Source of the DNA: a virus | Lineage: Duplodnaviria; Caudoviricetes | Virus record (IMG/VR): IMGVR_UViG_3300005326_000040 | Coordinates: 1-64,000 of that record | Length of the DNA: 64,000 nt | Direction: 5' to 3' (one strand) | Part shown: positions 1-64,000 of the stretch, piece after piece | Numbering within the stretch: the first letter of the stretch is position 1 | Layout: the number at the start of each line of letters is the position of its first letter | Made by a program: the position numbers and the translations under genes | The notes under the pieces: model-generated | Database searches by the model: none | What the model was told of the DNA's origin: nothing | The model's input: the letters and a program-made list of their open reading frames with translations, nothing else

Positions 1-1
1 G

Positions 2-460
2 TGGTGTTATAAAGAAGTTTTAAAAGTGTTTGTTTTTAAGAGTATGGGTGGAGTTCTTATTATGGGAAGAACTACAGTTTATTCTTTGCCTAAAAATTTG
101 AACGGGCGTCTTGTGATTGGAGTGTCTAATGTTGGCTTTGGAGGAATGGATACAAAGGCTGATATTGTTGTCAAGGATTTAGATGTTGCTCTTCGGGTTG
201 GTTCCTCTTATGCTAAACAGGCGTCCTGTAATTTATGGATTGCTGGTGGAGCATCCATTTATAAGCAATGCTTTGAGATGGGCGTGGTTTCCTATGCGGA
301 AATCACCATCGTACCAGAGGTAGATAGGAAGAACATTGAGCACCCAGTTCTATTTCCTGTTGATGAACTAAAGAAGCTTGAATTGGTAAAGGAAGTTTAC
401 TACCCAAGCGGTTTAGTCGATAAAATTTACAAGTTGAGGACGCATGAAAAAAGTACTTGA
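2..460 (+). CDS. folA: Dihydrofolate reductase, 5'-truncated by window edge
   Basis: Frame is open from base 2 (WCYKEVLKVF...). Motifs LIMGRTT (cf. VIMGRKT) and WIAGGASIYKQ (cf. VIGGAEIYKQ). Confidence 0.75.
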   Translation, partial: WCYKEVLKVFVFKSMGGVLIMGRTTVYSLPKNLNGRLVIGVSNVGFGGMDTKADIVVKDLDVALRVGSSYAKQASCNLWIAGGASIYKQCFEMGVVSYAEITIVPEVDRKNIEHPVLFPVDELKKLELVKEVYYPSGLVDKIYKLRTHEKST

Positions 461-620
461 TGAAAACAACTCTTATTTTCAAATAGAGAAACATGATAAA
501 GATGCAGCCAAGATTGTAGTGTCTATTGCAGATGCTTCTGATTCTGGTAAGGTTGTTATGATTTCTGTTGAGATGGATACGGAAGAGTTCAAAAAGATGG
601 TACAAGAGGTTTGCGGATGA
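444..620 (+). CDS. Small hypothetical protein (58 aa, MKKVLDENNSYFQ...)
   Basis: Hand-translated. Fills the gap between two genes; the stop overlaps the next ATG (ATGA). Confidence 0.6.
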   Translation: MKKVLDENNSYFQIEKHDKDAAKIVVSIADASDSGKVVMISVEMDTEEFKKMVQEVCG

Positions 621-970
621 TTCGATCACTCGGCATTATTGTTGATATTGAGATGGATGCTGGTAGGATGTCAAGGAGTATTTCTTTTGCTCCATCAGAA
701 GAAAGCATTCAAAACGCTTTGGATCTTGCAAAATACGAAGGGAAAGATTGTGATAGCACACATCTTTTTAGAGTTTTGTTTTCCGAATTTCTTTTACAGA
801 AAAACCTTTCTAGTTTAACTTCAAACATAATTGAGTCTATGGACAAAACTCCGTTGATACATCCAACTCAGTTCCCAGAGAGTCATCCACCAGATACCGA
901 TCCTAGTCCAAGCTATCATGGGCCAGAAACTGTTGACAGTGTGGATTATGATGAAGACGGAGAACCGTGA
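611..970 (+). CDS. Hypothetical protein, acidic/Pro-rich C-terminus
   Basis: ORF track; coupled to neighbours; likely start is ATG 617. Confidence 0.6.
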   Translation: MRMIRSLGIIVDIEMDAGRMSRSISFAPSEESIQNALDLAKYEGKDCDSTHLFRVLFSEFLLQKNLSSLTSNIIESMDKTPLIHPTQFPESHPPDTDPSPSYHGPETVDSVDYDEDGEP

Positions 971-1194
971 TGAAACTTAATGATGATGATTTGAAAGCAG
1001 CAAAAGAAGCTTTTGAGCTTTTAGATAATGCCTATCCTTTCTTGCCTCATCAAGAAGGAGATTACTGGTGTGAAGACCCTGACAATGATTCTGTTGTTTT
1101 ACTTTGTCAGAAAAATGGGGCGGTTCGGTTGATGATGTCTAAAGAAGATTATGAAAGCATAAAGGTTTGGGATGATAAACAGAGTGTGAAATAG
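967..1194 (+). CDS. Hypothetical protein
   Basis: ORF track; overlapping start/stop. Confidence 0.6.
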   Translation: MMKLNDDDLKAAKEAFELLDNAYPFLPHQEGDYWCEDPDNDSVVLLCQKNGAVRLMMSKEDYESIKVWDDKQSVK

Positions 1195-1195
1195 T

Positions 1196-1516
1196 ATGAA
1201 ATTAATTGATTTTCTAGAATACAATCAAGTTTATGATATTTTGCGTTTGGGCAATTGTGTGCCAAAATTTATTCCACTAGAGGACTTTGACGATTTTTTT
1301 GAGACACTTTGGTATGATTATTTAGGTCGTGCAAACTATCGCGGTGATATATACAGTATCATTCAGAGTCAATTAGTTAGAACATACGGAAAAGATATAG
1401 TAGATATCGAAGCAGCCAAGCAGGTTGCGAATGAAATTGAGAAGATGCTTCCTGAACCCACGAGCAATTGTTATACGGATGAATGGGTGGAAGCTTGGGA
1501 AGAAGATAACGTTTGA
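1196..1516 (+). CDS. Hypothetical protein
   Basis: ORF track; 1-nt spacing from upstream stop. Confidence 0.6.
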   Translation: MKLIDFLEYNQVYDILRLGNCVPKFIPLEDFDDFFETLWYDYLGRANYRGDIYSIIQSQLVRTYGKDIVDIEAAKQVANEIEKMLPEPTSNCYTDEWVEAWEEDNV

Positions 1517-1521
1517 ATTAT

Positions 1522-1595
1522 TGGGGCGTCGTTCAATTGGCTAGGACGACGGATTTTGATTCCGTTAATTGAGAGTTCGAGTCTCTCCGCCCCTG
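1522..1595 (+). tRNA. tRNA-Gln (anticodon TTG), no encoded CCA
   Basis: Acceptor TGGGGCG/CGCCCCT; anticodon stem ACGGA/TCCGT with loop TTTTGAT; T arm GAGAG-TTCGAGT-CTCTC. Confidence 0.9.
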
Positions 1596-1614
1596 CTAAG
1601 AAAGGAAAAACAAA

Positions 1615-1890
1615 ATGAAGATTCTAAGCAATAAGATTTTGGTTGAAGAGCTAGAGCGTGAGGAGCGAACAGAGGGTGGACTTTACATCGCTCAGACGAC
1701 CGAGGAGTTTGTCAAGCGTGGTAAGGTTATCGATGTTGGTCCTGGCTTCTTGTCGGAGCACGGTATTCTTCCAATGGTTGTTAAGAAGGATGATATCATT
1801 CGCTATAATCCAACAGGGCGAATTGAGATTAAGCTTAATGGTCGGAAGTATTATCTTCTCGGTGAAGAGAGCGCTCTTTTGGTGGAGTAA
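1615..1890 (+). CDS. groES: Co-chaperonin GroES (Cpn10)
   Basis: KILVEELEREERTEGGLYI mobile loop, GKVIDVGPG, VKKDDII, 91 aa; RBS AAGGA upstream. Confidence 0.9.
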   Translation: MKILSNKILVEELEREERTEGGLYIAQTTEEFVKRGKVIDVGPGFLSEHGILPMVVKKDDIIRYNPTGRIEIKLNGRKYYLLGEESALLVE

Positions 1891-1892
1891 CA

Positions 1893-2060
1893 ATGACCGA
1901 AAGAGTTAAGTTTCCCGAATTTGAGTTGGTTGGACCAAAGTGTAAAGAGCCTGGATGCGATGGAGTTCTTGTATTCACGATGGACAAGCAACTTCGACAT
2001 TGTTGGCATCAGTGTTCTAAGTGTAATAAAAAATTTGGGATGAATAAAAATGACGATTGA
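1893..2060 (+). CDS. Small Zn-ribbon-like protein (55 aa; CKEPGC...CSKC)
   Basis: Hand-translated from ATG 2 nt after the groES stop; four spaced Cys. Confidence 0.55.
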   Translation: MTERVKFPEFELVGPKCKEPGCDGVLVFTMDKQLRHCWHQCSKCNKKFGMNKNDD

Positions 2061-2154
2061 GCCTAAAATCATCATTAAATTTCTGGAGATGTCGCGCCAG
2101 ATCAAAAAACTAAAAAAGAAAGTTCGACGCCTCAAGAAACAACTTAAGAAGTAA
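2050..2154 (+). CDS. Very basic 34-aa peptide (MTIEPKIIIKFLEMSRQIKKLKKKVRRLKKQLKK)
   Basis: Hand-translated; overlaps the previous stop and ends just before tRNA-Thr. Confidence 0.45.
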   Translation: MTIEPKIIIKFLEMSRQIKKLKKKVRRLKKQLKK

Positions 2155-2160
2155 AAACAA

Positions 2161-2235
2161 GCTAACGTAGCTCAATGGTAGAGCCCCAGTTTTGTAAACT
2201 GGATGTTGAAGGTTCAAGTCCTTTCGTTAGCTCCA
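2161..2235 (+). tRNA. tRNA-Thr (anticodon TGT) with encoded CCA
   Basis: Acceptor GCTAACG/CGTTAGC + T + CCA; anticodon stem CCAGT/ACTGG with loop TTTGTAA; T loop TTCAAGT. Confidence 0.95.
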
Positions 2236-2253
2236 ATAAACAAAGGATAAAGT

Positions 2254-2763
2254 ATGTCAATCCCTTCCGATGATTGTTGTTGTGCGATGATGCATACTCA
2301 TTCCACAAGAAGGTGTGATTGTGACAACGATTTTGATTGTCCGGATGTATTAGTATTAAGGGGTGGAGATGTTTTTGCTTTACCCATTCGAGATGGTGGG
2401 AATTCTTTTGTTTCGATCAATTATTGTCCTTGGTGTGGTGCAAGGGTACCTAAAATAATTGTTGATGATTTTTTCTTTTTTGGTGCAACAAGCGGGCTTC
2501 CACCAGAGCCATTTGAAGAAGCTTTCTATCTTCAAATTCAAGATTATGAAAAACATAAAGTTGTTTACGCGGTAAAAGCCATTAAGAATGAATTCAACAT
2601 TTCGAATACAGAAGCTTTCCATTGGGTGCGCGATAGTGTTAAGCCCTTTACCATTCCACTAGGACCGTTTCCTCAATCAGAAGCTGAGCAGATGAAACAT
2701 CGTTTATGCCAGAACGGTCTAACTGTTGCATTGGTTTCTGTTCCAGGAGGCGAAAAAGTATAG
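2254..2763 (+). CDS. Cys-rich DUF6980-like N-domain fused to ribosomal bL12 (L7/L12) C-terminal-like domain
   Basis: N-half: CCCAMM...CPD...RDGGNSFVSINYCPWCGARVP. C-half: KVVYAVKAIKNEFNISNTEAFHWV...SEAEQMKHRLCQNGLTVALV, which aligns with the bL12 CTD pattern KVAVIKAVR..GLGLKEAKDLV..DAEALKKALEEAGAEVEV. Confidence 0.55.
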   Translation: MSIPSDDCCCAMMHTHSTRRCDCDNDFDCPDVLVLRGGDVFALPIRDGGNSFVSINYCPWCGARVPKIIVDDFFFFGATSGLPPEPFEEAFYLQIQDYEKHKVVYAVKAIKNEFNISNTEAFHWVRDSVKPFTIPLGPFPQSEAEQMKHRLCQNGLTVALVSVPGGEKV

Positions 2764-2765
2764 CT

Positions 2766-3152
2766 ATGTCAACTGAATATATTATCGAAAACAACAAGAA
2801 AAAAAACTATATCTATGCTACTCGTAGATTTGGTGACGTAGAACCTTCTGATTTGTTTGGAAGCATTCGTGACGTGGCTAGAAAACTTTACAAAAAGCTT
2901 ACACCTTGGTATGCTACATTTGATGTAGATTATTACTGCAAGTATTGTATCTGTCTAGCTGATATGTTTGCTGAGTTTACAGCAGGATGTACACCAGACG
3001 ACATTGAAATTCATCCAGATGATTATTTCCATTATCCAATGGAAGACTGTTGGGCAATGTCATTGTATATGGATGTAAAGGATGTGGATAGGTATATAAA
3101 AGAACATAATCATCTAATGGATCTTTTGGTTCGTTCTTTCATTGAGGAATAA
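2766..3152 (+). CDS. Hypothetical protein
   Basis: ORF track 2706-3152; ATG 2766 just after the upstream stop is the more likely start. Confidence 0.6.
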   Translation: MSTEYIIENNKKKNYIYATRRFGDVEPSDLFGSIRDVARKLYKKLTPWYATFDVDYYCKYCICLADMFAEFTAGCTPDDIEIHPDDYFHYPMEDCWAMSLYMDVKDVDRYIKEHNHLMDLLVRSFIEE

Positions 3153-3503
3153 ATGAGAACAGTAGCTGGAACCATAGCTCTTGTAAACGAACATTTGGAT
3201 TATGTTTTTCTTATTTGCGACTTGCCGGAAAAGCATAAATGGTGCGACAAAAAGCTAAGGGTTTTGTGCAGCAAAAACAGTCGTTTATCTAAACGGAAAA
3301 AGCGGCATGCGCGTGAGCTAATTGAAGCTATTCGTAGCGATTGTCCGATGTTTACTATTGAATCAACCGTATCTTTGCTGCGGAGGTATAAAATAGAAGC
3401 TGAAAACGACTGTATGAATTCTGCAATCTATTTTGCGTCACAACAAATTAAACAACATGAAGATGAATTATGTCTTTTTTATCTCACAGCTGCGTCGGTG
3501 TGA
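3153..3503 (+). CDS. Hypothetical protein
   Basis: ORF track; abuts upstream stop. Confidence 0.55.
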   Translation: MRTVAGTIALVNEHLDYVFLICDLPEKHKWCDKKLRVLCSKNSRLSKRKKRHARELIEAIRSDCPMFTIESTVSLLRRYKIEAENDCMNSAIYFASQQIKQHEDELCLFYLTAASV

Positions 3504-3751
3504 TAATGGAAAGTTTTGATGATAGTATTGAGAAAATTCTTATTCATCCATCTAGTAAAGAAGATTTTATTGCCCTTCTAGGGGAAAAAGTAGAACTAGT
3601 ATTTCAATCTAATCCTTGGTTAGGAGTTCCTGTCCTATCTGATTCTAATTTGTCGTTAAGTATTATTTATGTTATCTTTCGAAATGGAAGCGTGAGATGT
3701 TATGATGTTTTTACGGGGATGTCAATACATCAAAGAAAGACTGAACAATGA
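3470..3751 (+). CDS. Hypothetical protein
   Basis: ORF track; likely start is ATG 3506. Confidence 0.5.
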   Translation: MSFLSHSCVGVIMESFDDSIEKILIHPSSKEDFIALLGEKVELVFQSNPWLGVPVLSDSNLSLSIIYVIFRNGSVRCYDVFTGMSIHQRKTEQ

Positions 3752-4233
3752 ACTTTACTCTTGGCGTTACAGGTCATCGTCCCAATGGTTTGCCCGGAGG
3801 GTACGATGAAACCCATCCGTTTTACACATGGCTTCGAAATGAAATTCGCAATAAGATTTCACAATTGAAACCCTCGGAAATTATTACGGGAATGGCGCTT
3901 GGTGTTGATCAGATTGTTGCTGAGATAGCTATTGAATTGAACATTCCTTTTGTTGCAGCCGTTCCTTTTGAAGGGCAAGAATCGAAGTGGCCACAAAGTT
4001 CAAAGGAAAAATATGATCAGCTTCTTCGGAAAGCTGAAGAGGTTGTAATAGTTTCTGAGGATGGGTATGCTGCCTGGAAGATGCAAAAAAGAAACGAGTG
4101 GATTGTAGATAACTCTGATGCGATTTTAGGTATATGGTCGGGGCTCAAAGGTGGGACTGGCAACTGCCTTGAATACGCTGAAAAGAAAAATAAAACCATT
4201 CATCGAATCAACCCAAATTATTGGGATAAGTAG
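3748..4233 (+). CDS. YspA/DUF1273-type SLOG family protein
   Basis: GVTGHRP, IITGMALGVDQIVAE, AAVPFEGQESKW, MQKRNEWIVDNSD, GGTGNCLEYA are hallmark YspA-SLOG motifs. Confidence 0.9.
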   Translation: MNFTLGVTGHRPNGLPGGYDETHPFYTWLRNEIRNKISQLKPSEIITGMALGVDQIVAEIAIELNIPFVAAVPFEGQESKWPQSSKEKYDQLLRKAEEVVIVSEDGYAAWKMQKRNEWIVDNSDAILGIWSGLKGGTGNCLEYAEKKNKTIHRINPNYWDK

Positions 4234-4241
4234 AGGGTATT

Positions 4242-4457
4242 ATGGGTGACAAGAAAGAACACGATCCTTTGAAATTAGTTTCCGAGTATATGCTTGATGT
4301 AGATGAAGATCAGTTGTATAATGATATTGCGTCTGCTTTGGATTTTTTACCCGCAGATGTAACTCAAAAGATACTTGCTCGACTTTCAGAAAGGTATAAT
4401 GGGCACGCTAGATGGTATCCTGGGCGTGGTAATACAAAATATGGAGTTCCTTTCTGA
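4242..4457 (+). CDS. Hypothetical protein
   Basis: ORF track; RBS-like GAGGG. Confidence 0.55.
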   Translation: MGDKKEHDPLKLVSEYMLDVDEDQLYNDIASALDFLPADVTQKILARLSERYNGHARWYPGRGNTKYGVPF

Positions 4458-4486
4458 AGTTCTATTAATATCTTAAGCTATCTGCA

Positions 4487-5278
4487 ATGGATAGCTCTTC
4501 AATTCAAATTTTTCACGGAGACAACTTAGAAATTCTCAAGACACTTCCTGATGGTTGTGTTGATTTGGTTTATTCTGACCCGCCCTTTGGCACGCAAAAA
4601 AAGCAGCAACGCGTTCTTGTTCAATCTAAAGGAGGCTTTGGAGGAGATAGGGAAGTGATAGGGGAATATGGTTCCTTTGAAGATTCTTTTGATGATTACA
4701 TAGGTTTCATGCGCCCAAGGCTTGAGCAAGCTCATAGAGTTCTCAAACCAACAGGAAGTATTTACATTCATTTGGATTATCATGAAGTTCATTATGTGAA
4801 GGTTTTGATGGATGAAATCTGGGGACGTAAGAATTTCTTGGGAGAAATTATTTGGCAGTACGAATGGGGCGCAAAATCTAAGAGAAAATGGTCGGCTAAG
4901 CATGATAACATCTTGTATTATGCAAAAGACATTAAGAGTTATACTTTCAATTTTGATAAGGTTCCAAGGGTTCCGTATCTTGCTCCTGATTTGGTTGGCC
5001 CAGAAAAAGCAGCTAAAGGAAAGACATGTACTGATGTCTGGTGGCACACTATCGTAGGAACAAACTCCAAAGAGAAACAGAATTACGCCACTCAAAAACC
5101 ATTAGGCATTCTTCGTAGAATAGTAGACGTGTCTTCTAACCCAGGAGATTTGTGTTTGGATTTCTTTGCTGGGAGCGGAAGTTTTGGAGCAGCCTGTCAA
5201 GAACTCGGAAGAAAATGTATTTTGATTGACAATAATCCCCAAGCTATCGATATTATGCGAAAAAGACTTTCACCATGA
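4487..5278 (+). CDS. Site-specific DNA methyltransferase (N6-A/N4-C, beta class), orphan
   Basis: Catalytic motif IV DPPF precedes SAM-binding DFFAGSGS (beta order); also HDNILYYAK and YATQKP. Confidence 0.95.
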   Translation: MDSSSIQIFHGDNLEILKTLPDGCVDLVYSDPPFGTQKKQQRVLVQSKGGFGGDREVIGEYGSFEDSFDDYIGFMRPRLEQAHRVLKPTGSIYIHLDYHEVHYVKVLMDEIWGRKNFLGEIIWQYEWGAKSKRKWSAKHDNILYYAKDIKSYTFNFDKVPRVPYLAPDLVGPEKAAKGKTCTDVWWHTIVGTNSKEKQNYATQKPLGILRRIVDVSSNPGDLCLDFFAGSGSFGAACQELGRKCILIDNNPQAIDIMRKRLSP

Positions 5279-5285
5279 TATATAC
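5277..5285 (+). promoter_or_regulatory. Candidate phage promoter core GATATATA (one of several copies)
   Basis: GATATATAC lies 12 nt upstream of ATG 5298. The same core sits upstream of starts at 27410, 41581, 43455, 43738, 44788 (+) and 20886, 29963, 61949 (-). Confidence 0.45.
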
Positions 5286-5297
5286 TAGAAACAGATC

Positions 5298-5495
5298 ATG
5301 GGTAAGAAATCTCGCAGGAAAATAGTTCCTATAGTCCCCAAGAATTCTCCAGAATATCAAGAGCTTATGCAAATCCGCAAAACTCTTCTGGAAGCTCAAA
5401 AGATGATAGAGGAGGCGAAGGAGAAGCTTCTTGAACAGAATAAGAAGCCAAATGATCAACCAAATTTAATTATCTCGGTGAAAGATGGCGACTAA
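5298..5495 (+). CDS. Small basic/coiled-coil hypothetical protein
   Basis: ORF track. Confidence 0.6.
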   Translation: MGKKSRRKIVPIVPKNSPEYQELMQIRKTLLEAQKMIEEAKEKLLEQNKKPNDQPNLIISVKDGD

Positions 5496-6699
5496 TAATT
5501 CGTTTGATATTATCATAGCGGGCGGTGGAATTGCTGGAGCCTTTGCTGCTTATCGCTTATCGAAACTTACTAGAAACATAAAGATTGGTCTTATTGAATT
5601 TGGTCGCCCGCCAGGGAAAAGACGAAAGCAACTAGAAGGTTGGTTCGGTTGTTTCCCAACAAGTAATTCTCGCCTTTATCAAAATGATATCACTAAGGTC
5701 GAAGCTTTAACGGGTCATCACTGTGACAAAGTTTTTGACAAGCTAAACCATATTCTTGCAGATTTTGGCTCAACCAAGTTTATATCAAGCAAGAAGCCTT
5801 CTGTTACCGCAAAACAAAGAGCAAGTAAATTAGGGTATACATACAATCAGTATGATTATATTCAATGGAAACCAGAGAACGTTCATTTGCTTTCACGATT
5901 CATAGCAGAAGAAATTGAGAAAAACCCAAGCATCCAGTTGATTTTTGATAACGGTATTAATGCTGTAACGAAGAAGAACAAGAAGTTTGTTCTTGAAACG
6001 GAGCAAGGAATTTTCGAAAGTGATAAGTTGATTCTTGCTCTTGGGAGAAGTGGCTGGAGAATCGCTAAGAGTATTTTTGATGGATTCTCTATGATTGAAA
6101 ATGATGATTATGCGTATTATGGGTTTACAGCTGAGATTCCTTCTGTTTACATGAAGGAATGGAGCGGTAGTCATTGTTCGTTTGAGCGAGACAATATGAC
6201 GATTGGGCCGCTATGCTGGAAAGGTACTGTTATTCCTGAGGACCATGTTGACCTTGTTATTTCTTCGTGGCGTTCAAATGAAGAGAGATGGAATTCTGAA
6301 AAAGTATCGTTTTCTGTTACGCGAAAAGATGAGTTCCCAGCAGAAGGTTCTAAACAAACAGAACGATTGGGTAAACTTGCGTTTGTTCTCTCGGACTCTC
6401 GCGTAGGTAGAATTCGTGCATCAGAGTATTTCAATAACAATTTAGAGATATCTTTGGTTCCGGAGTATCACTGGTTGAAGGATGAGATTGAAGCTCTCAA
6501 TGAACTTTTCCCAAGTTATCTTTCTAAGGGCGCAATGTATTTTCCGCATATTGAGCTTGTGCCGCCTGTTATCAATATAAAGTCGGATTTGTCAACCAAA
6601 ATCGACGGGTTATATGTTGCTGGCGAATCCGCTGGAGTGAAGGGCATTCTGAGCGCATGCTTGACCGGATATATAGTCGGTGAATCTGTTGTAAAGTAA
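5485..6699 (+). CDS. FAD-dependent oxidoreductase (COG2509-like, divergent)
   Basis: N-terminal IIIAGGGIAG dinucleotide motif, LILALGRSG, C-terminal TKIDGLYVAGESAG. Confidence 0.8.
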   Translation: MATNNSFDIIIAGGGIAGAFAAYRLSKLTRNIKIGLIEFGRPPGKRRKQLEGWFGCFPTSNSRLYQNDITKVEALTGHHCDKVFDKLNHILADFGSTKFISSKKPSVTAKQRASKLGYTYNQYDYIQWKPENVHLLSRFIAEEIEKNPSIQLIFDNGINAVTKKNKKFVLETEQGIFESDKLILALGRSGWRIAKSIFDGFSMIENDDYAYYGFTAEIPSVYMKEWSGSHCSFERDNMTIGPLCWKGTVIPEDHVDLVISSWRSNEERWNSEKVSFSVTRKDEFPAEGSKQTERLGKLAFVLSDSRVGRIRASEYFNNNLEISLVPEYHWLKDEIEALNELFPSYLSKGAMYFPHIELVPPVINIKSDLSTKIDGLYVAGESAGVKGILSACLTGYIVGESVVK

Positions 6700-6705
6700 G
6701 GTCAT

Positions 6706-7041
6706 ATGAAAGAATTAAACAGAGCTTCCGTGGAATCAGATCTTAATAGACATCACGTTCAGTATGAAGACCCGCTATGGAAAGAGGATGAGGCGGAAAC
6801 TAAAAATCGAGTGATTAGTGTTAAACTTTGTACCACTAAAAATTTAGATTACAAGCTTACTGAATGGAAATTTTTTGACAACGGGAAATTAGCATTTATA
6901 CTAACAGCACAATATATGAGTAAGAAACAGCTAAATTTTCTTCATACTGTTGATGGTGTGCAGTTCTTGATGAAAGTGTATAAGGCGGGAGCTACAAACG
7001 CCAGCAAAATTCGCACTGAACTCAAAAAAACATTATGCTAA
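6706..7041 (+). CDS. Hypothetical protein
   Basis: ORF track. Confidence 0.6.
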   Translation: MKELNRASVESDLNRHHVQYEDPLWKEDEAETKNRVISVKLCTTKNLDYKLTEWKFFDNGKLAFILTAQYMSKKQLNFLHTVDGVQFLMKVYKAGATNASKIRTELKKTLC

Positions 7042-7346
7042 TTAACGTAAATGAGAAAACTCATAAGATTATAGTTTCTGATGGCATTTTCAAGCAAAGC
7101 TTTAACACAGTAGAAACACAAGTTATAGCTGCGCTTGCAGCATATATTCACCGCTTTGGGGAAAATAATCCTGTTCCTTTTGTGCTTGACACTGTTAAGT
7201 CGAGCGAACACTACATTCGCTTTAATACCGGATATAGGATTTTAATTCCAGCAGGCTTGTCAGCAGAACTAGCCAACAGGATGGTTCTCTTCAATTCGCG
7301 GTGGGATTATCCTATGCCCGAAGACATTGAAGCTGACGAAGAATAA
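7035..7346 (+). CDS. Hypothetical protein
   Basis: ORF track. Confidence 0.55.
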   Translation: MLINVNEKTHKIIVSDGIFKQSFNTVETQVIAALAAYIHRFGENNPVPFVLDTVKSSEHYIRFNTGYRILIPAGLSAELANRMVLFNSRWDYPMPEDIEADEE

Positions 7347-8028
7347 GGAACTACTCAACATGTCAACTCGATATATTCCTCTCTTGGATGTAGGAAATGT
7401 GTTGGTTACTGTTAATATGTCTGCCGTATATCATGAGGCTCTGCGGTTGGGTTTGGCGAAGAGCGAATACGAAGCCAAGAAATTGCTTGATTATTGCGAC
7501 AGTTTCTTGAACCTTGGCATGATGGATATGGAGACATTTCTTTTCGGGCATTTTAATTCTGTTCATTTGTCGGGAGGTGAACTCGTTTCATCTTTGCGGG
7601 CCTTTAAAGATTTTTGGGTCGATGGTAATTGGATTTCTCTTAATACAGAAATTCTAGATTATCTATTAGATAACGTTTATCAGTTTGATGATATTGCCCT
7701 CGTGAGTAATATTGGCTTTGATCATTATAAAGTAATTCACGAAATGCATCCATTTTTCAAACATGAACATGTTTCTTGGTTTGCTAGTTGTGAAGTGGGA
7801 GCCCAGAAACCAAGCAAAATATATTATGATTTGCTGATGAGAGGCGCGGATGAAGAAGCAACTTATCTTTTCGTAGATGATCGTGAGATAAATCTCAAAG
7901 CCGCACAAATTAGATTGTGCCATAAATTTGATGTTCAAACATTTCAATTCAATTCCGCCACAGATGATCATCGTCTTTTGATAGATGAATTAGAGGATAT
8001 GATCACCGAACAAAAAAGCATCTTTTAG
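7327..8028 (+). CDS. HAD-superfamily phosphatase
   Basis: Motif I LLDVGNVL, motif II VSN, motif III QKPS, motif IV LFVDDREINL. Confidence 0.85.
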   Translation: MKLTKNKELLNMSTRYIPLLDVGNVLVTVNMSAVYHEALRLGLAKSEYEAKKLLDYCDSFLNLGMMDMETFLFGHFNSVHLSGGELVSSLRAFKDFWVDGNWISLNTEILDYLLDNVYQFDDIALVSNIGFDHYKVIHEMHPFFKHEHVSWFASCEVGAQKPSKIYYDLLMRGADEEATYLFVDDREINLKAAQIRLCHKFDVQTFQFNSATDDHRLLIDELEDMITEQKSIF

Positions 8029-8078
8029 CTGCGATTATTGACTACAGAAACTTCTCCTTATATGGTCGGAGCCAGGAG

Positions 8079-8810
8079 TTGAAGATGGCGAAATTGTCCC
8101 TTATTGTTCTCGATACAGAAACGACGACGGTTGGTATTGAAGGTGATGTTATTGAAGCGTCGTTTTTTCGTTTGCGTGATAACAAGCAGAAGACATGGTA
8201 TTTGAAGGCTGTACATGAAGATAAAATTTCCCCGGAAGCGTTGGAAGTCAACGGACACAAGCTTGAGGATATTACTTGGAAAACTGAAGAAGGAAGACAA
8301 AAATATCGGCTTCCCGAAGAAGTCGTTCCCGAAATTGAAAACTGGCTTTATGAAGATGGCTGTGCCAAACTTGACCGAATCATGGTGGGACATAACATCA
8401 ACTTCGACTACTTGCAATTGGAAGAGTTGTGGAGACGACACGAGGCTTTGGAAACATTTCCGTTTTCCTTTAACAAGATTGACACGCAGATGATGTGTGT
8501 CTTCTTGGATTGGCTCCGAGGAGTTAGTCCAAGACGATTCAATTTGGGCGCGGTTGTTAAGAGACTGGGTCTTGAAAAAAGAAAAGCACATAAAGCCGAA
8601 AACGACGTGCTTATGACGGTCCAATTATTGAAGTATTTGGAAGGCGCACTTGGTCCTTTGGTTTCAAAGTCGGGGATTCCTATTCTTGGCGAAGGTGAAG
8701 CTGTCGAAGAGGAAGAAGAGCTACCTTCTGTGTCTGAAGAAGAAGCAGAGCAGGAGCATGAAATTCGAGACCAAGCTGACTGTGAACAGGAAGAGGATGA
8801 CGAGCTATGA
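8079..8810 (+). CDS. DEDDh (DnaQ-like) 3'-5' exonuclease with acidic tail
   Basis: ExoI LDTETT, ExoII GHNINFD, ExoIII HKAENDV; about 35-aa Glu/Asp-rich C-terminus. Confidence 0.9.
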   Translation: MKMAKLSLIVLDTETTTVGIEGDVIEASFFRLRDNKQKTWYLKAVHEDKISPEALEVNGHKLEDITWKTEEGRQKYRLPEEVVPEIENWLYEDGCAKLDRIMVGHNINFDYLQLEELWRRHEALETFPFSFNKIDTQMMCVFLDWLRGVSPRRFNLGAVVKRLGLEKRKAHKAENDVLMTVQLLKYLEGALGPLVSKSGIPILGEGEAVEEEEELPSVSEEEAEQEHEIRDQADCEQEEDDEL

Positions 8811-8977
8811 TTGATTTTTCCAAATTTGATAAAGAAAAACCACAGCTTCTTTCAGAGCAAATTTGTGAAGGCTTTAAAGCTGGCGAGATAGTATATATTG
8901 GAAACGGGCGGGCGATTGGCGTGTATCACTGTAAGTATCCTGTTCAATACATTTACGTTACTCTGGAGATTGGATAA
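8807..8977 (+). CDS. Small hypothetical protein (56 aa, MIDFSKFDKEK...)
   Basis: Hand-translated; ATGA overlap upstream and TAATG overlap downstream. Confidence 0.6.
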   Translation: MIDFSKFDKEKPQLLSEQICEGFKAGEIVYIGNGRAIGVYHCKYPVQYIYVTLEIG

Positions 8978-9180
8978 TGGATTTTTCAGAATTCGATAAT
9001 AAGAACTGTCGTATGGATGCAGATTCTGGCAAATTTTATTCTACCGTTATTAAAAAGTGTCCACCTGCAAAGTTATATGACGGCCCAACAGAAGTTCGCT
9101 TTGGGCCTATTAATTCTGCTGGCTTTTATTCGCGATTTTTGCCGTTCATTACTTTGAAAGACAAACAAAATGGAACTTGA
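8977..9180 (+). CDS. Hypothetical protein
   Basis: ORF track. Confidence 0.55.
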   Translation: MDFSEFDNKNCRMDADSGKFYSTVIKKCPPAKLYDGPTEVRFGPINSAGFYSRFLPFITLKDKQNGT

Positions 9181-9535
9181 TAAGTATGAATTAGAAGCTG
9201 ATTTGGTCGAGGCTATTCTAAGAAGCCCAGCTGGTTTTGATGTAGGTCTTGCAGGAGTTCTTTGTGTTCGTAAATATGAGCATGAGTGTTGGGCGGTAGA
9301 ATGGGAAGAGTACAATAATCCGCACTCCGAGATTAAAAGGGAGTGGCAAGTTCTTGAATTTGAAAATCCGCGAAAAGCCGCAGAATGTTTTATTGACTTG
9401 CGACGTGAAATTGGATTAGGCCAGGATAACGACGGAACGTATGGTGATTATATGCTTGGGCGACGACGCAAACCATTTGTAGATAAATGGGTTGCTCAAG
9501 GCGGCACACATACTTCGCTGAAGTCTAATAGGTAA
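9170..9535 (+). CDS. Hypothetical protein
   Basis: ORF track. Confidence 0.6.
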   Translation: MELDKYELEADLVEAILRSPAGFDVGLAGVLCVRKYEHECWAVEWEEYNNPHSEIKREWQVLEFENPRKAAECFIDLRREIGLGQDNDGTYGDYMLGRRRKPFVDKWVAQGGTHTSLKSNR

Positions 9536-9551
9536 TTTAAAGGAAATCTTT

Positions 9552-9926
9552 ATGAAAAAGACAGAAGGTCCAGGCTATGTTTTCGCCGCAAATTGTGTAA
9601 ATTGTAAGTATTTAAAAGTAGAACATATTGTAGAACATATTCCAGTTGATGATAATTTAGAAGAGTGCCTGTCCGAGTATGCTACCAAGTATATCTGTGA
9701 TAAGGGCTTTACGCTTAATAGCAATGGTCCTTCAACACCAATCAACTGTAGTTTTTATCCTCAGATGATAAGGCATGCAGTTGTTGACCTTTTATCTTCT
9801 GTGCAAGACAATTATGTTCATGAAGGAATGGTTGATAAATTAGCTTACGAAAGACTTAAAGAAGAACTCAAACAGCGCGATGGTGAACTAGAGGCTTTTC
9901 TAACCAAGCTGGCAGGTGTACTATGA
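9552..9926 (+). CDS. Cys-containing hypothetical protein
   Basis: ORF track; RBS AAGGA. Confidence 0.6.
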   Translation: MKKTEGPGYVFAANCVNCKYLKVEHIVEHIPVDDNLEECLSEYATKYICDKGFTLNSNGPSTPINCSFYPQMIRHAVVDLLSSVQDNYVHEGMVDKLAYERLKEELKQRDGELEAFLTKLAGVL

Positions 9927-10231
9927 GTACCATGAAGTTTCCAAAAGATGACATGCTTGAAGTTATTGATATGGAAAAGGGAGAAAAGGAAGGCAAGTAC
10001 GAAGTGGTTGATGTGGGTGATTGGGTAGGTGATGGCCGTGGTAAGTATTCTTATCAGGAGATTGTTTTTACCCATGAAGACCATCCTTCTAAGTTTTTTT
10101 CTGTGACCATTTCAAGGACTGGAAGCTATTATTCTGAATGGAATTATGATTCCGAGTATTGGAAAGACGAAGTTGAAGTAGATGAAGTAAAGAAAGTTGA
10201 AGTTGTTCGTTATGAATGGAAATCGGTTTGA
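9923..10231 (+). CDS. Hypothetical phage protein
   Basis: ORF track; ATGA overlap. Confidence 0.65.
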   Translation: MSTMKFPKDDMLEVIDMEKGEKEGKYEVVDVGDWVGDGRGKYSYQEIVFTHEDHPSKFFSVTISRTGSYYSEWNYDSEYWKDEVEVDEVKKVEVVRYEWKSV

Positions 10232-10237
10232 GTTAAA

Positions 10238-10411
10238 ATGATGAAAATAGTAATTGGCATCATTTTGTTTCTTGTTGTTCTGTTTGGTGTACATTCTGCT
10301 TGGCATTATCAAGTGACTAAAGCTTGTAATGAAAAGATTTGTCCTGAGGGAATGTCTCCTCAATACTTTCGGCGCGATGCTTACTGCGGTTGTATTGTGA
10401 AACCTCAATGA
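10238..10411 (+). CDS. Small secreted/membrane-anchored 4-Cys peptide (57 aa)
   Basis: Hand-translated: MMKIVIGIILFLVVLFGVHSAW (hydrophobic leader) then C-x4-C-x14-C-x-C; stop overlaps the next ATG. Confidence 0.55.
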   Translation: MMKIVIGIILFLVVLFGVHSAWHYQVTKACNEKICPEGMSPQYFRRDAYCGCIVKPQ

Positions 10412-10578
10412 AACAAGAGTGTAATTCAACTTGCGATGGCTGTGGTTGGTTGTTGGGGAAAGAAGATAAGGCGTTTTGTCTTCTTTATGGCGGGCAACTA
10501 AGCGCCACCAATAATCAGTATGTAAGACTTTCTGTTTGTCTTGACAACGAAAAGGTAAATCAAAATGAGAAAAGGTGA
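10390..10578 (+). CDS. Small Cys-rich hypothetical protein
   Basis: ORF track; likely start is ATG 10408. Confidence 0.5.
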   Translation: MYCETSMKQECNSTCDGCGWLLGKEDKAFCLLYGGQLSATNNQYVRLSVCLDNEKVNQNEKR

Positions 10579-11110
10579 TTGGATTCAGACGTGGACTGGG
10601 AAGCAATTTTATCCATTGGATCCTCGCCCTGAAGAGATTGATTTAATGGACATTGTTGTTCCGCTATCTAGAATTTGTCGGTTCACTGGGCATTGTTCTA
10701 TGCCATACACTGTGGCGGAGCATAGCATTTACGTTGCTAATCACGTCTCTTTGGAGAATAGACTCTGGGCTTTGCTTCATGACGCTTCTGAAGCTTATCT
10801 CTGTGATTTGCCTCGCCCTCTAAAGAATCTGCCGGAGGCGGCGTTTTATCGAGAAGCCGAAAAAATACTTCAAGGAATGATTGTTGAGAAATATGGTCTT
10901 TCTCCTACTATGCCTGCGGAAGTAAAAGAGGCTGATGACCGAATGCTTGCGACTGAAGCAAGAGATTTGATGCCCAATAAACCTGCCGTATGGGGACGCA
11001 TGCCGGAACCCTACGAGGATATTACTATCCTTGAGCCATGTTGGGGCGAGCGTATTCGTGTTGTCCTTTACAATGAGATTGTGCAGGAAATTGCAAATAG
11101 AGCAAAGTAA
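10565..11110 (+). CDS. HD-domain phosphohydrolase (YfbR/YfdR-like deoxynucleotidase)
   Basis: LSRICRFTGH, YTVAEHS, ALLHDASEAY, KEADDRMLATE. Confidence 0.9.
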   Translation: MRKGDWIQTWTGKQFYPLDPRPEEIDLMDIVVPLSRICRFTGHCSMPYTVAEHSIYVANHVSLENRLWALLHDASEAYLCDLPRPLKNLPEAAFYREAEKILQGMIVEKYGLSPTMPAEVKEADDRMLATEARDLMPNKPAVWGRMPEPYEDITILEPCWGERIRVVLYNEIVQEIANRAK

Positions 11111-11517
11111 TGATTATTCAAGATTTGCCAGACGGTTTTATTGTTTGTGTTAATGCTATGTTGAATGACGCTAGCGCTTGGGGAGATTTAAATCCAAAGG
11201 TGCTTGCTTTTCACTTAGAAATGAAGCGCATTTTTGTGCACGAACTTATTGCACGCGATTTGAAAAGTTTTATTGACATGAACGTTTACAGCGATCTTGA
11301 TTCGGAATATCGTTGTGATTTTGCTAATTTTGACTTTTCCGAATACAGTGATAATGAACTTTATTACTGGTATGGAGTGGGGTCAGCCATCGTTGATTTC
11401 TCGTGTTTAGGCCGAGGCGTTCGAGATTACGCTACGCTTATTTGGGATAGCGCCAGCAAAGAGCTTGATAAAAGAAATCTGGAATATACATTTCTTTTTG
11501 AATTAGAATTCAAATAG
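11110..11517 (+). CDS. Hypothetical protein
   Basis: ORF track; TAATG overlap. Confidence 0.6.
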   Translation: MIIQDLPDGFIVCVNAMLNDASAWGDLNPKVLAFHLEMKRIFVHELIARDLKSFIDMNVYSDLDSEYRCDFANFDFSEYSDNELYYWYGVGSAIVDFSCLGRGVRDYATLIWDSASKELDKRNLEYTFLFELEFK

Positions 11518-11524
11518 GAACAAA

Positions 11525-11881
11525 ATGACACTTCAAGTTCAAGCGTTTATAGGTTATGGATTTCAAATATCTATAGAGGATTTGGATTTTGATCAAATTG
11601 AAACTTTTCTGTATCAGCGAAAGCAAAACGATAAGTTTCAAACAGTATATCACGGAAGCGCGTATACCGGAGATGAAAATCTTGTCCTTTGTATAAAGGA
11701 AAGTGTTGCCGTTTGTGACCCAGATATGATGTTGAATTGGCGCAATCGCCGTTCTGCTGAATACTTCAAGCAAGTAAATTATGAAGAGTGGGACAAGTTG
11801 CTAAAAGATTTTGCAAAGCAATTTGAGCTACCAGAAGATGAAGTAAATATTGGCTGGCATCTTTGCTGTCAGGTAAGTTAG
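11525..11881 (+). CDS. Hypothetical protein
   Basis: ORF track. Confidence 0.6.
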   Translation: MTLQVQAFIGYGFQISIEDLDFDQIETFLYQRKQNDKFQTVYHGSAYTGDENLVLCIKESVAVCDPDMMLNWRNRRSAEYFKQVNYEEWDKLLKDFAKQFELPEDEVNIGWHLCCQVS

Positions 11882-11928
11882 GAAATAAGTAAGCGACTGT
11901 AAAGACTGTTGCAGGAGATTGACGTTCT

Positions 11929-12174
11929 ATGAAATTCTCAGACCTGAACAAGGCGCCTTATCGCAAGTACATTGTGTGGTTGCCCATCGTACTATTTGTC
12001 GTGTCCGCCATCCCGTTGTTGCTGAACTACAGACCCGTCTGGCTTGTTATTGTCAACATTGCAGCCAGTGTGTTGATAGGGGGATGGACCCTCGTCTTAC
12101 AATGGCTCGACGGTCTGCATCCGGAGCATGAGCCGGAGCGGGCGCAAAAAAAAGAGCTTGGCGAAGACCAATGA
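11929..12174 (+). CDS. Small two-TM membrane protein, GC-richer than neighbours
   Basis: Two hydrophobic segments; RBS AGGAG. Confidence 0.6.
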   Translation: MKFSDLNKAPYRKYIVWLPIVLFVVSAIPLLLNYRPVWLVIVNIAASVLIGGWTLVLQWLDGLHPEHEPERAQKKELGEDQ

Positions 12175-12183
12175 GAAGCATTA

Positions 12184-12528
12184 ATGATTAGAGAACTTGC
12201 TCTTCGATTGTCTGTTTGGATTTGGTTTGCCATAGCTATGGTTTTTTATTCTTCTGGCGAATACTTATCCAAACATTGGGGATATAAACCTTCTTTGCTT
12301 CTTGGCGTTAGCATTCCAGCGTTATATTCTGTGGGCACACTGTGTTGGCTTGCGATCGTTTTGCATAAAAACGAAATTGCCAGAATGAGTATGATCTGGC
12401 AGATTGTTACTACTGTCATGTCAGTAGTAGTGGGTGTTGTTTTGTTGCGAGAAAAACTAACGACAAATCAATGGGTTGGCGCAGCAATTGCTTTGGTGGG
12501 ATTATATTTCTTAGCGAAAGAAGGATGA
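12184..12528 (+). CDS. SMR/DMT-superfamily small membrane transporter
   Basis: 114 aa, four TM segments, Glu in TM1 (SGEYLSK), C-terminal GVVLLREKLTTNQWVGAAIALVG matches the SMR/EamA signature. Confidence 0.75.
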   Translation: MIRELALRLSVWIWFAIAMVFYSSGEYLSKHWGYKPSLLLGVSIPALYSVGTLCWLAIVLHKNEIARMSMIWQIVTTVMSVVVGVVLLREKLTTNQWVGAAIALVGLYFLAKEG

Positions 12529-12782
12529 TTATGGATTCAATGAACGATACGAAAATTGCGATTGTAAAGGCGGCCCTTGAGAAATATGGGCCAAACGAGC
12601 GAGCTAATAGCTATGCTGATCATATTGGGTTTTTGCTTAGTGTGATTGAATATCAAGAGCTTTCCATAAAAGAACTTAAACAGAAGCTAAGCAAAGAGGC
12701 CAAGTATGTAGACCCTGAATTCGTTGAAAAGCTTAAAGCGCTTTTGAAGGAATATGGTTTTATTTCCCGTCCTACGGCATAA
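12525..12782 (+). CDS. Hypothetical protein
   Basis: ORF track 12471-12782; the ATGA overlap suggests start 12525. Confidence 0.55.
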   Translation: MIMDSMNDTKIAIVKAALEKYGPNERANSYADHIGFLLSVIEYQELSIKELKQKLSKEAKYVDPEFVEKLKALLKEYGFISRPTA

Positions 12783-12790
12783 GGGTCAAT

Positions 12791-13411
12791 ATGAATATAT
12801 TTGGCACTAATATGGCGGGCCTTGTTATTTTGGCTAACGAACATGATTGTCAACTAAGACAGTCGTTAAATTTTGCAAGACAATGGGCGAAAAAAAATAT
12901 CACAATTCCTTGTGAGTTTATTTCGTTCGAGCGGTACGGAAGAATATCTCACGAAGATTTTTTTCGACTTGTAGAAAATGCGATATATCTCCATCGAACG
13001 TCAGAGATAATGTTTTGTATAGAAAATGGTCCGGATTTGCTTCGCGATTGTAGGTTTACTTATGATTATTGGTCGCCGTGGGGACGGGGAGTGGAATTTC
13101 CAAGAGCTTTCTTGGATCTTTACAGGCGTTATCCTGAAAGCTCGTACGTTACAACCGCTCGTGTTCCAAAAAGAATACAACGGTATAATCCACTAAAAGC
13201 GCCGGGATATGGCCCTTCTTTCCCAGAGCTTTCTTACCCAGAAGAACCAGAATATGTTCGTTTAAATTCGTATTATCCAGAATGGGTTCACGTCTCTTCA
13301 GCTTCGTTTTATTCTAATGTTTCTGTTAACTCTAACGGGAAAACAATATTAACATTAGAACCAATAAAGAATAGGTATGATACACACCGTGCTGTAAGCA
13401 TGATGCTTTAG
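12791..13411 (+). CDS. Hypothetical protein
   Basis: ORF track. Confidence 0.6.
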   Translation: MNIFGTNMAGLVILANEHDCQLRQSLNFARQWAKKNITIPCEFISFERYGRISHEDFFRLVENAIYLHRTSEIMFCIENGPDLLRDCRFTYDYWSPWGRGVEFPRAFLDLYRRYPESSYVTTARVPKRIQRYNPLKAPGYGPSFPELSYPEEPEYVRLNSYYPEWVHVSSASFYSNVSVNSNGKTILTLEPIKNRYDTHRAVSMML

Positions 13412-13413
13412 AA

Positions 13414-13707
13414 TTGGAGATTACTATGAACCGAAAGCTATATGTATTCTTTTCTGAAAAAATCTACGGAACAGTGTTTGTGGATGAGTCCGGAAACTTT
13501 GTTCATTATATTCACGAAAATGATGGGGCTTGGAGGTCAGAGTATCATAATCCGATTGTTCGATTTTTTGGCGGAGAAGTAGCGCCAATTGCTGTAAACG
13601 GAATCAAAGATGTCGAGCGCACTGATGACGCAGAAGATTTTGTAAACGTAAACAAAGCAGCAATTTGTACTGCGATTAGTAATAGCCAGGAGAAGGCAAA
13701 TGTATAG
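13414..13707 (+). CDS. Hypothetical protein
   Basis: ORF track; likely start is ATG after GGAGA RBS. Confidence 0.6.
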   Translation: MEITMNRKLYVFFSEKIYGTVFVDESGNFVHYIHENDGAWRSEYHNPIVRFFGGEVAPIAVNGIKDVERTDDAEDFVNVNKAAICTAISNSQEKANV

Positions 13708-14062
13708 AGTAGTAAATGTTACCTTTACAAAAGAATTTGACGCAACTTTTCTTACTGATTTGCCGGAAGATAAAATTGAAGATTTGTTAGATGCTTATCA
13801 GTATGAAATCGATCAAGAATGGGACGCGCCTGAATGGCAATTTTCAGCGTATGATCGCTTGAAACAAATCAAGAAAGCCAAAGACCTCCCAACAGAACTT
13901 TCAAAGTTTGATATGGTTATTGTTGAGAATGAAATTCTGTCTGCGCAGGAAGGGACACAAGAAGTAGAAGACATCAAAAAGCAAGCTCAACAAGACCTTG
14001 ATGACCTTCGGCTTAAGATGGGTCTAGCTGAAGTTCAATGTAAGCTGCCTGGGGTTGAGTGA
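13700..14062 (+). CDS. Hypothetical protein
   Basis: ORF track; RBS AGGAG. Confidence 0.6.
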   Translation: MYRVVNVTFTKEFDATFLTDLPEDKIEDLLDAYQYEIDQEWDAPEWQFSAYDRLKQIKKAKDLPTELSKFDMVIVENEILSAQEGTQEVEDIKKQAQQDLDDLRLKMGLAEVQCKLPGVE

Positions 14063-14089
14063 TATCATTGATATGATGTTTGCCGCTCA

Positions 14090-14425
14090 TTGGAGATTAA
14101 AATGAAACCACAGCCCCCTCAACGTGAAAAATATCGCGTATACAAATGCGCCTCTGGTCGTTGTGATAATTTTGAAGAGCTTCTTTTTGAAATAGAAGAT
14201 CTTAAACGTAATGGGATTGATTTGAATAAAGTTTCATTTGAACTTTCTTATGGAACTCAAACTTCTTTAGCGGGGTCAGCCCCACAATATGTTATAGTAA
14301 ATTCTGATGTTGACGAAGCAGAAACGGACTTTCGTTATGAAGCAGCCGTAAAACGTTATCAGTCTCAATTGGAAGAGTATCGAAAGAAGCTTGCAGAAGA
14401 ATATGAGAAAGAGTTTGGAAAATGA
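14090..14425 (+). CDS. Hypothetical protein
   Basis: ORF track. Confidence 0.6.
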   Translation: MEIKMKPQPPQREKYRVYKCASGRCDNFEELLFEIEDLKRNGIDLNKVSFELSYGTQTSLAGSAPQYVIVNSDVDEAETDFRYEAAVKRYQSQLEEYRKKLAEEYEKEFGK

Positions 14426-14814
14426 GTAGCTTTGATAAAGCTAAAGCTATTATGCGAGACGTTGAGCTTGATGATCTAATGGAACAGGGCGCTCACGATC
14501 AATATTACTATGGGCGTCAGATTTTCAAAGGTAATGGTGTTGAGATTCACGCATGCCCAGCAGATATGAATTATGTTATTGAGACAAATGCTTTTATCAT
14601 CTACTGGTATGTGGATGGTCATCTAAGTGTTTATATGAAAACGGTTGATGGAAAAGTGGTTTCACAATCTTCAGCTGAAACATTTAAGCCTTTCGATTTA
14701 TCTTTTTTTGCTGAGATTGAACAAAACAAAATTGGTTGTAAAATATTAAGTGCAAACGAAGAAAACATCAATGGTTTGGTTAGAGGAATCCTTTGTGAAT
14801 TAACTATAGATTAG
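14422..14814 (+). CDS. Hypothetical protein
   Basis: ORF track; ATGA overlap. Confidence 0.6.
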   Translation: MSSFDKAKAIMRDVELDDLMEQGAHDQYYYGRQIFKGNGVEIHACPADMNYVIETNAFIIYWYVDGHLSVYMKTVDGKVVSQSSAETFKPFDLSFFAEIEQNKIGCKILSANEENINGLVRGILCELTID

Positions 14815-14816
14815 GA

Positions 14817-16607
14817 ATGAATATGAGCGAAATTACTCGTATTGAATACTTTGTTTATCTTTGTGGGAACCCTAAATATTCAGCGTATACTTCTTCTCAA
14901 TGGGAGAATTTTGCTGTTTGGGAACCATATAGTAAACTAGAAGACTTCTTAGGTTCAACTTTATTTGACGAAAAATGCGATTTGGCTCGTCCGGTCTATA
15001 TGGACTCGGATAAATATTGTCCGATATGTACTAGATGTCATACGGTTCGCCCAATTGATCGAGTTCATAGCTGGGGTGTTACTATGTGTGACATTTGTTT
15101 CACTGGTAGTTTTTCAGATAATGTTCGTGATTTTACAGTTATGGCGGCTTACAACGGTAGACCTATCTGTGTAATTTACAGAAATTATGATAGGGATAAT
15201 TATACCAGTAAACAGATGGAAGAAGAAACAAAGAAACTTCTTTTGCTTTTATCTGAAAATCATCCTCCATTAACGGAAGAACAGTTTGATGTAGAGTTCC
15301 CGATGGATGATGAAAGTGAATGGATTAGACTTGGAACATCGAAGGATGGCTGGCGTCTTCAAAAAATAACTGAACAGCTTAATAAGGATTATCTAAAACT
15401 TAAGACTGTTTTTACTGATATTTTCTTTTTGGATTATTATGGCGATGACGGTGCCCCTGTATTGTATGTTTTACTAGATGTATGGAAGACTCTTTCTCAA
15501 GAAGAAAGAGAGATTATGAGGTCTTTTGTGACTGCTGAAATTGAGAAAAACAATATAATGACAACCTTACCAAAAACAATTGGAGATGACGTTTTTGATC
15601 CTAAATTGCTTAGTCGTGCAAGAGGCTGTCTGTTGGGACAATTCTGCGGTGATGCTCTGGGTAGTTTGGTAGAATTCCATAAAGAAGAAACTGTCAAGCG
15701 ATTATATCCAGATGGTGTTAAAGAGATGCATGACGGTGGGCGCTGGAATTCTGTTGCGGGCCAATTAACAGATGACTCTGAGATGGCTTTGATGTTAATT
15801 GCGTCAATTCTTAAAGACGGAACATATAACGCGCAAACGGCTTTAAAGCATTATATCTACTGGGTTAATACTAGTCCAACTGATGTTGGAAGAACTACAG
15901 CTAAAGCGCTTGTAGCTGCACGCGCGGCTTTTGGTGCAGAGCTTCGTTGGGAAGATATTCTTGAATATATCGATCAACATGGTGGAACTCCAGAGAGCCA
16001 GGCAAACGGTGCGTTGATGAGAGTTTCTCCGCTTGCTATTTGGGGTGTCAATCAAGACCCAAACAGGCTTGCAGAATACGCCATTGCTGATGCACGCCTG
16101 ACCCATATCAACCGAGTGTGCCATGAGTGCAATGGAGCATATATTGTTGCTCTTCATCACGCTATTAATCATGGGCATATTGGTGCTTATGAAGCTGCTG
16201 TCAAATGGTTGCAAGCGAATGGTAAAGAACCGGAAGTAATGAATAGGCTTGTGCTGGCGGCGAAGGAACCACCAAAGAATTTCTTTAGTTACATGGGTTG
16301 GGTGCTAACAGCATTTCAAAATGCTTTTTATCATTTGGTGAATACGGATACAGCAGAAAAGGCGATTGTAGAAACTGTCGGGCACGGAGGAGACAGCGAT
16401 ACTAACGGGTGTATTGTTGGCGCTCTGATTGGTGCTGCGAGAGGCGTAGAAACTCTCAACATGCAATGGATTGATAAGGTTCTAAATTGTCGTCCTGAAT
16501 CCGGTAATCCTCTCGTGAAAAAGCCAAGACCGAAAGAGTTTTGGCCTGTAGACGCTTTGATTCTAGTGGATAAGCTTTTGGCTATTGGAATGTGGAGCAG
16601 TCAGTAG
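14817..16607 (+). CDS. ADP-ribosylglycohydrolase (ARH/DraG family) with ~250-aa N-terminal extension containing CxxC pairs
   Basis: GCLLGQFCGDALG, GQLTDDSEMAL, DVGRTT, SQANGALMRVSP, ARLTH, GGDSDTNGCIVGALIGA; N-terminal CPICTRC...CDIC. Confidence 0.9.
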   Translation: MNMSEITRIEYFVYLCGNPKYSAYTSSQWENFAVWEPYSKLEDFLGSTLFDEKCDLARPVYMDSDKYCPICTRCHTVRPIDRVHSWGVTMCDICFTGSFSDNVRDFTVMAAYNGRPICVIYRNYDRDNYTSKQMEEETKKLLLLLSENHPPLTEEQFDVEFPMDDESEWIRLGTSKDGWRLQKITEQLNKDYLKLKTVFTDIFFLDYYGDDGAPVLYVLLDVWKTLSQEEREIMRSFVTAEIEKNNIMTTLPKTIGDDVFDPKLLSRARGCLLGQFCGDALGSLVEFHKEETVKRLYPDGVKEMHDGGRWNSVAGQLTDDSEMALMLIASILKDGTYNAQTALKHYIYWVNTSPTDVGRTTAKALVAARAAFGAELRWEDILEYIDQHGGTPESQANGALMRVSPLAIWGVNQDPNRLAEYAIADARLTHINRVCHECNGAYIVALHHAINHGHIGAYEAAVKWLQANGKEPEVMNRLVLAAKEPPKNFFSYMGWVLTAFQNAFYHLVNTDTAEKAIVETVGHGGDSDTNGCIVGALIGAARGVETLNMQWIDKVLNCRPESGNPLVKKPRPKEFWPVDALILVDKLLAIGMWSSQ

Positions 16608-17251
16608 GAGAAAACATGTATACTCATTTAGTTCTAACCCCAGGCTTTGCAGAAACCGCAAAAGCTTATTCTATTATTCTTGAATACGACTTAACTCCGT
16701 GTAGTGAAGATGAGGCTGTTGAGTTAGAGTGCAATACATCCTTGGCGTTAATTCGTAAATTAGCATTAAATATGCTTGACGCGTATAATAAGAGATATTC
16801 ACGTAATTTGCGTCTCATTAAAAGTGATTGTTGCAACAGAACTTTAGAGGACTTTCCAGCGGCTAAATTTTGTGCTGTATGTGGAACTCAATTAAAGCCA
16901 AAAGCAATTATCATAGATGATTTTCTTGAAATGATGGTTGAGATTTTTGACGCGCCAGAAGAACAGTGGCATTCTTATGGTTGCGACACGGATTTCCACA
17001 GCGTAACGTTTAAAGAGGCTATTGAAGCTTATAACGACCTTACGCTTGTTGAAATAAAGTCGAATGCTGAAAAGGTTTTGGCGGCGTCCATTTTTGATAA
17101 ACTTCAGCTTAATTCTTCTCAATTAAATCTTCTTTTGCGCAATGTTGACAAAAGTGATTTGAGTTGGCTTAAAGATTTCAAAAAGAGATATTCTACCACA
17201 ACAAATCAGAAAACAACCAAAGCGGGCAAAACGAAAAGAGTTTCTAAATGA
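16592..17251 (+). CDS. Hypothetical protein with Zn-finger-like CC...CAVC
   Basis: ORF track. Confidence 0.6.
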   Translation: MEQSVGENMYTHLVLTPGFAETAKAYSIILEYDLTPCSEDEAVELECNTSLALIRKLALNMLDAYNKRYSRNLRLIKSDCCNRTLEDFPAAKFCAVCGTQLKPKAIIIDDFLEMMVEIFDAPEEQWHSYGCDTDFHSVTFKEAIEAYNDLTLVEIKSNAEKVLAASIFDKLQLNSSQLNLLLRNVDKSDLSWLKDFKKRYSTTTNQKTTKAGKTKRVSK

Positions 17252-17505
17252 GAATACTAAAAGTTGATTTGAATCTTGTTTTAGATTTAATTGGTTGCGG
17301 CGAAGATTATGGTTTTGATAACAGTATATTATTGGAAGCGTTTGCTGAAATGATGGACTATAAACTTTCTGATGAAGAGATTGAAGAATGTTCTTCGTGT
17401 TTCCTTTCTGAAGAAGCTAAAAAGCAAGGATATAGCCGAGAAGATTATGAAACAAGCAAAACCAAATTGACGCATTTCAGAAAACAATATTGCAAAGTTG
17501 AATAG
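17248..17505 (+). CDS. Hypothetical protein
   Basis: ORF track. Confidence 0.6.
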   Translation: MRILKVDLNLVLDLIGCGEDYGFDNSILLEAFAEMMDYKLSDEEIEECSSCFLSEEAKKQGYSREDYETSKTKLTHFRKQYCKVE

Positions 17506-17507
17506 CT

Positions 17508-17942
17508 ATGAAGAATGCATTTTCAAACATGAGCGAAGAGTTTAAGTCTGATCTCATTTCGAAAGTTATAAAAACTTACGAAGGTTTAAGGAAACAAGCT
17601 TTAGAAAGAGCGGGGGAACCAACGCAATTTGATTGCCCTGATACTAGCTGTGGTGGCAAGCTGTGTGTTTTGAAGCCAGTTGTAACACTTGAAGAAACCG
17701 CAAAATTGTTGGCGGGTAATCCAAAATACTCTAAGAAAAATAGACTGAAGAAAAAGTTTGCAAAACAGTATGATAAGAAATATAGAGCTATGAAAATTGC
17801 CGCCTGTATGATGCAATTAGTTCAGCATCCAAAAGGTTTTGTTTGCGGTAAATGCGGGATGACGCAGGGGTATTATCAAACAATGGCTCAAAGTATGATT
17901 AAGATTGAGTCTTTACCTATAGGGGCTAAGCTTATCTATTAG
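17508..17942 (+). CDS. Hypothetical basic protein with split CxxxxC...CxxC
   Basis: ORF track. Confidence 0.6.
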   Translation: MKNAFSNMSEEFKSDLISKVIKTYEGLRKQALERAGEPTQFDCPDTSCGGKLCVLKPVVTLEETAKLLAGNPKYSKKNRLKKKFAKQYDKKYRAMKIAACMMQLVQHPKGFVCGKCGMTQGYYQTMAQSMIKIESLPIGAKLIY

Positions 17943-17951
17943 GAGACAAAT

Positions 17952-18257
17952 ATGAAGTTGAATGTTGATGAGCATGGGAACATTGTTCTAAGTGAAGTTT
18001 ACAATGCTATTGTAATTAAGACTGACTCTGGTTGTTATGGAATAGCTCAAAGGGATAATGGCATTGAAGTTGTAAAGGATGGTGTTTTGCTGTTGGCAGC
18101 TGACGATTCTATTTCAAATTTAATTGAAGAGAACACCCGGCTTCAAAAGGAAAATGCTAAACTTCGAATAGAACTGTATACCCAGCGCGAGAATAATTGT
18201 AGCCAAAGGCTTCTTTCTTTTGGGCTTTATGGACTGCGTGAAAGTGGCGCAAAGTGA
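17952..18257 (+). CDS. Hypothetical protein with coiled-coil C-terminus
   Basis: ORF track; RBS AGGAG. Confidence 0.6.
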   Translation: MKLNVDEHGNIVLSEVYNAIVIKTDSGCYGIAQRDNGIEVVKDGVLLLAADDSISNLIEENTRLQKENAKLRIELYTQRENNCSQRLLSFGLYGLRESGAK

Positions 18258-18460
18258 GAGATAAATCTAGCTTGCCGTCTAAAGACTATATTGCCTTGAC
18301 GCTGGCGGCTTGTCCTAAATGTTATCTTATGATTTATCCTGATGGAAAGAAGTCTTGTCGATTTCTTGATAGGTCCGTCTGGTGGTCACCTTATTGGAAA
18401 GGTGAAGTTAGTATTGCTACCATTGTAGATAGAACAGTTTATCTTAAGGAGTGTCCATGA
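18254..18460 (+). CDS. Small hypothetical protein
   Basis: ORF track. Confidence 0.5.
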   Translation: MRDKSSLPSKDYIALTLAACPKCYLMIYPDGKKSCRFLDRSVWWSPYWKGEVSIATIVDRTVYLKECP

Positions 18461-19038
18461 ATTTGTATATCGCATCTATGCGTGATAGAATTCCGTCTGA
18501 TGCAATTGCTGTAAATACAACGTCTAGCTCTACTAGCAGATGGTCTAAAGGTCTAAGCCCATTTTTCTGCGGACCATGTGAATTGTATGGAGGGTACACA
18601 TCTAAGAATGTAGAGAACCTTTGGCAATTTTCGAAGCTGTATGCTAAGTATACGGATAGTAACGGGAATCCTACTTCAGAGTATTTTGAATGGGCACAAA
18701 AAGGGTGGAACGATACTTTTGCTCATCGCTATCCTATGGGCAAAGGAGCAAAACCTCTTTGTGCTTATTGGGATGGAATCAAGTTAAATTATATTGAAGC
18801 TAGGAAACAGATTTATATTCCTTTTTATGCTGAAGCCGTGGTAAAAACAGAAGCTTATCAGAAGCTCAAGAAACTGTATTACGAGTGTGAGCTTACTGAT
18901 ATTTATCTTCAGGATTTTGATGGGTATGACCATAAGCTTCTCAAGATGACATATGAAGATGTTATCAACGAGCCCAATAGAAAGATGGGACATGCTTTTG
19001 TGCTTGGAATGTTATTGGAAGGATACTTGAAGGTATAA
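18451..19038 (+). CDS. DUF6939-like protein, possibly NADAR-superfamily
   Basis: NTTS...LSPF...VENLWQFSK...YIEARKQIYIPFY pattern; ENLWQFSK resembles the NADAR EHYFQAQK segment. Confidence 0.5.
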   Translation: MSMNLYIASMRDRIPSDAIAVNTTSSSTSRWSKGLSPFFCGPCELYGGYTSKNVENLWQFSKLYAKYTDSNGNPTSEYFEWAQKGWNDTFAHRYPMGKGAKPLCAYWDGIKLNYIEARKQIYIPFYAEAVVKTEAYQKLKKLYYECELTDIYLQDFDGYDHKLLKMTYEDVINEPNRKMGHAFVLGMLLEGYLKV

Positions 19039-19502
19039 TGAAAATACTACTTGATGTAATTGATACTGTTGGCAGTTATGTTGGATGCGCTGTTGGCTCT
19101 GTATTTTTTGCCCCTATTTGGGGCGTAACTGAAATTGTTAACAAGATACACAAATATAAACATGGCCATGATATGGATGAATTGAGTTATGTTGCTGTAG
19201 GTATTATGGCTGGCACAGCAATATACTTTCCTGTTTGGCTTATTGTAGCTATTATAGCTCTTCCAATTCAGTTAGTAGTATTTCTATGGAATAAGCTTTT
19301 TGGTGTAGAAAAAGCGCCGTCAGAAACAATTGATTTTGAAGAGGCAATGAAAAAAGCACATGATGGTATTATGAAAGATAGAGCCGAGCGTGAAGAGCGC
19401 AGCAAAACTATTCGTGCCGCTCTTCCTGAAAATGAGCGGAAGCTTCGTGAGAAATTGATTTCAGAAGATCCAGAATTGAATACGGGGAAAACATTACTAT
19501 GA
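19038..19502 (+). CDS. Membrane protein, hypothetical
   Basis: Two hydrophobic stretches; charged C-terminus. Confidence 0.6.
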   Translation: MKILLDVIDTVGSYVGCAVGSVFFAPIWGVTEIVNKIHKYKHGHDMDELSYVAVGIMAGTAIYFPVWLIVAIIALPIQLVVFLWNKLFGVEKAPSETIDFEEAMKKAHDGIMKDRAEREERSKTIRAALPENERKLREKLISEDPELNTGKTLL

Positions 19503-19729
19503 AAATGTGTGAAGTTTGTGGTTGCTCTGCTAGAAAACAGCACAAGTTACCGGAAGAGTGTATCGCAACTTTAAAGAAGGAATTGGAAAAGGTCAAGCAG
19601 TTATACCAACAGGTACATGGGTGCTGGTTAAATGAGATTGAAAATCATGCGCAGTATGTAAAAAATGTTAATAGTCAGCTTGAAATTATCAAAGCTAAAC
19701 TTTATGGTGTAAAAGAAAAGCTGGGTTAG
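19499..19729 (+). CDS. Small Cys/coiled-coil hypothetical protein
   Basis: ORF track. Confidence 0.55.
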   Translation: MKMCEVCGCSARKQHKLPEECIATLKKELEKVKQLYQQVHGCWLNEIENHAQYVKNVNSQLEIIKAKLYGVKEKLG

Positions 19730-19733
19730 TAGA

Positions 19734-20018
19734 ATGGCAATAAAGATATTAAATATGAATTTAGATGTGTTGGATAAGCTAATAAACGATGACGTTGGTT
19801 ACTATGCTCAAGTTATCTATCAGCGTGTTATTTCCAATCGTTATCATCCGGATGAATTAGCTCATTATCTTCAATTTATTATTGAGCAACAGCGCAAAAA
19901 AGAAAAAGAAGAATGTGTTGCTATTTGTAATGAACTAGCGGCAAGCTACGTTGATGGAAGTTTTGAGAGCGAAGCAGTAAAAGAATGCGCTCAGAAAATT
20001 CAAAATAAAAAATGTTAA
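19734..20018 (+). CDS. Hypothetical protein
   Basis: ORF track. Confidence 0.55.
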   Translation: MAIKILNMNLDVLDKLINDDVGYYAQVIYQRVISNRYHPDELAHYLQFIIEQQRKKEKEECVAICNELAASYVDGSFESEAVKECAQKIQNKKC

Positions 20019-20260
20019 CATTAAAAGATCACGAAGGCGTTTGGAAGAATTCAGATCCACGAGACTTATGTTCATATGGTTACTATAGCATTGTAATTGT
20101 GCGCCCAGGTCCTGATGACGGAAAGATTGTTGCTGGATTCGGAGATATTGATACGAAACATGACTGGATGATTCTTACGTCATTCCCTGATCATCGTGTC
20201 ATTCATGCTGATGATAAATGGGATTTTGCTTGGTGGTGGACGTTAGCCCCTCAGATGTAA
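20012..20260 (+). CDS. Hypothetical protein
   Basis: ORF track. Confidence 0.55.
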   Translation: MLTLKDHEGVWKNSDPRDLCSYGYYSIVIVRPGPDDGKIVAGFGDIDTKHDWMILTSFPDHRVIHADDKWDFAWWWTLAPQM

Positions 20261-20269
20261 AGGAAAATC

Positions 20270-20506
20270 ATGGAACAAGAACTAGACAAAGAAGTGCAGG
20301 AACTAGACACAGACCTCGTTTGGCCTTTCAAGACTTGGCAGGAGGCTATTAGAGCCTTGAATGTTAAAATTCAAAAGTTACAGCACACCAATATTGAACT
20401 GACAAATGAGAATGCTGAACTTAAGCAGGAAATCAAAGATTTAGAGTGTGAAATTAAGACTTTGCATGTAGAGTATGATGTAGAAGAAGTGATAATTCCA
20501 GAGTAA
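20270..20506 (+). CDS. Coiled-coil hypothetical protein
   Basis: ORF track; RBS AAGGA. Confidence 0.6.
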   Translation: MEQELDKEVQELDTDLVWPFKTWQEAIRALNVKIQKLQHTNIELTNENAELKQEIKDLECEIKTLHVEYDVEEVIIPE

Positions 20507-20510
20507 AATC

Positions 20511-20909
20511 TTACCGAGCGTTAATAGCTCCAAGTAAGTTATTTTTCCCTTCGGCTGTTTGAATAGCTCTTTCTAAAAGCCCTGCTCTAATTTTGTTCGC
20601 CATCGGTTCGTAGCTATCAGGCATTTCTCTAAGTTCGTTAATGCTTTTGCGAACGTTGGAAATTTTGATGGACCAAGTCTTCTCAGAATTCACGCAACGA
20701 TAGGTAAAGCGAAGGAAAATGGGCTCGTCATTTTCTACGATATTGCCGTTTTCTTCTAGGACATGTTTCTTCATGTCGTCAAGCATTAGGATGAAATCAT
20801 CCCAATTGTCGGGTCTTTCAGCGTCGCGTAATAATTCTTCTTCGGTAGGTTGTGGTAGTGTAAACTCTTCGGTGTTCATGAAGAAGTATATATCTGCCTT
20901 TGAATGCAA
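20511..20909 (-). CDS. Hypothetical protein, lone minus-strand gene
   Basis: ORF track; fills the gap in the + strand run; likely start is ATG 20879 just downstream of GATATATAC. Confidence 0.6.
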   Translation of the reverse strand: MHSKADIYFFMNTEEFTLPQPTEEELLRDAERPDNWDDFILMLDDMKKHVLEENGNIVENDEPIFLRFTYRCVNSEKTWSIKISNVRKSINELREMPDSYEPMANKIRAGLLERAIQTAEGKNNLLGAINAR

Positions 20910-20932
20910 AATGAAATCTAAAGAAAATTAAA

Positions 20933-21049
20933 ATGAACGATGAGCTTAAAGAACTATTGTGGGGAGTTTTGATTGCTTCTGGGATAGTTGTTTTTATCGT
21001 AATGTTATTGCTTGCTGGCGCCGGAATAACAAAAGTATTAGGGATGTAA
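20933..21049 (+). CDS. Small single-TM protein (38 aa)
   Basis: Hand-translated MNDELKELLWGVLIASGIVVFIVMLLLAGAGITKVLGM. Confidence 0.5.
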   Translation: MNDELKELLWGVLIASGIVVFIVMLLLAGAGITKVLGM

Positions 21050-21050
21050 T

Positions 21051-21320
21051 ATGACTCTAAGCGATCAACAAAAAGACGAAATTGTCACGCGTTTGCTTAG
21101 TGACTATGAACATTATGGTCCGGAGAAACTTGCGGCGGCAATGTGTGGGACAAAATACGATGCGCCAAAGAAGATACGCCACAGGCCAATCAAGTATCAT
21201 ATAGACAATATGCTACGGACTAAAACTGCTTTAAATATTCTTGTTGTACTGTGTTCTCCTGTGATTGTTTACATGCGGCTAAAAGAGCGAATGAAAGAAA
21301 CGTTTAAAAGGAAATCATAA
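21051..21320 (+). CDS. Hypothetical protein
   Basis: ORF track. Confidence 0.55.
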   Translation: MTLSDQQKDEIVTRLLSDYEHYGPEKLAAAMCGTKYDAPKKIRHRPIKYHIDNMLRTKTALNILVVLCSPVIVYMRLKERMKETFKRKS

Positions 21321-21369
21321 TGTCTGATATGGAAGTTTTTATCATTATTGTTTTGCTTGTTTATTTTCT

Positions 21370-21966
21370 TTGGGATTGAAAAGAGGATATATGCCTAAAG
21401 TATATCAAATATGGTCAGAGGGCTATGTTGCTACTGGGGAGGATATCAAAGTATTCAAATTAGGCGAAGCATCAGGCGAGTCCTTTAAAGCTGCCTGTGA
21501 TAAATTCTTCTCTGATAAACCAGCGGACTTTAAAGCTTCTTATAACCCAGACCGCATGACGTTCTGGAGTTGTAAGTTGTTTCAAGATGAAGAAAGTGCT
21601 AGTAAAGAGACTTGTAAGTATGAGCATCTAAATGACTTGAATGAAATCTTTACTCCTGATGACACACTAGAAGAGATTGCCAAGAAAATGGCAAGAATTC
21701 ATTATATCAAAGACCCTGATACTCAGGAAGTTTATCTTTATCCAAGCACAACAGAAATTAGATTGATTGAAGTTTCGGATTCTATTGGAACAACTCGCGA
21801 GGTTGTTCCGTTTAGATATCCCGCATTTGACAATCTTCGTTTCCCATCTTTGATTGTTTTGTTGAGCCCAGAAGAATGGGAAATGATTAAAAACGGTGAG
21901 TTGGAATTGCCTGAGGGTTGGAGCGGGGAACCGTTGAAGATATTTGGGGCAGATAAGGGTAAATAA
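21370..21966 (+). CDS. Hypothetical protein; C-domain paralogous to 22688-23143
   Basis: Shared EIRL.E.S....EV.PFR......FP....L...EW.M...GEL.LP.GW..EP pattern. Confidence 0.65.
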   Translation: MGLKRGYMPKVYQIWSEGYVATGEDIKVFKLGEASGESFKAACDKFFSDKPADFKASYNPDRMTFWSCKLFQDEESASKETCKYEHLNDLNEIFTPDDTLEEIAKKMARIHYIKDPDTQEVYLYPSTTEIRLIEVSDSIGTTREVVPFRYPAFDNLRFPSLIVLLSPEEWEMIKNGELELPEGWSGEPLKIFGADKGK

Positions 21967-22222
21967 AGGACAGCCAGCAATGGAAAATTATGATGACATT
22001 GTACAAATTCAAGAAGTTGTCGAACGTGAAAGACATGTTCTTATTAGCGAGGAGTTAGCTCAGGATATATGGGAGGCTTATTCTAATAGTTGGGCTGCTG
22101 GTTGGCTAATGTTAACTCCAATGGATGATACTGATAATATTGAGGACAGAATAATTAGCGCATTTGATGCTTTTTTGCGATATAGGTCTTCAGGAAAAAC
22201 ATTGAGATTGGTTTACGAATGA
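21944..22222 (+). CDS. Hypothetical protein
   Basis: ORF track. Confidence 0.55.
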   Translation: MGQIRVNKGQPAMENYDDIVQIQEVVERERHVLISEELAQDIWEAYSNSWAAGWLMLTPMDDTDNIEDRIISAFDAFLRYRSSGKTLRLVYE

Positions 22223-22485
22223 ACAGTTATTTTGATGGAAAGAGCTATTTTGTCGGGCCAATATGTTGTCGATGTCAATTCTTTGCCGATTACTTTTGTT
22301 CAAGGTGTGAGGATTGCTATCCAAAAGCGTGTTTATGTGAACATTGGAACTTAATTAAACCAACAGATACTTGTGAATACTGGGCGGAACGAAAAAACGC
22401 TGATAAAATTGTTGATAAGGAAAGTCTACCTAAAACATCAGATATAGAGTGGGATGAAAACTTTAAGTGCAAGGAAACAAAATGA
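22219..22485 (+). CDS. Cys-rich protein; paralogue of 38176-38487
   Basis: Shared YFDG...CC.C.FF...C.RC.DCYP.AC.C...TD.C..W.ER...LP...EWD. Confidence 0.65.
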   Translation: MNSYFDGKSYFVGPICCRCQFFADYFCSRCEDCYPKACLCEHWNLIKPTDTCEYWAERKNADKIVDKESLPKTSDIEWDENFKCKETK

Positions 22486-22685
22486 ATTCTACTTGGGAAC
22501 AAACACACAAAAGTGGCATTACTGAAGGTAAAGTTGTTCTTGAACAGATCAATGATGTGCTTGCAAATTTGAGTCCAGATGAACGTACGGTTTTTCTGAG
22601 CGTTTTACTACATGGAATAAATTTCTGTCGGCATTGCGGTTCTGAGTTAAATGGTGGTTGTTGTGAATGTCAGAATGATGAGTAA
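22467..22685 (+). CDS. Small protein with C-terminal CxxC..CCxC
   Basis: ORF track. Confidence 0.55.
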   Translation: MQGNKMNSTWEQTHKSGITEGKVVLEQINDVLANLSPDERTVFLSVLLHGINFCRHCGSELNGGCCECQNDE

Positions 22686-22687
22686 AA

Positions 22688-23143
22688 ATGACAAACATTA
22701 ATACAAACGAAAAAGGCGAAGTAACTAACTTTCAGGAGTTCTTAACCGACGCTGCAAGCAAACTATCTCAAGATGTAGACGACGGAGGGCAGATAGTAAT
22801 CTATACAGGCTATTACAAATGGAATGATGGAACTATTCATAAAGAGCCAGAGATTCCTGATGCTTTGGTTGAGACTGCTAAGAAGGTAGCACATCTTCAT
22901 AAGGATGATGAACCAGAAATAATAGTTTTTTGGTATCCTCATCCTAATGAGATTCGTTTGTTGGAAATGTCGCCGATGATGCCAGGTTGTGGTGAAGTAC
23001 ATCCTTTTAGATTTGGTCGCGATAATGAAATAGGTTTTCCTGTTTGTATTATTGCTTTGAATGAAAAGGAGTGGGATATGCTTCAAAGGGGAGAGTTGAA
23101 ACTTCCTGATGGATGGAATCAAGAACCAATAAGGTTGGTGTAA
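22688..23143 (+). CDS. Hypothetical protein; C-domain paralogous to 21370-21966
   Basis: See 21370-21966. Confidence 0.65.
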   Translation: MTNINTNEKGEVTNFQEFLTDAASKLSQDVDDGGQIVIYTGYYKWNDGTIHKEPEIPDALVETAKKVAHLHKDDEPEIIVFWYPHPNEIRLLEMSPMMPGCGEVHPFRFGRDNEIGFPVCIIALNEKEWDMLQRGELKLPDGWNQEPIRLV

Positions 23144-23144
23144 G

Positions 23145-23696
23145 ATGATTAGAGTAGCTCAAAAAGAAAAAAATACAATGCAAGTTACGCCGGAACTTAT
23201 CAAACGCTCCGAGGAACTCGGTTTGCAGTTATCTCAAATCTGTGATGCGATTGAAGATAGGTTTGAGGCGGTATTGAATTCTATTGCGAAATGTTTTGAT
23301 GTAAAGATAGATGACTGGTATTTTTGTGAAGAGGTTGAAATTCTTGACGTTGTTAATTCTACTTATCTAGAAAGCGGATTTATTGAGGTTGAAGGGTGTT
23401 GTATAATTAGGACATCTAATGACCGCAAATTTGATTATACGTACATTCTGTATGGTGGCAAGCCTCTTAATTTATCATATGAAATTCCAATAAACTTTCT
23501 CTTTATGTCGAGTGATGAAGTTGAAAGCATTATCCTAGAAGGGATAGCCGCGTATCAGAAATATCGTGAAATAAAAAAGGCGAAATCAAATAAAGCCAAG
23601 CAGACCAAAAAAGAAAAAGAAGCTGAAAAGTTATGCGCAATTATGTCGAAATTAACGGATGATGAAAAAGTTTTTCTTAATGGGAAAATAAAGTAA
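23145..23696 (+). CDS. Hypothetical protein
   Basis: ORF track. Confidence 0.6.
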   Translation: MIRVAQKEKNTMQVTPELIKRSEELGLQLSQICDAIEDRFEAVLNSIAKCFDVKIDDWYFCEEVEILDVVNSTYLESGFIEVEGCCIIRTSNDRKFDYTYILYGGKPLNLSYEIPINFLFMSSDEVESIILEGIAAYQKYREIKKAKSNKAKQTKKEKEAEKLCAIMSKLTDDEKVFLNGKIK

Positions 23697-23715
23697 GGCG
23701 AGTAGGACAAACATT

Positions 23716-23976
23716 ATGACTGACGTTTACAGAAAACCAGGAGGCGTATCAGTGGTATCATCAGCTTCAAATAGCAAGGATTCCATGCCTGAGATTTTAC
23801 TCCCAACCAGCTTGAGCAATCAGTTTAAATCTTATTTGATTGCGTTGGAACATATGGCTATCGATATTCCAATGATGATTAAGGAATTTGAGCAGGATGG
23901 GGATGGAAATGCTTTGGCGGTGAGGTTGTCTAATCATTTAGATAGAATCAATTCAGCGAGTAAGACGAGAGGCTAA
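23716..23976 (+). CDS. Hypothetical protein
   Basis: ORF track; RBS AGGA. Confidence 0.55.
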   Translation: MTDVYRKPGGVSVVSSASNSKDSMPEILLPTSLSNQFKSYLIALEHMAIDIPMMIKEFEQDGDGNALAVRLSNHLDRINSASKTRG

Positions 23977-23978
23977 AT

Positions 23979-24233
23979 ATGTCGAAAATAGAAACTAAAA
24001 CAATCGGTTCGGTTTATATGCACATTTGCAATAGCGGGGCTACTATTTCAATTATAGATAGGGGGTTTGGCCCAACAATAAAAATTGGCACGTCATCATT
24101 TGGCAATATCAATAATAGCACCGAGATTTTTACAGATAAAGAGTCTTTGAAGGAATTGGTAAAATTATTTACCAAAGCTATTGATGAAGAATATTCAAAC
24201 GATTATTGCAACAAGGCTGTGGCGAGAAAATGA
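23979..24233 (+). CDS. Hypothetical protein
   Basis: ORF track. Confidence 0.55.
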   Translation: MSKIETKTIGSVYMHICNSGATISIIDRGFGPTIKIGTSSFGNINNSTEIFTDKESLKELVKLFTKAIDEEYSNDYCNKAVARK

Positions 24234-24529
24234 GCCTAGTACAACATGAGCGATTGATGTATCTAGATTCCTTTCTTAAGGAGAACTATCCTGAAGAATA
24301 TGGTCATGGATGTGAAGTGGAAGTTGCTGTCAGAATTCTGAAGCGTCGTCACGATAAGTTTGCAGAGATACAACAAAAGATAGAAGATATTTTTGCAGAT
24401 GAACGAACCACAAAGCATAGTTTTGCTACTCACGAGACTTTGTCGGGCGTTGAAGATAAGATAGTCGAAGTGATTGATAATTGGCGCAGAGATGGCGATA
24501 AACGCAAGAAAAAGAAAGGATTAGGATGA
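24206..24529 (+). CDS. Hypothetical protein
   Basis: ORF track. Confidence 0.55.
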   Translation: MQQGCGEKMSLVQHERLMYLDSFLKENYPEEYGHGCEVEVAVRILKRRHDKFAEIQQKIEDIFADERTTKHSFATHETLSGVEDKIVEVIDNWRRDGDKRKKKKGLG

Positions 24530-24532
24530 GCT

Positions 24533-24766
24533 ATGAACGACAAGATTAGAGAGTCATGTAGGACATGTCGGCACATTATGCGTAAGCACTGTTATTGTAC
24601 TTTGACGGCTTCAGAATTTTGCGGGCAGACTAGAAGTCCTAGCGATCCAATGTGCGATAAGTATGAACTAAACGAAAGATTGATTGAGTCTAGCGAAAAC
24701 AATAAAAAAGCAATAGATATGATATTTCTTGAACTTGAATACGCGCGAAAACGTTTTGGTTATTGA
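24533..24766 (+). CDS. Small Cys-rich hypothetical protein
   Basis: ORF track. Confidence 0.55.
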   Translation: MNDKIRESCRTCRHIMRKHCYCTLTASEFCGQTRSPSDPMCDKYELNERLIESSENNKKAIDMIFLELEYARKRFGY

Positions 24767-25272
24767 GATTTCTATTGGAAAGCAAAAGGATTTGTGTTAT
24801 GAGTTTACTAGAAAACGCAAAACGAATCAAAAAAGAAGAAGCAGAAGCAGCTCTAGTTAACGCAAAATATCAAGAGGAACAATATGCTGTTTGTAAGGAA
24901 AGGAAAGAACTGCTTACGACTCATGTACTGCAAGAGTTGCGTCAATTAGATTGGAAAGAATCAAAACATGGAACTTTTCGGTTAGAGGTTCCTTCTAATT
25001 CATCCATCAATGATGTTTTTGCTTATCTTTACGCGGGTGAGCACAAAGTTGCGTGGTTTAAATCTTATGTGAGAATTAGTCTGGTTAATGGTAAGACCTA
25101 TTATGATGCACAACTAACTGCGCGATTTCATTTATTAGGAGTTGATAAATGGTTCGAGGAGGAGGATATTTATATTGACGTACAAAGAAATACAGTTTAT
25201 TTTATGCATCAAATGCCAGAATTTTTAAATTGGCTGGCGAAACAACTTTCAAAATGGGTGGAAAATGAATAA
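24763..25272 (+). CDS. Hypothetical protein
   Basis: ORF track; likely start is internal ATG (MSLLEN). Confidence 0.55.
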   Translation: MRFLLESKRICVMSLLENAKRIKKEEAEAALVNAKYQEEQYAVCKERKELLTTHVLQELRQLDWKESKHGTFRLEVPSNSSINDVFAYLYAGEHKVAWFKSYVRISLVNGKTYYDAQLTARFHLLGVDKWFEEEDIYIDVQRNTVYFMHQMPEFLNWLAKQLSKWVENE

Positions 25273-25305
25273 ATATAAACTCACAAAAAGTTTGGGGCGT
25301 AAATT

Positions 25306-25521
25306 ATGAGCGATTCAAGACATGGAGCAGGTGTCTTGGATATCGTTTCTACAATCGGAACTCTTGGAAGTGAATGGATTCCGACAGAAATTCTTGTTCC
25401 TAGGCTGATGTCTCGATTTGGAATCACAGCAACTGAAGTCGAATCTTCATTACAAGAAGCTGTGAAATCTGGTTCTATTTTATGGCGCGAATATGCGGGA
25501 TATTATGCGGTGAAAAGGTAA
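25306..25521 (+). CDS. Small hypothetical protein, possibly winged-helix
   Basis: ORF track; helix-turn-helix-like spacing followed by a beta hairpin (weak). Confidence 0.45.
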   Translation: MSDSRHGAGVLDIVSTIGTLGSEWIPTEILVPRLMSRFGITATEVESSLQEAVKSGSILWREYAGYYAVKR

Positions 25522-25569
25522 AGTTTCTTTTGTGCCAGATTAATAAGTCCGTTGTGAATTGAGGTTTAC

Positions 25570-25911
25570 ATGGAAAAATCAGAATGTTCTACATGCGGTC
25601 TGAAAACAATACATGCACATTCATGCTTGCCTGATTTACGATATGAATATAAAACATTCAAGAGGATGACCGAGCTATTGGCGGAACAGTTACAAAAGGC
25701 AAACGGAAATGGCTGGTACATTGAGTGCTATTACAAAGGTGATGAACAACCGTTCCAAGCACATGGCCCAGGAACAATTGAGGAAATTTATGAGAGCTTA
25801 CATAACGTTGTTTGTAACACTATCGGCGGTAAGATAGAAGTGAAGATTACACAAACACCTGGATGTAATCCAATGGCGCTGTCGGAATCGAACTCAAGTT
25901 GTGAAGTATAA
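25570..25911 (+). CDS. Hypothetical protein
   Basis: ORF track; RBS GAGG. Confidence 0.55.
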   Translation: MEKSECSTCGLKTIHAHSCLPDLRYEYKTFKRMTELLAEQLQKANGNGWYIECYYKGDEQPFQAHGPGTIEEIYESLHNVVCNTIGGKIEVKITQTPGCNPMALSESNSSCEV

Positions 25912-25922
25912 CGGAGGCTAGC

Positions 25923-26141
25923 ATGTCTCACTATTGTTTTGATGGCTCTAAACATGAAGCAGACTGTTCATGTGATTGTCCTTCTTGTAGTTCTGTCATT
26001 GATGATACTAAAAGGCGCGAATTTAATGAAAAATTATCCAAACGAATCAAAGAAGAATCCATGAAACTTTGGGGAGACAAATTCTTTATTGAAAACTTGA
26101 TAAAAGAGTTTAATAAGGCGGGGAAGAAGCCGGGCGCATAA
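25923..26141 (+). CDS. Small Cys-rich hypothetical protein
   Basis: ORF track; RBS GGAGG. Confidence 0.6.
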   Translation: MSHYCFDGSKHEADCSCDCPSCSSVIDDTKRREFNEKLSKRIKEESMKLWGDKFFIENLIKEFNKAGKKPGA

Positions 26142-26356
26142 TGAAAACACTAAAAAGAAAAGAAAGCTGGGAACTATACAGAAGCAACACTGATTCCACC
26201 CCTCTCCCAAGAGTTGTAATGCCAAAAAATTACAAATACTCATGCGATGAATGTGAATTTAATACTGAGTATGAATGTGGATGTCGCGGCTTAGCAAATA
26301 TATGTAATGATTTCTATTTTAATCCAACAAAGTGGAAGTGGGAAGAGGAAACATGA
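26141..26356 (+). CDS. Small Cys-rich hypothetical protein
   Basis: ORF track; TAATG overlap. Confidence 0.55.
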   Translation: MKTLKRKESWELYRSNTDSTPLPRVVMPKNYKYSCDECEFNTEYECGCRGLANICNDFYFNPTKWKWEEET

Positions 26357-26787
26357 ACGACAAACTATTTAAGATTCTAAGTTGGGTTTTCCCGCCACCT
26401 AAAACGAGGCGAGGTTGGGTTATTATTGGGAATGAGGTGCGTAATGTTCTGGCTTCAAAACGCGCACCAGAAGATAGACAATGTAATCCTCTCCCCGAAG
26501 ACGGTCCTTTTTGGTACTGTCGTGAATTGAGTTGTGTTGTTAAGGAAAAAGCAGCGATAGGAGTCCATTACGCTGAGATTTTCGACCGCAAGTCAGATGC
26601 TATCAAGGTGCTTATTGAAAATGTGCACGATACGATAAGTGAGATAGAGCGCGGAATTCAAGACGATTATCATTACTTGAACTGTCTGAAGAAACATCTT
26701 GAGTATTGTGTTGAACATAAAGATGATGACGATGATAAGGATTTGCTCATCGTGAATGATGAGTTACCGTTGAGCGCATTTGAATAA
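26332..26787 (+). CDS. Hypothetical protein
   Basis: ORF track. Confidence 0.55.
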   Translation: MEVGRGNMNDKLFKILSWVFPPPKTRRGWVIIGNEVRNVLASKRAPEDRQCNPLPEDGPFWYCRELSCVVKEKAAIGVHYAEIFDRKSDAIKVLIENVHDTISEIERGIQDDYHYLNCLKKHLEYCVEHKDDDDDKDLLIVNDELPLSAFE

Positions 26788-26811
26788 GTTGAGCCCAAAG
26801 GAAAGATTGAA

Positions 26812-27138
26812 ATGATCACTTTCTATTTCGCAATTACAAACTTTATGCTGGAAAAGAATGGTTTGAGCTATTCTGTAGAAAACAAAAACTATGGGCTGTA
26901 TGATATCTATTGGAATACGATTTGTTCCTCTACGTTAGCTAGCACACCTGGGAAGGTGGTTGATGCTGCCCAAGATTACAAAGAGCCTATCGCAATTTGC
27001 AAAGCTGTCGTTGAAAATGATATTGCTATCGATTTTATGCAGGCTGGGCTAAGCGAAGATAAGGACCCTAATAAACACTTTTTAGCTACTGTCGTGGAAA
27101 TGATGTGGCTAACTAAAAGTAAAGTGTCGGGCGCATAG
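26812..27138 (+). CDS. Hypothetical protein
   Basis: ORF track. Confidence 0.55.
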   Translation: MITFYFAITNFMLEKNGLSYSVENKNYGLYDIYWNTICSSTLASTPGKVVDAAQDYKEPIAICKAVVENDIAIDFMQAGLSEDKDPNKHFLATVVEMMWLTKSKVSGA

Positions 27139-27194
27139 GCTTGCATTTGGTTAGAGGGTGGACCTATTGAAGCCCTCTTGAAAAGGAAAACATC

Positions 27195-27395
27195 ATGATT
27201 CCAAAGACACAAAAAGGACACGATCAGGAATGGGGAATTCTTACGGAAGAGGCGATGAATATTATTCGGGATCCTAAGAGGCGCTTTACTGAAGAGGGTC
27301 GCGCAGCGATGCAATTGTATGACATTTGCATTAAGAGGGAATTAAATAACAATTTGGTGAGAATTTATAGCGAACTTCAAAAAAAACTTCATTGA
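27195..27395 (+). CDS. Hypothetical protein
   Basis: ORF track; RBS AAGGA. Confidence 0.55.
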   Translation: MIPKTQKGHDQEWGILTEEAMNIIRDPKRRFTEEGRAAMQLYDICIKRELNNNLVRIYSELQKKLH

Positions 27396-27465
27396 TGTAG
27401 CAATAGTCTGATATATACTAACCAACAAAGGCAATATGACTGCTCTATTTACACAGGAGGTTATC

Positions 27466-27570
27466 ATGGCGACAAAACAGACCGCGCAGGTTTGTTTAGC
27501 CGTCGTGGATAATTCCAAGCGTAATGGCGTCTATTGCTGCTGTCCAAGTCGTCTCCCCGCAAGGGTCTAA
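27466..27570 (+). CDS. Candidate 34-aa leader peptide (MATKQTAQVCLAVVDNSKRNGVYCCCPSRLPARV) within the structured tRNA-cluster leader
   Basis: Strong RBS CAGGAGG 5 nt before ATG; overlaps hairpins at 27475-27497 and 27548-27599. Confidence 0.4.
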   Translation: MATKQTAQVCLAVVDNSKRNGVYCCCPSRLPARV

Positions 27571-27598
27571 AATAAAACGTATTTACGTAAGTAGACGA

Positions 27599-27674
27599 CA
27601 GGACATAGCTCAATTGGTAGAGCACTCCGTTTGGGGCGGAGAGGTTGGGGGATCATCACCCTTTGTCCTGACCA
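27599..27674 (+). tRNA. tRNA-Pro (anticodon TGG) with CCA; atypical T-loop ATCATCA
   Basis: Acceptor CAGGACA/TGTCCTG + A + CCA; anticodon stem CTCCG/CGGAG with loop TTTGGGG. Confidence 0.85.
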
Positions 27675-27691
27675 ATAGAGAAAAGCAATAG

Positions 27692-27729
27692 GCGCCATAA
27701 GCAAACAAGCTTGTGGCGTTTTTGTTTTT
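27692..27729 (+). terminator. Terminator-like hairpin plus U-tract between tRNA-Pro and tRNA-Asp
   Basis: GCGCCATAAGC-AAACAA-GCTTGTGGCGT followed by TTTTGTTTTT. Confidence 0.5.
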
Positions 27730-27804
27730 GGGACCGTAGCACAATGATAGTGCAGCAGATTGTCGATCTGTATTATGCGAGTTTGAGCCTCGTCGGTCCC
27801 GCCA
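27730..27804 (+). tRNA. tRNA-Asp (anticodon GTC) with CCA; T-loop TTTGAGC
   Basis: Acceptor GGGACCG/CGGTCCC + G + CCA; anticodon stem GCAGA/TCTGT with loop TTGTCGA. Confidence 0.9.
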
Positions 27805-27962
27805 TTGAAAATTTGGGTTGGTAGCTCAGTGGTAGAGCAGCTGATTGTAGAAGGCGTTGAACAGAATAGTGTTGCAACTCGGTTCAAAGCTGGAGCCTTC
27901 GCGGTTAATCAGCCTCGCGCAAGTTCGATCCTTGCCCTTCCCTCCAATTGAAAATTTGGGTT
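27804..27962 (+). repeat. 16-nt direct repeat ATTGAAAATTTGGGTT at 27804-27819 and 27947-27962 (inter-tRNA spacer plus tRNA start)
   Basis: Exact match read from the sequence. Confidence 0.85.
27815..27946 (+). tRNA. tRNA-like gene with 57-nt insertion in the anticodon loop (mature form Tyr-GTA or Asn-GTT)
   Basis: GGGTTGG-TA-GCTC-AGTGGTA-GAGC-A-GCTGA-TTGTA[GAAGGC...GCCTTC]GCGGTTAA-TCAGC-CTCGC-GCAAG-TTCGATC-CTTGC-CCTTCCC-T-CCA; two U-U mismatches in the acceptor stem. Confidence 0.75.
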
Positions 27963-28032
27963 CGTAGCTCAATTGGCTCAGAGCGCTCGGCTCTTAACCG
28001 AGAGGTTGCGGAATCGTTCTCCGCCGGACTCA
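27958..28032 (+). tRNA. tRNA-Lys (anticodon CTT), no CCA; atypical T-loop ATCGTTC
   Basis: Acceptor GGGTTCG/CGGACTC + A; anticodon stem CTCGG/CCGAG with loop CTCTTAA. Confidence 0.85.
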
Positions 28033-28045
28033 CTAAGAAAAACTT

Positions 28046-28120
28046 GGGGCTGAAGCTCAAAGGAATGAGCAGTTGGCATTAAGCCAACATAGGTTGCGAG
28101 TTCGAATCTCGTCGGCTCCG
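28046..28120 (+). tRNA. tRNA-like gene with TTA anticodon (ochre suppressor-like or degenerate)
   Basis: Acceptor GGGGCTG/CGGCTCC + G; D stem GCTC/GAGC; anticodon stem GTTGG/CCAAC with loop CATTAAG; T arm GCGAG-TTCGAAT-CTCGT. Confidence 0.7.
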
Positions 28121-28149
28121 CAAATATCTAGCATGTTATATATTCCCGC

Positions 28150-29007
28150 ATGCAAACAGAATCCGACAGCCAATCATTAAAAGAAGCATTTGAAAAGTTA
28201 AAAGGTTACGCTGAAGTTATTAATGAAAATGATCTCAAAAAGCAAGATCTATTTCAAACTTTATCTCAGAATATTTCTGAAACCAATAAATTTTACGAGC
28301 AAGCTTCTAATTCTATTCGTCGCAGAGTAGATCATGATAGTTTTTTACGAAAAGCGCTGGTTGTTGACCCTTTGCCTCCATTGGCGAAAGCTGAGTATAT
28401 GGCAGAGGAATATAAACGAAAGATAAGTGTTCCGACATTGTATCAACGTTTTTGTGTAAAAAACACAAATGAAGACGCTAGTTTTTATAATAGAGCAGAT
28501 AGATTGGTGCAAAAGGCGATACAGAAAATAATAAAATCTGAGACGCAAATTTTACTCTACTTATTTGCAGTTTGTACAAATAATCGACTCATCATAGATT
28601 GTCGTAATGAATCGCATTCGATCAAAGTTGCTATACAAAAAATGAGAGAAGCTATCTATAATGCTGGTTTGCAATTTGATTTACCTAAAGATCACTCTAT
28701 TGCAATAAGTCATTTTTTCATAAATTTTCTTGATTTTGCCGAGCTAACTAAAGATGTAGCAACAAACAAAGAAAAGCAAGAGTATATGGATTACAACAGG
28801 ATTTGTAATTGTTCTTTTAACGCTAGTCAACTTGTTCCACGGGGAAGAATCTATGGTATTCCTGACCCAGAATATTTAGGAGTTATGCCTATTGTTCAAG
28901 ATATAACTGTTACTAAAATAGATTCAGAATTTATGTTCTTAGAGGGGGCTTATGAACATGGATATGGTATTATTATACCTGAATTTGTTTTTGCAGCCGA
29001 TATTTGA
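28150..29007 (+). CDS. Divergent major capsid protein (HK97-fold) paralogue
   Basis: SNSIRRRVDHDSFLRKALVVDPLP and LVPRGRIYGIPDPEYLGVMPIVQDI match, from memory, conserved N- and C-terminal blocks of a huge-phage MCP family (ANPIRRNLDYQG.ARKALVVDPLP ... ADPEYVGVMPIRQDI). Confidence 0.65.
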   Translation: MQTESDSQSLKEAFEKLKGYAEVINENDLKKQDLFQTLSQNISETNKFYEQASNSIRRRVDHDSFLRKALVVDPLPPLAKAEYMAEEYKRKISVPTLYQRFCVKNTNEDASFYNRADRLVQKAIQKIIKSETQILLYLFAVCTNNRLIIDCRNESHSIKVAIQKMREAIYNAGLQFDLPKDHSIAISHFFINFLDFAELTKDVATNKEKQEYMDYNRICNCSFNASQLVPRGRIYGIPDPEYLGVMPIVQDITVTKIDSEFMFLEGAYEHGYGIIIPEFVFAADI

Positions 29008-29038
29008 TAGAGCTTTTTCTGTGAGATATATTCTTCCT

Positions 29039-29233
29039 ATGAAGACCTGGAAGCAAGCAAGTATAGAAGCTGAACTTACAGCCATCAGCAAGTTAGACCC
29101 TAATATTTTCGATGAGGATCCTTTACCTGACCACCCTTATCGAGATAACCCCAATACAGTTAGTGTTGTTGAGATACGTACGAACGTGACTTGTTTTGAT
29201 AAGCTTAAGACATTCTTGCGGTCGATTTTTTAA
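29039..29233 (+). CDS. Small hypothetical protein (MKTWKQASIE...)
   Basis: ORF track 28952-29233; ATG 29039 follows GATATATT. Confidence 0.5.
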   Translation: MKTWKQASIEAELTAISKLDPNIFDEDPLPDHPYRDNPNTVSVVEIRTNVTCFDKLKTFLRSIF

Positions 29234-29262
29234 GATAGCAATACATTTGCATATTTTTTGTT

Positions 29263-29730
29263 ATGACCATAGACAAAAGCGCGACATTATTTGGCAGCCA
29301 AGCATTTAAATATAGAAAACTAGTTGTTCAATGGGATCCAACTGAAACCGGCGAAACCCTTGCTTGGCAAAGAGCGGAAGCTTGGAAAGCTGACGGATTT
29401 AAAGAAGGTGACGTTAGCGCTAATTTTGCCAAAAAGGAAAACCTTATAAGAAAAGCTTATGATGAATACTATCCTGAAGGCAAGGAATCTTTTGAAGAGG
29501 CTTATAAGAATACACTTGAGAAGGCAATGAAGGAAGTATCTGTAGACCATTTTTCTACATTGCGTACAAGCAAAAACAGACCCGGTGAACCGTTCGAGAA
29601 AGTAACTCTTGAGCAAGGGGAACCGCTAGCTCCTATTGAGGAACTTGAGACATCATCTAGACCGTATCCTGGTCTTAGTAGAGCCTGCACCATTTTTGAA
29701 AAATTGGTGAAAGCTGCAACTGCTAAGTAG
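29263..29730 (+). CDS. Hypothetical protein
   Basis: ORF track. Confidence 0.6.
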   Translation: MTIDKSATLFGSQAFKYRKLVVQWDPTETGETLAWQRAEAWKADGFKEGDVSANFAKKENLIRKAYDEYYPEGKESFEEAYKNTLEKAMKEVSVDHFSTLRTSKNRPGEPFEKVTLEQGEPLAPIEELETSSRPYPGLSRACTIFEKLVKAATAK

Positions 29731-29908
29731 AACCTAAGTCCGGCATATCAAATTCATTATTATGATCGAAGCCGGGGCAATTACAATTGTCTTGCCAGCA
29801 TGGAACGTAGTTACTTACATTGTGTTGAGCACATGCATGACCACAGTGTGAGCATTCTTCTTGACAGTCGTCAAACCAATTTCCATGTTCGCATTTGCCA
29901 TCTTTCAT
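29723..29908 (-). CDS. Small Cys/His-rich protein
   Basis: ORF track; eight Cys; GATATATAA upstream on the minus strand. Confidence 0.55.
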   Translation of the reverse strand: MKDGKCEHGNWFDDCQEECSHCGHACAQHNVSNYVPCWQDNCNCPGFDHNNEFDMPDLGST

Positions 29909-29975
29909 CTTATATCACTTTACATCCCATTACATAATCTGGCGCGATAATCTATAGGCGAGTTATATATCTAGT

Positions 29976-30293
29976 ATGGCCACACGACTAAATCAAAACA
30001 TTATCGATGATCTTCGTTGTATGAGAGGGTTGGAAATAACTGAGGAAGAGCAAGCTGGTTTTTAGAAGGAACCTAGAAAGACTTGGCCTCAAAGAATAGA
30101 AAGCGCTGTGATTGATCAATGCGAAACAGAGTTTTATGAAACGATGTATGATCAAGATGGGCACCCGGTAAATGTACTTAAGCAGTATATTTCGAAAAAC
30201 AGTAAATCAGGTGATTTTACTACGTACGATACAAGTCATGGTCACTGTGGTTTATGTGGTAGTTTAAGTTGTAATGGACAGTGTTTTAGGTGA
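29976..30293 (+). pseudogene. Small gene interrupted by in-frame TAG at 30063-30065 (pseudogene, recoding site or sequence error)
   Basis: The frame from ATG 29976 stops at TTT-TAG and then continues in frame into the ORF-track segment 30108-30293 ending HGHCGLCGSLSCNGQCFR. Confidence 0.4.
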
Positions 30294-30354
30294 TCTCTAA
30301 ATAATTTTGGAACAACTCTAAACTTTTGTTGTCTTAATATTCCAGGAGGATATT

Positions 30355-31686
30355 ATGGACAACAAGTATGTTATGATAAAGTCAGCACCCGCACCATTAT
30401 CAGAAGAGGTTGAAACCAATAAAATTGAAACTGAGCTAACCATTCTATGGGGCGAAAGTGTTCTATTTTCAGGGACAGTCAACAAACCATTTTCTATTGG
30501 TGAAGAAAACTGTAATTTCACTGTGCCTGGAATTAATGTCTTGGTGAAAGATGGCGTTCTTTTTGGACCTCAAGCCATTTCTCTTACAGAAGAATTCTCT
30601 ACTGTTACTTTTGGTGACATTACAATCAAGGCTAGGCTTGTACGGGCTGGAAGAGTTTATCCTACGTCAATACTGTCTGGTTGGTCACATACAGCGTACG
30701 TAGGATTATCTGGGACGATACACGTAGCCTTACTGTTTCTATTTGCTTTCTTTATGCCGCCGCTAGGCATTAGTGATGCTGAAGCTTCTACAAAAGATCA
30801 GCTTTTCCTAATGCAACAATATCTAAACGCTTCGGCTGAAAGAGAACAAGAAGCAAAAGAAGATGCCGAAACAGCCGAGGACTCAAAAGACAATCAAGAA
30901 GGTGGAACAGGACAAAGAGCGGTTGGGGAAGAAGGAACTATGGGTAATCCTAATTCTCCTGCAAGAAACAATAGGTATAGTATTGCTGGGCCAAAAGACA
31001 ATAAAGACATTCATATTTCTAGAGAGGCGGCTTTGAGAGAAGCATCAAGCTTTGGAATGATTGGTATTTTGAATGTGGGAAGCGGAGGAGACCCCAATGC
31101 TCCCACAGCAATTTGGGGACGAGACGAAGCTCTTGGTGCAGATTCTTTTAGCTACCGAGGGAATATGTGGGGAACTGATATTGGAGAATCTTTTGGTTCA
31201 AATGGATTGGGTTTATCAGGAATAGGAGAAAGTGGTGGCGGTAAAGGAGAAGGCATTGGTGTTGGTTCCGTAGGAACAATTGGTCATGGCGCAGGGCTAG
31301 GAGATAAACAAGGCTTTGGAAATGGTCATGGTTTGTTGAAAAGCGGACATAAAGTAAAGGATATTAAGGTTCGCCTTGGAACAACAACGGTTACAGGAAG
31401 ACTTCCACCAGAAGTTGTGCAACGCATTGTTCGTCAAAATTATGGCCGATTCCGCGTGTGCTACGAGTCAGGCTTACGTTCTAATCCAAGCCTTCAAGGA
31501 AGAGTTGCTGTTCGATTTGTAATTGGAAGAGATGGCGGAGTATCAAACGTGGCTAATGGTGGCTCAGACTTGCCGGACCAAAATGTAACCCAATGTGTTA
31601 TTAGAGCTTTTTATGGATTGAGTTTCCCCGAGCCTGAGGGTGGGATCGTTACGGTACTATATCCTATAATTTTTTCACCGAATTGA
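30355..31686 (+). CDS. Myxobacterial AgmX/PglI(GltG)-type TonB-C-terminal domain membrane protein
   Basis: Single TM (GTIHVALLFLFAFFMPPLG), acidic then Gly-rich linker, C-terminal GRLPPEVVQRIVRQNYGRFRVCYESGLRSNPSLQGRVAVRFVIGRDG...CVIRAFYGLSFPEPEGGIVTVLYPIIFSP; RBS AGGAGG. Confidence 0.85.
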   Translation: MDNKYVMIKSAPAPLSEEVETNKIETELTILWGESVLFSGTVNKPFSIGEENCNFTVPGINVLVKDGVLFGPQAISLTEEFSTVTFGDITIKARLVRAGRVYPTSILSGWSHTAYVGLSGTIHVALLFLFAFFMPPLGISDAEASTKDQLFLMQQYLNASAEREQEAKEDAETAEDSKDNQEGGTGQRAVGEEGTMGNPNSPARNNRYSIAGPKDNKDIHISREAALREASSFGMIGILNVGSGGDPNAPTAIWGRDEALGADSFSYRGNMWGTDIGESFGSNGLGLSGIGESGGGKGEGIGVGSVGTIGHGAGLGDKQGFGNGHGLLKSGHKVKDIKVRLGTTTVTGRLPPEVVQRIVRQNYGRFRVCYESGLRSNPSLQGRVAVRFVIGRDGGVSNVANGGSDLPDQNVTQCVIRAFYGLSFPEPEGGIVTVLYPIIFSPN

Positions 31687-31711
31687 TTTATCATTTTTGC
31701 CATATAATAGT

Positions 31712-33289
31712 ATGGCTAAACCAAAAGGTATATTTACCTCTAAATATTCACAATTTAAATATGGCGTCGGTCTTGGTGTTGAACAATTCGTCGTCTCTGA
31801 TTTAGAGTCATTGGTAAGTCTAAATGATAAGGGATTTGCGCCAGATTGGGTCATTCGAGTAACAACTCTTCGTGCAAGTTTTAGATTGGTTTTAGGCAGT
31901 CAGCTTACTGCTGATGGAATTACCGTTATCAATTCAAATTCAGGAAGAGGACAATGGATTCGAGATTTGACTGCGGCTGATACTTATTGGCATAAACAGC
32001 CAGCGTGGTATATTGATGCGGTAAATGGAAATGATGAGAATGCTGGAATAACTCAATCTAGCCCTTTGAAAACTTTTGCTGAGTGGGCAAGAAGAATAGC
32101 AAATGTAGTTAAGACGGCAACGACTGTTAATGTTTTGTCTTCGATTCCTGAGAGCGATCCGTTTCCAAGTTCTCTTTGTTTAGAAAAAAATCTTACAGTT
32201 GCAGGAACTTTAATTGAAACATCTTCTGGAACTTTTACAAGTGTTACTCCGCTTTCAACCGCAACGAATGAAGAGATGAAGGTTGCTAAATCTTCAGGAA
32301 ATTGGACGACTGATGTTGATAAATTGTTATATGATGTAAATGTTGATGCTTGGGGATTTGTTACTAAAGACGTAGGATCTAATAGCGAAGCTTATGTTAC
32401 TCAATTTGCTCCATTAAGTGTTAGTTCTATGGGGAACGCATTAGCTACATTAGCTAACGGCCATGTATATAAACTGTATAACATTCAACACTCTATTTAT
32501 ATGGATAAAACGGTGTCGTGGTACGGCTCAGGAGATTTTATATTTGCTGATTTAATAGTTTATGGTGGAGAATATGTTCCAACGTATAAATATACGCGAT
32601 TTATGGATTGTTCGTGTTCTGTTAATTTTATACGTTGCGCTTTTGAAAGGTCCGCGCCATCAGTTGGAGTTTTCTTTACTATAACAGATTCAAATATTGG
32701 TTTTCATTGCTGTAGAATTGGATCTGTTGAATCGGGCGGAGTAACAGTTCAAACATCAATATGTGGCGGATATATGAATCTAGACGTGGTGTTTTTATCA
32801 GGAACCACAGAAGAAAATTCTTCATTAAATGCCTATGGTTTTGGTGGAGGAGTTAGTATTGCGTATGGAGGACTTACAGCAAGATATTCTTCGATGCGTT
32901 GGTGGGATATGCCTGTTATAGATTTTTACGGTCCGATATGTATGTTCAATTCACCATATCATGGGTTAGAAATTGGAAACTCTGCTGTGCGAATACAGGG
33001 TGGTTACGGTAATTCAGCAGGCAAATTCATAGGAAAAGATATTGCACAATATGGTTTGTATGTGTGGCGAAGCAGAATTACTGGCGCTTCTGCAACTAAT
33101 TGCTATGTGACAGGCACAACTGGCGACATATTGATTGGTGGGAAAACACAACTTATGCCAGAAATTGATGCCTCGGCTGGAGCAGTTCTTCCGGCAGCAG
33201 CACCTTGTACTACTTGGGCACAATTTGCAGCCGCACCGTTCAGCGGCAAACTAATTGATTATACTAGCGCAACCTATTTTGGTCCATAA
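31712..33289 (+). CDS. Tail fibre/spike-like beta-rich protein, paralogue A
   Basis: WYIDAVNGNDENAG...PLKTFAEWARR head motif, Gly/Ser/Thr-rich body; N- and C-termini homologous to 33337-34863. ATG 31712 is in frame with the track start 31697. Confidence 0.6.
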   Translation: MAKPKGIFTSKYSQFKYGVGLGVEQFVVSDLESLVSLNDKGFAPDWVIRVTTLRASFRLVLGSQLTADGITVINSNSGRGQWIRDLTAADTYWHKQPAWYIDAVNGNDENAGITQSSPLKTFAEWARRIANVVKTATTVNVLSSIPESDPFPSSLCLEKNLTVAGTLIETSSGTFTSVTPLSTATNEEMKVAKSSGNWTTDVDKLLYDVNVDAWGFVTKDVGSNSEAYVTQFAPLSVSSMGNALATLANGHVYKLYNIQHSIYMDKTVSWYGSGDFIFADLIVYGGEYVPTYKYTRFMDCSCSVNFIRCAFERSAPSVGVFFTITDSNIGFHCCRIGSVESGGVTVQTSICGGYMNLDVVFLSGTTEENSSLNAYGFGGGVSIAYGGLTARYSSMRWWDMPVIDFYGPICMFNSPYHGLEIGNSAVRIQGGYGNSAGKFIGKDIAQYGLYVWRSRITGASATNCYVTGTTGDILIGGKTQLMPEIDASAGAVLPAAAPCTTWAQFAAAPFSGKLIDYTSATYFGP

Positions 33290-33459
33290 TCGGTTGATAA
33301 TGGATTAAGTTTTCGAGAGCCTAGCATATAGGTTCATCAAGAAGATATTGCCGGGCCAGCGTAAGCGCCATTCGCGTGGTTGAAGGCTTTGCCGTTGAAA
33401 GGCGCCGCAGCGATCTGCGCGAACGTTGTGCAGGGTGCAAGAGCCGGAAGAACTGCTCC
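33179..33459. repeat. Imperfect inverted repeat between the 3' ends of the two fibre genes; exact 17-nt core GGAGCAGTTCTTCCGGC (33179-33195 / 33443-33459)
   Basis: Reverse complement of 33443-33459 equals 33179-33195. Confidence 0.8.
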
Positions 33460-34863
33460 GGCAGACGCTGTAAGGTCGGGCAACAAATTCGCATAGCCGC
33501 CGACTGAAAGCTGCGTCGTCCCGTCAACAGTAATCTGCGCAAAGTTGCTACAGGAAAATTGCGCTCTGGCACCGACAGTCAAGCAAGTGCCTGTGTTGCC
33601 ACTGCCGAAAATTGGCGCGTCTCCTGCGAACCTGCCACCGTCACGGATCCGAATAGGTGAGGAACCGTCAAAGGCTCCCATCGAATTGATAACCTTCGAT
33701 CGGCTATTCACAGACACGTAGCCGCCAACGACAAGGTAGTCCCAAAGAGTCGATTCACCCCCACCATCAAAAACAGCGTAGCCAAGACGCTGTAGACAGC
33801 ACCGAGCAACCAACGATCCGCTGTTGAAGAACCACGACCATGGCTTTGCGGAATCTGCCCCGAAGAAACACATGGCGAAGTAGTAAGGACCAACCGGTTG
33901 CCAGTAGCCAAACTCAACACGGATGAAGACGGCCATTACACTTCCGTCAACGCTTCCCTTGATCGACTTGTACCCACCAGCTTCTTCGAGAAAGCGAAGG
34001 TCCCTGAACACAACGTTGTCGGTAGCATCTGATCTGTTGTCAGAAATGATGCCTATACCGTTATAGGCATAGACGGTCGGAACGTTGTAGACCGTGAATG
34101 TATTCCCGACTGCTGGAATAGGGTACGGAGTTGTGAATGTGATCGTGTTGTCGCCTGTGACGTTCGCAGGCTGCGTGACCAGTGCAACACCACCGCCAAG
34201 GTTCTTCGCAATGCGAACCCAGGCGTTGCACTCGGTAATGTACACACTGCGACCAACGTGTGGTGCCCAGTCGATTGCCGCTGTGATCTGTGCTCCAGTG
34301 TTCGCCGCGTAGTTGGGGGCAGTGTAGTATGTCAGCATGCCAGTAGCGACAGCTGTTCTAGTTCCAAGAATGCGAAGCTTGCCTGCATTTGTCCAGCCAA
34401 CGCGTCGCGGGATCGGGTCGGTTGTAGGAAGCGTGCTGAGTATCTGCACTTCCATCGTGATCCCATCCGCAACTCCGCCCGTTCTTCGGTACCATTCTGC
34501 TAGAGTCTTAAGCGCAGCAGAAGTGGTATTTCCAACATTTTCATCATTACCATTGATAGGATCAATATACCATTCTGTTTGTTTTGACCACACAAAATCT
34601 ATATGAGCTTCTCTAACCCATTGCTTTGTTCTTGACTTAGCTGTAACAACAGTGATGCCGTCCGCTGTTAATGTTGTGTCTGCGATGAGCCTAAAGTTTG
34701 CGCGCAGTGTTTGAACACGAACAACCCAGTCAGCCGGGAAAGCTTTATCATCAATTTCTGCCAAATTAGTTAAATTGGTTGTGGTAAACTCTTTAACAGA
34801 GAGACCAACGCCATAGCTATACTGGGAGTATTTGGAAGTGTATATGCCTTTAGGACGACTCAT
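33337..34863 (-). CDS. Tail fibre/spike-like beta-rich protein, paralogue B
   Basis: WYIDPINGNDENVG...ALKTLAEWYRR; shares N-terminal ~130 aa and C-terminal ASAGAVLPA.APCTT.AQ.AAAPF with paralogue A. Confidence 0.6.
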   Translation of the reverse strand: MSRPKGIYTSKYSQYSYGVGLSVKEFTTTNLTNLAEIDDKAFPADWVVRVQTLRANFRLIADTTLTADGITVVTAKSRTKQWVREAHIDFVWSKQTEWYIDPINGNDENVGNTTSAALKTLAEWYRRTGGVADGITMEVQILSTLPTTDPIPRRVGWTNAGKLRILGTRTAVATGMLTYYTAPNYAANTGAQITAAIDWAPHVGRSVYITECNAWVRIAKNLGGGVALVTQPANVTGDNTITFTTPYPIPAVGNTFTVYNVPTVYAYNGIGIISDNRSDATDNVVFRDLRFLEEAGGYKSIKGSVDGSVMAVFIRVEFGYWQPVGPYYFAMCFFGADSAKPWSWFFNSGSLVARCCLQRLGYAVFDGGGESTLWDYLVVGGYVSVNSRSKVINSMGAFDGSSPIRIRDGGRFAGDAPIFGSGNTGTCLTVGARAQFSCSNFAQITVDGTTQLSVGGYANLLPDLTASAGAVLPALAPCTTFAQIAAAPFNGKAFNHANGAYAGPAISS

Positions 34864-34943
34864 AATTTAAATGTAAGTTTATTGCTTTATTAATTTGTCG
34901 GGCTTTCCTTAAGTTCTAATAATCTTGAACCAAGAGGATTAAA

Positions 34944-35207
34944 ATGAAATTACGCGAATTGATTGAACGATTGCAACAAATTCAAGATAAAACCAGCACA
35001 AGAGATTATGATGTTGTTGTTTCAGACAGTCATGTTATGATTGAAGATTACAACTGTGTTGTAGGGAATATTGTTCGTGATTTTGAAATTGAAATTGGAA
35101 TCATCGGAAACTTCGATGAATTTGTGACCACGGCGAATTTTGCTAAAGCTCAATGGGATAGCCTAGAAAATACCGTTTCTTTGACTTTGGTTCCTCGTTC
35201 CAAGTAA
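34944..35207 (+). CDS. Hypothetical phage protein
   Basis: ORF track; RBS GAGGA. Confidence 0.6.
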   Translation: MKLRELIERLQQIQDKTSTRDYDVVVSDSHVMIEDYNCVVGNIVRDFEIEIGIIGNFDEFVTTANFAKAQWDSLENTVSLTLVPRSK

Positions 35208-35270
35208 AAGTGGCTGTCTGCTATATATTACTCTTGTTTAGACAAAGTAATATGAAAGGGTAGGAGCCGT

Positions 35271-35774
35271 ATGGTTGATAAAAACGAAAAACATCCGATT
35301 GGTGTTGTTGACGATCTTTCAAAAGATGAATTGAAGTTCCATCAAGAAGTGTTTGTCAAAATTCACGATGCAATTGTAAAGGTCATAAATGACACTTGCA
35401 CAGAGGAACAGCGTGATAACGAAGTGTTTGGTTATCTTTGTGCAGCCGCTATTCTAAGAGTTGCGGCAGAAATTGCTTTGAATTTAAATTATCCAATTCA
35501 GGATTTCGCTGTTCTTAGTGACAGTATGTTTATCTATGAACAAAACATTCGTCTTGCTACGGACAAGGGGTTTCAGCAAAAGCTGCTTGAGAAAATTAGT
35601 GCAAAAGTTGGCGTCAAGATTGACCCCAAGAATGCAAATGAATTATCGGAAGCAATTAATAGTTTGCCTCCAGAAGAGATTTTCAAAGCGTTTATGGAAA
35701 TCAATGGAGATGAGCCGCAAAAAGAATCTATTCCACCAATTAATGTCAAGCCGCCAAAATCTTCATTAAATTAA
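35271..35774 (+). CDS. Hypothetical protein
   Basis: ORF track; RBS AGGAG. Confidence 0.65.
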   Translation: MVDKNEKHPIGVVDDLSKDELKFHQEVFVKIHDAIVKVINDTCTEEQRDNEVFGYLCAAAILRVAAEIALNLNYPIQDFAVLSDSMFIYEQNIRLATDKGFQQKLLEKISAKVGVKIDPKNANELSEAINSLPPEEIFKAFMEINGDEPQKESIPPINVKPPKSSLN

Positions 35775-35782
35775 GAGCGAAC

Positions 35783-36862
35783 ATGAAAATTGCAATTTAT
35801 TCCATTTCAAAGAATGAAGCTAAGCATGTAAAAAGATTCATGGATTCCGTAAGGGATGCTGACTACGTTTATGTTGGCGACACAGGCAGTACGGATAATA
35901 CTTGTGATTTGTTAGTTGAACAAGGAGCTACTTTACTAGTTGTAGATGTTAATCCATGGCGTTTTGATGTTGCTAGGAATTATGTTTTAGATCGCCTTCC
36001 TCTAGATGTAGATGTTGCCATTGCTTTGGACCTTGATGAAATTATGTGTTTTGATTGGCGAAACATTATCGAAAAAGCATGGGAAGTTAACAATACAACA
36101 AGGCTTATTTATTCGTTTGTTGGAAGCCATAGGGCGGATGGTACGCCAGACCTCGTTTTCTTTTCCAAGAAAATACATTCTAGATTTGGTTATGAATGGA
36201 AATATCCTGTTCACGAAACCCTGTATCCAAAGCATGCTTTTAACGAAATTGTAGTCGGGGCGCCCGATCTTTTTATCGAGCATTTTCCAGACCACAACAA
36301 GCCAAGGGCTTCATATCTTCCATTGCTAGAATTGAGCGTGAAGGAAAATCCCGATAATTTGCAGCATATAATGTATTTGGCGCGCGAGTACTTCTATGCT
36401 AATAGGTTACTTGAGGCTGAAACTTTATTCCATGATTTTATTCGTCGAGAAGGTTGGATTGTAGAACGTGTATTTTGCTATAGAATGTTGGCAAAAATAG
36501 CAAAACTAAAAGGAGATATGGATTTGCATTATTCTATGCTCCTTAAAGCTTGTGCTGAAAAACCAACCGAACGAGAACCTTGGTTTGATTTGTTGGAATA
36601 CTACTATTTGAAAGCCGAGTGGTGGAATGGTATTTTTGCTGCCAAGCAAGGTATGAAGATTGAAGAACGTCCTAGTCACTATCTTACTGATTCAAATGCT
36701 TGGGGCGCACCGTTCTACGACCTTGCGTCATTATGTATGTGGAATTCTGAGCTAATTGAATTCCGCTCTGACGCAATTTGTACCTGTCAAAGAGCATTAG
36801 CATTATGCCCTACAGACCCGCGACTGCAAATGAATTATGAAATGATGAACCGAATTTCATGA
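35783..36862 (+). CDS. Glycosyltransferase family 2 with C-terminal TPR repeats
   Basis: ISKNEAKHVKRF, VGDTGSTDNT, FDVARN, ALDLDE (DxD), YPVHE; helical TPR-like C-half. Confidence 0.9.
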   Translation: MKIAIYSISKNEAKHVKRFMDSVRDADYVYVGDTGSTDNTCDLLVEQGATLLVVDVNPWRFDVARNYVLDRLPLDVDVAIALDLDEIMCFDWRNIIEKAWEVNNTTRLIYSFVGSHRADGTPDLVFFSKKIHSRFGYEWKYPVHETLYPKHAFNEIVVGAPDLFIEHFPDHNKPRASYLPLLELSVKENPDNLQHIMYLAREYFYANRLLEAETLFHDFIRREGWIVERVFCYRMLAKIAKLKGDMDLHYSMLLKACAEKPTEREPWFDLLEYYYLKAEWWNGIFAAKQGMKIEERPSHYLTDSNAWGAPFYDLASLCMWNSELIEFRSDAICTCQRALALCPTDPRLQMNYEMMNRIS

Positions 36863-38166
36863 AGCCTAAAGACAACCCATATTGCACCTTCACAACATTG
36901 CGCCCTCAAGAGAATGTCGCAGATGCGACAAATGGGCATGTTGCAAAACAAGCAAAAATCATAACTGAAAAGGATCTGTCTCCAGATCAAAAAGAAGTTT
37001 ATGATTTGATGTTGAAGTTTGCAAATACTCCGCAATTAAAGCTATTGACAGTTGGCGGAGTTGCTGGGTCTGGTAAGACCACTGTGTTATCGTTGTTTGC
37101 AAAAACGATTAAACAGAGGGCTTTCTATTGTACGTTCACTGGTAAAGCAGCTTGCGTTCTTCGTAATAAGCTGATGGAGCATGGCGTTGACCCTGAGTAT
37201 TGCGGTACGATTCATAGTCTTATTTACGTTCCAATTGTTGATTGGCGAACAAAGCGCATTTTAGGCTGGAAGAAACGACCAGAACTTGATTGTGATTTGA
37301 TTGTTGTAGATGAAGGTTCAATGGTTGGGCAAAAAATATGGAATGATTTGCGATTTTATAATAAGCCCATCTTAGTGGTCGGCGATCACGCACAGCTTCC
37401 GCCGATTAATTCCTGCATCAATTTGATGGAGAACCCAACGCTAAAGTTGGAGAAAATTCACCGTCAGGCAGAAGGTAATCCTATTCTCAAGCTTTCGGCT
37501 ATGATAAGGAATGGTGAACGATATGAGAATTATGACTTTGGTGATGATAGAGTAAGATTTGTTAGTAAGTATGATTCAAAAGCTTTAGGGCAATTCATCG
37601 AAGAAGCTTATCTTAAGCCGGGCATCACAAGCGCTGAACGTTTAGACTCAGCTGTTCTAACATACTACAATAGTTCTCGGGTTAAATTCAACAAAGGTGT
37701 TAGAGCCGATTTGGGTTATGGTTCTATTCCAGAAGACGGGGATGTTGTTATTTGCTTAAAGAATTGGTATTATGATGATGGTTCTATTTACAACGGAATG
37801 CGCGGCCTAGTAAAAGAATCAGTTAGTAATATATCCGATAATATGTATACTACCAAGATTGATTTTATGTACGATTATATGGGAATCGAAGGCCATATAA
37901 ATTCGCAACAGTTCGATAACCCAAATACTTTTTCTACATTGGAAGATGTTGAATATGCTACAGGAGAACGTTTTCGTTCCTGGGGTGATGTAGGGTTGTT
38001 GTTTGATTATGGGTACGCTCTTACCTGTCATAAGGCTCAAGGCTCACAATTTTCTAATGTGCTAGTATATGTCGAACAAAATAGCAGAATGACAGACTCA
38101 GACTTTAGACGATGGATATATACAGCTACGACTCGCAGTTCAGATAGATTAGTTGTTGCAATTTGA
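36859..38166 (+). CDS. SF1B DNA helicase (RecD/Dda-like)
   Basis: Walker A GVAGSGKTT, TFTGKAA, VDEGSMV, GDHAQLPP, IHRQA, YALTCHKAQGSQF, YTATTRS. Confidence 0.95.
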   Translation: MKPKDNPYCTFTTLRPQENVADATNGHVAKQAKIITEKDLSPDQKEVYDLMLKFANTPQLKLLTVGGVAGSGKTTVLSLFAKTIKQRAFYCTFTGKAACVLRNKLMEHGVDPEYCGTIHSLIYVPIVDWRTKRILGWKKRPELDCDLIVVDEGSMVGQKIWNDLRFYNKPILVVGDHAQLPPINSCINLMENPTLKLEKIHRQAEGNPILKLSAMIRNGERYENYDFGDDRVRFVSKYDSKALGQFIEEAYLKPGITSAERLDSAVLTYYNSSRVKFNKGVRADLGYGSIPEDGDVVICLKNWYYDDGSIYNGMRGLVKESVSNISDNMYTTKIDFMYDYMGIEGHINSQQFDNPNTFSTLEDVEYATGERFRSWGDVGLLFDYGYALTCHKAQGSQFSNVLVYVEQNSRMTDSDFRRWIYTATTRSSDRLVVAI

Positions 38167-38175
38167 AAGAACACA

Positions 38176-38487
38176 ATGGAAAACGCTAAACCAAAACTCA
38201 CATATTTTGATGGCTCTAAAACTCATGTAGGCAAACAATTATGTTGTCATTGTAAATTCTTTAGCGGTAAGAACAAGGCTTGGTGGAAGAAAGAGGTTAC
38301 TGGGCATTGTGTTCGGTGCAATGATTGTTATCCACAGGCGTGTTTTTGTATGGGAAGTAACGTTGGTTTAACAGACAACTGTAACCATTGGGTAGAACGC
38401 TCTGATGCCGCATTAATAACCTCAGAAGACACTCTTCCAACAAAGTGTGAGCTAGAGTGGGACGATAAACATAATTGTAAGGTTTGA
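38176..38487 (+). CDS. Cys-rich protein; paralogue of 22219-22485
   Basis: See 22219-22485. Confidence 0.65.
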   Translation: MENAKPKLTYFDGSKTHVGKQLCCHCKFFSGKNKAWWKKEVTGHCVRCNDCYPQACFCMGSNVGLTDNCNHWVERSDAALITSEDTLPTKCELEWDDKHNCKV

Positions 38488-39167
38488 TAATGAAAACCAA
38501 AGAGCTAATTAAACTTCTTCAGGAAACGGACCCTGTAGGAGAAACGGAGGTTGTTGTTGGAGCGAGTGACATTTATTTCTTACAGCATGCTCCAATGTAT
38601 TACGACGGCTTACCCATCATTTTAATTAGAGATGATGATAAGAAACCATACTACAATATCGCAGGATTCAAGGTGACTAGCAATGGCAATAAAATCACGA
38701 TTAGGACGGTTGATTTTGAGGATGTTCTTACAAACGACCCTAACTGCACTGTCGAGCTTGCTGACGATCGTGCTGTACGAACTTATAGTAAACAGATTGA
38801 ACATTTGAAAAGACATTTGTTAACAAACTCTGAAACTTTTGTTTCGCTTCAAGCATATTCCTGTAGAGGAAAGGCTTTCTTTGCGGAGGCGGGGAAATGT
38901 TTAGACTTGGATACTAACGGCAATCTAGATTCTAGCTTAGGCTTTACATTTGAAGAAGGCCAAATTTTACGAGTAAGGTGGCCTGATAAAGAAATTTCAG
39001 AACACAAGGTTGTGTTTCAGGAAATGGAAGAAAGAGTATTTGATAATGGACAGTTTTGTACTGTTCAAAATCAAATCCCGCACATCGAACATACTATCAA
39101 TGGGCTTTCATTTCTTTTGCCCATTGATGGCGAGCTTGAAATTTGCTTGGAGGACTTAGCAAAATGA
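38484..39167 (+). CDS. Hypothetical phage protein
   Basis: ORF track. Confidence 0.6.
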   Translation: MIMKTKELIKLLQETDPVGETEVVVGASDIYFLQHAPMYYDGLPIILIRDDDKKPYYNIAGFKVTSNGNKITIRTVDFEDVLTNDPNCTVELADDRAVRTYSKQIEHLKRHLLTNSETFVSLQAYSCRGKAFFAEAGKCLDLDTNGNLDSSLGFTFEEGQILRVRWPDKEISEHKVVFQEMEERVFDNGQFCTVQNQIPHIEHTINGLSFLLPIDGELEICLEDLAK

Positions 39168-39526
39168 AAATAAATAAAGTAACGTATTCTTATCAGCGCG
39201 GGATGTTAGTGCCTGCTATCCTTCAAACTATTTACAATCTTGTAAACTTTATTATTCCGTTTCTGTTTGGAATGTTTGCAGGATATTACTCAAGGCATGA
39301 TGGGCGATCAATTTTTGAATCAATTATGTGGGTTGGTATATTTACGATAGGTTTTATTGCCTCAGATATTACTATTAACATTTTTCATGAACGCAGCGCG
39401 ATAAAAAAAGAAAAGAAAAAGATTGAGGAAAGCTTGAAAAAGGCTTTAGGCGATGATCTTGATTTGCAGGAAGTATCAGAGGATAAGATGAAGGCTTTGT
39501 CTAGCGAGGAAAAGAAAGAGTCGTAA
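39143..39526 (+). CDS. Two-TM membrane protein
   Basis: Two hydrophobic segments; charged tail. Confidence 0.6.
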   Translation: MLGGLSKMKINKVTYSYQRGMLVPAILQTIYNLVNFIIPFLFGMFAGYYSRHDGRSIFESIMWVGIFTIGFIASDITINIFHERSAIKKEKKKIEESLKKALGDDLDLQEVSEDKMKALSSEEKKES

Positions 39527-39527
39527 G

Positions 39528-40187
39528 TTATCCGTAGATGTCTTCCATGGCTGGGTCATCTTCAAACTCAGTCGTCGCGTCAATTGCAGCATTCTTTTCT
39601 TTCATCGCATCAATGTATGATTGACTTGGGTACATAAACTCAAGCTCAACCATTCCTCTCTTAAGCAAAGCCTCTCTAATAAGATATGTGTTTCGAACGT
39701 CAACGGCTGCGGTGTGCTGGTCTTCTGTTTCGCCTTTGATTCCTAGCTTAACCAACATGTCTTCTAGTCTTGCACCTTTATCAAGCTTTTTATCTTTGAT
39801 ATATTTTCTACTCATAGCGAGAGTGCATTCCCACATCTTAGCGGGAAAGATTTCTCCGACACGTTTCCACATAGCCTCACAGAAACGCTGGTCGAAGGAA
39901 TAGTGATGAGCAATCATAATTCGTTCTTCTGGGCTTACTCCATCTTCGTTCAAGAATCGATTTACCATGGGAACAACTTCTGCAAGATATTTTCCACGAC
40001 TCATTAGTTCCCGTACGGTTTTGTTAGTGATTTCTAATGCTCGTGGCTGACACCATTCTGGATGTTCGATACGTATTTCCCAGATTTTTTGGGTCATATC
40101 CTCCAAACGAAGAATAGAAATCTCAGTTAGTTCTCCTTTTTCTGGAACTAATCCCGTCGTTTCCGTATCTATGAGATATCGTTTCAT
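39528..40187 (-). CDS. DEDDh 3'-5' exonuclease (second copy)
   Basis: LIDTETTG, IAHHYSFD, HTAAVDV. Confidence 0.9.
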   Translation of the reverse strand: MKRYLIDTETTGLVPEKGELTEISILRLEDMTQKIWEIRIEHPEWCQPRALEITNKTVRELMSRGKYLAEVVPMVNRFLNEDGVSPEERIMIAHHYSFDQRFCEAMWKRVGEIFPAKMWECTLAMSRKYIKDKKLDKGARLEDMLVKLGIKGETEDQHTAAVDVRNTYLIREALLKRGMVELEFMYPSQSYIDAMKEKNAAIDATTEFEDDPAMEDIYG

Positions 40188-40195
40188 TTTTAGCC

Positions 40196-40507
40196 CTATC
40201 TTTTATCAAACGAGAATACTTTGTTGATCGTTCCCGCAAGATAAACTGCAAGCGAGCGGATACGATCATTGTGGATAATAGGTTTTGATATGAAAGACGG
40301 TAGTACTCGACCTTTTTTAACTGCTTCGACGGCTTCCTTGGGGTCGAAGGCCCATACTCGAAAATGTACAGTAATAGGGGACATTACTTCCATTTTTACA
40401 TCGTAGCAAACTTTTTGTTTAGGTTTTTCTGTCTGGGCCTCTTTTTTCATCTTGGGCTTGCCCAATAGCTTTTCGGCAACTTCCTTCATTATTTTTGTTG
40501 TTGGCAT
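40196..40507 (-). CDS. Hypothetical basic protein
   Basis: ORF track; RBS GGAG on the minus strand. Confidence 0.6.
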   Translation of the reverse strand: MPTTKIMKEVAEKLLGKPKMKKEAQTEKPKQKVCYDVKMEVMSPITVHFRVWAFDPKEAVEAVKKGRVLPSFISKPIIHNDRIRSLAVYLAGTINKVFSFDKR

Positions 40508-40548
40508 ATAGAACTCCTATCGTTAATACAATATATTACACAGCAGCC

Positions 40549-41316
40549 ATGTCAAATGATAACAATCTTGAAAAGATTTTGGGTTTATTGAAAAAAGAAG
40601 CAAAGGAGCAACCTTCTCCTTTGTCTATCGAAAACATTCCCGCAATGGAAAATGTAGGCTCAAGTAAGCCTGTCAAGTCAGAATTATCCATTGAAAATAT
40701 TCCGAAGCCTAACGAAGAAAAAAAGACAGAAGAAAAGATATTATCCACTGACGAAAGACCACAATGGCCCATTCGTGGTGGTTGGTCTTCGTTGGGAGAA
40801 TTTGGGCAAGGTGACGCCCGGCATAGAGAAGGAAAGAGTGAGCAAGAACTAGCAGCAACTGGAGGGCACGCAGGATTAGATATGGAAGCTAATGCAGGAA
40901 CCCCTATTTATCCTATGTTGTCTGGAACAGTTCAGAAGGCTTATACTCCAACCGCTAAATGGAAAAAGAAGGGTGACCCAGAGAAACAAGGTAATATCGT
41001 TGTGATTGATCATGGCAATGGGTTGATTACAAGATACATGCATCTTCAGGAAGTTACAACTTCTCCTGGAGCCAAAGTTACGCAGCAAACCCAAATAGGA
41101 AGCGTTGGTAATTCTGGCAACGCAGTCAACACAAACCCTCATCTTCATTTTGAGGTTCTTGAGAAGGGTTCTCCTAAGAATCCGAGAACAGCAATTTTAG
41201 AGAAACCTGAGCCAAAGTTAAAATCTAAACTGGATAGGAAAGCCAGAATGGTATTGTTTCAGCGATTAGTAAAGCAAGCTGTTGCTGCTGATAAAGTTTG
41301 GGAAGATGAGGACTAG
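40549..41316 (+). CDS. M23 family Zn metallopeptidase (peptidoglycan hydrolase)
   Basis: HAGLD (HxxxD), GTPIY, IDHGNGLITRYMHL, VGNSG..NPHLHFEV (HxH); track start 40495, likely ATG 40549. Confidence 0.9.
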   Translation: MSNDNNLEKILGLLKKEAKEQPSPLSIENIPAMENVGSSKPVKSELSIENIPKPNEEKKTEEKILSTDERPQWPIRGGWSSLGEFGQGDARHREGKSEQELAATGGHAGLDMEANAGTPIYPMLSGTVQKAYTPTAKWKKKGDPEKQGNIVVIDHGNGLITRYMHLQEVTTSPGAKVTQQTQIGSVGNSGNAVNTNPHLHFEVLEKGSPKNPRTAILEKPEPKLKSKLDRKARMVLFQRLVKQAVAADKVWEDED

Positions 41317-41522
41317 TCTTCTATTGGGTCATCGTTGCCAACGCCGTTGACAATAATCATTTCATCAAAGTCAGTCAAACCGCAGTAAGAACAATGTTCG
41401 TTGTAGATTTCAAAAAGCCCCAGAGTTTTGCCGCAGTTTGGACATTTGACAAACGCTCTATTTTCTAAGAAGAGCTGAATGACTGTGTGAAAGAGGTCTT
41501 TCCCGTCATGTTCTTCATCCAT
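41313..41522 (-). CDS. Small Zn-ribbon protein (CPNC...CSYC)
   Basis: ORF track. Confidence 0.6.
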   Translation of the reverse strand: MDEEHDGKDLFHTVIQLFLENRAFVKCPNCGKTLGLFEIYNEHCSYCGLTDFDEMIIVNGVGNDDPIED

Positions 41523-41610
41523 GCTTGGATGCCCTTAAATTGCCAATAAATTCATATCGTTTCTGAAAGTCCTCCTTTAAGATATATAATTCCCAACAAA
41601 TAGGTGAACA

Positions 41611-42678
41611 ATGTTTGAGCGTTTTTTTCGTAAGGCCGCACTCGATAAGATTATTTCTAAAGCAGCAGCTTCTCTTTCCGAGATTTTAGAAGAAGAGCTT
41701 GAGAAAGCTAGACTTCATAATCAGACAGCTGGAGAAAGCAACCCTCCTGCCAAAGACAAAGAGATTCCCAATAAGCCCGTGTTTTCTAACAATCAACCCG
41801 TTCATATTGCGCTGAATACGCCTGGAACAAGTGTTACTGTTCCTACGAACCCAATTATTGGTGGAACGACTTATACAGATGAAAAGGGGCAAACAAAGTA
41901 CAAAGGAGGCAAGTACAATGTTATGATTTGGATTCGTCCAGGCAGCCTAAAGAATAGCAAAGGAGATATGCGCCCTGTGTTGACGAATTCCATTGTGGTG
42001 GTTGCGGAGGCTGGTGGGATGGGCGATTCTGAGAACACTAAAGCATATGGTAATGCAGCATTTGTTAATAACGCTCTTGCTAAAATTGATTCTCAGATGA
42101 AAGCTCGCTTTGGTGATGTATCGCTTGGTAAGTATGGTCTTGCGGCATTTTCGGGAGGAGCGGGGGCTGTTCGGCAAATTCTCAATGAAACGAGCAACAA
42201 AAAACCAGATGCAGTTATTGTTCTAGATAGTATTCATAATCTAGGAAAGGAAGTTAATCCGAAGAGTATCGAGCCGTTTGTTCAGTATGCTAAGCTGGCA
42301 GCAGAAAATCCTAATTCAGCCAAATTGTTTCTAGCTTACTCGCGAATTACGCCTTCTCGTAAAACAGACAAAGGTTATGAGAACTACGTGTCATCAAGGC
42401 AGAGCGCCGAGTATATAGCCAATCAGGTTGGTGCCAAGCAAACAAACGTCGATAAAGCTTATGGAAACATCAAGCCTTATGCTGTTCACTCCGTTGGTGG
42501 AGTTACTCTTATTGACGCCTATGACCCGGCTCGGGCAAAAGACCCTACCCGAAAGTGGGATGAAGCTAAGAAAGCTTATGTTAGTCCCCTCAAAGGCACA
42601 CTTCAGGAGCAGCATGTTGAGATAGCCAATGCTGCACCAGATATTGTTAGTGAACTCGCTATAGATTGGAACGCCTAA
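41611..42678 (+). CDS. Alpha/beta-hydrolase-fold protein
   Basis: Nucleophile-elbow-like GLAAFSGGAGAVRQIL, DAVIVLDSIH, late His (EQHVE). Confidence 0.6.
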   Translation: MFERFFRKAALDKIISKAAASLSEILEEELEKARLHNQTAGESNPPAKDKEIPNKPVFSNNQPVHIALNTPGTSVTVPTNPIIGGTTYTDEKGQTKYKGGKYNVMIWIRPGSLKNSKGDMRPVLTNSIVVVAEAGGMGDSENTKAYGNAAFVNNALAKIDSQMKARFGDVSLGKYGLAAFSGGAGAVRQILNETSNKKPDAVIVLDSIHNLGKEVNPKSIEPFVQYAKLAAENPNSAKLFLAYSRITPSRKTDKGYENYVSSRQSAEYIANQVGAKQTNVDKAYGNIKPYAVHSVGGVTLIDAYDPARAKDPTRKWDEAKKAYVSPLKGTLQEQHVEIANAAPDIVSELAIDWNA

Positions 42679-43451
42679 TGATTGTACTTAAAGATGTTGT
42701 TTTGACCTTTGTGAAAGAATGGCTTGAGGGACAGAGATCGCTTCATAAGAAGAATAGTTTTATTGTACCCATAACGAACGGAGTAGACTCTGTTGTTTGT
42801 GCATCTTTGATTGCTGATATGCGGGCAAATCAAAAGATATGTTTTGTGAATTTAGGGTTCAACCAAAAGAACGAAGAAGTTTTTAGAGCTTGGATTGAAA
42901 AAAAATATGGCGTTGATAATTTCGTGTTTTACTATCTTCCGTTAGAAGGACTAAATCATCTACGCGATGTTGGTTTATCTGAGTCTGAAGCCCGTAAATC
43001 TTTGATGTCTTCTTGGTTGGACGCTTTAGCAGGTCAACACCAAGGGTTAGTAGTTTCTCCCACTACTCGAAATGAATATCGAATGGTGAAAAGTATTTCT
43101 CGTGATTATTTTGATGTTTACCCTTTGATTGATTTGCACAGAAGTGAAGTTATAGAGTTGGGAGAGTTCATTGGTTTACCGGTTGAACTATTGAAGTCTG
43201 ATAGTAAGTTTGAAAAGGATTTTGGCGTTACTTTCGCGGAGCTTGAATGGCTTGACAGGGAGAATGAAAACACAGGCATTATTTCTTCTCCAACATTACC
43301 GACTCAATCTCGTTACTGGGGAATGTATGATGGGCGCAGAAAAGAAATTATCAGTAAAGTTTATTCTAAAAACAAGAACAATGCCCACATTGTCCTACCT
43401 GAGAAAAAAATGTGTATGATTCGTTCGGCATTACCTGGAGTTACAAGCTAG
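42666..43451 (+). CDS. NAD+ synthetase (NadE)-like protein with degenerate catalytic motifs
   Basis: FIVPITNGVDSVVCASL (cf. VVGLSGGIDSAV), VVSPTTRNE (cf. LGTGNKSE), YPLIDLHRSEVIELGEFIGLP (cf. NPIADLYKTQV..LA..LGVP), DFGVTFAELEWLD. Confidence 0.65.
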   Translation: MERLMIVLKDVVLTFVKEWLEGQRSLHKKNSFIVPITNGVDSVVCASLIADMRANQKICFVNLGFNQKNEEVFRAWIEKKYGVDNFVFYYLPLEGLNHLRDVGLSESEARKSLMSSWLDALAGQHQGLVVSPTTRNEYRMVKSISRDYFDVYPLIDLHRSEVIELGEFIGLPVELLKSDSKFEKDFGVTFAELEWLDRENENTGIISSPTLPTQSRYWGMYDGRRKEIISKVYSKNKNNAHIVLPEKKMCMIRSALPGVTS

Positions 43452-43462
43452 GTTGATATATA

Positions 43463-43680
43463 GTCTTTTGTCGGTGCAAACAAAACCGGCAGGAGACTGA
43501 TTTGAAATGTTCACTGAAAGAAAGAATTATAACACCCGAGGCGCAGGTTCGCGCACCCTGAAGGGGGGTGATATAGTTCAATAAAAAAAGCTTGTCTTGC
43601 TCCCCAGCGAAGCAATCTCAAACACGAATGAGCTTTGATGAGAGATTCTGTGGCAACACATCGCTGGAACGACAGACAAC
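43463..43680 (+). ncRNA. Candidate structured non-coding RNA or regulatory leader
   Basis: 13-bp hairpin 43463-43497; branched stem GAATTATA-CACCC/GGGTG-TATAGTTC 43524-43579; branched domain TTGTCT..CCAGCGA/TCGCTGG..AGACAA with AATCTC/GAGATT and a TGTG-GCAA-CACA tetraloop. Preceded by GATATATAG and followed by a terminator. Confidence 0.5.
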
Positions 43681-43683
43681 CAT

Positions 43684-43720
43684 AAAAAGCCCGGCCGGAA
43701 ACGGTTGGGCTTTTTGCTTT
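43684..43720. terminator. Rho-independent terminator (bidirectional-type)
   Basis: AAAAAGCCCGGCCG-GAAA-CGGTTGGGCTTTTTGCTTT. Confidence 0.85.
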
Positions 43721-43757
43721 CTAGGTTTAGAAGAATTGATATATAGTTGAACCAAGA

Positions 43758-44147
43758 ATGTCTCATTATATCTATGAAGTGACAAGTAAAGAACGTAAGC
43801 AATGGGCTTTCGAAGAAATTAGATGTGCTGCCATAGGTTGGTTCAGTCGTTGTAGTTTTTGGAATGAAGCTTGTAAGGATGTTGAAGGGCGCGGCTTTCA
43901 ACCGGAAACATATGAATATTATTTGGAAATTTACAAGCTTTGTATGCTTTGGGAAATGGATGAACAGATATTTCGTTATATGGATTTTGGAACAGACCGC
44001 ACAGATAACGAAGAAAAAATAGAAATAGGAGCAACAAGGAAAGAAAAAGAAGAAATAGGCATTACTGAACCACCTTCTGTAATTGAATCGCCGTATGATG
44101 GTTCTCAGCTTCGTCGGCGGTACTGGAAAAAGGTTACCGAGATTTAG
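43758..44147 (+). CDS. Hypothetical protein
   Basis: ORF track; GATATATAG 11 nt upstream. Confidence 0.6.
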   Translation: MSHYIYEVTSKERKQWAFEEIRCAAIGWFSRCSFWNEACKDVEGRGFQPETYEYYLEIYKLCMLWEMDEQIFRYMDFGTDRTDNEEKIEIGATRKEKEEIGITEPPSVIESPYDGSQLRRRYWKKVTEI

Positions 44148-44158
44148 ATGGCATATAA

Positions 44159-44782
44159 TTGAATCAATATATGGATGCATGTCTTTTTGGTATAACAGGC
44201 GGGATTGCAAGCGGTAAAACAACCGTATGCAAGATGTTGCAGCAAAAAGGTTTACCCATTATTAGTTTGGAAGTTCTTTTATCAAACACTATTCGTCCAG
44301 GTTCCATTTATCATAAGAAGATAATTGATCTATTGGGAGAAGATCTTTTATCTGTAAATGGCACAATTGATTTGCTAAAATTAAGTTTGCGTATGTGTGA
44401 GGCTGGTTGGATAGCTGAAAATGTTAATGATATTCTTGAGGATGGCATCGACGACAGCATAAAGAAAATTCAATTGATTTTAGCTAATACTAAAACTAGT
44501 ATTGCTGGGATTGAAGGAAAAGAAATTTTAGGCTCAAGGATATCTGCTTATATGAAAAAGGTCGTGCTCGTTACCTGTCCTGATAAAATCAGAATTGAAA
44601 GGTTGGTTGAACGAAGCAGCATGAGTCGTGTAACAGCTATAAAAGCCGTCACAAATGATTCATACTTAAATGCTTTTAGGTTTGCAGATTTTTCAATCAA
44701 CAATTCGGCGGGCATCGATGAGCTTTCGAATAATGTAGAGTGTATGTTAGAAAAACTTCTAAACAGTCTTAAACTGGTTTGA
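44159..44782 (+). CDS. Dephospho-CoA kinase (CoaE)-like P-loop kinase, divergent
   Basis: FGITGGIASGKTTV, VTCPDKIRIERLVERS, ADFSINNSAG; the canonical DAD and HP motifs are not conserved. Confidence 0.75.
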   Translation: MNQYMDACLFGITGGIASGKTTVCKMLQQKGLPIISLEVLLSNTIRPGSIYHKKIIDLLGEDLLSVNGTIDLLKLSLRMCEAGWIAENVNDILEDGIDDSIKKIQLILANTKTSIAGIEGKEILGSRISAYMKKVVLVTCPDKIRIERLVERSSMSRVTAIKAVTNDSYLNAFRFADFSINNSAGIDELSNNVECMLEKLLNSLKLV

Positions 44783-44848
44783 GAAACGATATATAAACCG
44801 ATAACAACCAACTAGGCGTTAACATTCAGAAAAAAGGTAAGAACAAAA

Positions 44849-45127
44849 ATGGTACGAAAAGCTGTTAGAACGGATATCAAGGAATTGGTTTTTAGTCGTC
44901 TGGATGCAATCCTGGCAAAGCCCAGGACCAGCGCACATTCACCTCTAGCCTTGGTTGAGGTTGTGTACGCTCTTCTGTTCTGCGTATATGAAGACCGCAG
45001 ATACGAGCGTTATATGAACGAAGAGTATCCGGGCGCCAAGGCTTGGTATTTTGATGAGAGTCTTGACTTCCAGATTGTGACAACGCGGCTACAGAAGTTG
45101 GTAACCAGATTAGCTGAAGAAGACTAA
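44849..45127 (+). CDS. Hypothetical protein
   Basis: ORF track. Confidence 0.55.
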   Translation: MVRKAVRTDIKELVFSRLDAILAKPRTSAHSPLALVEVVYALLFCVYEDRRYERYMNEEYPGAKAWYFDESLDFQIVTTRLQKLVTRLAEED

Positions 45128-45145
45128 AAAGTATTTAAGGTAATT

Positions 45146-45688
45146 ATGCCGGAAAAAAAGAAAAAAGCTGCTTCAACATCGAAGATAAAGAATTGGGAAA
45201 TTAAATTTCCGGTTCCGTTGGTTCTTGATTCTACAATCAGTGACGAATCACTTATTGCTGAGTTAGCGGCTGTGGAAACTGAAACTGAAATTAACAACGT
45301 TTTCAATAACGCAATTGAATTAGCCAAAGACGGTCACGTTGTTACTTGTTCGAAGCCTCGGCTTTTCAAACTCATTGAAGCCGCGCTCGAAGAAGCCGTT
45401 AATGAACCTGGGCTTCTCATCGAAATTCAAGAATGGGAAGATATGTTTCTTATTCTTGTAAAGGATGAGAAAGAGAATGTCATTGGCAGAGGTCAAATTA
45501 CTGAGGTTGGTCAAAAAGTTGACCCCGAAGTTTTCAAGAAAAAGTTTACACAAAATCTTGTTGATTTCAAAAAACGGTTTGATTTTGGTCAACAAAGAAT
45601 GACTAATTTGACATATAAGCTAAAGACGCTCCGAAATGGTATGTTTAATAACATGGCCAGCAAAGGAACACCAGAAATTGTAAATTAA
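45146..45688 (+). CDS. Hypothetical protein
   Basis: ORF track. Confidence 0.65.
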   Translation: MPEKKKKAASTSKIKNWEIKFPVPLVLDSTISDESLIAELAAVETETEINNVFNNAIELAKDGHVVTCSKPRLFKLIEAALEEAVNEPGLLIEIQEWEDMFLILVKDEKENVIGRGQITEVGQKVDPEVFKKKFTQNLVDFKKRFDFGQQRMTNLTYKLKTLRNGMFNNMASKGTPEIVN

Positions 45689-45694
45689 GGACGA

Positions 45695-46150
45695 ATGTCA
45701 TTAGATAAAGAGCTTGCCTCAGATTTTCCTACAGCTGAAGATGATACTTTCAAGGCGGCGTTAGACTCCGTATCTTCAGTCACTTCTGCTATTCTCCAAA
45801 AAAATAATGATTCGTCGCCTGTGGACGATTTCGACGATTGTGACCAAGCACAAATCACTGATTTGTTTTGCAAATGTCTAGCCGATTACCGACGTGTAAT
45901 CAAGGCGTGCATTCGTGACGGCATTGAAGTCGAAAATGATACCCAGGAAATCAAGGAAGAATATGTTACATCCTCCAGTTTTCAAAAAAGGCTAGAAATT
46001 ATTGCGAGTATTCAGGAACAAATCATTTCCATGGCGGAAGCTTGTGATAATCCCCCTCGCGGAGTTGTTAGCAAATATTCAGAAGATCTTGTGTCCCGCA
46101 TTGAAAATGGAATCATTATTGATGATGGATTTGAAGTGTACGACGAATAG
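45695..46150 (+). CDS. Acidic hypothetical protein
   Basis: ORF track; RBS AAGGA. Confidence 0.65.
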   Translation: MSLDKELASDFPTAEDDTFKAALDSVSSVTSAILQKNNDSSPVDDFDDCDQAQITDLFCKCLADYRRVIKACIRDGIEVENDTQEIKEEYVTSSSFQKRLEIIASIQEQIISMAEACDNPPRGVVSKYSEDLVSRIENGIIIDDGFEVYDE

Positions 46151-46221
46151 TGTACACAAGCTAATAATCCAGCATTCCATTAGAATTTTCGCAACCTAAT
46201 ACAGTTAAACACAAAGGCTAT

Positions 46222-49200
46222 ATGGAATTCAACAAATCGGTTGAAAATATTCTTACCGTCGCTCGTTCATACTCAACCCTAGTAAAAATTGCTTCCGAAC
46301 AAAGTCGGCAGGTTTTTAGTGTTGTTGATTCTATTTTGGATATTCCATATGACGCAGCTGCCAGGATTCATTCTAGACTTAGTTCCTTCGCACAATATGG
46401 CGGCGGGAATCGTTTGTATGGTATTTTGGATACGGTCCCTCCTACAGGCGCAGAGCTTCTTCCTATGGAAGACCAGCCTTTCACGGTTATAGATTCTTTC
46501 GCTAAGAAACATCCAATTACACATGAAGAGGGTGATGACCGCTTCAAGCTAGTGCTATATGACGATGGGATTCAATATCCTATGGTTTTGGTTAGTTCCA
46601 GTGAAGGAACCGAGATTCGATATCTTGACACTTCGTTCTTTGATCTTGAAGACTTTTATGAGAAAACAAAGAAGAAAGCAGAAGAAGATTTACCAGCAGC
46701 AATAGCCCAAATCAATAGGGAGCGAAAAGAAAGAAATGAAGATCCTGATAGGCCGAAGAATCAGCCTCCAGAGATGCCTATTACTACAGATGAAGAAAAA
46801 CAAGAAGTATTCGATGAAGTACATGCCGCTTTAATTTCGGACAAAGTTGTTGGAAACATGTCTTCAGATTTTGATGCGCCCAATGGTTCGCTTGGACAAG
46901 TGAGCGCAGAGGCTGTCGGCAAACTTCGTGCCGTCATGCCTGAAGGCGAATCAAATGTTACCAAGATTGATTATGCTAGATATTTTAAGTATCCAGAAGA
47001 CGCTAACGTTTTCGCTCAGATTATGGCTATCAAAGACGTAACGAAGCGTCTTGCTGAGGCGGAACAATTCCTACAGAAAGTAGGAATGGTGGAAACAGAA
47101 GAAGAATTGACACTTGCTCCAGCTTGGAAGTTTGTAGAGCTTTACAACATCATCAATCCAAATTCTCCGTATTATTGGTTGGAGCGCGCTCGGTCATATG
47201 CAGAACGCGCAACAAAAGTTTGCACCCTTTACAATAAGATTTATACGTCTCTTATAGTCAATCCGCTTCGTGTTAAATTGGTTGACGCACAAAAAGTGGA
47301 CGGCAAAATTGTAAGCGCAAATGTTCTTATTAGCGACGAAAAACTTGCTTTAATCGAACGCGCTTTGCCCTCAGCTGAGGAAGACCTTGAAACCAAGATG
47401 TTTACGTATGTTCCAGATACGGAGCATAGCTATACATCTACTGTTGAATCCCCAATTCTTGCCAAAGAAGTTCGTAAGCTGAAGTCTTCTATTTACTTTA
47501 CAAAAGCTATGTTAAGTGAAGTTCACTCTGAAAAACCAGATAAATATGCTATTGCAAAGGTTGAAGGCGGCTGGAAGATTAATTCTGATATGACTCAATA
47601 TATTGAGCACATTTTCACCTATGCAGACGTAGATTTTAATTTGACGTTTGAAGCAATTGTAAAGGATCAAGGAGATTCTTTTTGGAAGATGTTTGATGAG
47701 TATGTAACAACATATGAATCTCTTATGAACGACGCTATTGCTGATGGCGTTAAGGTAAACGTCACAAATCGTGATAAGCTTTACACCAAACGCGGCCACG
47801 AACAATTAGATAAAGAAAAAGCCGCTTATGATCAGTTTGGCCGCCTGCTACAAAAGCAACATATAGTAAGAAGAGATGATAAAGCTTGGGATTTTCCATC
47901 AAATGATGAAGTTAATCCTGAAATTGTTTTGGATAGCAATGAAATCCAAAGTGAAATTGAGCCTGCACAAACTAGTCAAAAAGTAAAGCTTCTTTCCAGA
48001 GCGCTTTTAGAAAAGATTTTTATTGGGTTTGGCGACTCTGATGAATCTCGAAAAAGCTTGGAGGATATTGGGGAAGCCATTGATAACGCAAAGGTTTTTT
48101 CTTCTGACGTTAGTATGGATATAACGGTTGGAAAGCTTAACGTTGTTACCAAGAACATGCACAAGATTCTTCGGGAATATTCTGTCAATCGTTTGCGTGA
48201 AATTTTTATTGACCCAGAAGCTAACAAAGATGAAGTTGAGCGAATCAGTGCTATTACCGAATCTGGCAAAGATATGGCTGGTTTCTTCCTAGGGAAAGAC
48301 ACAGTCAAAAACGTTCTTGCGCTTGAAAGCAAAGTTGATTCTCTGGAAAATAAAAAGCAAGAGATTGAAACATATGACCCGGAAGCTCAGCAGCAGGAAA
48401 ATCAAGAAAAACTTGTAAAGGTTCAAGGGGAAATAGCTAAGTTAGACGCTGAGCTTGAGGCTGACAGTAAAGCTCATATGCTGTCTAATGAAGAAAAGAT
48501 GGCGATTAAAAAGAGGACTCAGTATTTGAAGAGCGTGGTGAAAAAACTAAACTCTGCACCAAGTCTTCCTACAATAAAGGATGTTGAAAATCAGCTTGTT
48601 TCTGCCCAGAAGAAGCTGGATGATTATTTGAGCGCTGTTGAAGCAGAGATTCCAAGTAAAATTGCAACGCATGTTTACTTCCAATTGAAAGAAAAGGTAA
48701 TGGAGTTGGGTTACCTTACTACATGGAGTGATACTGTTCGGCGTGAAACTAGACAGAAGATTGTTGAGGCTATTTCTGAGATTTTTGCAAAACAACCGGA
48801 GCTAGCAAAACAAATCGTTAGAGAATGTTTGGACAACAAAACTCACGGATATAAGTTCAGCGAAGCTAAGGTTAATAAGTTTTTCATTGAGCCGCTGAAA
48901 GCAAAATATCCAAACTTGAAGAAAGCTTGGAGCGGACAAATCAGCGAAGAAGACCAAGAACTGTATCGTCAGAACCAAGAGGTTTTAGGTAAGATTATAT
49001 TCATGACTGATGTTTCTGGACAAGAAGATACTGATGACACAGATGATCTTGGTAACGCTTTGTCTCCTGCCCAGCTTACAGAAGAAATGACGCAAGAATT
49101 GGTTGCAAATACAGCCCAAAATCTTCATGCGTTCGATTCTATTCTCATCAATTACATTAGATATTTCGCTAAGGGCCAGAAATATAATCAAGCCATTACA

Positions 49201-52200
49201 ACGCTTCATAACTCTAAAGCAAACTTCCGTAACCCACAAGAGTTTTTGGAGCAATATGAAGCTATAACTGAAAACTTCGTTATTTATGTAGCCAGCGCCA
49301 TTGAAAGAAACTTACGGCAGTCTACTGAGTTCAATGAGCGAATCAAGGAACAGTCGCCAAGAATTTGGGCTTACATGTATCCTGATAAGCAGGCGCAAGA
49401 AGAAGAGCCAGAACTTCCAGACGAGATGAAGGAAATGTATCTTGTCGAAAAAGAAAACAATCAAAAGAAAGTCTGGTCTTATATTCGAACCCGAATTGAA
49501 GAGCTTGTAGCTATCTACAATCAAACACTTGAAGGCTACGATGATGAAGATTTTACTTCTGCTAATCCAGCAAGAGATTTGGTTAAAAGGCTTTCAGTAC
49601 TAAAAGTCAGGCCAAAAGCTATTCGTAGTATCGTATCCAAGCTTCGTAATAACCAGCGTTTACCAGAGTCTAAGGTTATCGATGTAATTTCAGAAGCGCT
49701 GTCTTCTCAAAATGCTCAACCTGAAGTTGAAAGTAATTTAGAGCTTTCTCGAAACATTTTCACCGCCATGGTGGAAACTAGGTCTATGCTTGCGGACAGT
49801 AGCGGCAGGTATAGCTTAACAATTACGGATAACGATATCATCAATCCTGATGCACCAGCAAATTTCGCAGCAGATAAGGTTCTAAAAGGAACAGGCACAA
49901 CAGAAGGTATGTTGCTTAATATCCTTGAGCCAATTACAGCTGTTGACCCAGAGTTACTAAAACGCACTGTTCATACAATAGGTCGCGCTAGAACTATCAG
50001 CCGACCAATGGATAATACTCAGGAAAAACTTATCAACTCTATCATCGAGGAATTTGTCAAGTTTGATAAGCAGCTGTCAAATTATAGAAGCGCGGCTATC
50101 TATAAGCTTTACAAAGAACGAGAGGACGTAGAAGCACAAAAAGGACAGCATGTCTTTACCCCTGAAGAGATAAAGGGGGAAGTGTTGAAGATGATAGCAG
50201 ACAATGGTTCAACTTCTATTCTGTCTTCGCTTTTGCCGAATGCTGGAAGCAACTCTTTGAAAGATATTATGGCAGCGTATGCTGGAGAAAGATTGGATTT
50301 AATTAGCCGATTTGAAGAGCATGCTAACTTCATGTTCTCTAAGAGGAAGCGTGAGATTAAAGACGAAGAAGGAAACGTTGTTTCAGTAGAAGACGTTGAG
50401 CCTACTTTCCCTCTTACAGATAGATTTGCATTGGTGCCTACAGAAGGTATCATCGATAAGATTTATCAAGTAATCCCTGATAAAGAAGGGTTAATTGAAA
50501 ACGGCATGACGGATATTCAAATTAAGAAGATGATCAAGCGTAAACTTGAACTCCTTAACTTGAGTAACCGGTTGATTGAGCGAGATGAATCTGGGAAGTA
50601 TAAGGATACTGAGTATACCACTCCTCCCAAATATTCCAATCCTGGGCTTAAAGACCCACAGTATTTCGAGCATATTTCTAGACCATATATGATTAAGCAG
50701 AAAGAAAATATGGCTAGATTGGATACCTTGTTTGCTAGCGAAGAAAAGATTAACTGCTCAATGATGGTAAATATCTTTTACCATTTGGAAGCTAAATACA
50801 TTTGCCCAATGGGCAGGAAGCTAGCTGACAACAACGCAAACGACGAAGCTGTAGTAAACGCTGCAAATAAATTGTTTGCGCATCCGTCAGTTCGTGTGTA
50901 CCAAAAATCAATTGGCGAAAGTGCGTTACAAGCGTATATCGTCAAGAGACTTGAGGCAATTAGAAATGGCGAAAGTCATTCAACCGAATTTGTTGTTAAT
51001 AACATTACGTTGGTTGACGCCGTTGTTGATTCTTCAATTCGCTTGGTAGCAAGCATTCGTGAAAACGAAAAACAAAAGCGCGCACAAAAGGGAACGCAAG
51101 ATTTCGCAGAATATGAAGCTAATGCGCGTGAGGTTGCTGATACTTCTTTTGATGACCATGACATTGATAGGGCAGAAGACGCCTTGAATGAACAGCAAAG
51201 CATCATTGAGCAGAATCAGAGAATCATGGATCAGCCCGTGGACCCAGCAGCCATAAAGGATATGGTTGTATACCTGATTAGCTCTCGCACAAATCAGAGT
51301 TTGAATTTTGCAGCCAGAAGTTTTCTTGAAGAAAAGAAGCTGCAAGATAAGGTGGAGTCTGCTAAGATTTTCAAGACTCTACCAATTGTATTCGACAATA
51401 AGGTTTCTTATATTGATGTTGAAGCTCCTCCTGACCCAACCAAACCAGACGCCAAGAAAAGGATAATTAAGGAACCAGTATATGATAGCCCTCTATATGG
51501 AACGAAGGGTAGTCCAATCGTTATTAGATTGGCTGTCAAGCAGCTTGTTGTTGGGGGCGAAGATAAAGGTACACCTAAGGGCGTTCCCCTAGAGTATTTG
51601 AACTACTTCAACAACGCAAGCAATGCTAACGTCAATTCTTGGCAGGATATTCAATCGCAACAAGAAGAAAAACCAAATGACGTTCAACAAGGGTTGCTTG
51701 AAAAATATAATCCCAAAGGAATTCAACGGCTAAAGCAGCTTTCTAATATGATTGGCCGACAAATCTGGGGAACATTAAATCGTAACGATTACTTCTATGT
51801 TCGGTTAGTTCCATTTGAATATGGAGGCAAAGTGCCTAGCCTAGAAGGACCAGACGTGCAGGATTTAGAGCAGTCTGCTCCTGATGATATCGTATTGTAT
51901 ATGAAGGCTTACGTTCAAGATGCTCTTTCAGCTTTTACCAGAAATGGTAAGGTTTATATGGATGCGGTTCTTACTGGAACGCAGCTAGCACAAGTGAAAG
52001 CTGCTTTCAAGAAAGCGGCATCGATGGAGACAATGTTCTTATCCACCGAACGAAAGAGACGCATGTTGATGGAAGTTCAACAGGAAGCTGGTCAAAAGCT
52101 AGTGCAGGAAGAAAACGAAAAGGCTGCGCTCAAAGAAGAAGACGAGAAGCTTCTACAGCAGGCACAAGAGCAATTCATTGGCTGGTATCATATGGAATTG

Positions 52201-52959
52201 GCTAAGGTTTCTTCCAAAGCCTACGCCGAATATGTTAAGCTCCAAAAACGGCTTAGAGAAGAAAGAGAAGTTAATCCAAATACTCCGGTAAATCCAATTC
52301 TTGGTAAAGAGTTCAATGTTGTTGATTATGTTGACTTGAAGGGCATAAAAGAACCAAAACAATACGACTTGATTCCAGCTGAATTGAAGCAGTCTTTGAA
52401 AGCAAAAGTTGAGCGAGAAGTATCTTTGGAGCAACTCAGAAAGAATTCTGAGAAGGCGAAAGAAGCCGAAGAGACTTATATCCAGACCATTCAAAAATTG
52501 CTTCGTCGTTTCCCGAGGACTCGCATGGGATTGGATAAACTACTTAGTGCCCCTCCATTTGGAGTTGCTCCGAAGTTTGAAATTATTCCAGCTGATAGGC
52601 GGCGCGTCATTGAGACAGAGCTTCGAGGTAAAGAAATTGCTGAACGTGAAGAAGCGCTAAAGCAAGTGAAGGCACCAAAGAAGAAGAACCTAGACCTATT
52701 GGAAAAGGATGTTATACCTATGACTGGTGAACAAGCCGCGCCAATACAAGAACAGGGTGAAAATATTGACCCAGAACAACTTGTAACTAATATCGAAGAA
52801 AAGGCCGACGCACATGATGAAGATATTAGCTCTGAGCTTAGTGGTGCGGCAGACGTAGAAACACAAGAACAATCTGCTCCGGTATCTTCTGAGAAGCCAA
52901 AGACCCCTAAATCTAGGGCCAAGGCTACCAATAAACCAAAGAGCAAAGCTAAGAAGTAA
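46222..52959 (+). CDS. Giant (2245 aa) charged, largely helical protein of unknown function; candidate virion/ejected protein
   Basis: Uninterrupted 6.7-kb ORF ending at a terminator; no catalytic motif recognised. Confidence 0.85.
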   Translation: MEFNKSVENILTVARSYSTLVKIASEQSRQVFSVVDSILDIPYDAAARIHSRLSSFAQYGGGNRLYGILDTVPPTGAELLPMEDQPFTVIDSFAKKHPITHEEGDDRFKLVLYDDGIQYPMVLVSSSEGTEIRYLDTSFFDLEDFYEKTKKKAEEDLPAAIAQINRERKERNEDPDRPKNQPPEMPITTDEEKQEVFDEVHAALISDKVVGNMSSDFDAPNGSLGQVSAEAVGKLRAVMPEGESNVTKIDYARYFKYPEDANVFAQIMAIKDVTKRLAEAEQFLQKVGMVETEEELTLAPAWKFVELYNIINPNSPYYWLERARSYAERATKVCTLYNKIYTSLIVNPLRVKLVDAQKVDGKIVSANVLISDEKLALIERALPSAEEDLETKMFTYVPDTEHSYTSTVESPILAKEVRKLKSSIYFTKAMLSEVHSEKPDKYAIAKVEGGWKINSDMTQYIEHIFTYADVDFNLTFEAIVKDQGDSFWKMFDEYVTTYESLMNDAIADGVKVNVTNRDKLYTKRGHEQLDKEKAAYDQFGRLLQKQHIVRRDDKAWDFPSNDEVNPEIVLDSNEIQSEIEPAQTSQKVKLLSRALLEKIFIGFGDSDESRKSLEDIGEAIDNAKVFSSDVSMDITVGKLNVVTKNMHKILREYSVNRLREIFIDPEANKDEVERISAITESGKDMAGFFLGKDTVKNVLALESKVDSLENKKQEIETYDPEAQQQENQEKLVKVQGEIAKLDAELEADSKAHMLSNEEKMAIKKRTQYLKSVVKKLNSAPSLPTIKDVENQLVSAQKKLDDYLSAVEAEIPSKIATHVYFQLKEKVMELGYLTTWSDTVRRETRQKIVEAISEIFAKQPELAKQIVRECLDNKTHGYKFSEAKVNKFFIEPLKAKYPNLKKAWSGQISEEDQELYRQNQEVLGKIIFMTDVSGQEDTDDTDDLGNALSPAQLTEEMTQELVANTAQNLHAFDSILINYIRYFAKGQKYNQAITTLHNSKANFRNPQEFLEQYEAITENFVIYVASAIERNLRQSTEFNERIKEQSPRIWAYMYPDKQAQEEEPELPDEMKEMYLVEKENNQKKVWSYIRTRIEELVAIYNQTLEGYDDEDFTSANPARDLVKRLSVLKVRPKAIRSIVSKLRNNQRLPESKVIDVISEALSSQNAQPEVESNLELSRNIFTAMVETRSMLADSSGRYSLTITDNDIINPDAPANFAADKVLKGTGTTEGMLLNILEPITAVDPELLKRTVHTIGRARTISRPMDNTQEKLINSIIEEFVKFDKQLSNYRSAAIYKLYKEREDVEAQKGQHVFTPEEIKGEVLKMIADNGSTSILSSLLPNAGSNSLKDIMAAYAGERLDLISRFEEHANFMFSKRKREIKDEEGNVVSVEDVEPTFPLTDRFALVPTEGIIDKIYQVIPDKEGLIENGMTDIQIKKMIKRKLELLNLSNRLIERDESGKYKDTEYTTPPKYSNPGLKDPQYFEHISRPYMIKQKENMARLDTLFASEEKINCSMMVNIFYHLEAKYICPMGRKLADNNANDEAVVNAANKLFAHPSVRVYQKSIGESALQAYIVKRLEAIRNGESHSTEFVVNNITLVDAVVDSSIRLVASIRENEKQKRAQKGTQDFAEYEANAREVADTSFDDHDIDRAEDALNEQQSIIEQNQRIMDQPVDPAAIKDMVVYLISSRTNQSLNFAARSFLEEKKLQDKVESAKIFKTLPIVFDNKVSYIDVEAPPDPTKPDAKKRIIKEPVYDSPLYGTKGSPIVIRLAVKQLVVGGEDKGTPKGVPLEYLNYFNNASNANVNSWQDIQSQQEEKPNDVQQGLLEKYNPKGIQRLKQLSNMIGRQIWGTLNRNDYFYVRLVPFEYGGKVPSLEGPDVQDLEQSAPDDIVLYMKAYVQDALSAFTRNGKVYMDAVLTGTQLAQVKAAFKKAASMETMFLSTERKRRMLMEVQQEAGQKLVQEENEKAALKEEDEKLLQQAQEQFIGWYHMELAKVSSKAYAEYVKLQKRLREEREVNPNTPVNPILGKEFNVVDYVDLKGIKEPKQYDLIPAELKQSLKAKVEREVSLEQLRKNSEKAKEAEETYIQTIQKLLRRFPRTRMGLDKLLSAPPFGVAPKFEIIPADRRRVIETELRGKEIAEREEALKQVKAPKKKNLDLLEKDVIPMTGEQAAPIQEQGENIDPEQLVTNIEEKADAHDEDISSELSGAADVETQEQSAPVSSEKPKTPKSRAKATNKPKSKAKK

Positions 52960-52980
52960 CAGAAGCAGAATACAAGAAAC

Positions 52981-53015
52981 AAAAACGCCACCCTAATAAG
53001 GTGGCGTTTTCTTTT
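52981..53015. terminator. Bidirectional rho-independent terminator between convergent genes
   Basis: AAAAACGCCACC-CTAATAA-GGTGGCGTTTTCTTTT. Confidence 0.9.
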
Positions 53016-53034
53016 GTTTGTTTCTATGTTTGTC

Positions 53035-55230
53035 TTACTTTTTGATAATATCCATTGCCGCAGCAAACGAAGCCTGACTATCATCTAATGGTTGATTTCC
53101 GAAATATTGAACCTCTTCACCCTGAAGAAGAAACTCTTTAGCTGTTTCAGGCCACTTTTCTGTTACGGGCCACAGGTCTTCATATGCGGTAAGCATTAGC
53201 GCCGTAGCAATAACGTTTTCTAAATCAGCAGCTTTACGAGGAACGGTAATGTTCCCTGAAGCCTTATCTAATCGGAAGATGCCGAACCAATAAAAGTCTG
53301 TTGGACCAATAGCCTCGACTGTTTCTTTATCTTCTGCAATAAGCGCGTTTTTGAATTTAGGATTTTCTTCAAATCTCTTGTATGCTACTTGATCGATAAT
53401 GTGAACAGTCACAACCATTATATCTAAAGAGTTTGGGTCTAAGAGAACAGTTACGGTATTGGTGTCAATTGGTTTGTCCGTCGCTGGTTCACCAAAAGAA
53501 ATGCCGGTATTTCTTGCTGCGGCGAGTTCATACTGAATTCTCTTTATATCTTCTTGCGTATAGCCTGTGTCAGCTTCTTCTTTTTCAAGAATTGATTTCA
53601 ATGATTGCCTGTCTGCATCAGTCATACAGGCTGAATCCATGTTTGGCACAAAGTACTTGTAGTCTGTTTGGTTGACTATATCGCTATTGGCGATTTTGGT
53701 TCGGATAAATAGGTTGTTGTATTTCTTTAGCGCATCAAAATACAGATAATAAAGTGACTTCCATTCGGCAGATCCCTTTGCTAGAATACGGTTTTTCGAA
53801 GCGATAACATCCATGATTGCTTCGGCTTTTACTTTAGGCTCCAGTTCTAACCACATAGTATACAATTCATTTTGAGCAACACCGTTTTGAACTTCTTCGT
53901 TCATCATTTCTTGAATTGATTGTTTTGTTGTGTCGGTGTTCTTTGCGTTTCTGAAATAGTTGATAATAGTTGTTGCATATTCTCTACTGTTGCTGATGAT
54001 GTTGAGCACGTCTTCTGGTGTCGCAACAAGAGCAGGTACAACTTTGATTCCTTCTGCGCTTTCACCGCTTTCTTTCGCAACAGCAACTTCTCTGGAGTAA
54101 GATTTGTACGCGTTGTAATATATCCAAACTATTTTGGTAATAACTCGCTGAATGAAAAGGGCGAGAATAAGCTCATAATGCTTCTTTAGTTTTGGTATTT
54201 CGCTTTTTGCAATTTTAGGATCTATATCTAGAATGTTATAAATAGCGTAAATATGGCTCATTAGGGTTTTTTCATAACCATAAACTTTGCCATCTTGATT
54301 TCTAGGAACAACTACCAAGCGTTCATCATCATACTCGTCATACGCTCCACTATCAAGTTCTGTCATCAAGTCCATAAATCGGTCTGGATCTTGGTGCTGT
54401 GTTGCAGATGTGAAGTTATTAAGAAGTAGACTTTGGATTTGTCTAAGTCTTTCTGTGGCAGGAGTGTCCTTTACATATTGCATTGCTTGGTCGGCAAGTT
54501 CTTTAAGAGCAGGAACTCCTTTTGTTCCACGTTCTTCTCGAATTAGTTGATAGATTGTACTAAAGTTATCATCGAAAAGCTTCCTGCTATTGTTAGAAGT
54601 GCCTTTGAATTTATTATGTTTTTCAGCAATTTCTCGCCTTCGAATTAGTTCGTCTTGATCTTGTCGTGTAAGAACCTTGTTAGGTGAACCGCCACCATGC
54701 TCTCGAATTATATTGTCTGCAAGAGGCCGGGAAGCAGCCATAAATGTTGGTCCGTTTCGATATTTGCCGCCGCCCATGCCGCCAAGAATTTCACGAGCCA
54801 TTGTTAGAACACGTTCTTTTTGTTCTTCGCTAAGCTGTTCTCCAACTGTATCTCCGGCTCTGTTCTCGGGAATAAACTTGCTTGTATCTGTCGCTGCTTG
54901 TTCAGGAACGTTTGTTTCTGGTGGAACTATAGGCGGAGGAGCATTGCGACTAATCTCAGGCTTTTTGTTTTTCTTTTGCTTGATTGGAACGTCCAAAGTA
55001 ATGTCTGGTTCTGTGATGCCAGGAATAGATGGAGGCTGATTTGGGTCTATGTCTGTTACTCCTGGTATACTAGGCGCTTGCTCTGAGCTTTCACCATCAG
55101 TTACTCCAGGAATACTAGGAGCTTCTTCTTTTTGATCAGCTTGTTTGTGCATTAAATCTAAGTTTGTTGACGCATCTACGCTTAAGCTGTCAAGAAACTT
55201 TACTGCGATAGCAAATTTGTCATCCTTCAT
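53035..55230 (-). CDS. Large hypothetical protein (731 aa) with N-terminal PSIPG repeats
   Basis: ORF track; APSIPGVTD x2 and PPSIPGITE. Confidence 0.8.
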   Translation of the reverse strand: MKDDKFAIAVKFLDSLSVDASTNLDLMHKQADQKEEAPSIPGVTDGESSEQAPSIPGVTDIDPNQPPSIPGITEPDITLDVPIKQKKNKKPEISRNAPPPIVPPETNVPEQAATDTSKFIPENRAGDTVGEQLSEEQKERVLTMAREILGGMGGGKYRNGPTFMAASRPLADNIIREHGGGSPNKVLTRQDQDELIRRREIAEKHNKFKGTSNNSRKLFDDNFSTIYQLIREERGTKGVPALKELADQAMQYVKDTPATERLRQIQSLLLNNFTSATQHQDPDRFMDLMTELDSGAYDEYDDERLVVVPRNQDGKVYGYEKTLMSHIYAIYNILDIDPKIAKSEIPKLKKHYELILALFIQRVITKIVWIYYNAYKSYSREVAVAKESGESAEGIKVVPALVATPEDVLNIISNSREYATTIINYFRNAKNTDTTKQSIQEMMNEEVQNGVAQNELYTMWLELEPKVKAEAIMDVIASKNRILAKGSAEWKSLYYLYFDALKKYNNLFIRTKIANSDIVNQTDYKYFVPNMDSACMTDADRQSLKSILEKEEADTGYTQEDIKRIQYELAAARNTGISFGEPATDKPIDTNTVTVLLDPNSLDIMVVTVHIIDQVAYKRFEENPKFKNALIAEDKETVEAIGPTDFYWFGIFRLDKASGNITVPRKAADLENVIATALMLTAYEDLWPVTEKWPETAKEFLLQGEEVQYFGNQPLDDSQASFAAAMDIIKK

Positions 55231-55250
55231 TATCTTTGCTCCGGGTTGCT

Positions 55251-57689
55251 TTATTTTGAATCCTGGGTCGATTTCTTCAAACGTTCTGCGATTAAGGCTT
55301 TTCGTCGAATAAGAGCTTTTTCTCTAAGGTCTTTTAGTATACTCTTTTGTGCTAAATTGAAACCTTCGATAATGGCATCACTGGCATCAGCCCCTACAAG
55401 ATATTCATCGCGGATATGTTCTATGGTTTGATGAAGAATATCGTCTTTTTCATCCTCATCCATATCATCTTCATATAACATGGCAGCAATAGAAGTTGTG
55501 AATTCTTTTATTTCTTCTGCTACATCTTGAACTATCTTACCTTCGATAACATTGCCTTTTTCATCGGTTCCAAGGGTTCCGTCATGAATGCCTTTTTCTA
55601 ATGCTTCAAAGAACCCAGGAACATCGATTGTTCTTTGAACTCGTCGTTTCTTTGCCTCGGGAGTTGTTTCCGGAATGGGAGGAGCAGCCTTTGGTTTATC
55701 AGAGACCTCAGGTTGCTTTATAGGCTCATCCGTTGGCGTCTTTGGAATAGGAGGAGCTTCTGTTTCAGTACTTGGAATAGGTGGTGCCTTTGTGTCCGTA
55801 TCTGGAATAGGCGGAGCAGTTTGTTCCGATGTGTCCGGAATAGGAGGAGCATCCTTATCAGGTTTTGGTTCTCTTACCTTCTTGGGCTCTGTGCTGTCAG
55901 TCTTTTTGCTTGGTTTTTTAGTACTTAAAATATTAACCATAGAGAATAGATTTTCTATGTTCTCAAAACCAAATTTCTTTTTCCAAATTTCTTTTTGGTT
56001 GTCGTCTGTTAAAGCATTGTACTGGTTTACTAGCTCTTTGCATTTGGCTAGAATTTTTACGAATTTATTTTCGCCGACCAAATCTCCGCTTCTCCTAAGA
56101 GTTCGTTTGAAGCTTTTAATTTCAGCCTCATTGTAATCATGATACTTCTTAGTGATAAATTCAAAAATTTCAGCGTCTTTAATATCAGATTGCATATTGC
56201 TGTTAGCAACAATAACAATAACAGCAGTTACATATCTGCCAAGAAAAACATTATACCACGACCCTTTAGTAACTTCAGAATAGCCAAATAGTTCTGCTGA
56301 TCTTTCATAGAGTTTAGAGCAACTTTCAATAGAAGCCATGAAAGGCTCTATAAGTTCCATAAGTCCGCTTGTGGTCTGCGCTCGATCTTTGTAGTTTATT
56401 TTTGTTCCGTCAGGAAGCGAAATATTTTGCTGTAGTAAGGCAGCTAAGAACTCTTTTATTTCATCTTTAGATTTGTTGTACCAAACAACAAATGTTTCAA
56501 ATGCGTCTTTTTTAGAAAGACCAAGCTCTAGTTCTCCTGTTAATGAAACGATTAGTTCGTCGAATTCATGTATGTCTATTCTAATTTTTTCTGGTTCAAT
56601 TTGGCGTATGTTGCCGTCAGAGTTCTTAGAAGTTAATTTGACGATTTTGTTCATAAAAGCAACGGCGAGATCAGCTTTATACACGTCAGGAGTAATAGTT
56701 GGATTCTGTTTTCCTACTTCGCTTACAATTTCTCCTTGTTCATTAATTGCGCTTATATTTCCATCTAGAATAACTTTGAGTTTATTGTACAGAGCCAGTA
56801 ATGTTCGGCCCTGATGAATATTCTTTTCAGCTGCAAGTGTGCCGTTATGAAGCCTTGTAATAATTGTCCTGAGAAAATCGTCTTCTTTTGGCTCCATTTT
56901 GTCTGATGGATTATTTTTGCTTGGTTCTGTTACTTTCTTAGGTCTCTTGGCGCTTGCTCTGTTTAATTGTTTCCATGCCGATTGAAGAATTTTAGCAGCT
57001 TCAATTACATCCTTAGCGTTTTCAACATCAGCAATATATGTCTTGTGTTCGTCAACAAATCGTGATATGTCATTTAAACTCTCATCAGATGTTACGTTGC
57101 TTATTCCTTTATTAGTTCTTCCGCGCTGATTTAGCTCGCTGCTAAAAAAGTTAGCTAGAATCTGAATAAAATCTGTTATGTCTTTCTTGCTAATGTTGGA
57201 CTGTCCAATTTGATTTCGAAGTTTAAAGTTTGCTTTTTGGAAATCTGATGCCTTTGGCGCTTCCTCTCGCGGAACACCCATTGGTTTCTTTTCTGCGGGC
57301 TCAGCTTTCGGCTTGGTTGATTTGTCTTTTTCAGGAGGAAGCGGACTTGTCATGCCTGGAATATCAGGAGCTTTTTCCGGTTCTTTATCTTCAACCTTTT
57401 CTTCAGTCTGTGTTTCAGGAACAGGCGGAGCAGCTTCAGGACTCTGAGTTTGTTCAGAGGTTTCGGGAATAGGCGGAGCTACTGTCTCTGCCACAGGTTG
57501 TTCTGAAGTGGGTTCTGCCACTGGCGCAGTATCAACAGTATCTCCCGTTAGAGTGTATTTATTTTTGTTCTTATTTCTTAGTCCACCAAGCGCATAGATG
57601 CTTTCATCAATTTTATTAACAGCTTGAAGCGCGCTCGCTTGGGAAAGTCTGATGATATTGTCATAGAAGGTTTTTTGTAGCTTCTTCAT
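55251..57689 (-). CDS. Large hypothetical protein with APPIP repeat tracts
   Basis: ORF track 55251-57833; ATG at 57689 (MKKLQK) avoids the long overlap with the upstream gene. Confidence 0.8.
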   Translation of the reverse strand: MKKLQKTFYDNIIRLSQASALQAVNKIDESIYALGGLRNKNKNKYTLTGDTVDTAPVAEPTSEQPVAETVAPPIPETSEQTQSPEAAPPVPETQTEEKVEDKEPEKAPDIPGMTSPLPPEKDKSTKPKAEPAEKKPMGVPREEAPKASDFQKANFKLRNQIGQSNISKKDITDFIQILANFFSSELNQRGRTNKGISNVTSDESLNDISRFVDEHKTYIADVENAKDVIEAAKILQSAWKQLNRASAKRPKKVTEPSKNNPSDKMEPKEDDFLRTIITRLHNGTLAAEKNIHQGRTLLALYNKLKVILDGNISAINEQGEIVSEVGKQNPTITPDVYKADLAVAFMNKIVKLTSKNSDGNIRQIEPEKIRIDIHEFDELIVSLTGELELGLSKKDAFETFVVWYNKSKDEIKEFLAALLQQNISLPDGTKINYKDRAQTTSGLMELIEPFMASIESCSKLYERSAELFGYSEVTKGSWYNVFLGRYVTAVIVIVANSNMQSDIKDAEIFEFITKKYHDYNEAEIKSFKRTLRRSGDLVGENKFVKILAKCKELVNQYNALTDDNQKEIWKKKFGFENIENLFSMVNILSTKKPSKKTDSTEPKKVREPKPDKDAPPIPDTSEQTAPPIPDTDTKAPPIPSTETEAPPIPKTPTDEPIKQPEVSDKPKAAPPIPETTPEAKKRRVQRTIDVPGFFEALEKGIHDGTLGTDEKGNVIEGKIVQDVAEEIKEFTTSIAAMLYEDDMDEDEKDDILHQTIEHIRDEYLVGADASDAIIEGFNLAQKSILKDLREKALIRRKALIAERLKKSTQDSK

Positions 57690-57708
57690 GTTATAACCGC
57701 CTAAAGTC

Positions 57709-60060
57709 CTATTTCGCTGAGTTCCGGAGTAGTTGTAGAGCCTGTTTGTATGCCAACTTATTGAGCGCATGTTTGACAGCGCTTGCAGTTTTTTCTGTGT
57801 TTTGTTCTTCCTGCTTCGGCATAACGTCATCAATCAGCTGATTGTATTTTTGTTTCAATTGTACAGGGTCAGCACCCATTTTATCCGCTTCAATAAGTTC
57901 TTCGAGAACAAGCTCTCTGTGATCCCTCAATATTGTTTTGTAATTAAGCTCTTCTTTGTTTTTTGTTTCTGATCTGAGCGCGCTAACAACTTTGTTTATA
58001 GCAGTGTTCAATCTGAAAATTCCATTGCTTTCATATGTAATATCTGCAATCTGTTTTACATCGTCAACGGAATCTAGCTTGGAAACTGTTACTTCACCGT
58101 TTTCATTTTCTACAATTGTTGCTATAACAAGTGAGCCGTTAATAAATGCTGTTGGGCCGCTCTGTTCACGTATAGTCATTTCTACAGTGCCGCCTGTTGG
58201 ATTTAGCTTGGTTATGGTTACAAAACGCTTGGTTGCTTTTGCAGCTTTTTCTTTGTCCTTTATAGGAACGTCTTCTTGCCAAGTCCAAAAGTGAGAATTT
58301 ATTTGCGCGCCTTTGGCTTTTGTTTCTTGATAAACTTGTTTTGCTATTTCCTCAAGCTTCGGACCTTGTTTCAAAGCCATGTCAACCTTGATGTCTTTGA
58401 TGAGGGCACTGTCCTTACTAAGAACTTCATCCGTGACAAAACGCTTGTCAGGAACAACAGTCTTTTCTTTCTTAGCTTTTTCTTCGCTGAATTTCTGCCT
58501 TGCTTTCCATTCTTTCACTAGCTGCCCTCGAATTTGGCCTTCATGTTCGTCAATATATTTTCTCAATTCTGTTTCAATGGCGCCAAGAACCTTGAACATA
58601 TTAGGCCGATACAAAGGTGACTCTCTAACAGCAAGGTCAGATTTTGGTAAGTGTTTTAGATCGGTTGGTAAGAATCTGTTGAGCACTCGTTTGGATTCTT
58701 CTTCTAGAACTTCTTGCATACGTTCAGAAAATTTGGATGGCGCAGGTAAGGCATGCTCTTCAATTACAATATCGCGAATCGAAATGCCGTCATTTGCATT
58801 GTCATAGTCGAGCAGAATTTCTCTGGCTCGGCGTTCAATATTTTTGTCGTTTCTTGCCAAGGGCAGTTTCTCAAGCATGTTTGAGAATTTCTTCTCTTGT
58901 ACCTCTGGCGAAACATCTCCTCGACCCCATAGGTTCATAGTCTCATAATCAGGTTCGATAATCATTGATTTGACCCAGCTGAGATATGTGTCTTGATTCG
59001 GCACCTGAAAATCAACTCTTGTTCGCTTGAACTTAGCTGTTCGAAAGAAATACATAACAGCAGTGCGTGCTATATCTGGAAGAATAGACTCATAAAATTG
59101 ATTGGCAATTTCCCGATAGGCAGCTACCCATCCTTTTTTGACAGCAAAATGTTGGCGTCCTTGATCGTCTATCTCATAAATAGTGATATCATCGTTATCT
59201 AGTACTTCGAATTGCGCGCGAGTAACAGTTTCATTATATTGTCTTTGTCTTCTTCTCTCTTGCTGCTCTTGTCTTATATCCAAGATGTTATCATCATAAT
59301 CAGTTATAGCTTCGTTGAGGTTTTCATCTGTCTCATAGTTTCTTGGCGGATAATTTAACGTTGTCTTTGTCTTTGTGCGCGGCTGATTATCATACAAAAA
59401 GTCAAGCACTTGTTCTGCAAGAGCAAAATCTTGTTTTGTATTAAATTCTTTTGAAATCTGAGGCAGTAAGGCTTTAATTTCTTCAACAATGTCTTCTGAT
59501 AAATTTCTACACAATTCAACAGTATTTTCTGAGTCGAAACCATATAGTTGGTAAATGATATTGGAAACTTCTAGCATCCAACTATCAGCTTCTGCGCCCT
59601 CTGGTGAGACTTCGGGCTCTGCCAACTCTTGTGGCTCTTCTGCTGCTGGTTCCTCTACTGTTGGCTGAGAACTCATTGCTTTGTTGAAATTGGCAACAGC
59701 ATCAACGGCATCGCTGCTCATCTTTTTGTTGTACAATTCCTCATCAATCAAGCCTTCTTCTAATTCTTTATTTAGTTTGTTGATAACTTTTTCCAGTTGA
59801 ATTCTTAACGCTTCGGGCTTGTCCTTGGTTTTAGCAACAAAATAAGCTCTTAAATTTTCTGGGAGAACATCATACATTAGACTGTGGATTTCTTCCCAGT
59901 TCCAACGCATTTCTTGTTTTGATATTTCTACTTCTTCAGTAGCGTTTTTAATAAATACGGAACTTGCCTCTTTGTTCATGCCATACTTCGAAAGAACTCG
60001 AATCACAGAAGCTGAATGATAATTACGCATGTTTTCCTTCAAACTATTCGGTACAAACAT
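57709..60060 (-). CDS. Large acidic hypothetical protein (~780 aa)
   Basis: ORF track; likely start is ATG 60030 after GAAGGA. Confidence 0.8.
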   Translation of the reverse strand: MFVPNSLKENMRNYHSASVIRVLSKYGMNKEASSVFIKNATEEVEISKQEMRWNWEEIHSLMYDVLPENLRAYFVAKTKDKPEALRIQLEKVINKLNKELEEGLIDEELYNKKMSSDAVDAVANFNKAMSSQPTVEEPAAEEPQELAEPEVSPEGAEADSWMLEVSNIIYQLYGFDSENTVELCRNLSEDIVEEIKALLPQISKEFNTKQDFALAEQVLDFLYDNQPRTKTKTTLNYPPRNYETDENLNEAITDYDDNILDIRQEQQERRRQRQYNETVTRAQFEVLDNDDITIYEIDDQGRQHFAVKKGWVAAYREIANQFYESILPDIARTAVMYFFRTAKFKRTRVDFQVPNQDTYLSWVKSMIIEPDYETMNLWGRGDVSPEVQEKKFSNMLEKLPLARNDKNIERRAREILLDYDNANDGISIRDIVIEEHALPAPSKFSERMQEVLEEESKRVLNRFLPTDLKHLPKSDLAVRESPLYRPNMFKVLGAIETELRKYIDEHEGQIRGQLVKEWKARQKFSEEKAKKEKTVVPDKRFVTDEVLSKDSALIKDIKVDMALKQGPKLEEIAKQVYQETKAKGAQINSHFWTWQEDVPIKDKEKAAKATKRFVTITKLNPTGGTVEMTIREQSGPTAFINGSLVIATIVENENGEVTVSKLDSVDDVKQIADITYESNGIFRLNTAINKVVSALRSETKNKEELNYKTILRDHRELVLEELIEADKMGADPVQLKQKYNQLIDDVMPKQEEQNTEKTASAVKHALNKLAYKQALQLLRNSAK

Positions 60061-60146
60061 ATATCAAAGTATTATCAGCCTAACAAGTCTTTTGCTGGCT
60101 GAAATGCTATTGTGAAAATTATAAGTAAGAACTGGCCGGAAATTGG

Positions 60147-60395
60147 TTATTCGTCGTCTGTCTCAGTCTCAGTAATTGTTTTTTCAATTACTGTGGCTTC
60201 GATAGTTCCAGTTCTTAGTGGAACCTTGGCAACCTCAATAACACAATTGGAAAATGCGTCACTTGCCCCGATGGACCATGTAACCTTTTGAACAAGACCA
60301 ATCACGTTGCCTTCACTGTCGTATATCTTTGTGCCGATACTTGTTCCGTCGCTGTTTATATACAATCGTGTTTTTTCCATTTTAACTCCTACCAC
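60147..60395 (-). CDS. Small beta-rich hypothetical protein
   Basis: ORF track. Confidence 0.55.
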   Translation of the reverse strand: MVGVKMEKTRLYINSDGTSIGTKIYDSEGNVIGLVQKVTWSIGASDAFSNCVIEVAKVPLRTGTIEATVIEKTITETETDDE

Positions 60396-61159
60396 GCTCT
60401 GAAATTGCGAGTATTAACATACGCGCGGCTGTGCTCTTTAAACCAAGTAGAATCATTCATTTGATGCCATAATACAGAAGGATTCATAATTAAGAATTTA
60501 TAATCAAGCTTGTTACATACTCTTTCCATAAGCAAATCTGGCGGACAATGCTTTCGTTGTATAGCGTTCATCCCAATTATAGCTTTATAAAAATGTTTTG
60601 AAATCTGGCTCGCAGATTCTGCTCGCATTATATGTCCTTGAGCGCCTAACACTTGCCCAGGTTGCACTTCATGCAATGAGAAGTTTTCAATCGCAACGCC
60701 TACGGGACGAGTATAGTAATCCCAATATTGAGGAAAAAATATATCGTGAAGACTAAGTACAATAGGCTTATTTATTGTAGATTCTGCCGCGCAGAGTAGA
60801 TTAATGGATTTTTTTAACCAGTTTCTGGTAAAAAGAACATCATCCTCTAACTCAACAACAATCTCACTTCGTGCCGATGCCCACTCCAATGTGCGCGCTA
60901 TATTATTAACGCCGGTATATTTTACTTTGTCGATTTCGTCATAAATGGCAAGCTCATCTTCGGTGCGAACAGTTAACCCAACCTCAGGTAAAACATTAGC
61001 CTCAAAACCATCAGAAAAAACCCTTATATCACTAGGATTTACTAGACTGTCAGCCGCAATACAGGCTTTTAATGTAATGGGAAGAGGGTCAGGAACCCTT
61101 GGATATGTAATAATTCCAATTGAAATTTTACAGTTGCATGATTGGTCAAAGGTAGCCAT
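60389..61159 (-). CDS. GT-A fold glycosyltransferase-like protein
   Basis: ISIGIITYPR N-terminal strand, VVELEDDVLF acidic motif, NPSVLWHQ late His motif. Confidence 0.65.
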   Translation of the reverse strand: MATFDQSCNCKISIGIITYPRVPDPLPITLKACIAADSLVNPSDIRVFSDGFEANVLPEVGLTVRTEDELAIYDEIDKVKYTGVNNIARTLEWASARSEIVVELEDDVLFTRNWLKKSINLLCAAESTINKPIVLSLHDIFFPQYWDYYTRPVGVAIENFSLHEVQPGQVLGAQGHIMRAESASQISKHFYKAIIGMNAIQRKHCPPDLLMERVCNKLDYKFLIMNPSVLWHQMNDSTWFKEHSRAYVNTRNFRAW

Positions 61160-61166
61160 AGAAGAT

Positions 61167-61607
61167 TTAACCCTTTAAGAGTTCAGCTACCAAAGCTTCT
61201 ACATCACTTAGCTTCACGATAAGCGCATCAGCTTTGATTGCTTTCAAAATCATTCCCTTACTTTTCCCCTCATTGCTCCCAGGCCCAATCTCAAAACCCT
61301 TCTCAAGAACATAAGCTCGAAGCTCTTCTTGTGTAAGAGGCTTTGGAAGATACTTTTCTAGCAGCAATGATTCTTTTTCTAGTCTTTCCATTTCCTTCGC
61401 CCGAGCAGAATCATCCTTAATAGCGTCAATAGAAGTAGAAATTCCACTAATTAACTTTTTGATAATAGCAAGCTTATCCGCCTCTGAAGATTTTTCCGTA
61501 CAACGAAGCTGAATCTCTCCTAAAGCTAGCCTCAAAATATCTTTGGCTAGTTCGTCTTTTTGCTTCATTGATACTAAAATGTCATTTCGTAGGTCTTGCT
61601 CTAACAT
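61167..61607 (-). CDS. GatB/YqeY domain protein
   Basis: SMKQKDELAKDILRLALGEI...ESLLLEKYLPKPLTQEEL...GMILKAIK. Confidence 0.85.
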   Translation of the reverse strand: MLEQDLRNDILVSMKQKDELAKDILRLALGEIQLRCTEKSSEADKLAIIKKLISGISTSIDAIKDDSARAKEMERLEKESLLLEKYLPKPLTQEELRAYVLEKGFEIGPGSNEGKSKGMILKAIKADALIVKLSDVEALVAELLKG

Positions 61608-61622
61608 AATAGCCTTCTTTCT

Positions 61623-62000
61623 TTAATCGTCCGTATCGGATGTGCTAGAATCTACCCTGTTGGTCATTCGTAATATACCCCAGATTCTACCCGCCAATTC
61701 TCTACTAACAGTATTTTTTGCAATGTCTCCAAGGTGCAAAATTACTTTTTCAAAACCATATTCCTTCGTTAACTGGAAAAGCTGGTCATATAGATTTCCA
61801 ATTGTTACGAAATTGGGACGAGGAACATTGGTTCTGTTCCTATTGCTTTTACCTTTGGCAAACATCTTTCCTCTAAATTGTTTTGGATTTTCTAATTCTA
61901 GATGGACATTTGAACCACAGAAGATGGTTCCAACGTATCTTGATAGAATATATATCCGTTGTTGCCTAGAAATATTGCTGAAAAAATATATCAAAGACAC
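61623..62000 (-). CDS. Hypothetical protein
   Basis: ORF track; true start probably internal (MFAKGK after AGAGGA). Confidence 0.45.
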   Translation of the reverse strand: MSLIYFFSNISRQQRIYILSRYVGTIFCGSNVHLELENPKQFRGKMFAKGKSNRNRTNVPRPNFVTIGNLYDQLFQLTKEYGFEKVILHLGDIAKNTVSRELAGRIWGILRMTNRVDSSTSDTDD

Positions 62001-62044
62001 GCCATACTATTAGGAACGTTTTTTCTTTAGAAGGTTACATTCAC

Positions 62045-62983
62045 ATGAATATCAAGCAAATTGAAGAATCTATCTCTTTATTTTTGAAAATGGCCGACGA
62101 CCAAAGTTTTTATATGTCGCCATTTCAAGCAGAAGAAATTGTTGAGAGACGACTCAATAAAACAGCAGATTTTTGGCAAGAGAAAGCTCAACAACTGGGT
62201 ATGGAAGCTCCTCCAGAAGGAGTTGTTCTAGAGAGCGGTGGTTCAAGCTCTACATCTAGTGATGTCGTGTTGGATGACGGAGCAGATGAAGTACTAGATG
62301 AAGATACATCTGGCGAGATAGTGGGAGATGAAACAGACGAAACAGACGAAACGGATGGAACAGACGAGTTAGATGTTTTACCCACAACTGACGACGTTGA
62401 AGAGACTGATCTTGACAGCGCCAGTGATGACCTCGATGTTGAACCAGATGCTGACACTGACCTTGATTCAATTGATACGGTTTCTAGCGCGGCATATAAC
62501 GATGCTATCAAGAAAATGGCAACCATAAATAAAGCTGCATTGCTTGATGATTCCATTAGTGATGACGACGATTTGGCCAATCAAGCTCTCGACGGTTTGT
62601 TTGACAGTGAAGACAGTAAAAACAGCGAGGATAACCCTCCAATTGAAACATTTGGCTTGGAAACAGATGATGATTCAGACCTAGATGGATTTGATTCAGA
62701 AAATGATGACTCAGACCTAACCGGGCTAAATCTCGATGAAACAGGTGATGACCTTCTTGATGAAACTGGCGATGACCTTTCTGGTTTAGATACAGTTTCC
62801 CCTCATATAGATGAGTCTGAACTCGATGATATGCTGAGCAGCGAGTTAGATAGTGATATCTCAGATGAAGACAACGAAGACGGCGGAATAGATTTGACAG
62901 ACATCTTAGGCCCAGACCAAAGCGAAGATGACACAGCCATTGAAGGCGTTGAAGATTTTGAAAACTTTGAAGATGAAAAATAA
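62045..62983 (+). CDS. Extremely acidic low-complexity protein (312 aa)
   Basis: Asp/Glu-dominated, with DETGDDL repeated. Confidence 0.75.
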   Translation: MNIKQIEESISLFLKMADDQSFYMSPFQAEEIVERRLNKTADFWQEKAQQLGMEAPPEGVVLESGGSSSTSSDVVLDDGADEVLDEDTSGEIVGDETDETDETDGTDELDVLPTTDDVEETDLDSASDDLDVEPDADTDLDSIDTVSSAAYNDAIKKMATINKAALLDDSISDDDDLANQALDGLFDSEDSKNSEDNPPIETFGLETDDDSDLDGFDSENDDSDLTGLNLDETGDDLLDETGDDLSGLDTVSPHIDESELDDMLSSELDSDISDEDNEDGGIDLTDILGPDQSEDDTAIEGVEDFENFEDEK

Positions 62984-63006
62984 CATAATCTAAAGAAAAT
63001 AAAAGA

Positions 63007-63035
63007 AAACGGCTGGTAAAAAATACCAGCCGTTT
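63007..63035. terminator. Bidirectional terminator hairpin between convergent genes
   Basis: AAACGGCTGGTA-AAAAA-TACCAGCCGTTT perfect 12-bp stem. Confidence 0.85.
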
Positions 63036-63056
63036 CTAATTTAAGCAACTATTAAG

Positions 63057-63845
63057 TTATAGATTGTACTTGTCGTAATGCTTGGCTATCTCTGTCGCTA
63101 CACCAGAAACTATACCCGTATATGTCTTAATGTTCTCGGTGTAATATCTTTTCTCTCCAAGCGCTTGCGAATATCCTTGAATGTTTCCTGCAATTGCTTG
63201 ATCAATTGCTCCCTTGTGCTTACTGAACAGAAAACTATACCAATCACCTAGCCCTTGCGCTAAAGAACTATATGACCTCCAAAACCAATCTTTGTTTATG
63301 TAACGCTCTCCAGTTTTTAAGTCTCTTTGTGGGTCATCCATGATAAATACTGAACCGTCCCAATATGTGTTCTTTGACCCAACAGCATGATAGTTGCCTA
63401 CATTGTAGTTAAAGCAACCTGCAAAGCCTGTTTCAGCTTTGATTTGTGAAGTTAATGCTACTAAAAGGTTTTTCTTTTCCTCGGGGCTTATACCGGGATG
63501 CTTCTGTATTACAATCTGATTCAAACCACGTAAGACATCTTGTTCGTTCAATCCCGTCTTTTGCTTTGGAACGATTCTATAACCTTTTTTAGTCGCAGCT
63601 TCTAAGATAGCTTTTTCTCTAGCTTCCCCTTCCAAACCATTAAATCTATCACGATAGTTCTTCTTGGGCTTTTCTTTCTTTTCGCCGGAGGGAGTTTCTT
63701 TTTTTGTTTCCCCCAAAAGCTCGCCAACCCAACCGGAAAAACTATCTGCATTTAAATTCTTATCATCTAAAGCTAGTTTGGATAAGCCATAGTACGCCTT
63801 TGCCCACTTGCTCAAAAGCTCGATATCTTTTTTGCTAGAATTCAT
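63057..63845 (-). CDS. GH73/FlgJ-like peptidoglycan hydrolase (glucosaminidase/muramidase)
   Basis: SQIKAETG (catalytic Glu), FNYNVGNYHA, FWRSYSSLAQGLGDW, KRYYTE (YxT motif). Confidence 0.65.
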   Translation of the reverse strand: MNSSKKDIELLSKWAKAYYGLSKLALDDKNLNADSFSGWVGELLGETKKETPSGEKKEKPKKNYRDRFNGLEGEAREKAILEAATKKGYRIVPKQKTGLNEQDVLRGLNQIVIQKHPGISPEEKKNLLVALTSQIKAETGFAGCFNYNVGNYHAVGSKNTYWDGSVFIMDDPQRDLKTGERYINKDWFWRSYSSLAQGLGDWYSFLFSKHKGAIDQAIAGNIQGYSQALGEKRYYTENIKTYTGIVSGVATEIAKHYDKYNL

Positions 63846-64000
63846 CTCAAGAATATGTCCTATTATTGCTGGTGAGATAAGAATGTGTGAGTTCCTAGAT
63901 CTCTATGATCTGTCAGATCCCAGTTTTCCTAATTCCTTTGTAGCTGGAACTCACAGTGCGGAGATTGTAAACGCAGCCAGCAGAACATCCCTTACATTCG

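Follow-up and report, generated by a model that had tools for sequence, protein, structure and literature searches.

The window analysed in this work, 64,000 nucleotides of a groundwater phage with a 338-kb genome (G000), contains a tRNA gene whose anticodon loop is interrupted by 57 nucleotides. On the strength of sequence comparison, the best reading, which we favour with modest confidence, is that the insert would be a mini-intron that is removed by proteins, not by self-splicing, and that it resides in a tRNA-Asn(GUU). According to textbooks, bacterial and phage tRNA introns self-splice, and protein-dependent tRNA splicing is a feature of archaea and eukaryotes. Splicing of tRNA that requires proteins has not yet been shown in bacteria or their viruses. 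Since the inserts form a family that is conserved, covarying, so far seen only in phages or phage-like contigs and apparently protein-requiring, a new splicing route would be added. If true, the RNA ligases encoded by many jumbo phages would have a job beyond repairing host-inflicted tRNA damage.

The sequence-only reading had described a tRNA with 57 extra nucleotides in the anticodon loop, an encoded CCA and a short variable arm, and this description is borne out by Rfam, ARAGORN and the sequence itself. The Rfam tRNA model (RF00005) matches positions 27815-27943 over its full length with 42.6 bits (gathering score 29) and handles about 60 anticodon-loop bases as an insertion. With introns allowed, ARAGORN places a tRNA-Asn(gtt) that contains an intron of 57 bases at 27815-27946, and it skips the gene when run without -i. 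As read from the sequence, the variable loop is short, CCA is encoded and the discriminator is U73 (Table 1). The positions engaged in tertiary pairs (U8, A14, G18 G19, G15-C48 and G53-C61) are intact. Three further assemblies (four including our own) contain the whole tRNA cluster with 100% identity, which excludes an assembly error as the source of the insert. Two U-U pairs in the acceptor stem, also pointed out earlier, are present as U4.U69 (27818.27939) and U5.U68 (27819.27938); a perfect partner of the acceptor 3' strand CCTTCCC would be GGGAAGG. The 16-nt module that comprises the leader and the start of the acceptor stem has an exact second copy at 27947-27962, ahead of tRNA-Lys, and because this 5' module is shared with tRNA-Lys the two mismatches look like a by-product.

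Table 1. Features of the split tRNA gene, its insert and the surrounding tRNA cluster (positions in the window).
Feature	Position	Strand	Basis or remarks
tRNA cluster around tRNA-Asn	27599-28121	+	ARAGORN, Rfam, terminator scan
tRNA Pro-UGG	27599-27674	+	
Terminator-like hairpin	27690-27729	+	terminator scan
tRNA Asp-GUC	27730-27804	+	
Leader-plus-acceptor module	27804-27819	+	16 nt, ends GGGTT; sequence
Exon 1 of tRNA-Asn	27815-27848	+	Rfam tRNA alignment, ARAGORN -i, family comparison
Acceptor 5' strand (exon 1)	27815-27821		
D arm (exon 1)			
Anticodon stem 5' strand (exon 1)	27840-27844		
U32 U33 (exon 1 end)	27845-27846	+	
G34 U35 (exon 1 end)	27847-27848	+	
57-nt intron	27849-27905	+	35/36 boundary from comparison with seven relatives; structural alignments A3, A4
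P1 5' strand GAAGGC	27850-27855	+	acceptor-like stem; covariation
Variable linker	27856-27878	+	23-nt hairpin (GTTGAACA / TGTT-g-CAAC); MFE folds, alignment A4
T-arm-like hairpin	27879-27893	+	stem TCGG/CTGG (two G.U pairs), 7-nt loop TTCAAAG (UUCRANN)
P1 3' strand GCCTTC	27895-27900	+	one nt (A27894) past the T-like stem
Single-stranded tail GCGGT	27901-27905	+	5 nt, before the 3' splice site
Exon 2 of tRNA-Asn	27906-27946	+	sequence, Rfam alignment, ARAGORN -i
U36 A37 A38 (exon 2)	27906-27908		
Anticodon stem 3' strand (exon 2)	27909-27913		
Variable loop, T arm (exon 2)			
Acceptor 3' strand (exon 2 end)	27936-27942	+	
U73 (exon 2 end)	27943	+	
CCA (exon 2 end)	27944-27946	+	
tRNA Lys-CUU	27958-28033	+	
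Suppressor-type tRNA UUA	28046-28121	+	

The insert is built like the upper half of a tRNA in miniature. In place of an acceptor stem of 7 bp there is a 6-bp stem, P1, together with a purine-purine layer (A27849 opposite G27901 here, G.A in the seven relatives); stacked on P1 is a T-arm-like hairpin, which has a UUCRANN loop and is followed by a short tail; and a disposable linker occupies the place of the D and anticodon arms. The order of the parts is that of a tRNA, in which the T stem is succeeded by acceptor strand 66-72, just as the T-like stem of the intron is by the 3' strand of P1. Across the members the intron measures 48-57 nt, and in the relatives the linker comprises 14-16 nt without a common fold. 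The pairing of GAAGGC with GCCTTC (27850-27855 with 27895-27900), claimed in the sequence-only reading, is real: five of the six P1 pairs are changed on both sides in the relatives, with 95.8% of cells paired among the eight members. A second pairing put forward there, TTGAAC with GTTCAA, can be drawn but lies outside the minimum-energy fold and has no counterpart in the relatives, where GTTCAA is the loop of the conserved T-arm-like hairpin (27879-27893 here).

Eight distinct inserts share this design, namely our own copy and seven in jumbo-phage relatives and metagenome contigs: two jumbo phages with 77% identity in the major capsid protein (G001 and G002), two more IMG/VR contigs and three metagenome contigs. 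The search for the insert in related phages, proposed earlier as a check, returned relatives in which P1 covaries. With a model made from nothing but our own sequence, the inserts of G001 and G002 came out on top with 20.5 and 19.0 bits versus 11 for the next match; this single-sequence model (R1) gave no matches at default filters and recovered both with the filters off. All of its 15 pairs, in the anticodon stem, P1 and the T-like stem, are standard, our own copy included. A further model (R2), applied to 57 related records, found G001 and G002 only, two weak matches being false. In the alignment of eight sequences 97.5% of the cells are paired (96.9% in the T-like stem) and 11 of the 15 pairs change on both sides, while none of 500 shuffles reached these values and slid registers remained at or below 49%. 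P1 was never included in any search pattern. Five members were found by a pattern in which YTGTRG, the T-loop, a 12-nt distance and TAA were fixed, and for these features only the other three members are therefore independent. These three, our own copy, G001 and G002, were found without the T-loop pattern and possess the T-arm-like hairpin. A pattern scan of 185,579 cellular genomes yielded seven matches, none of them real, as were none of the 12 matches to a TTGT version of the pattern. The family is seen only in phages or phage-like contigs.

Only a cut between positions 35 and 36 gives one and the same anticodon, GUU, in all eight members. In our own copy taken alone, cuts at 33|34 or 34|35 would yield an identical product, and it is the relatives that set the boundary at 35|36. 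Rejoining there would produce a 7-nt loop of the form YU-GUU-AA in all eight, the same loop as in plain tRNA-Asn genes of phages, and U33 G34 U35 / U36 A37 A38 are kept around the insert in our copy, G001 and G002. The tRNA-Asn of E. coli is marked by U1-A72 and the discriminator G73. Both marks are present in six of the eight members, often with CCA, and also in the plain tRNA-Asn genes of G003 and G005, which have no insert; our own copy and G001 carry G1-C72 and U73 and so lack them. The complete genomes with insert (G000, G001 and G002) contain genes for His-GUG, a class-II Tyr-GUA and Ile-GAU, and no plain tRNA-Asn(GUU) was found anywhere in these three, the gene at 27815-27946 being the only Asn-GUU candidate of G000. 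Compared across the family, the split tRNA is a tRNA-Asn(GUU) with its predicted cut between U35 and U36. For the relatives ARAGORN calls His, Ile or Thr where the comparison shows Asn. Standard bacterial tRNA finders miss such genes, and intron-aware ones give wrong anticodons.

The sequence-only reading had noted the flanks TT-GTA on the 5' and GTT-AA on the 3' side, and its arithmetic is right: excision of 27849-27905 gives GUU, that of 27850-27906 or 27851-27907 gives GUA. It had gone on to propose, as one of three options, two alternative anticodons and a switchable identity, such that alternative excision would produce tRNA-Tyr(GUA) or tRNA-Asn(GUU) from one gene. To this we give hardly any credence. 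A one-base shift of the excised 57 nt does yield GTA or GTT in our own copy, but in the seven relatives the shifted reading is GUG, GAU or AAU and never GUA; the tRNA body belongs to class I, whereas the tRNA-Tyr(GUA) already present in the phage genome is of class II with A73; and G001 and G002 have a proper tRNA-His with G-1 and C73. With GUU the only anticodon common to all eight, Asn marks in six and no other tRNA-Asn(GUU), the reading as Tyr-GUA or as a switch finds no support. Assignment to Tyr-GUA by analogy, with P1 starting directly after position 36, was likewise rejected on the basis of tRNA repertoires and acceptor marks. The gene may be dying or dead in this phage, with the family perhaps spliced in other phages and the phage served by the tRNA-Asn of its host, an outcome we regard as unlikely. 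Our copy is the most deviant of the eight: it combines the two U.U acceptor pairs, which resemble a by-product of the module repeated at tRNA-Lys, with G1-C72 and U73 where the Asn marks would be expected, two G.U pairs in the T-like stem, a C.A layer, A.G versus G.A, and the tail GCGGT versus the A-rich tail of the family, and its Rfam score is the lowest in the tRNA cluster except for the suppressor-type tRNA. On the other hand, 15 of 15 modelled pairs are standard, the anticodon-loop bases, tertiary-pair positions and CCA are intact, and the genome holds no other Asn-GUU candidate. Furthermore, the change to G1-C72 and U73 is old and tolerated, because the sister phage G001 shares both and has a perfect acceptor stem. 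Quite improbable in our view is that the insert is never removed and acts as a tRNA-shaped decoy or regulator, or that a released mini-tRNA is the product and the tRNA a mere carrier, which RNase P would cut up as it does in the case of mascRNA or t-elements. The design would fit release by tRNA end-processing enzymes, and neither an enzyme for the 3' cut nor proof of ligation is at hand. Yet the bases of the split loop are kept around the insert in three independently found members and the Asn acceptor marks, relevant only to charging, in six of eight, which disfavours the unspliced decoy suggested earlier; a linker without conservation of sequence, length or fold would be odd for a functional product, and any other tRNA-Asn is lacking from genomes that contain the insert.

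Known classes of introns do not accommodate the insert either. It has no match in Rfam even at E≤10, the tRNA model included. Rfam and folds agree with the earlier statement that it is neither a group I nor a group II intron and offers no canonical bulge-helix-bulge. A true group I intron is found by RF00028 in the tRNA-Leu(CAA) of the same phage (53.9 bits). Like the insert, group I tRNA introns lie within the anticodon loop of tRNAs of the bacterial type and have a U, here U35, before the 5' splice site; however, they possess a catalytic core of about 200 nt or more (P3-P9) and a terminal G, neither of which is present in the 57 nt that end in U, or in A, G or U in the relatives. That the insert is a tiny ribozyme of a new kind, self-splicing or self-cleaving, is very improbable. 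Nothing positive speaks for it, only the lack of a splicing enzyme and the U that precedes the 5' splice site; conservation is confined to two simple helices and a T-loop and does not extend to the linker, no Rfam ribozyme matches at E≤10 and the last base is not a fixed G. Small self-cleaving ribozymes and RNase P RNA were not found in G000. An intron of the archaeal or eukaryal type, cut by an EndA-like enzyme at a bulge-helix-bulge and joined by RtcB, is scarcely credible. Its size of 48-57 nt and the anticodon-loop site are reminiscent of archaeal introns, and introns of this type, which are processed by EndA/Sen and by RtcB or Trl1, are short, protein-dependent and in need of a ligase, just as proposed for the insert. 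In contrast, the site is 35|36 and not 37|38, a bulge-helix-bulge with two 3-nt bulges and a 4-bp helix could not be drawn at the insert, manual attempts included, and according to the folds the junction of anticodon helix and P1 is an internal loop of 1-2 x 4-5 nt with one splice site within a short helix. The sequence-only reading had envisaged an RtcB-like ligase or EndA elsewhere in the phage genome. Neither was found: EndA (PF01974) is absent from G000 and RtcB (PF01139) from G000-G005, control genomes being matched in both searches, and the ligases that are present are ATP-dependent. Unlike archaeal and eukaryal introns, the insert would be recognised by its T-loop minihelix. The healing and sealing enzymes of fungi and plants (cyclic phosphodiesterase, kinase and ATP-dependent ligase) resemble the repair genes of the phage.

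As for the favoured protein-spliced intron, the mini-tRNA mimic would give protein enzymes something to grip while they cut at its base, both tRNA halves would be held together after cutting by the acceptor, D and T arms, and an ATP-dependent RNA ligase of the phage would reseal the nick in the anticodon loop. Two versions can be envisaged. In version (a), host RNase P would cut 5' of the mimic and a second endonuclease past the tail; this would leave 3'-OH and 5'-phosphate ends, which would therefore be directly joinable by an Rnl-type ligase. In version (b), a candidate endoribonuclease would leave a 2',3'-cyclic phosphate and a 5'-OH, and phosphoesterase, cRec and kinase functions of the phage would heal both ends ahead of the ligation step, in the way that broken tRNA-Lys is mended by T4 Pnkp and Rnl1. 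For the 5' cut, version (a) is slightly favoured. A tRNA minihelix cut by RNase P would be expected to have U at -1, G at +1, an NCCA 3' end and a coaxial stack of about 12 layers with a UUCRANN T-loop at its end. In the family, U stands at -1 in all eight members and G at +1 in seven, with A in our own copy. The mimic stacks one purine-purine layer, six base pairs, one mostly unpaired layer (paired in two of eight members) and four base pairs to 12 layers, two of them non-Watson-Crick, and the UUCRANN T-loop is present in eight of eight, having been fixed by the search pattern in five. No known enzyme fits the 3' cut, and we know of none that cuts exactly 5 nt past a stem. RNase Z should cut behind the first unpaired base and so leave a 10-nt loop here, and an RNase Z-like gene was not found in the phage. 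CCA is lacking at the 3' end of the mimic, where the first unpaired base (A in the relatives) is followed by CGGT here and by AAGA, AGAA, AGAG or AGGT in the others. A combination of RNase III and ligase was rejected in view of the T-arm design. We tentatively put forward, as possible though less than probable, a third kind of tRNA intron in large phages of bacteria, neither a ribozyme nor of the bulge-helix-bulge type, which would be excised by the tRNA end-processing enzymes of the cell (RNase P at the 5' and an endonuclease at the 3' end). The tRNA would be rejoined by an ATP-dependent phage ligase, so that tRNA-Asn of the phage would mature only where this ligase is present. The case lends itself to direct testing, with a substrate of 132 nt and exact predicted cut sites.

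A route via nuclease and ligase, as suggested in the sequence-only reading, is backed in part by the gene content of the phage, namely by its ligases and further repair genes, but not by RtcB or EndA. A 350-aa ligase (G000 151250-152302) matches Rnl5 of Naegleria (PDB 5cot) with E=1e-62 as well as TIGR02306, and a 261-aa PF09414 ligase is encoded at 198623-199408. The short PF09414 ligase is among only five of 75 shared ORFs that occur in G001 and G002 but are absent from G003 and G005; it is also encoded on one of the intron-bearing contigs (L155), and is present in G007, where no intron was seen. The co-occurrence of ligase and intron rests on essentially one phylogenetic split. Further repair genes of G000 code for a Thg1-like enzyme, phosphoesterases (one at 170187-170732), a cRec domain protein (109603-110052) and a kinase-like ORF (140103-140462). 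The idea of cRec as a specific partner of the intron is weakened by a cRec gene in the intron-less G003. PF09511 had no match in the phage, and the control search was likewise silent.

The nearest published case are the short anticodon-loop inserts in tRNAs of the huge Lak phages, which are not group I introns, have no Rfam match and were termed 'enigmatic' (Devoto et al., 2019, Nat Microbiol, PMC6784885, Fig. 4, Table S6); the authors stated that one of them 'may encode a tRNA'. In our own reading of Table S6 (PMC6784885), every Lak intron listed ends in a 7-bp acceptor-like stem on a GTTCGA-type T arm. This tRNA-like unit is followed by a tail of 2-3 nt before exon 2, where the present insert has P1, the T-like hairpin and a 5-nt tail. 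Lak introns are longer (79-114 nt), and their tRNA-like unit is preceded by an additional 5' hairpin and a spacer rich in A, both absent here; a cut by RNase P would therefore miss the Lak 5' splice site. Moreover, their insertion site follows position 37, in tRNAs for Tyr, Phe, Thr and Gly, and is not 35|36 in tRNA-Asn. The mimic described here fills the whole intron of 48-57 nt and has no D and anticodon arms. A literature search for the mechanism of such introns yielded no paper, and to our knowledge no mechanism is known for the Lak introns or for the present family. In mascRNA (MALAT1), plant-mitochondrial t-elements and mitochondrial tRNA punctuation, a tRNA-shaped module directs cuts at its own ends by RNase P and RNase Z. 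The flanks stay unjoined in these cases, whereas the tRNA halves would need ligation here, and unlike such signals the mimic has no CCA or discriminator-type 3' end. In phage T4, Pnkp and Rnl1 reseal tRNA-Lys cut by PrrC. As proposed for the intron, an ATP-dependent phage ligase there seals a break in the anticodon loop while the halves are held by the tRNA body; however, T4 repairs damage and removes no intron, and the ligases of our phage are of the Rnl5 type and the short PF09414 type, not Rnl1.

Exact and gapped DNA patterns from our own copy matched only neighbouring tRNAs in IMG/VR, a BLAST search of 23 related records with the tRNA and its insert as query returned D-arm matches only, and the INPHARED phage collection contained generic tRNA matches only. 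Among RNA runs, none was found to hold this sequence. No paralogue of the insert was found in the phage's own genome, and no syntenic relatives were found with the flanking genes for a 285-aa capsid paralogue and a Dda-like helicase as bait. None of the neighbouring genes is common to all eight loci; HNH genes adjoin two of them.

On comparison of eight family members, the interrupted gene is a tRNA-Asn(GUU) whose intron is bounded by a cut between the anticodon bases U35 and U36. When the excised block is slid along the sequence, this copy yields GUU at three positions, or GUA, and its counterparts in two related jumbo-phage genomes yield GAU, GAU, GUU or GUG (G001, 435 kb) and AAU, GAU, GUU or GUG (G002, 448 kb). 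Cut 35|36 is the sole one that gives all eight members a common anticodon, GUU, and the Tyr-GUA or "switchable" identity considered in the sequence-only reading is thereby reduced to a one-base coincidence in this copy. Acceptor marks, tRNA repertoires and paralogy form three independent lines of evidence that agree with this assignment. U1-A72 together with G73 is present in six of the eight members, mostly with CCA, and in the plain tRNA-Asn(GUU) of the related genomes G003 and G005; E. coli tRNA-Asn has the same bases. Genome-wide, this phage (G000), G001 and G002 possess proper His-GUG (G-1, C73), class-II Tyr-GUA and Ile-GAU and no plain Asn-GUU, while G003 and G005 contain plain Asn-GUU and lack the insert. 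On four smaller contigs the interrupted gene has a plain tRNA-Asn paralogue as its neighbour. The spliced forms align best with plain phage tRNA-Asn; that of G002 shares 63 identical positions, including identical anticodon arms, with plain tRNA-Asn of contig L155. The common GUU and the three agreeing lines therefore place the intron of this copy at 27849-27905. The ARAGORN labels His, Ile and Thr for relatives are phase errors, 35|36 giving GUU in every case. Several phage tRNA-Asn genes, some with and some without the intron, carry a variable arm that is long and class-II-like, which is uncommon in this tRNA (see the table).

Direct searches with the insert sequence or the neighbouring genes found no relatives. 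The major capsid protein has 393 relatives in IMG/VR with 75-85% identity, several on contigs of 340-450 kb. Fetched tRNA-rich regions and later whole genomes of capsid relatives were therefore scanned by ARAGORN with introns allowed, and G001 and G002 were found to carry a tRNA with an insert of 50 or 51 bases and the same build. In the covariance search for the insert in related phages, a model built from this copy alone and run with filters off ranked these two inserts highest (20.5 and 19.0 bits; next match 11), every modelled pair being standard. A pattern derived from the three sequences added two members from IMG/VR and three from metagenome contigs, eight in total. Its TTGT version gave 12 matches and a tightened version 7 in 185,579 bacterial and archaeal genomes; none was real, with stems paired at no more than four of six positions. 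The family is so far known solely from phage or phage-like contigs.

Exon 1 ends in Y-U-G-U and exon 2 starts with U-A-A in all members (independently only in this copy, G001 and G002, because the junction letters, the T-loop and a 12-nt distance were imposed by the pattern for the other five). The intron begins with a purine (G in seven members, A in this copy), followed in all eight by the first strand of a 6-bp stem, P1, a linker of 14-23 nt without common sequence or fold, a T-like hairpin of 4 bp with a 7-nt UUCRANN loop and, one nucleotide further, the 3' strand of P1; the tail consists of one purine (A in seven, G in this copy) and four bases. Standard pairs occupy 117 of 120 cells of the structural alignment and two-sided changes occur in 11 of 15 pairs (five of six in P1); none of 500 shuffles matched these values, and pairing was 19-49% in slid registers. 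At no point did a search pattern prescribe P1, the tRNA context or the acceptor marks. The predicted stack counts 1 + 6 + 1 + 4 = 12 layers, as many as a tRNA has in its acceptor and T stems together, with a T-loop cap and then a short single strand. By this alignment, the intron is the top half of a tRNA with a disposable linker in place of the D and anticodon arms.

Coordinates of the features discussed. Positions without prefix refer to the window; G numbers are genomes (G000, this phage; others, related jumbo phages) and L numbers are fetched contigs or regions.
Feature	Position	Strand	Remarks
tRNA cluster	27599-28121		Pro-UGG, terminator-like hairpin, Asp-GUC, interrupted tRNA, Lys-CUU, suppressor-type UUA, in this order
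Terminator-like hairpin	27690-27729	+	strong; 13 pairs and T run; between tRNA-Pro and tRNA-Asp
Exact 16-nt repeat	27804-27819 / 27947-27962	+	spans leader and acceptor bases 1-5 in Asn and Lys tRNAs
Interrupted tRNA	27815-27946
Intron of this copy	27849-27905		boundary by 35|36 comparison across eight members
tRNA with anticodon TTA	28046-28121	+	Rfam 41.5 bits
Capsid protein paralogue, 285 aa	28150-29007	+	phrog_2522 match limited to residues 216-263
tRNA-Leu(CAA) with group I intron	G000 161425-161802 (L143 926-1303)		outside the window
True capsid gene	G000 324370-325383
tRNA-Asn, long variable arm	L117 5232-5368 (G002)
tRNA-Asn, long variable arm	L155 9456-9592
tRNA-Asn, long variable arm	L238 1880-2014
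tRNA-Asn, long variable arm	L105 6842-6929 (G005)
tRNA-Met, 25-nt insert	G005 31672-31774 (L105 16673-16775)
tRNA-Glu, 25-nt insert	G001 68005-68118		near G001 cRec gene
tRNA-like gene, 137 nt	G002 110552-110688 (L117 3553-3689)		insert ill-defined
Loose RNA-repair island	G002 44056-51017 (L341 4056-11017)
HNH gene	L155 9578-9961	-	phrog_2255
HNH gene	L238 1323-1697	+	phrog_2255
Relative of Dda-like helicase	L012 9131-9868

The Rfam tRNA model matches this copy end to end (27815-27943; 42.6 bits, threshold 29) and treats about 60 bases as an anticodon-loop insertion; ARAGORN missed the gene by default and, with introns allowed, reported tRNA-Asn(gtt) with a 57-base intron. The sequence bears out the original description of CCA, a short variable loop, a GAAGGC/GCCTTC stem, two U.U pairs, and GTA and GTT at the left and right, respectively. 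The second helix then proposed, TTGAAC/GTTCAA, lies outside the minimum-energy fold and has no counterpart in relatives. Judged by its U.U pairs at 4.69 and 5.68, G1-C72, U73, weak T-like stem and odd tail, this copy is the most worn of the eight. GGGAAGG would pair perfectly with the acceptor 3' strand; the U.U pairs are probably a consequence of the leader and initial acceptor bases being an exact repeat of those before tRNA-Lys. Similarity between the two tRNAs extends past the repeat through the D arm, a pattern suggestive of tRNA 5'-half duplication or conversion. Three further assemblies (ENA, JGI, Logan) contain the cluster with 100% identity, and the source IMG/VR record (338,055 bp, the window being its first 64 kb) has an estimated completeness of 97%. 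The last tRNA of the cluster would read the stop codon UAA and may be a sign of read-through or recoding in this phage. It is directly followed by a major capsid protein paralogue, far from the true capsid gene.

Known intron classes do not account for the insert. Its 57 bases gave no Rfam match even at E<=10, and the same library detected a 294-nt group I intron in tRNA-Leu(CAA) (RF00028, 53.9 bits, threshold 50); this phage therefore harbours a self-splicing tRNA intron alongside the mini-intron. The whole-genome Rfam scan returned tRNAs and this single group I intron only, and neither RNase P RNA nor small ribozymes. An archaeal/eukaryal-type route is likewise disfavoured: as the sequence-only reading had it, no bulge-helix-bulge can be drawn, the folded exon-intron junction being a small asymmetric internal loop. 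This phage also lacks EndA (the positive control worked). Pairing of U33-G34-U35 with U36-A37 and the final tail base is possible in most members and would place the 3' splice site within a short helix. An RtcB-like ligase, also envisaged, is missing from G000-G005 (control positive); the broader expectation of RNA ligase genes elsewhere in the genome held, and two were found. ARAGORN further reported odd tRNA-Met, tRNA-Glu and 137-nt tRNA-like genes in relatives, none of which has the T-arm design.

"Enigmatic" introns, one of which may encode a tRNA, have been described in tRNAs of Lak megaphages (Devoto et al., 2019; PMC6784885). On our reading of the sequences in Table S6 of that study, each ends in an acceptor-plus-T-arm unit and a tail of 2-3 nt, but they are longer, carry an extra 5' hairpin and spacer, follow position 37 and reside in other tRNAs. 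We found no paper on the mechanism of such introns. New here are the resolved anticodon question, the precise placement of the boundary at 35|36, the layer count with its purine-purine closing layer, the family's absence from cellular genomes in the pattern scan and the ligase co-occurrence screen.

Protein-dependent splicing of this intron family is likely; for function of this particular copy we lean only slightly in favour. RNase P is a candidate for the cut at the intron start: all members have U at -1, seven of the eight have G at +1, and the bond lies exactly at the base of the 12-layer stack, as would fit this enzyme. The 3' splice site lies five bases past the stem without a preceding CCA and matches no enzyme known to us; the expected RNase Z cut would fall four bases before it. 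Once the mimic is excised, the tRNA body would keep the two halves together and an ATP-dependent RNA ligase would seal the 3'-OH/5'-phosphate nick in the anticodon loop, the kind of break on which Rnl-type enzymes, T4 Rnl1 among them, act. Alternatively, an endoribonuclease could leave cyclic phosphate ends that are then healed and sealed, a route at which co-occurring phosphoesterase and cRec genes hint; cRec has been proposed to process such ends for RNA ligases (Iyer et al., 2021; PMC7824862).

One ligase (350 aa) is of the Naegleria/Deinococcus Rnl5 type (PDB 5cot, E=1e-62; TIGR02306), with a Thg1-like gene 1.6 kb upstream of it and a metallophosphoesterase gene about 2.3 kb downstream; the other (261 aa) comprises a PF09414 domain only. 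When all G000 ORFs were compared with complete genomes, 75 had homologues in both G001 and G002, and only five of these were without a counterpart in either G003 or G005: the short ligase, a phosphoesterase (phrog_547), a cRec domain protein, a papain-like peptidase and a 576-aa protein without assigned function. A wider check weakened part of this pattern: intron-less G003 has a divergent cRec, and the short ligase also occurs in G007 (47% complete), where no intron was detected. The short ligase does recur on the intron-bearing contig L155 and is missing from G003, G004 and G005. The capsid tree places the three intron-bearing phages on the same side of a split (support 0.83), so the co-occurrence amounts to about one evolutionary event and is a lead, not proof.

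The loose RNA-repair island of G002 encodes an Rnl5-type ligase, Hsp20, a metallophosphoesterase, a second phosphoesterase, a subtilase and a cRec domain protein. The nearest relatives of the Dda-like helicase in the window occur on L012, L011 and L014, phage contigs rich in RNA-repair genes (Thg1, RlaP, 2H-SAK and cRec), and some homologues (39-42% identity) carry Patescibacteria annotation. Free-standing HNH endonuclease genes (E about 1e-25 to 1e-29; 63% mutual identity) directly adjoin the intron-bearing tRNA-Asn on L155 and L238, which may point to a homing link.

Follow-up and report, generated by a model that had tools for sequence, protein, structure and literature searches.

A Diverged Paralogue of the Major Capsid Protein with a Reduced E-Loop, Encoded in an Auxiliary Region of a Huge Phage Genome

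Introduction

What use might a huge phage have for a second copy of its major capsid protein (MCP) that is encoded apart from the head genes? This question is raised by an open reading frame (ORF) of 285 amino acids, termed P0001 here, in a phage genome record of 338,055 bp with a completeness of 97% (CheckV), probably originating from a groundwater metagenome. The window considered in this study comprises the first 64 kb of the record. A sequence-only reading of this window had assigned the ORF to a huge-phage MCP family and offered three functions for its product: a T4 gp24-like vertex or minor capsid protein, a capsid-size modulator, or a non-assembling decoy for capsid-sensing defenses. 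We examined the protein, its gene, its relatives, and the actual MCP of the same genome in order to weigh these and further explanations.

Results

The P0001 gene is located on the plus strand (28150..29007) and runs from an ATG start codon to a TGA stop codon followed by an in-frame TAG. It starts 28 nt after the end of a tRNA cluster (Pro, Asp, Lys, and UUA-anticodon tRNAs; 27599..28121, plus strand; ARAGORN), confirming the initial description of a 285-aa ORF directly behind these genes. The final cluster gene (28046-28121) encodes the UUA-anticodon tRNA, an ochre reader. An extension of P0001 by read-through with this neighboring tRNA was ruled out, since the stop codons are TGA and TAG. 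Family scans of the neighboring genes between 24.7 and 38.2 kb revealed no head match and, as the sequence-only reading had stated, no portal, protease, or scaffold match, and yielded matches only to a glycosyltransferase and a Dda-like helicase, both farther downstream. Larger genes elsewhere in the window match ADP-ribosylglycohydrolase and M23 peptidase. Integrase, primase, and packaging genes were not seen around P0001 in the window, and no satellite hallmarks were found nearby. The surroundings of P0001 are an auxiliary region without a head module. Among public sequencing runs, no RNA run containing the stretch was found, and the groundwater metagenome was the only DNA run to contain it in full.

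Sequence comparison places P0001 in the family of phage G gp27 (PF25209 Phage_capsid_4/phrog_2522), as a diverged full-length paralogue of the MCP that the phage itself encodes. It aligns over its full length with the MCP of the same genome, P0002, at 25% identity (BLASTP, E 1e-19), is matched by phrog_2522 in its C-terminal part only (E 2.6e-8 against the protein), and matches gp27 in a tblastn search (E 1e-6). Together, the BLASTP and phrog_2522 matches bear out the original assignment to the MCP family. A local copy of Pfam gave no match for P0001, nor for the true MCP P0002. Within the genome, phrog_2522 (“major head protein”) matches three sites, namely P0002 (E 2.5e-77), P0001 (E 8.8e-7), and a weak fragment at ~242.4 kb. 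The search for the true MCP thus ended at P0002, a protein of 337 aa encoded at 324,370-325,383 of the record (324.4-325.4 kb), and this phage has a true MCP separate from P0001. P0002 shares 52.8% identity with phage G gp27 and has more than 1700 homologue clusters, the best 120 listed being 75-88% identical. Its gene is immediately preceded by a decoration-like gene, the position that gp26 has in phage G, and a 1106-aa protein with a head-protease domain is encoded nearby at 308.7-312.1 kb. For P0001 a shell-forming head-module role was not matched, P0002 being the far better phrog_2522 match. The two genes are 296 kb apart along the record, or about 42 kb if the genome is circular. The description of P0001 as “shortened” holds in comparison with the phage's own MCP of 337 aa and fails in comparison with the family, since gp27 has 282 aa.

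Two further observations concern the MCP sequences of this genome. The P0002 clade carries an N-terminal extension of ~42 residues, composed of a helix and a subsequent disordered linker (pLDDT <50). Phage G gp27 has no such extension, its start corresponding approximately to MCP residue 42, and the extension of the 337-aa clade may represent a propeptide or a scaffold-binding element. The weak phrog_2522 site at ~242.4 kb corresponds to a 203-aa ORF (record 242,342-242,953; L003:1474-2085, plus strand) that contains the last ~45 MCP residues in two pieces, EPEF.G..PIRQEI.VLPADEP...GW and then INPRGVIAGRK, split by an insert of ~145 residues without a clear family. This third MCP-derived piece in the genome sits between TROVE and thioredoxin genes, and the paralogue pair of a relative occupies the equivalent interval.

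The three motifs on which the family assignment had been based are all present and align with P0002. The N-terminal helix motif LKEAFEKLKGYAEVI (residues 10-24; 28177..28221, plus strand) aligns with SLKDAFGTIMKYASLLEEN of P0002 and forms a helix in the structural models of both proteins. With ~10 of 22 positions identical (~45%), this motif clearly exceeds the overall identity of 25%. The RKALVVDPLP block (residues 67-76; 28348..28377, plus strand) corresponds to the strand leading into the E-loop (model strand 71-74) and is kept in all aligned MCPs and paralogues, R67 being invariant and D73 nearly so. The DPEYLGVMPIVQDI block (residues 239-252; 28864..28905, plus strand) represents the long strand of the P-domain sheet (model strand 244-257) and, located within the phrog_2522 match, shows the highest conservation between paralogue and MCP. 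Between these conserved parts, P0001 lacks 14 residues of the N-arm linker, 18-20 residues after DPLP, and a 15-residue glycine-rich A-domain loop relative to P0002, and carries ~17 residues inserted after the spine helix. According to pairwise and multiple alignments, the E-loop interval from DPLP to I(S/T)VP comprises 15 residues in P0001 vs. 33 in P0002, so that the shortening noticed behind the DPLP block is real. Where the MCP has its E-loop of 33 residues, P0001 has a 15-residue stub, PLAKAEYMAEEYKRK (28378..28422, plus strand).

P0001 was modeled with AlphaFold2 from an alignment of 19 sequences, with a resulting mean pLDDT of 82.7 and pTM of 0.75. The model is confidently predicted to adopt the HK97 fold, with N-arm, P-domain including the spine helix, and A-domain. 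It matches HK97 capsids and encapsulins with a Foldseek probability of 1.00, and VIA-align returned Z-scores of 14-16.5 over 200-230 aligned residues at an rmsd of 3.5-4.5, so the structure search did return the HK97 fold that the initial assignment to the family implied. Phage G gp27 is the best viral structural match (BFVD, E 2.7e-13), and the nearest structure in the ESM Atlas is a 337-aa PF25209 MCP cluster (TM 0.74). The N-terminal helix is retained in the model (residues 3-24). In the AlphaFold2 model of P0002 (pLDDT 76.7), strands 101-112 and 121-130 make up the E-loop, and residues 233-246, the glycine-rich loop, are disordered. The model of P0001 has the E-loop reduced to strands 82-85 and 90-93. 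Model and alignment thus agree that the full-length E-loop hairpin is absent from P0001 and that a stub of two 4-residue strands is left; since both models put the gap in the E-loop hairpin, the missing stretch is indeed the E-loop, as had been supposed from HK97 topology. A predicted complex of MCP and P0001 scored 0.00 and, run without controls, carries no weight either way. As read by eye, the N-terminus of P0001 contains neither a twin-arginine motif nor a hydrophobic stretch that could serve as export signal.

Relatives of P0001 are rare. A word-indexed search with P0001 retrieved one relative and the same search with profile A4 three proteins, and an exhaustive HMMER search gave 14 matches in 1.84 billion representatives, most of them MCPs. 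Three scans of viral contigs and one of genome contigs revealed no member of the P0001 family, and neither did a strict metagenome pattern; a looser pattern hit 33 loci, nearly all true MCPs, and in addition one tandem-pair fragment (L036). Tracing the syntenic site by the neighboring thioredoxin gene led to 80 unrelated loci without an MCP-like gene. In a maximum-likelihood tree, P0001, P0003 (303 aa, 36-39% identical), P0004 (284 aa, 31-33% identical), and the more distant relatives P0005 and P0012 form a clade separate from all MCPs (support 98/98). The E-loop truncation is common to P0001, P0003, and P0004, which also share the specific motifs KxKIxVPT, RGRIYG, and GYGII.PE.VFA; P0005 and P0012 keep a longer loop.

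P0004 is encoded on a 256-kb contig at 223-244 kb, ~80 kb from the MCP gene of the same contig (147-160 kb). The paralogue is hence present in both near-complete genomes of this subclade, the 338-kb record and the 256-kb contig. Their MCPs are 87% identical, their paralogues only 33%. The flanks of P0004 are syntenic with 230-255 kb of the 338-kb record, indicating that the gene moved in one of the two lineages. At three related loci (L008, L007, and L011), another MCP-like gene with a long E-loop comes directly after the orthologue (family B; L008:10862-11665, L007:1839-2555, and L011:1083-1988) and overlaps it or starts 6 nt away. L036 represents another such pair of A (P0001-like) and B genes. 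In the tree, the family B genes have long branches apart from the A family, and none was found in the 338-kb genome. Accordingly, P0001 is “stand-alone”, as first described, in its own genome, and the term does not extend to the three related loci, where its counterpart is the first gene of a tandem MCP-like pair. The idea of complementary halves, with A genes lacking the E-loop and B genes the N-arm, was rejected, the N-arm being missing in only one of three B genes. In the 256-kb relative, a resolvase and Cas12f/TnpB-like pair resembling IS607 (L008:2764-4543) is found ~5.5 kb from the paralogue pair and not contiguous with it; the element is absent from the 338-kb genome.

The expression signals of P0001 differ from those of the MCP. 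No Shine-Dalgarno sequence is present upstream of P0001, unlike the MCP gene and the decoration gene upstream of it, which have AGGAGA ribosome-binding sites. Instead, P0001 is preceded by an extended -10-like element, TGtTATATA (28134..28142, plus strand), whose end is 7 nt from the ATG. In L008, L007, and L011, the orthologues carry TATATA 8 nt before their ATG within otherwise unalignable flanks, so that a TATATA-type box 7-8 nt before the ATG, without ribosome-binding site, is found in four of four orthologues. Genome-wide, the box has this spacing at about seven genes, in comparison to roughly one per other spacing bin. Examples with TATATA, TATATT, or TATAAT 7-8 nt before the ATG and without Shine-Dalgarno sequence are located at 20879(-), 207976, 209851, 237425(-), 260544, and 326548. 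The motif GATATATA, often preceded by T and G, recurs in front of tRNA genes as well as many other genes and probably represents the common promoter -10 of this phage. Judged from these patterns, we infer that the P0001 box is a sigma-70-type extended -10 element giving rise to a leaderless or near-leaderless mRNA. Immediately 3' of P0001 (window 29004-29233), a small ORF of 64 aa from the ATG at 29039 is preceded by a -35/-10 pair (TTGATA-17-TATATT) whose -10 ends 6 nt before the ATG, again without a ribosome-binding site, and looks like a second leaderless-type gene beside P0001.

In terms of composition, P0001 has the lowest GC (33.0%) and GC3 (22.7%) of the 243 genes longer than 450 nt; P0002 ranks at the 95th percentile for GC and the 93rd for GC3. 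The orthologues of P0001 have average GC, so that the AT drift is peculiar to the 338-kb genome. Within its clade, P0001 also shows the longest terminal branch (1.54 vs. 0.62-0.66). Between the 338-kb and the 256-kb phage, dN amounts to 0.093 for the MCP and 0.78 for the paralogue, with dN/dS values of 0.26-0.42 that are only rough owing to saturated dS. Despite this ~8-fold difference in dN, an exceptionally fast evolution of P0001 was rejected. Genes common to both phages range from 30 to 87% identity, placing the 33% of the paralogue at the fast end of this range, and 30-32% is seen for two genes of the head module located just before the decoration-like gene. The MCP is the slow extreme among the shared genes, and the paralogue is not an outlier.

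Discussion

We tentatively propose that P0001 is an accessory MCP derivative that takes part in head assembly as a lattice-incompetent, low-copy subunit or modulator, a reading that may well apply while falling short of probable. According to the model and alignments, the protein keeps the HK97 core (P-domain sheet, spine helix, and A-domain), the N-arm, and the N-terminal helix in common with the MCP, and these elements could still allow it to bind at the sites used by an MCP subunit or by the assembly partners of the MCP. The E-loop is normally laid over the neighboring subunit, so that P0001 within or beside a capsomer could not pass this contact on. Made in small amounts from its own promoter, apart from the late head genes, it might be found at rare, specialized sites, or act on MCP assembly by capping, nucleating, or biasing it.

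Several lines of evidence favor such an assembly role. P0001 and the phage's own MCP are paralogous over the full length, and the HK97 fold of P0001 is confidently predicted. Outside the core strands, its most MCP-like part is the N-terminal helix, which is specific to the 337-aa clade and suggests a common assembly partner. Conservation of the stub in P0001, P0003, and P0004 speaks for a kept design rather than a random deletion, and the family-specific motifs together with a dN/dS below 1, a rough value given saturated dS, point to a working protein. The occurrence of the paralogue in both near-complete subclade genomes adds to this, and its divergence, being similar to that of the two head-module genes, shows that the evolutionary rate does not exclude an assembly role. 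The missing ribosome-binding site and the lowest GC3 of all 243 genes, set against the strong site and high GC3 of the MCP gene, suggest a low-copy product. To our knowledge, the MCP paralogues with a known role (T4 gp24, Jabs MCPp, and SaPIbov5 Ccm) all act in capsid assembly; all of them keep the E-loop as well, and this casts doubt on the same role for P0001. Further doubt arises from the distance between P0001 and the MCP gene, which the genes of T4 gp24 and Jabs MCPp adjoin, from the differing genome position among relatives, from the small family size compared with the MCP clusters, and from surroundings that are auxiliary or counter-defense-like rather than structural. The longest branch, the extreme AT content, and the lack of a tandem partner in this genome could moreover mean relaxed selection.

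The auxiliary surroundings, which include the ADP-ribosylglycohydrolase, the tRNAs, and many small unknown genes, would fit a reading of P0001 as a capsid mimic in conflict: a non-assembling look-alike of the unassembled MCP, made before the late genes, that soaks up or blocks capsid-sensing host immunity by a CapRel-, Avs-, or Lit-type logic, or interferes with a co-infecting relative. The losses concern precisely those elements that form the lattice, and the MCP motifs of highest conservation remain; the gene has its own sigma-70-like promoter element, of a type also present before tRNA genes, in place of the MCP signals; its position varies between relatives; and its dN lies at the fast end of the shared genes, far above that of the MCP. 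We nevertheless consider this function somewhat unlikely. A sensor that binds P0001 as it binds the MCP should be triggered rather than blocked, 25% identity may be poor for a sequence-specific sensor, and weak translation signals with poor codon usage are unsuited to an abundant sponge. In addition, the tandem second paralogue of the relatives has no obvious role in a decoy scheme, and within the part of the literature surveyed no MCP-derived decoy was found. A bolder version, in which P0001 is an early non-assembling decoy that blunts capsid-tuned host sensors and is one of several MCP-derived accessories (loop-less, domain-less, or exported) of phage-G-like huge phages, appears unlikely.

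The low expression signals would also fit the about 55 copies per virion, compared with thousands of MCP copies, expected if P0001 were a true minor shell protein, forming pentons or holding another fixed position in the mature head like T4 gp24 or Jabs MCPp. As an MCP paralogue with complete HK97 core and N-arm that is present in both near-complete subclade genomes, P0001 would have precedents for this function. Penton E-loops, however, are known to make contacts and P0001 has only the stub, its gene is not beside the MCP gene, and its genome position is not conserved. In phage G, the structurally solved relative, only gp27 matches P0001, and the gp27 and capsid-protein passages of the phage G paper mention no second capsid protein. 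Altogether a fixed shell position is quite improbable, and among the three functions originally suggested the gp24-like penton fits worst, owing to the missing loop. The composition extremes and the long terminal branch would suit a decaying duplicate, left over under relaxed selection in this genome and without present function, whose tandem partner has been lost and which has moved from its syntenic site. Against decay, the frame of 285 codons is intact at 33% GC, for which we estimate a chance of ~1e-10, all family-specific motifs are retained, the fold is predicted confidently, and the promoter geometry is kept across four orthologues with unalignable flanks. This makes decay very improbable. 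The remaining probability falls to explanations not listed here, and the accessory role in head assembly ranks first.

Second capsid protein copies are otherwise known only as penton subunits or as a satellite tool for capsid shrinking, all with the E-loop kept. A conserved and intact copy minus the lattice loops, combined with unusual expression signals and auxiliary surroundings, points toward the HK97 fold being used for something other than building a shell. If P0001 tunes assembly, it bears on the nucleation and sizing of very large capsids (genomes >300 kb), which are poorly understood. A mimic function would make it the first capsid-derived counter-defense protein, as far as we found. 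Literature searches returned no description of a phage MCP paralogue that lacks the E-loop.

The closest known system is the MCP of phage G, gp27, for which the capsid structure is solved (PDB 6wkk). The HK97 fold is common to P0001 and gp27, as are the core motifs LVVDPLP and DPE[FY][LV]GVMP. P0001 differs from gp27 and from its own MCP by the E-loop stub, the loss of the A-domain loop and the N-arm linker, and the insertion behind the spine helix, and its gene differs from the own MCP gene by the lack of a ribosome-binding site, a very low GC3, and the distance to the head genes. A protein search of the phage G record gave no P0001 match besides gp27 itself. Encapsulins are among the top structural matches of P0001 (Z about 15) and are compact HK97 folds of similar size; they share only 8-14% identity with P0001, though, and have functional E-loops. 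Family scans of the neighbors, which were not aimed at encapsulin cargo, revealed no cargo-like gene. By its sequence, P0001 derives from the MCP family of the phage itself.

T4 gp24 is a vertex protein with an E-loop, and its gene lies beside gene 23. In the Mycobacterium abscessus phage Jabs, MCPp (ORF73) is smaller than the MCP and encoded directly after the MCP gene (ORF72); it forms the pentons, and its E-loop makes penton-penton and penton-hexon contacts. P0001 resembles both in being a diverged second copy of an HK97-fold shell protein in the same phage genome. Unlike P0001, they have a full E-loop and a gene adjoining the MCP gene. The satellite SaPIbov5 encodes Ccm, a homologue of the helper phage capsid protein that redirects assembly, forms pentamers, retains the E-loop and a cleaved delta domain, and does not build the shell alone. 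Its identity to the partner capsid protein (~24%) is close to the 25% between P0001 and P0002; Ccm, however, is satellite-encoded and acts against the phage, whereas P0001 resides in the phage's own genome.

Follow-up and report, generated by a model that had tools for sequence, protein, structure and literature searches.

A GltG-like transducer without the N-terminal FHA domain in jumbo phages with probable Polyangiaceae hosts

A 338,055-bp virus record of IMG/VR (97% complete according to CheckV) carries, within its first 64 kb, a gene for a minimised relative of GltG (PglI; MXAN_4867 in Myxococcus xanthus), a bitopic protein that transmits force, in the manner of TonB and TolA, within the Agl-Glt machine of myxobacterial gliding. 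These first 64 kb are the whole stretch of DNA that was analysed and are referred to as the window. The gene is a true, long-ameliorated phage gene with counterparts in other jumbo phages, and its closest cellular relatives are GltG proteins of the Polyangiaceae. With roughly balanced confidence, we read its product as a host-derived, minimised GltG that is kept by jumbo phages and would compete, as an unscaffolded unit, in the AglRQS-Glt machine of the infected cell.

Architecture of the phage protein and its departure from GltG

The gene and the parts of its product are located as follows:

30344..30349, + strand: Shine-Dalgarno sequence AGGAGG, 5 nt upstream of the ATG (direct sequence reading)
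30355..31686, + strand: whole coding sequence of the GltG-like, FHA-less TonB/TolA-type transducer, from ATG, 443 aa plus stop (open reading frame list, NF033760, NF033768)
30418..30651, + strand: cytoplasmic minimal FHA-fold domain, aa 22-99 (AF2, structural matches, alignment gaps)
30670..30753, + strand: single transmembrane helix, about aa 106-133 (AF2 pLDDT about 90; conserved columns)
30763..31080, + strand: periplasmic helical/acidic segment, aa 137-242, which holds the QQYLNASAERE block (AF2 helices)
31081..31392, + strand: Gly-rich segment, aa 243-346 (AF2 pLDDT about 30; invariant Gly, Leu and Ile columns)
31399..31683, + strand: AgmX/PglI C-terminal domain with TonB-CTD fold, aa 349-443 (NF033768; pLDDT 85-92; Foldseek)

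The strong ribosome-binding site noted in the initial annotation is confirmed by this reading; promoter and terminator scans around 30355-31686 stayed at the level of shuffled sequence. The NCBIfam model for the AgmX/PglI C-terminal domain, NF033768, matches aa 352-441 with 85.2 bits (E 2.4e-24; cut-off 40 bits) and gives 88.9 bits for the same gene in a six-frame search of the 338-kb genome. Together with the AF2 model, this match bears out the transmembrane helix, the acidic and Gly-rich periplasmic linker and the AgmX/PglI domain that had been recognised earlier from the sequence. In the AF2 model (all structures are single-chain models), periplasmic helices at aa 147-175 and 219-242 precede a Gly-rich stretch of low confidence (aa 244-346) and a confidently modelled C-terminal domain (aa 349-443), which contains two invariant cysteines (369 and 414). 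The best PDB matches of this domain are the C-terminal domains of TonB, FusB and HasB (Foldseek probability about 1.0; TM by target 0.5-0.69; rmsd about 2 Å over about 70 residues), which identifies a TonB-CTD fold. TIGR01352 (TonB family) remains below threshold (14.1 bits vs. a cut-off of 27.1), TonB_C of Pfam (PF03544) is not reported for the phage protein, and Pfam and PHROGs return nothing for it.

Directly before the membrane helix, AF2 places a β-sandwich at aa 24-97 (pLDDT 81-89 in the domain model). With VIA-align, the top matches for aa 22-99 are almost all FHA domains, at middling Z values of 6-8 and an rmsd of 2.1-2.8 Å, among them FHA-1 of Rv1747 (Z 8.0, rmsd 2.1 Å, 70 aligned residues). 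This central FHA-fold domain, which is shorter than its cellular form, carries Gly-Glu at aa 49-50 in place of the Gly-Arg of canonical FHA domains; Pfam misses it in the phage protein and in the cellular proteins, too.

The helix carries Tyr115, Ser119-x3-His123, Ala131 and Phe133 and is followed by Pro135 and Pro136. These columns are invariant or nearly so in a set of 58 sequences, in which Ser119 never varies and His123 is kept in at least 90%. The Ser-x3-His face, which is a feature of GltG, is unchanged in every phage copy, and the conservation extends to remoter GltG homologues, where the His recurs; TonB and TolA have a similar Ser/His helix face. Arg on the N side of the helix and acidic residues on its C side suggest an N-in/C-out topology. 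The ExbBD- and TolQR-coupled TonB and TolA proteins are likewise N-in/C-out and bitopic, and in them a long periplasmic linker joins the Ser/His helix to a small α/β C-terminal domain, whereas the linker of the phage protein is Gly-rich instead of Pro-rich, a cytoplasmic FHA-fold domain is added and the TonB models score below their cut-offs.

Compared to GltG (e.g., P0066 of Sorangium cellulosum So ce26), the order of parts is the same—central FHA-fold domain, helix, acidic helices, Gly-rich segment, C-terminal domain—but none of the ten phage-type proteins aligned has the roughly 185 aa that make up the N-terminal FHA domain and its Pro/Ala/NPF linker. The alignment with the Sorangium protein starts at Sorangium residue 188, and about 50 aa are missing from the central cytoplasmic domain. 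What is left is a minimal form of this FHA-fold domain, followed by the helix with its Ser-x3-His face, the Gly-rich part and the C-terminal domain. Pfam detects no FHA domain (PF00498) in the phage protein; in the 338-kb genome, there is one sub-threshold FHA match, at 243 kb, and none near the gene. The GltG equivalog model NF033760 is matched with 155 bits, far from its full-length cut-off of 650 bits, with aa 122-442 covering profile positions 342-647 of 650. Cellular orthologues of the Polyangiaceae are also under this cut-off (280-320 bits), yet are matched end to end. The earlier designation as a GltG/PglI-type protein, hence, holds for the family, but not in the sense of an intact GltG. 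Moreover, the gene is surrounded by phage genes and not by a gltC/D/E/F cluster with aglRQS; MotA/ExbB, ExbD, GltC and GltE have no matches in the 338-kb genome, nor does a second AgmX/PglI domain occur there. By its gene content, the phage form would depend on the motor and the Glt parts of the host.

Residency in phage genomes and relation to the Polyangiaceae

The gene has a GC content of 43% in a phage of 39.6% GC, and its GC3 of 27.9% falls among those of the neighbouring phage genes (23-36%); loci of cellular homologues have 57-72% GC overall. The phage-like, low-GC codon usage that had been taken as a sign of long residence is evident from these values. An assembly chimera with a host contig, against which the gene had to be checked, or a functionless dead passenger gene is scarcely credible: while, in the independent Logan assembly, a contig break does lie inside the gene, at 31566-31584, the contigs meeting there extend into it from both sides, continue into the phage flanks at even depth (7.8 and 6.9) and show no differences from the window. 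The matching GC3, the intact reading frame, the occurrence of orthologues on several other jumbo-phage contigs and an overall dN/dS of about 0.16 between phage copies (L004-L005 pair) speak against both variants. For the stretch, no RNA run is listed, and the only DNA run is a groundwater metagenome, which is probably the source sample.

Large protein collections were the only source of orthologues and yielded at least 13, all with an AT bias. Four are confirmed on phage-like contigs, including two of 256 and 371 kb, so that relatives in further jumbo phages, as suggested for follow-up, do exist; two additional ones were placed on phage-like contigs of 20 and 231 kb by gene tables alone. A tblastn search of 50,697 deposited phage genomes gave no match, and an IMG/VR pattern scan revealed no relative. 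Local synteny with the window is absent from the four related phage-like contigs compared (L002, L004, L005, L118), in which the neighbours differ. The open reading frames flanking the orthologues in L002, L004 and L005 are without match in the window; elsewhere in the 338-kb genome, there are few matches for L002 and L004 and none for L005.

In this phage, the gene adjoins two tailspike-like (fibre-like) genes, from which a receptor/entry module had been proposed. Because the related phage-like contigs have different neighbours, a conserved module of this kind is rejected. The same adjacency is one of the arguments for a virion-delivered entry device, i.e., a protein packaged or ejected with the DNA that couples the proton motive force of the host to genome entry. 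TonB/TolA systems serve some phages and colicins as an entry route, and phage g3p-TolA complexes are among the PDB matches. However, the tailspike adjacency is not kept in related phages, a bitopic protein of N-in/C-out topology with a cytoplasmic domain would suit insertion from inside the cell, and PHROGs gives no structural-protein signal; we consider such a device very improbable. The GC-rich tailspike-like protein (33337-34863) has no match in three candidate host genomes, which is uninformative either way.

Over 99% of its length, the phage protein is 52-56% identical to Polyangiaceae GltG proteins of about 680-715 aa, rising to 64-69% from the helix onward, while remoter GltG homologues of the phylum are only about 30-40% identical. 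In So ce26, the corresponding gene sits in a gltC-D-E-F-G...giant-TPR cluster. Best matches could have been spread over non-myxobacterial TonB proteins; instead, of the 80 best hits among species-representative genomes, 64 bear the names Sorangium, Polyangium or Polyangiaceae/Polyangiales/Polyangia. Another 14 are assigned more widely to myxobacteria or to unresolved proteobacteria, and the remaining two are short contigs binned elsewhere. The resemblance of the linker text to Polyangiaceae paralogues is substantiated by QQYLNASAERE and GGDPNAPTA.WGRD, conserved blocks that the phage protein has in common with Polyangiaceae proteins. Phylogenetic comparison with GltG paralogues places the phage protein in the GltG clade: the ten phage members form one clade (support 100/100) that is nested among GltG proteins of uncultured Polyangiaceae (96/84), themselves part of the Polyangiaceae group (100/100).

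A Polyangiaceae host, in keeping with the Polyangia-type host assumed at the outset, is suggested by this tree and by a second gene of the same phage with the same Polyangiaceae affinity. The gap between 39.6% GC in the phage and 57-72% at the proposed host loci is unusually wide and counts against this reading. No cultured jumbo phage of Polyangiaceae was found and, to our knowledge, myxobacterial phages outside Myxococcus are barely characterised.

In the maximum-likelihood tree, the phage clade is sister (95/96) to two FHA-less orphan paralogues of cellular origin, L062 and L090, from the same uncultured Polyangiaceae lineages (groundwater MAG G002 and G003, respectively); another orphan, L091, is found in So ce26. 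Like the phage protein, the orphans lack the N-terminal FHA domain and keep the helix, linker and C-terminal domain; they measure 450-550 aa, against about 440 aa in the phages, are encoded at 57-72% GC and are numerous in cells. They may have been the donor, and given their sister position, the FHA-less design may be a normal host form and not a phage-made dominant negative. The protein could then be a working spare part, i.e., a functional transducer that would sustain an AglRQS-powered process during infection without blocking gliding. That process would be the one served by the host orphans, e.g., movement or assembly of surface polymers as in the Agl-Nfs spore coat. According to two-hybrid data, AglR interacts with GltG as well as with NfsG (PMC3169522, PMC3858216), which indicates that one motor accepts alternative transducers. 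NfsG, the M. xanthus sporulation paralogue on the AglRQS motor (PMC3858216), is compared here through the published assay and belongs to a complete cellular Nfs gene set, unlike the phage gene; by analogy, it sets an example of more than one protein of the GltG type using, or contending for, a single motor.

Several observations make a spare part rather unlikely. The two orphan loci examined are outside glt clusters, six of the seven orphan copies examined begin with a short NPF-bearing peptide that is missing from the ten aligned phage proteins, and L062 and L090 retain the full-length central domain, which the phage proteins do not. Furthermore, the sister placement may be due to long-branch attraction. 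The AU test does not reject an FHA-bearing donor (p 0.19) but does reject one common origin for cellular and phage FHA-less forms alike (p 0.00016).

Proposed action on the Agl-Glt machine

The published module model of GltG, in which all partner assignments derive from AlphaFold models of M. xanthus proteins, has the N-terminal FHA domain bind the cytoplasmic scaffold protein GltI at six sites, the central FHA domain plus helix bind AglR5QS, residues 428-543 wrap GltD, and the C-terminal domain contact GltD and GltF (PMC11761067). The Gly-rich segment of the phage protein corresponds to the GltD-wrapping stretch of this model. From the published evidence on M. xanthus proteins, the phage protein is predicted to bind AglR and GltD/GltF.

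Conservation is uneven along the protein. For the L004-L005 pair, dN/dS rises from about 0.07 in the Gly-rich segment (dN 0.12 vs. dS 1.55) and 0.09 in the C-terminal domain to 0.39 in the cytoplasmic domain, so that purifying selection is strongest on the periplasmic parts. Among phage copies, the Gly-rich segment, despite its low AF2 confidence, is one of the best conserved parts (70-86% identity); the acidic/helical segment has 64-74% identity and the cytoplasmic domain 17-48%. A word-based search with the N-terminal 140 aa found only the query itself and P0002, because this domain diverges too fast.

In the proposed course of events, an ancestor of the jumbo-phage group would have captured the gene from an uncultured Polyangiaceae lineage, with purifying selection acting on it thereafter. 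In the infected cell, the protein would insert N-in/C-out into the inner membrane and dock on the AglR5QS proton motor of the host by means of the Ser-x3-His helix and the small FHA-fold domain, while the Gly-rich segment and the TonB-like C-terminal domain would engage periplasmic host partners, GltD and GltF in the M. xanthus model. Devoid of the N-terminal FHA domain and linker, it would have no tie to GltI, and hence none to the AglZ/MglA/MreB platform; consequently, it would act as a rival of host GltG, in motor-transducer units without coupling to the focal-adhesion platform. The machine could, thus, be stalled or re-routed during infection. Of this scheme, the homology, the domain layout, the residence in phages, the phylogenetic origin and the selection pattern are shown by the present data; topology, binding partners, competition and any influence on motility are inferences. 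Candidate gains for the phage are an immobilised cell, saved proton motive force, or the masking of a Glt-dependent receptor against superinfection. The ideas put forward initially, i.e., that the envelope motor is hijacked or jammed, that superinfection is excluded or that DNA entry is energised, would be compatible with the anatomy of the protein.

The cytoplasmic FHA-fold domain is both the fastest-evolving and the most trimmed part, for which reason motor docking may be weakened. If so, the phage protein would be a pure periplasmic decoy: a motor-free anchor that ties up GltD, GltF or an outer-membrane partner and hides a Glt-dependent receptor for the purpose of exclusion. Such a decoy agrees with the heavy trimming and with the C-terminal domain and Gly-rich segment being the most conserved regions; the strong purifying selection in the periplasmic portion would suit a working spare part equally well. 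The invariant Ser-x3-His face in all phage copies would be superfluous for a mere anchor, and linkage to receptor-binding genes is absent in related phages, which leaves the decoy quite improbable. Returning to the competing, unscaffolded GltG, its furthest-reaching form is that of a viral "clutch" of Polyangiaceae jumbo phages, in which a GltG without its scaffold module takes over AglRQS and the periplasmic Glt proteins, so that gliding is switched off or the motor is redirected; this we put forward tentatively, as a possibility somewhat short of an even chance.

Envelope components of host origin are carried by other phages as well. Huge phages encode outer-membrane proteins, presumably for envelope remodelling during infection (bioRxiv 10.64898/2026.10.24.761521; gliding, motility, Myxococc-, Polyangi- and FHA are not mentioned therein), and a "TolA" auxiliary gene is reported for Stutzerimonas phage vB_PstS_ZQG1 (PMC10520572), likewise a copy of a host envelope component. 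In the literature on GltG/GltJ/TonB, phage TonB/TolA, huge phages in combination with Myxococcota, and NfsG, no phage-borne Glt component was found.

The natural truncation, which drops the N-terminal FHA domain modelled to bind GltI and keeps helix, Gly-rich segment and C-terminal domain, bears on the published module model of GltG (PMC11761067). If the clutch reading is correct, the phage form would offer a naturally occurring separation-of-function allele with which the coupling of motor, scaffold and periplasm by GltG could be dissected. For uncultured phages of 230-370 kb, the gene offers a sequence-based assignment to probable Polyangiaceae hosts, which in this phage is backed by the second gene. 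Finally, should the clutch reading be true, this would be the first reported virus to manipulate a bacterial gliding or focal-adhesion machine, and phage control over how a social, predatory bacterium moves would represent a new kind of host manipulation.

Gene and predicted architecture

The IMG/VR virus record comprises 338,055 bp, with a completeness of 97% (CheckV) and a GC content of ~39.6%; its first 64 kb make up the window. The following genes are of relevance here:

29723-29908 (-), Cys/His-rich ORF of 61 aa
30108-30293 (+), Cys/His-rich ORF of 61 aa, ending 61 nt ahead of the GltG-like start codon
30355-31686 (+), GltG-like gene, 443 aa, with AGGAGG 5 nt before the start
31697-33289 (+), tailspike-like protein
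33337-34863 (-), tailspike-like protein, convergent with the preceding gene
63916-64776 (-) of the 338-kb genome (L120:916-1776), SH3b-NlpC/P60-like lipoprotein, of which the window holds 63916-64000

Both 61-aa ORFs upstream of the GltG-like gene look like zinc-ribbon proteins.

GltG is the TonB/TolA-like force transducer of the myxobacterial Agl-Glt gliding machine. In NCBIfam, the phage protein matches the AgmX/PglI C-terminal domain (NF033768) with 85.2 bits against a cut-off of 40, and the GltG equivalog (NF033760) with 155 bits over profile positions 342-647 of 650, i.e., the second half only; Pfam and PHROGs gave no match. An AlphaFold2 model built on a 58-sequence alignment comprises a β-sandwich (aa 24-97), a long membrane helix, periplasmic helices (aa 147-175 and 219-242), a Gly-rich stretch of low confidence (aa 244-346) and a confident C-terminal domain (aa 349-443), whose top PDB matches are the C-terminal domains of TonB, FusB and HasB. 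The ribosome-binding site, helix, acidic and Gly-rich segments and AgmX/PglI domain described in the initial annotation are all present. The arginines before and the acidic residues after the helix fit a predicted N-in/C-out topology. Cys369 and Cys414 of the C-terminal domain, conserved without exception across the alignment of 58 sequences from phages and cells, are candidates for a periplasmic disulfide.

Modelled alone (mean pLDDT 80), the N-terminal 141 aa retrieved near-exclusively FHA domains in a structure search independent of Foldseek, the best being Rv1747 FHA-1 (Z 8.0, rmsd 2.1 Å, 70 residues). Since Z values of 6-8 are middling, the FHA reading draws on the uniformity of the match list and on the published “central FHA” of GltG. 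At the loop carrying Gly-Arg in canonical FHA domains, the phage protein and its cellular homologues have Gly-Glu, and because of this replacement, phosphothreonine binding is unlikely.

Residency in the phage and neighbouring genes

The GC3 of the GltG-like gene is 27.9%, compared with 23-36% in its neighbours, in line with the low-GC phage codon style originally ascribed to it; cellular homologue loci have an overall GC of 57-72%. Logan contigs from a groundwater run, which is probably the source sample of the record, match 26000-31584 and 31566-34930 with zero differences at depths of 7.8 and 6.9, each connecting a portion of the gene with flanking phage sequence. A chimeric host insert, named beforehand as the finding that would speak against residency, is therefore rejected, and an artefact is the most improbable of all readings considered, ranking below those in which the protein acts on or within the host machinery. 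The two contigs break inside the part coding for the C-terminal domain (31566-31584; 19-nt overlap, even depth on both sides), probably due to strain variation or a k-mer common to related genes in the sample.

The first 120 matches include ten short proteins that are AT-biased and FHA-less, and an exhaustive search added four AT-biased representatives. Their genomic contexts are phage-like:

256-kb NCBI contig (L002, CACUWD010000001.1)
371-kb JGI contig
231-kb ENA contig with a terminase (gene table, no DNA)
23-kb contig encoding homing endonucleases and a release factor
20-kb contig with an NAD-synthase-like gene (gene table, no DNA)
5.9-kb contig encoding a GIY-YIG homing endonuclease, with numerous small ORFs

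The search for orthologues in related jumbo phages was successful on contigs of 256 and 371 kb and, by gene table, of 231 kb. L002 and L004, another of these contigs, have a few other genes in common with this phage, at different positions. Genes near the orthologues include an IS200/IS605-type Y1 transposase with a TnpB/Cas12f-like gene ~2.2 kb downstream (L002, 6272-7739), a class-I peptide chain release factor (PCRF/RF-1; L004, 13877-14965) and an eIF-1a/IF1-like gene (L118, 2227-2451).

The two genes 3' of the GltG-like gene are right-handed β-helix, tailspike-like proteins, for which protein-atlas leads are viral right-handed β-helix or pectate-lyase-like proteins. These paralogues are 34% identical, with ~130 N-terminal and ~45 C-terminal aa in common. 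The GC3 of 33337-34863 (-), 51% versus 24% in 31697-33289 (+), together with its being the only window stretch above 50% GC, suggests that its body was recently imported. A receptor/entry module had been proposed from this adjacency; given that the GltG-like gene has different neighbours in related phage contigs, the adjacency is no evidence for it, and a virion entry device is very unlikely, ranking likewise below the host-directed readings.

Cellular relatives and origin

A protein-collection search returned 2,275 matches. The cellular ones, of ~680-715 aa with an N-terminal FHA domain, share 52-56% identity across 99% of the phage protein's length, and those that are named belong to Sorangium, Polyangium or Polyangiaceae. 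Their match to the GltG profile spans its full length, and the Sorangium So ce26 copy follows gltC-, gltD-, gltE- and gltF-like genes and precedes a giant TPR gene; therefore, these are Polyangiaceae GltG orthologues. A search limited to a single genome per species yielded 448 relatives, the best 80 being labelled as follows:

15 Sorangium
14 Polyangium
35 Polyangiaceae, Polyangiales or Polyangia MAGs
14 with either a broader myxobacterial or an unresolved proteobacterial label
2 on short contigs from bins of other phyla

By these label counts, the matches do not scatter across ordinary TonB proteins, the outcome named beforehand as speaking against the initial interpretation. A copy at ≥55% identity occurs in 11 of 151 sampled genomes of the phylum; other first copies reach ~45% or below.

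In pairwise and multiple alignments, the phage protein corresponds to its Sorangium counterpart from residue 188 of the latter onward; it has neither the N-terminal FHA domain nor the Pro/Ala-rich linker and its repeated NPF motifs, and deletions in its central cytoplasmic domain total ~50 aa. No FHA gene lies near it, the sole FHA match in the 338-kb genome being sub-threshold and located at 243 kb. As score cut-off, N-terminal FHA domain and glt-cluster context, all features of the GltG equivalog, are missing on the phage side, we file the protein as a phage-borne FHA-less GltG variant and not as GltG itself.

In a maximum-likelihood tree of 48 rows, the 10 phage proteins included form one clade (100/100) inside a 96/84 clade of GltG from uncultured Polyangiaceae MAGs, one groundwater MAG among them, itself nested in a Polyangiaceae group (100/100), which answers the phylogenetic question raised initially. 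The immediate sisters (L062 and L090; 95/96) are cellular, GC-rich, FHA-less paralogues belonging to these MAG lineages. Orphans of this kind, found in Sorangium too, lack the N-terminal FHA domain in 7/7 examined (L062, L090, L091, L092, L094, L095 and L113, from Polyangiaceae genomes G001-G003 and others), carry a short NPF-containing peptide at their start in 6/7 and lie outside glt clusters at 2/2 loci. They constitute a large, fast-evolving subfamily of 450-550 aa with many 50%-identity clusters. An FHA-bearing donor is compatible with the AU test (p 0.19); one shared origin for every FHA-less form was rejected (p 0.00016). Wider sampling revealed a second phage-type clade (P0136, P0161, P0240) somewhere within the same Polyangiaceae group, hence one or two captures.

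Among named proteins, those most similar to the lipoprotein come from Polyangium spumosum and from MAGs of Polyangiaceae, Myxococcales and Deltaproteobacteria (50-63% identity). With two independent genes pointing the same way, the Polyangia-type host proposed earlier gains support, and we infer a Polyangiaceae host. Phage and proposed host differ widely in GC content.

Proposed action on the gliding machinery

Phage-borne host envelope proteins are already known, e.g., outer-membrane proteins of huge phages (bioRxiv 10.64898/2026.10.24.761521) and a TolA-annotated gene reported for a Stutzerimonas phage (PMC10520572). In the literature searched, no report was found of a phage-encoded gliding-machine component or of Polyangiaceae jumbo phages.

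By descent, the phage protein belongs to the GltG family, and it would work as a TonB/TolA/GltG-type transducer. Between phage copies, dS is saturated (>1.3) and dN low; for the L004-L005 pair, dN/dS is ~0.16 overall, with ~0.07 for the Gly-rich segment, ~0.09 for the C-terminal domain and ~0.39 for the cytoplasmic domain. Phage copies are 17-48% identical to one another in the cytoplasmic domain, compared with 60-86% in their periplasmic parts. A periplasmic decoy acting independently of the motor is improbable and ranks below the two readings that follow; in the helix, Tyr115, Ser119, Ala131, Phe133 and Pro135 do not vary across 58 sequences, and His123, a histidine also in remoter GltG homologues, is ≥90% conserved.

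In two-hybrid assays, AglR interacts with GltG and its paralogue NfsG (PMC3169522; PMC3858216). In an AlphaFold model of the M. xanthus machinery (PMC11761067), the N-terminal FHA domain of GltG attaches at six sites to GltI, a cytoplasmic scaffold, and the central FHA together with the helix binds the AglR5QS motor; residues 428-543 wrap around GltD, which the C-terminal domain contacts along with GltF. All of these modules except the GltI-binding one are retained in the phage protein. MotA/ExbB or ExbD stator genes, GltC, GltE and a second AgmX/PglI domain were not found in the 338-kb phage genome; therefore, the protein could act only via host parts. The main rival, a working spare part that does the job of the host's FHA-less orphan paralogues, is possible, albeit clearly less favoured. 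The simplest reading, to which we give about an even chance, is that of a competitor, which would take up host motors and periplasmic Glt complexes, uncoupled from the focal-adhesion platform.
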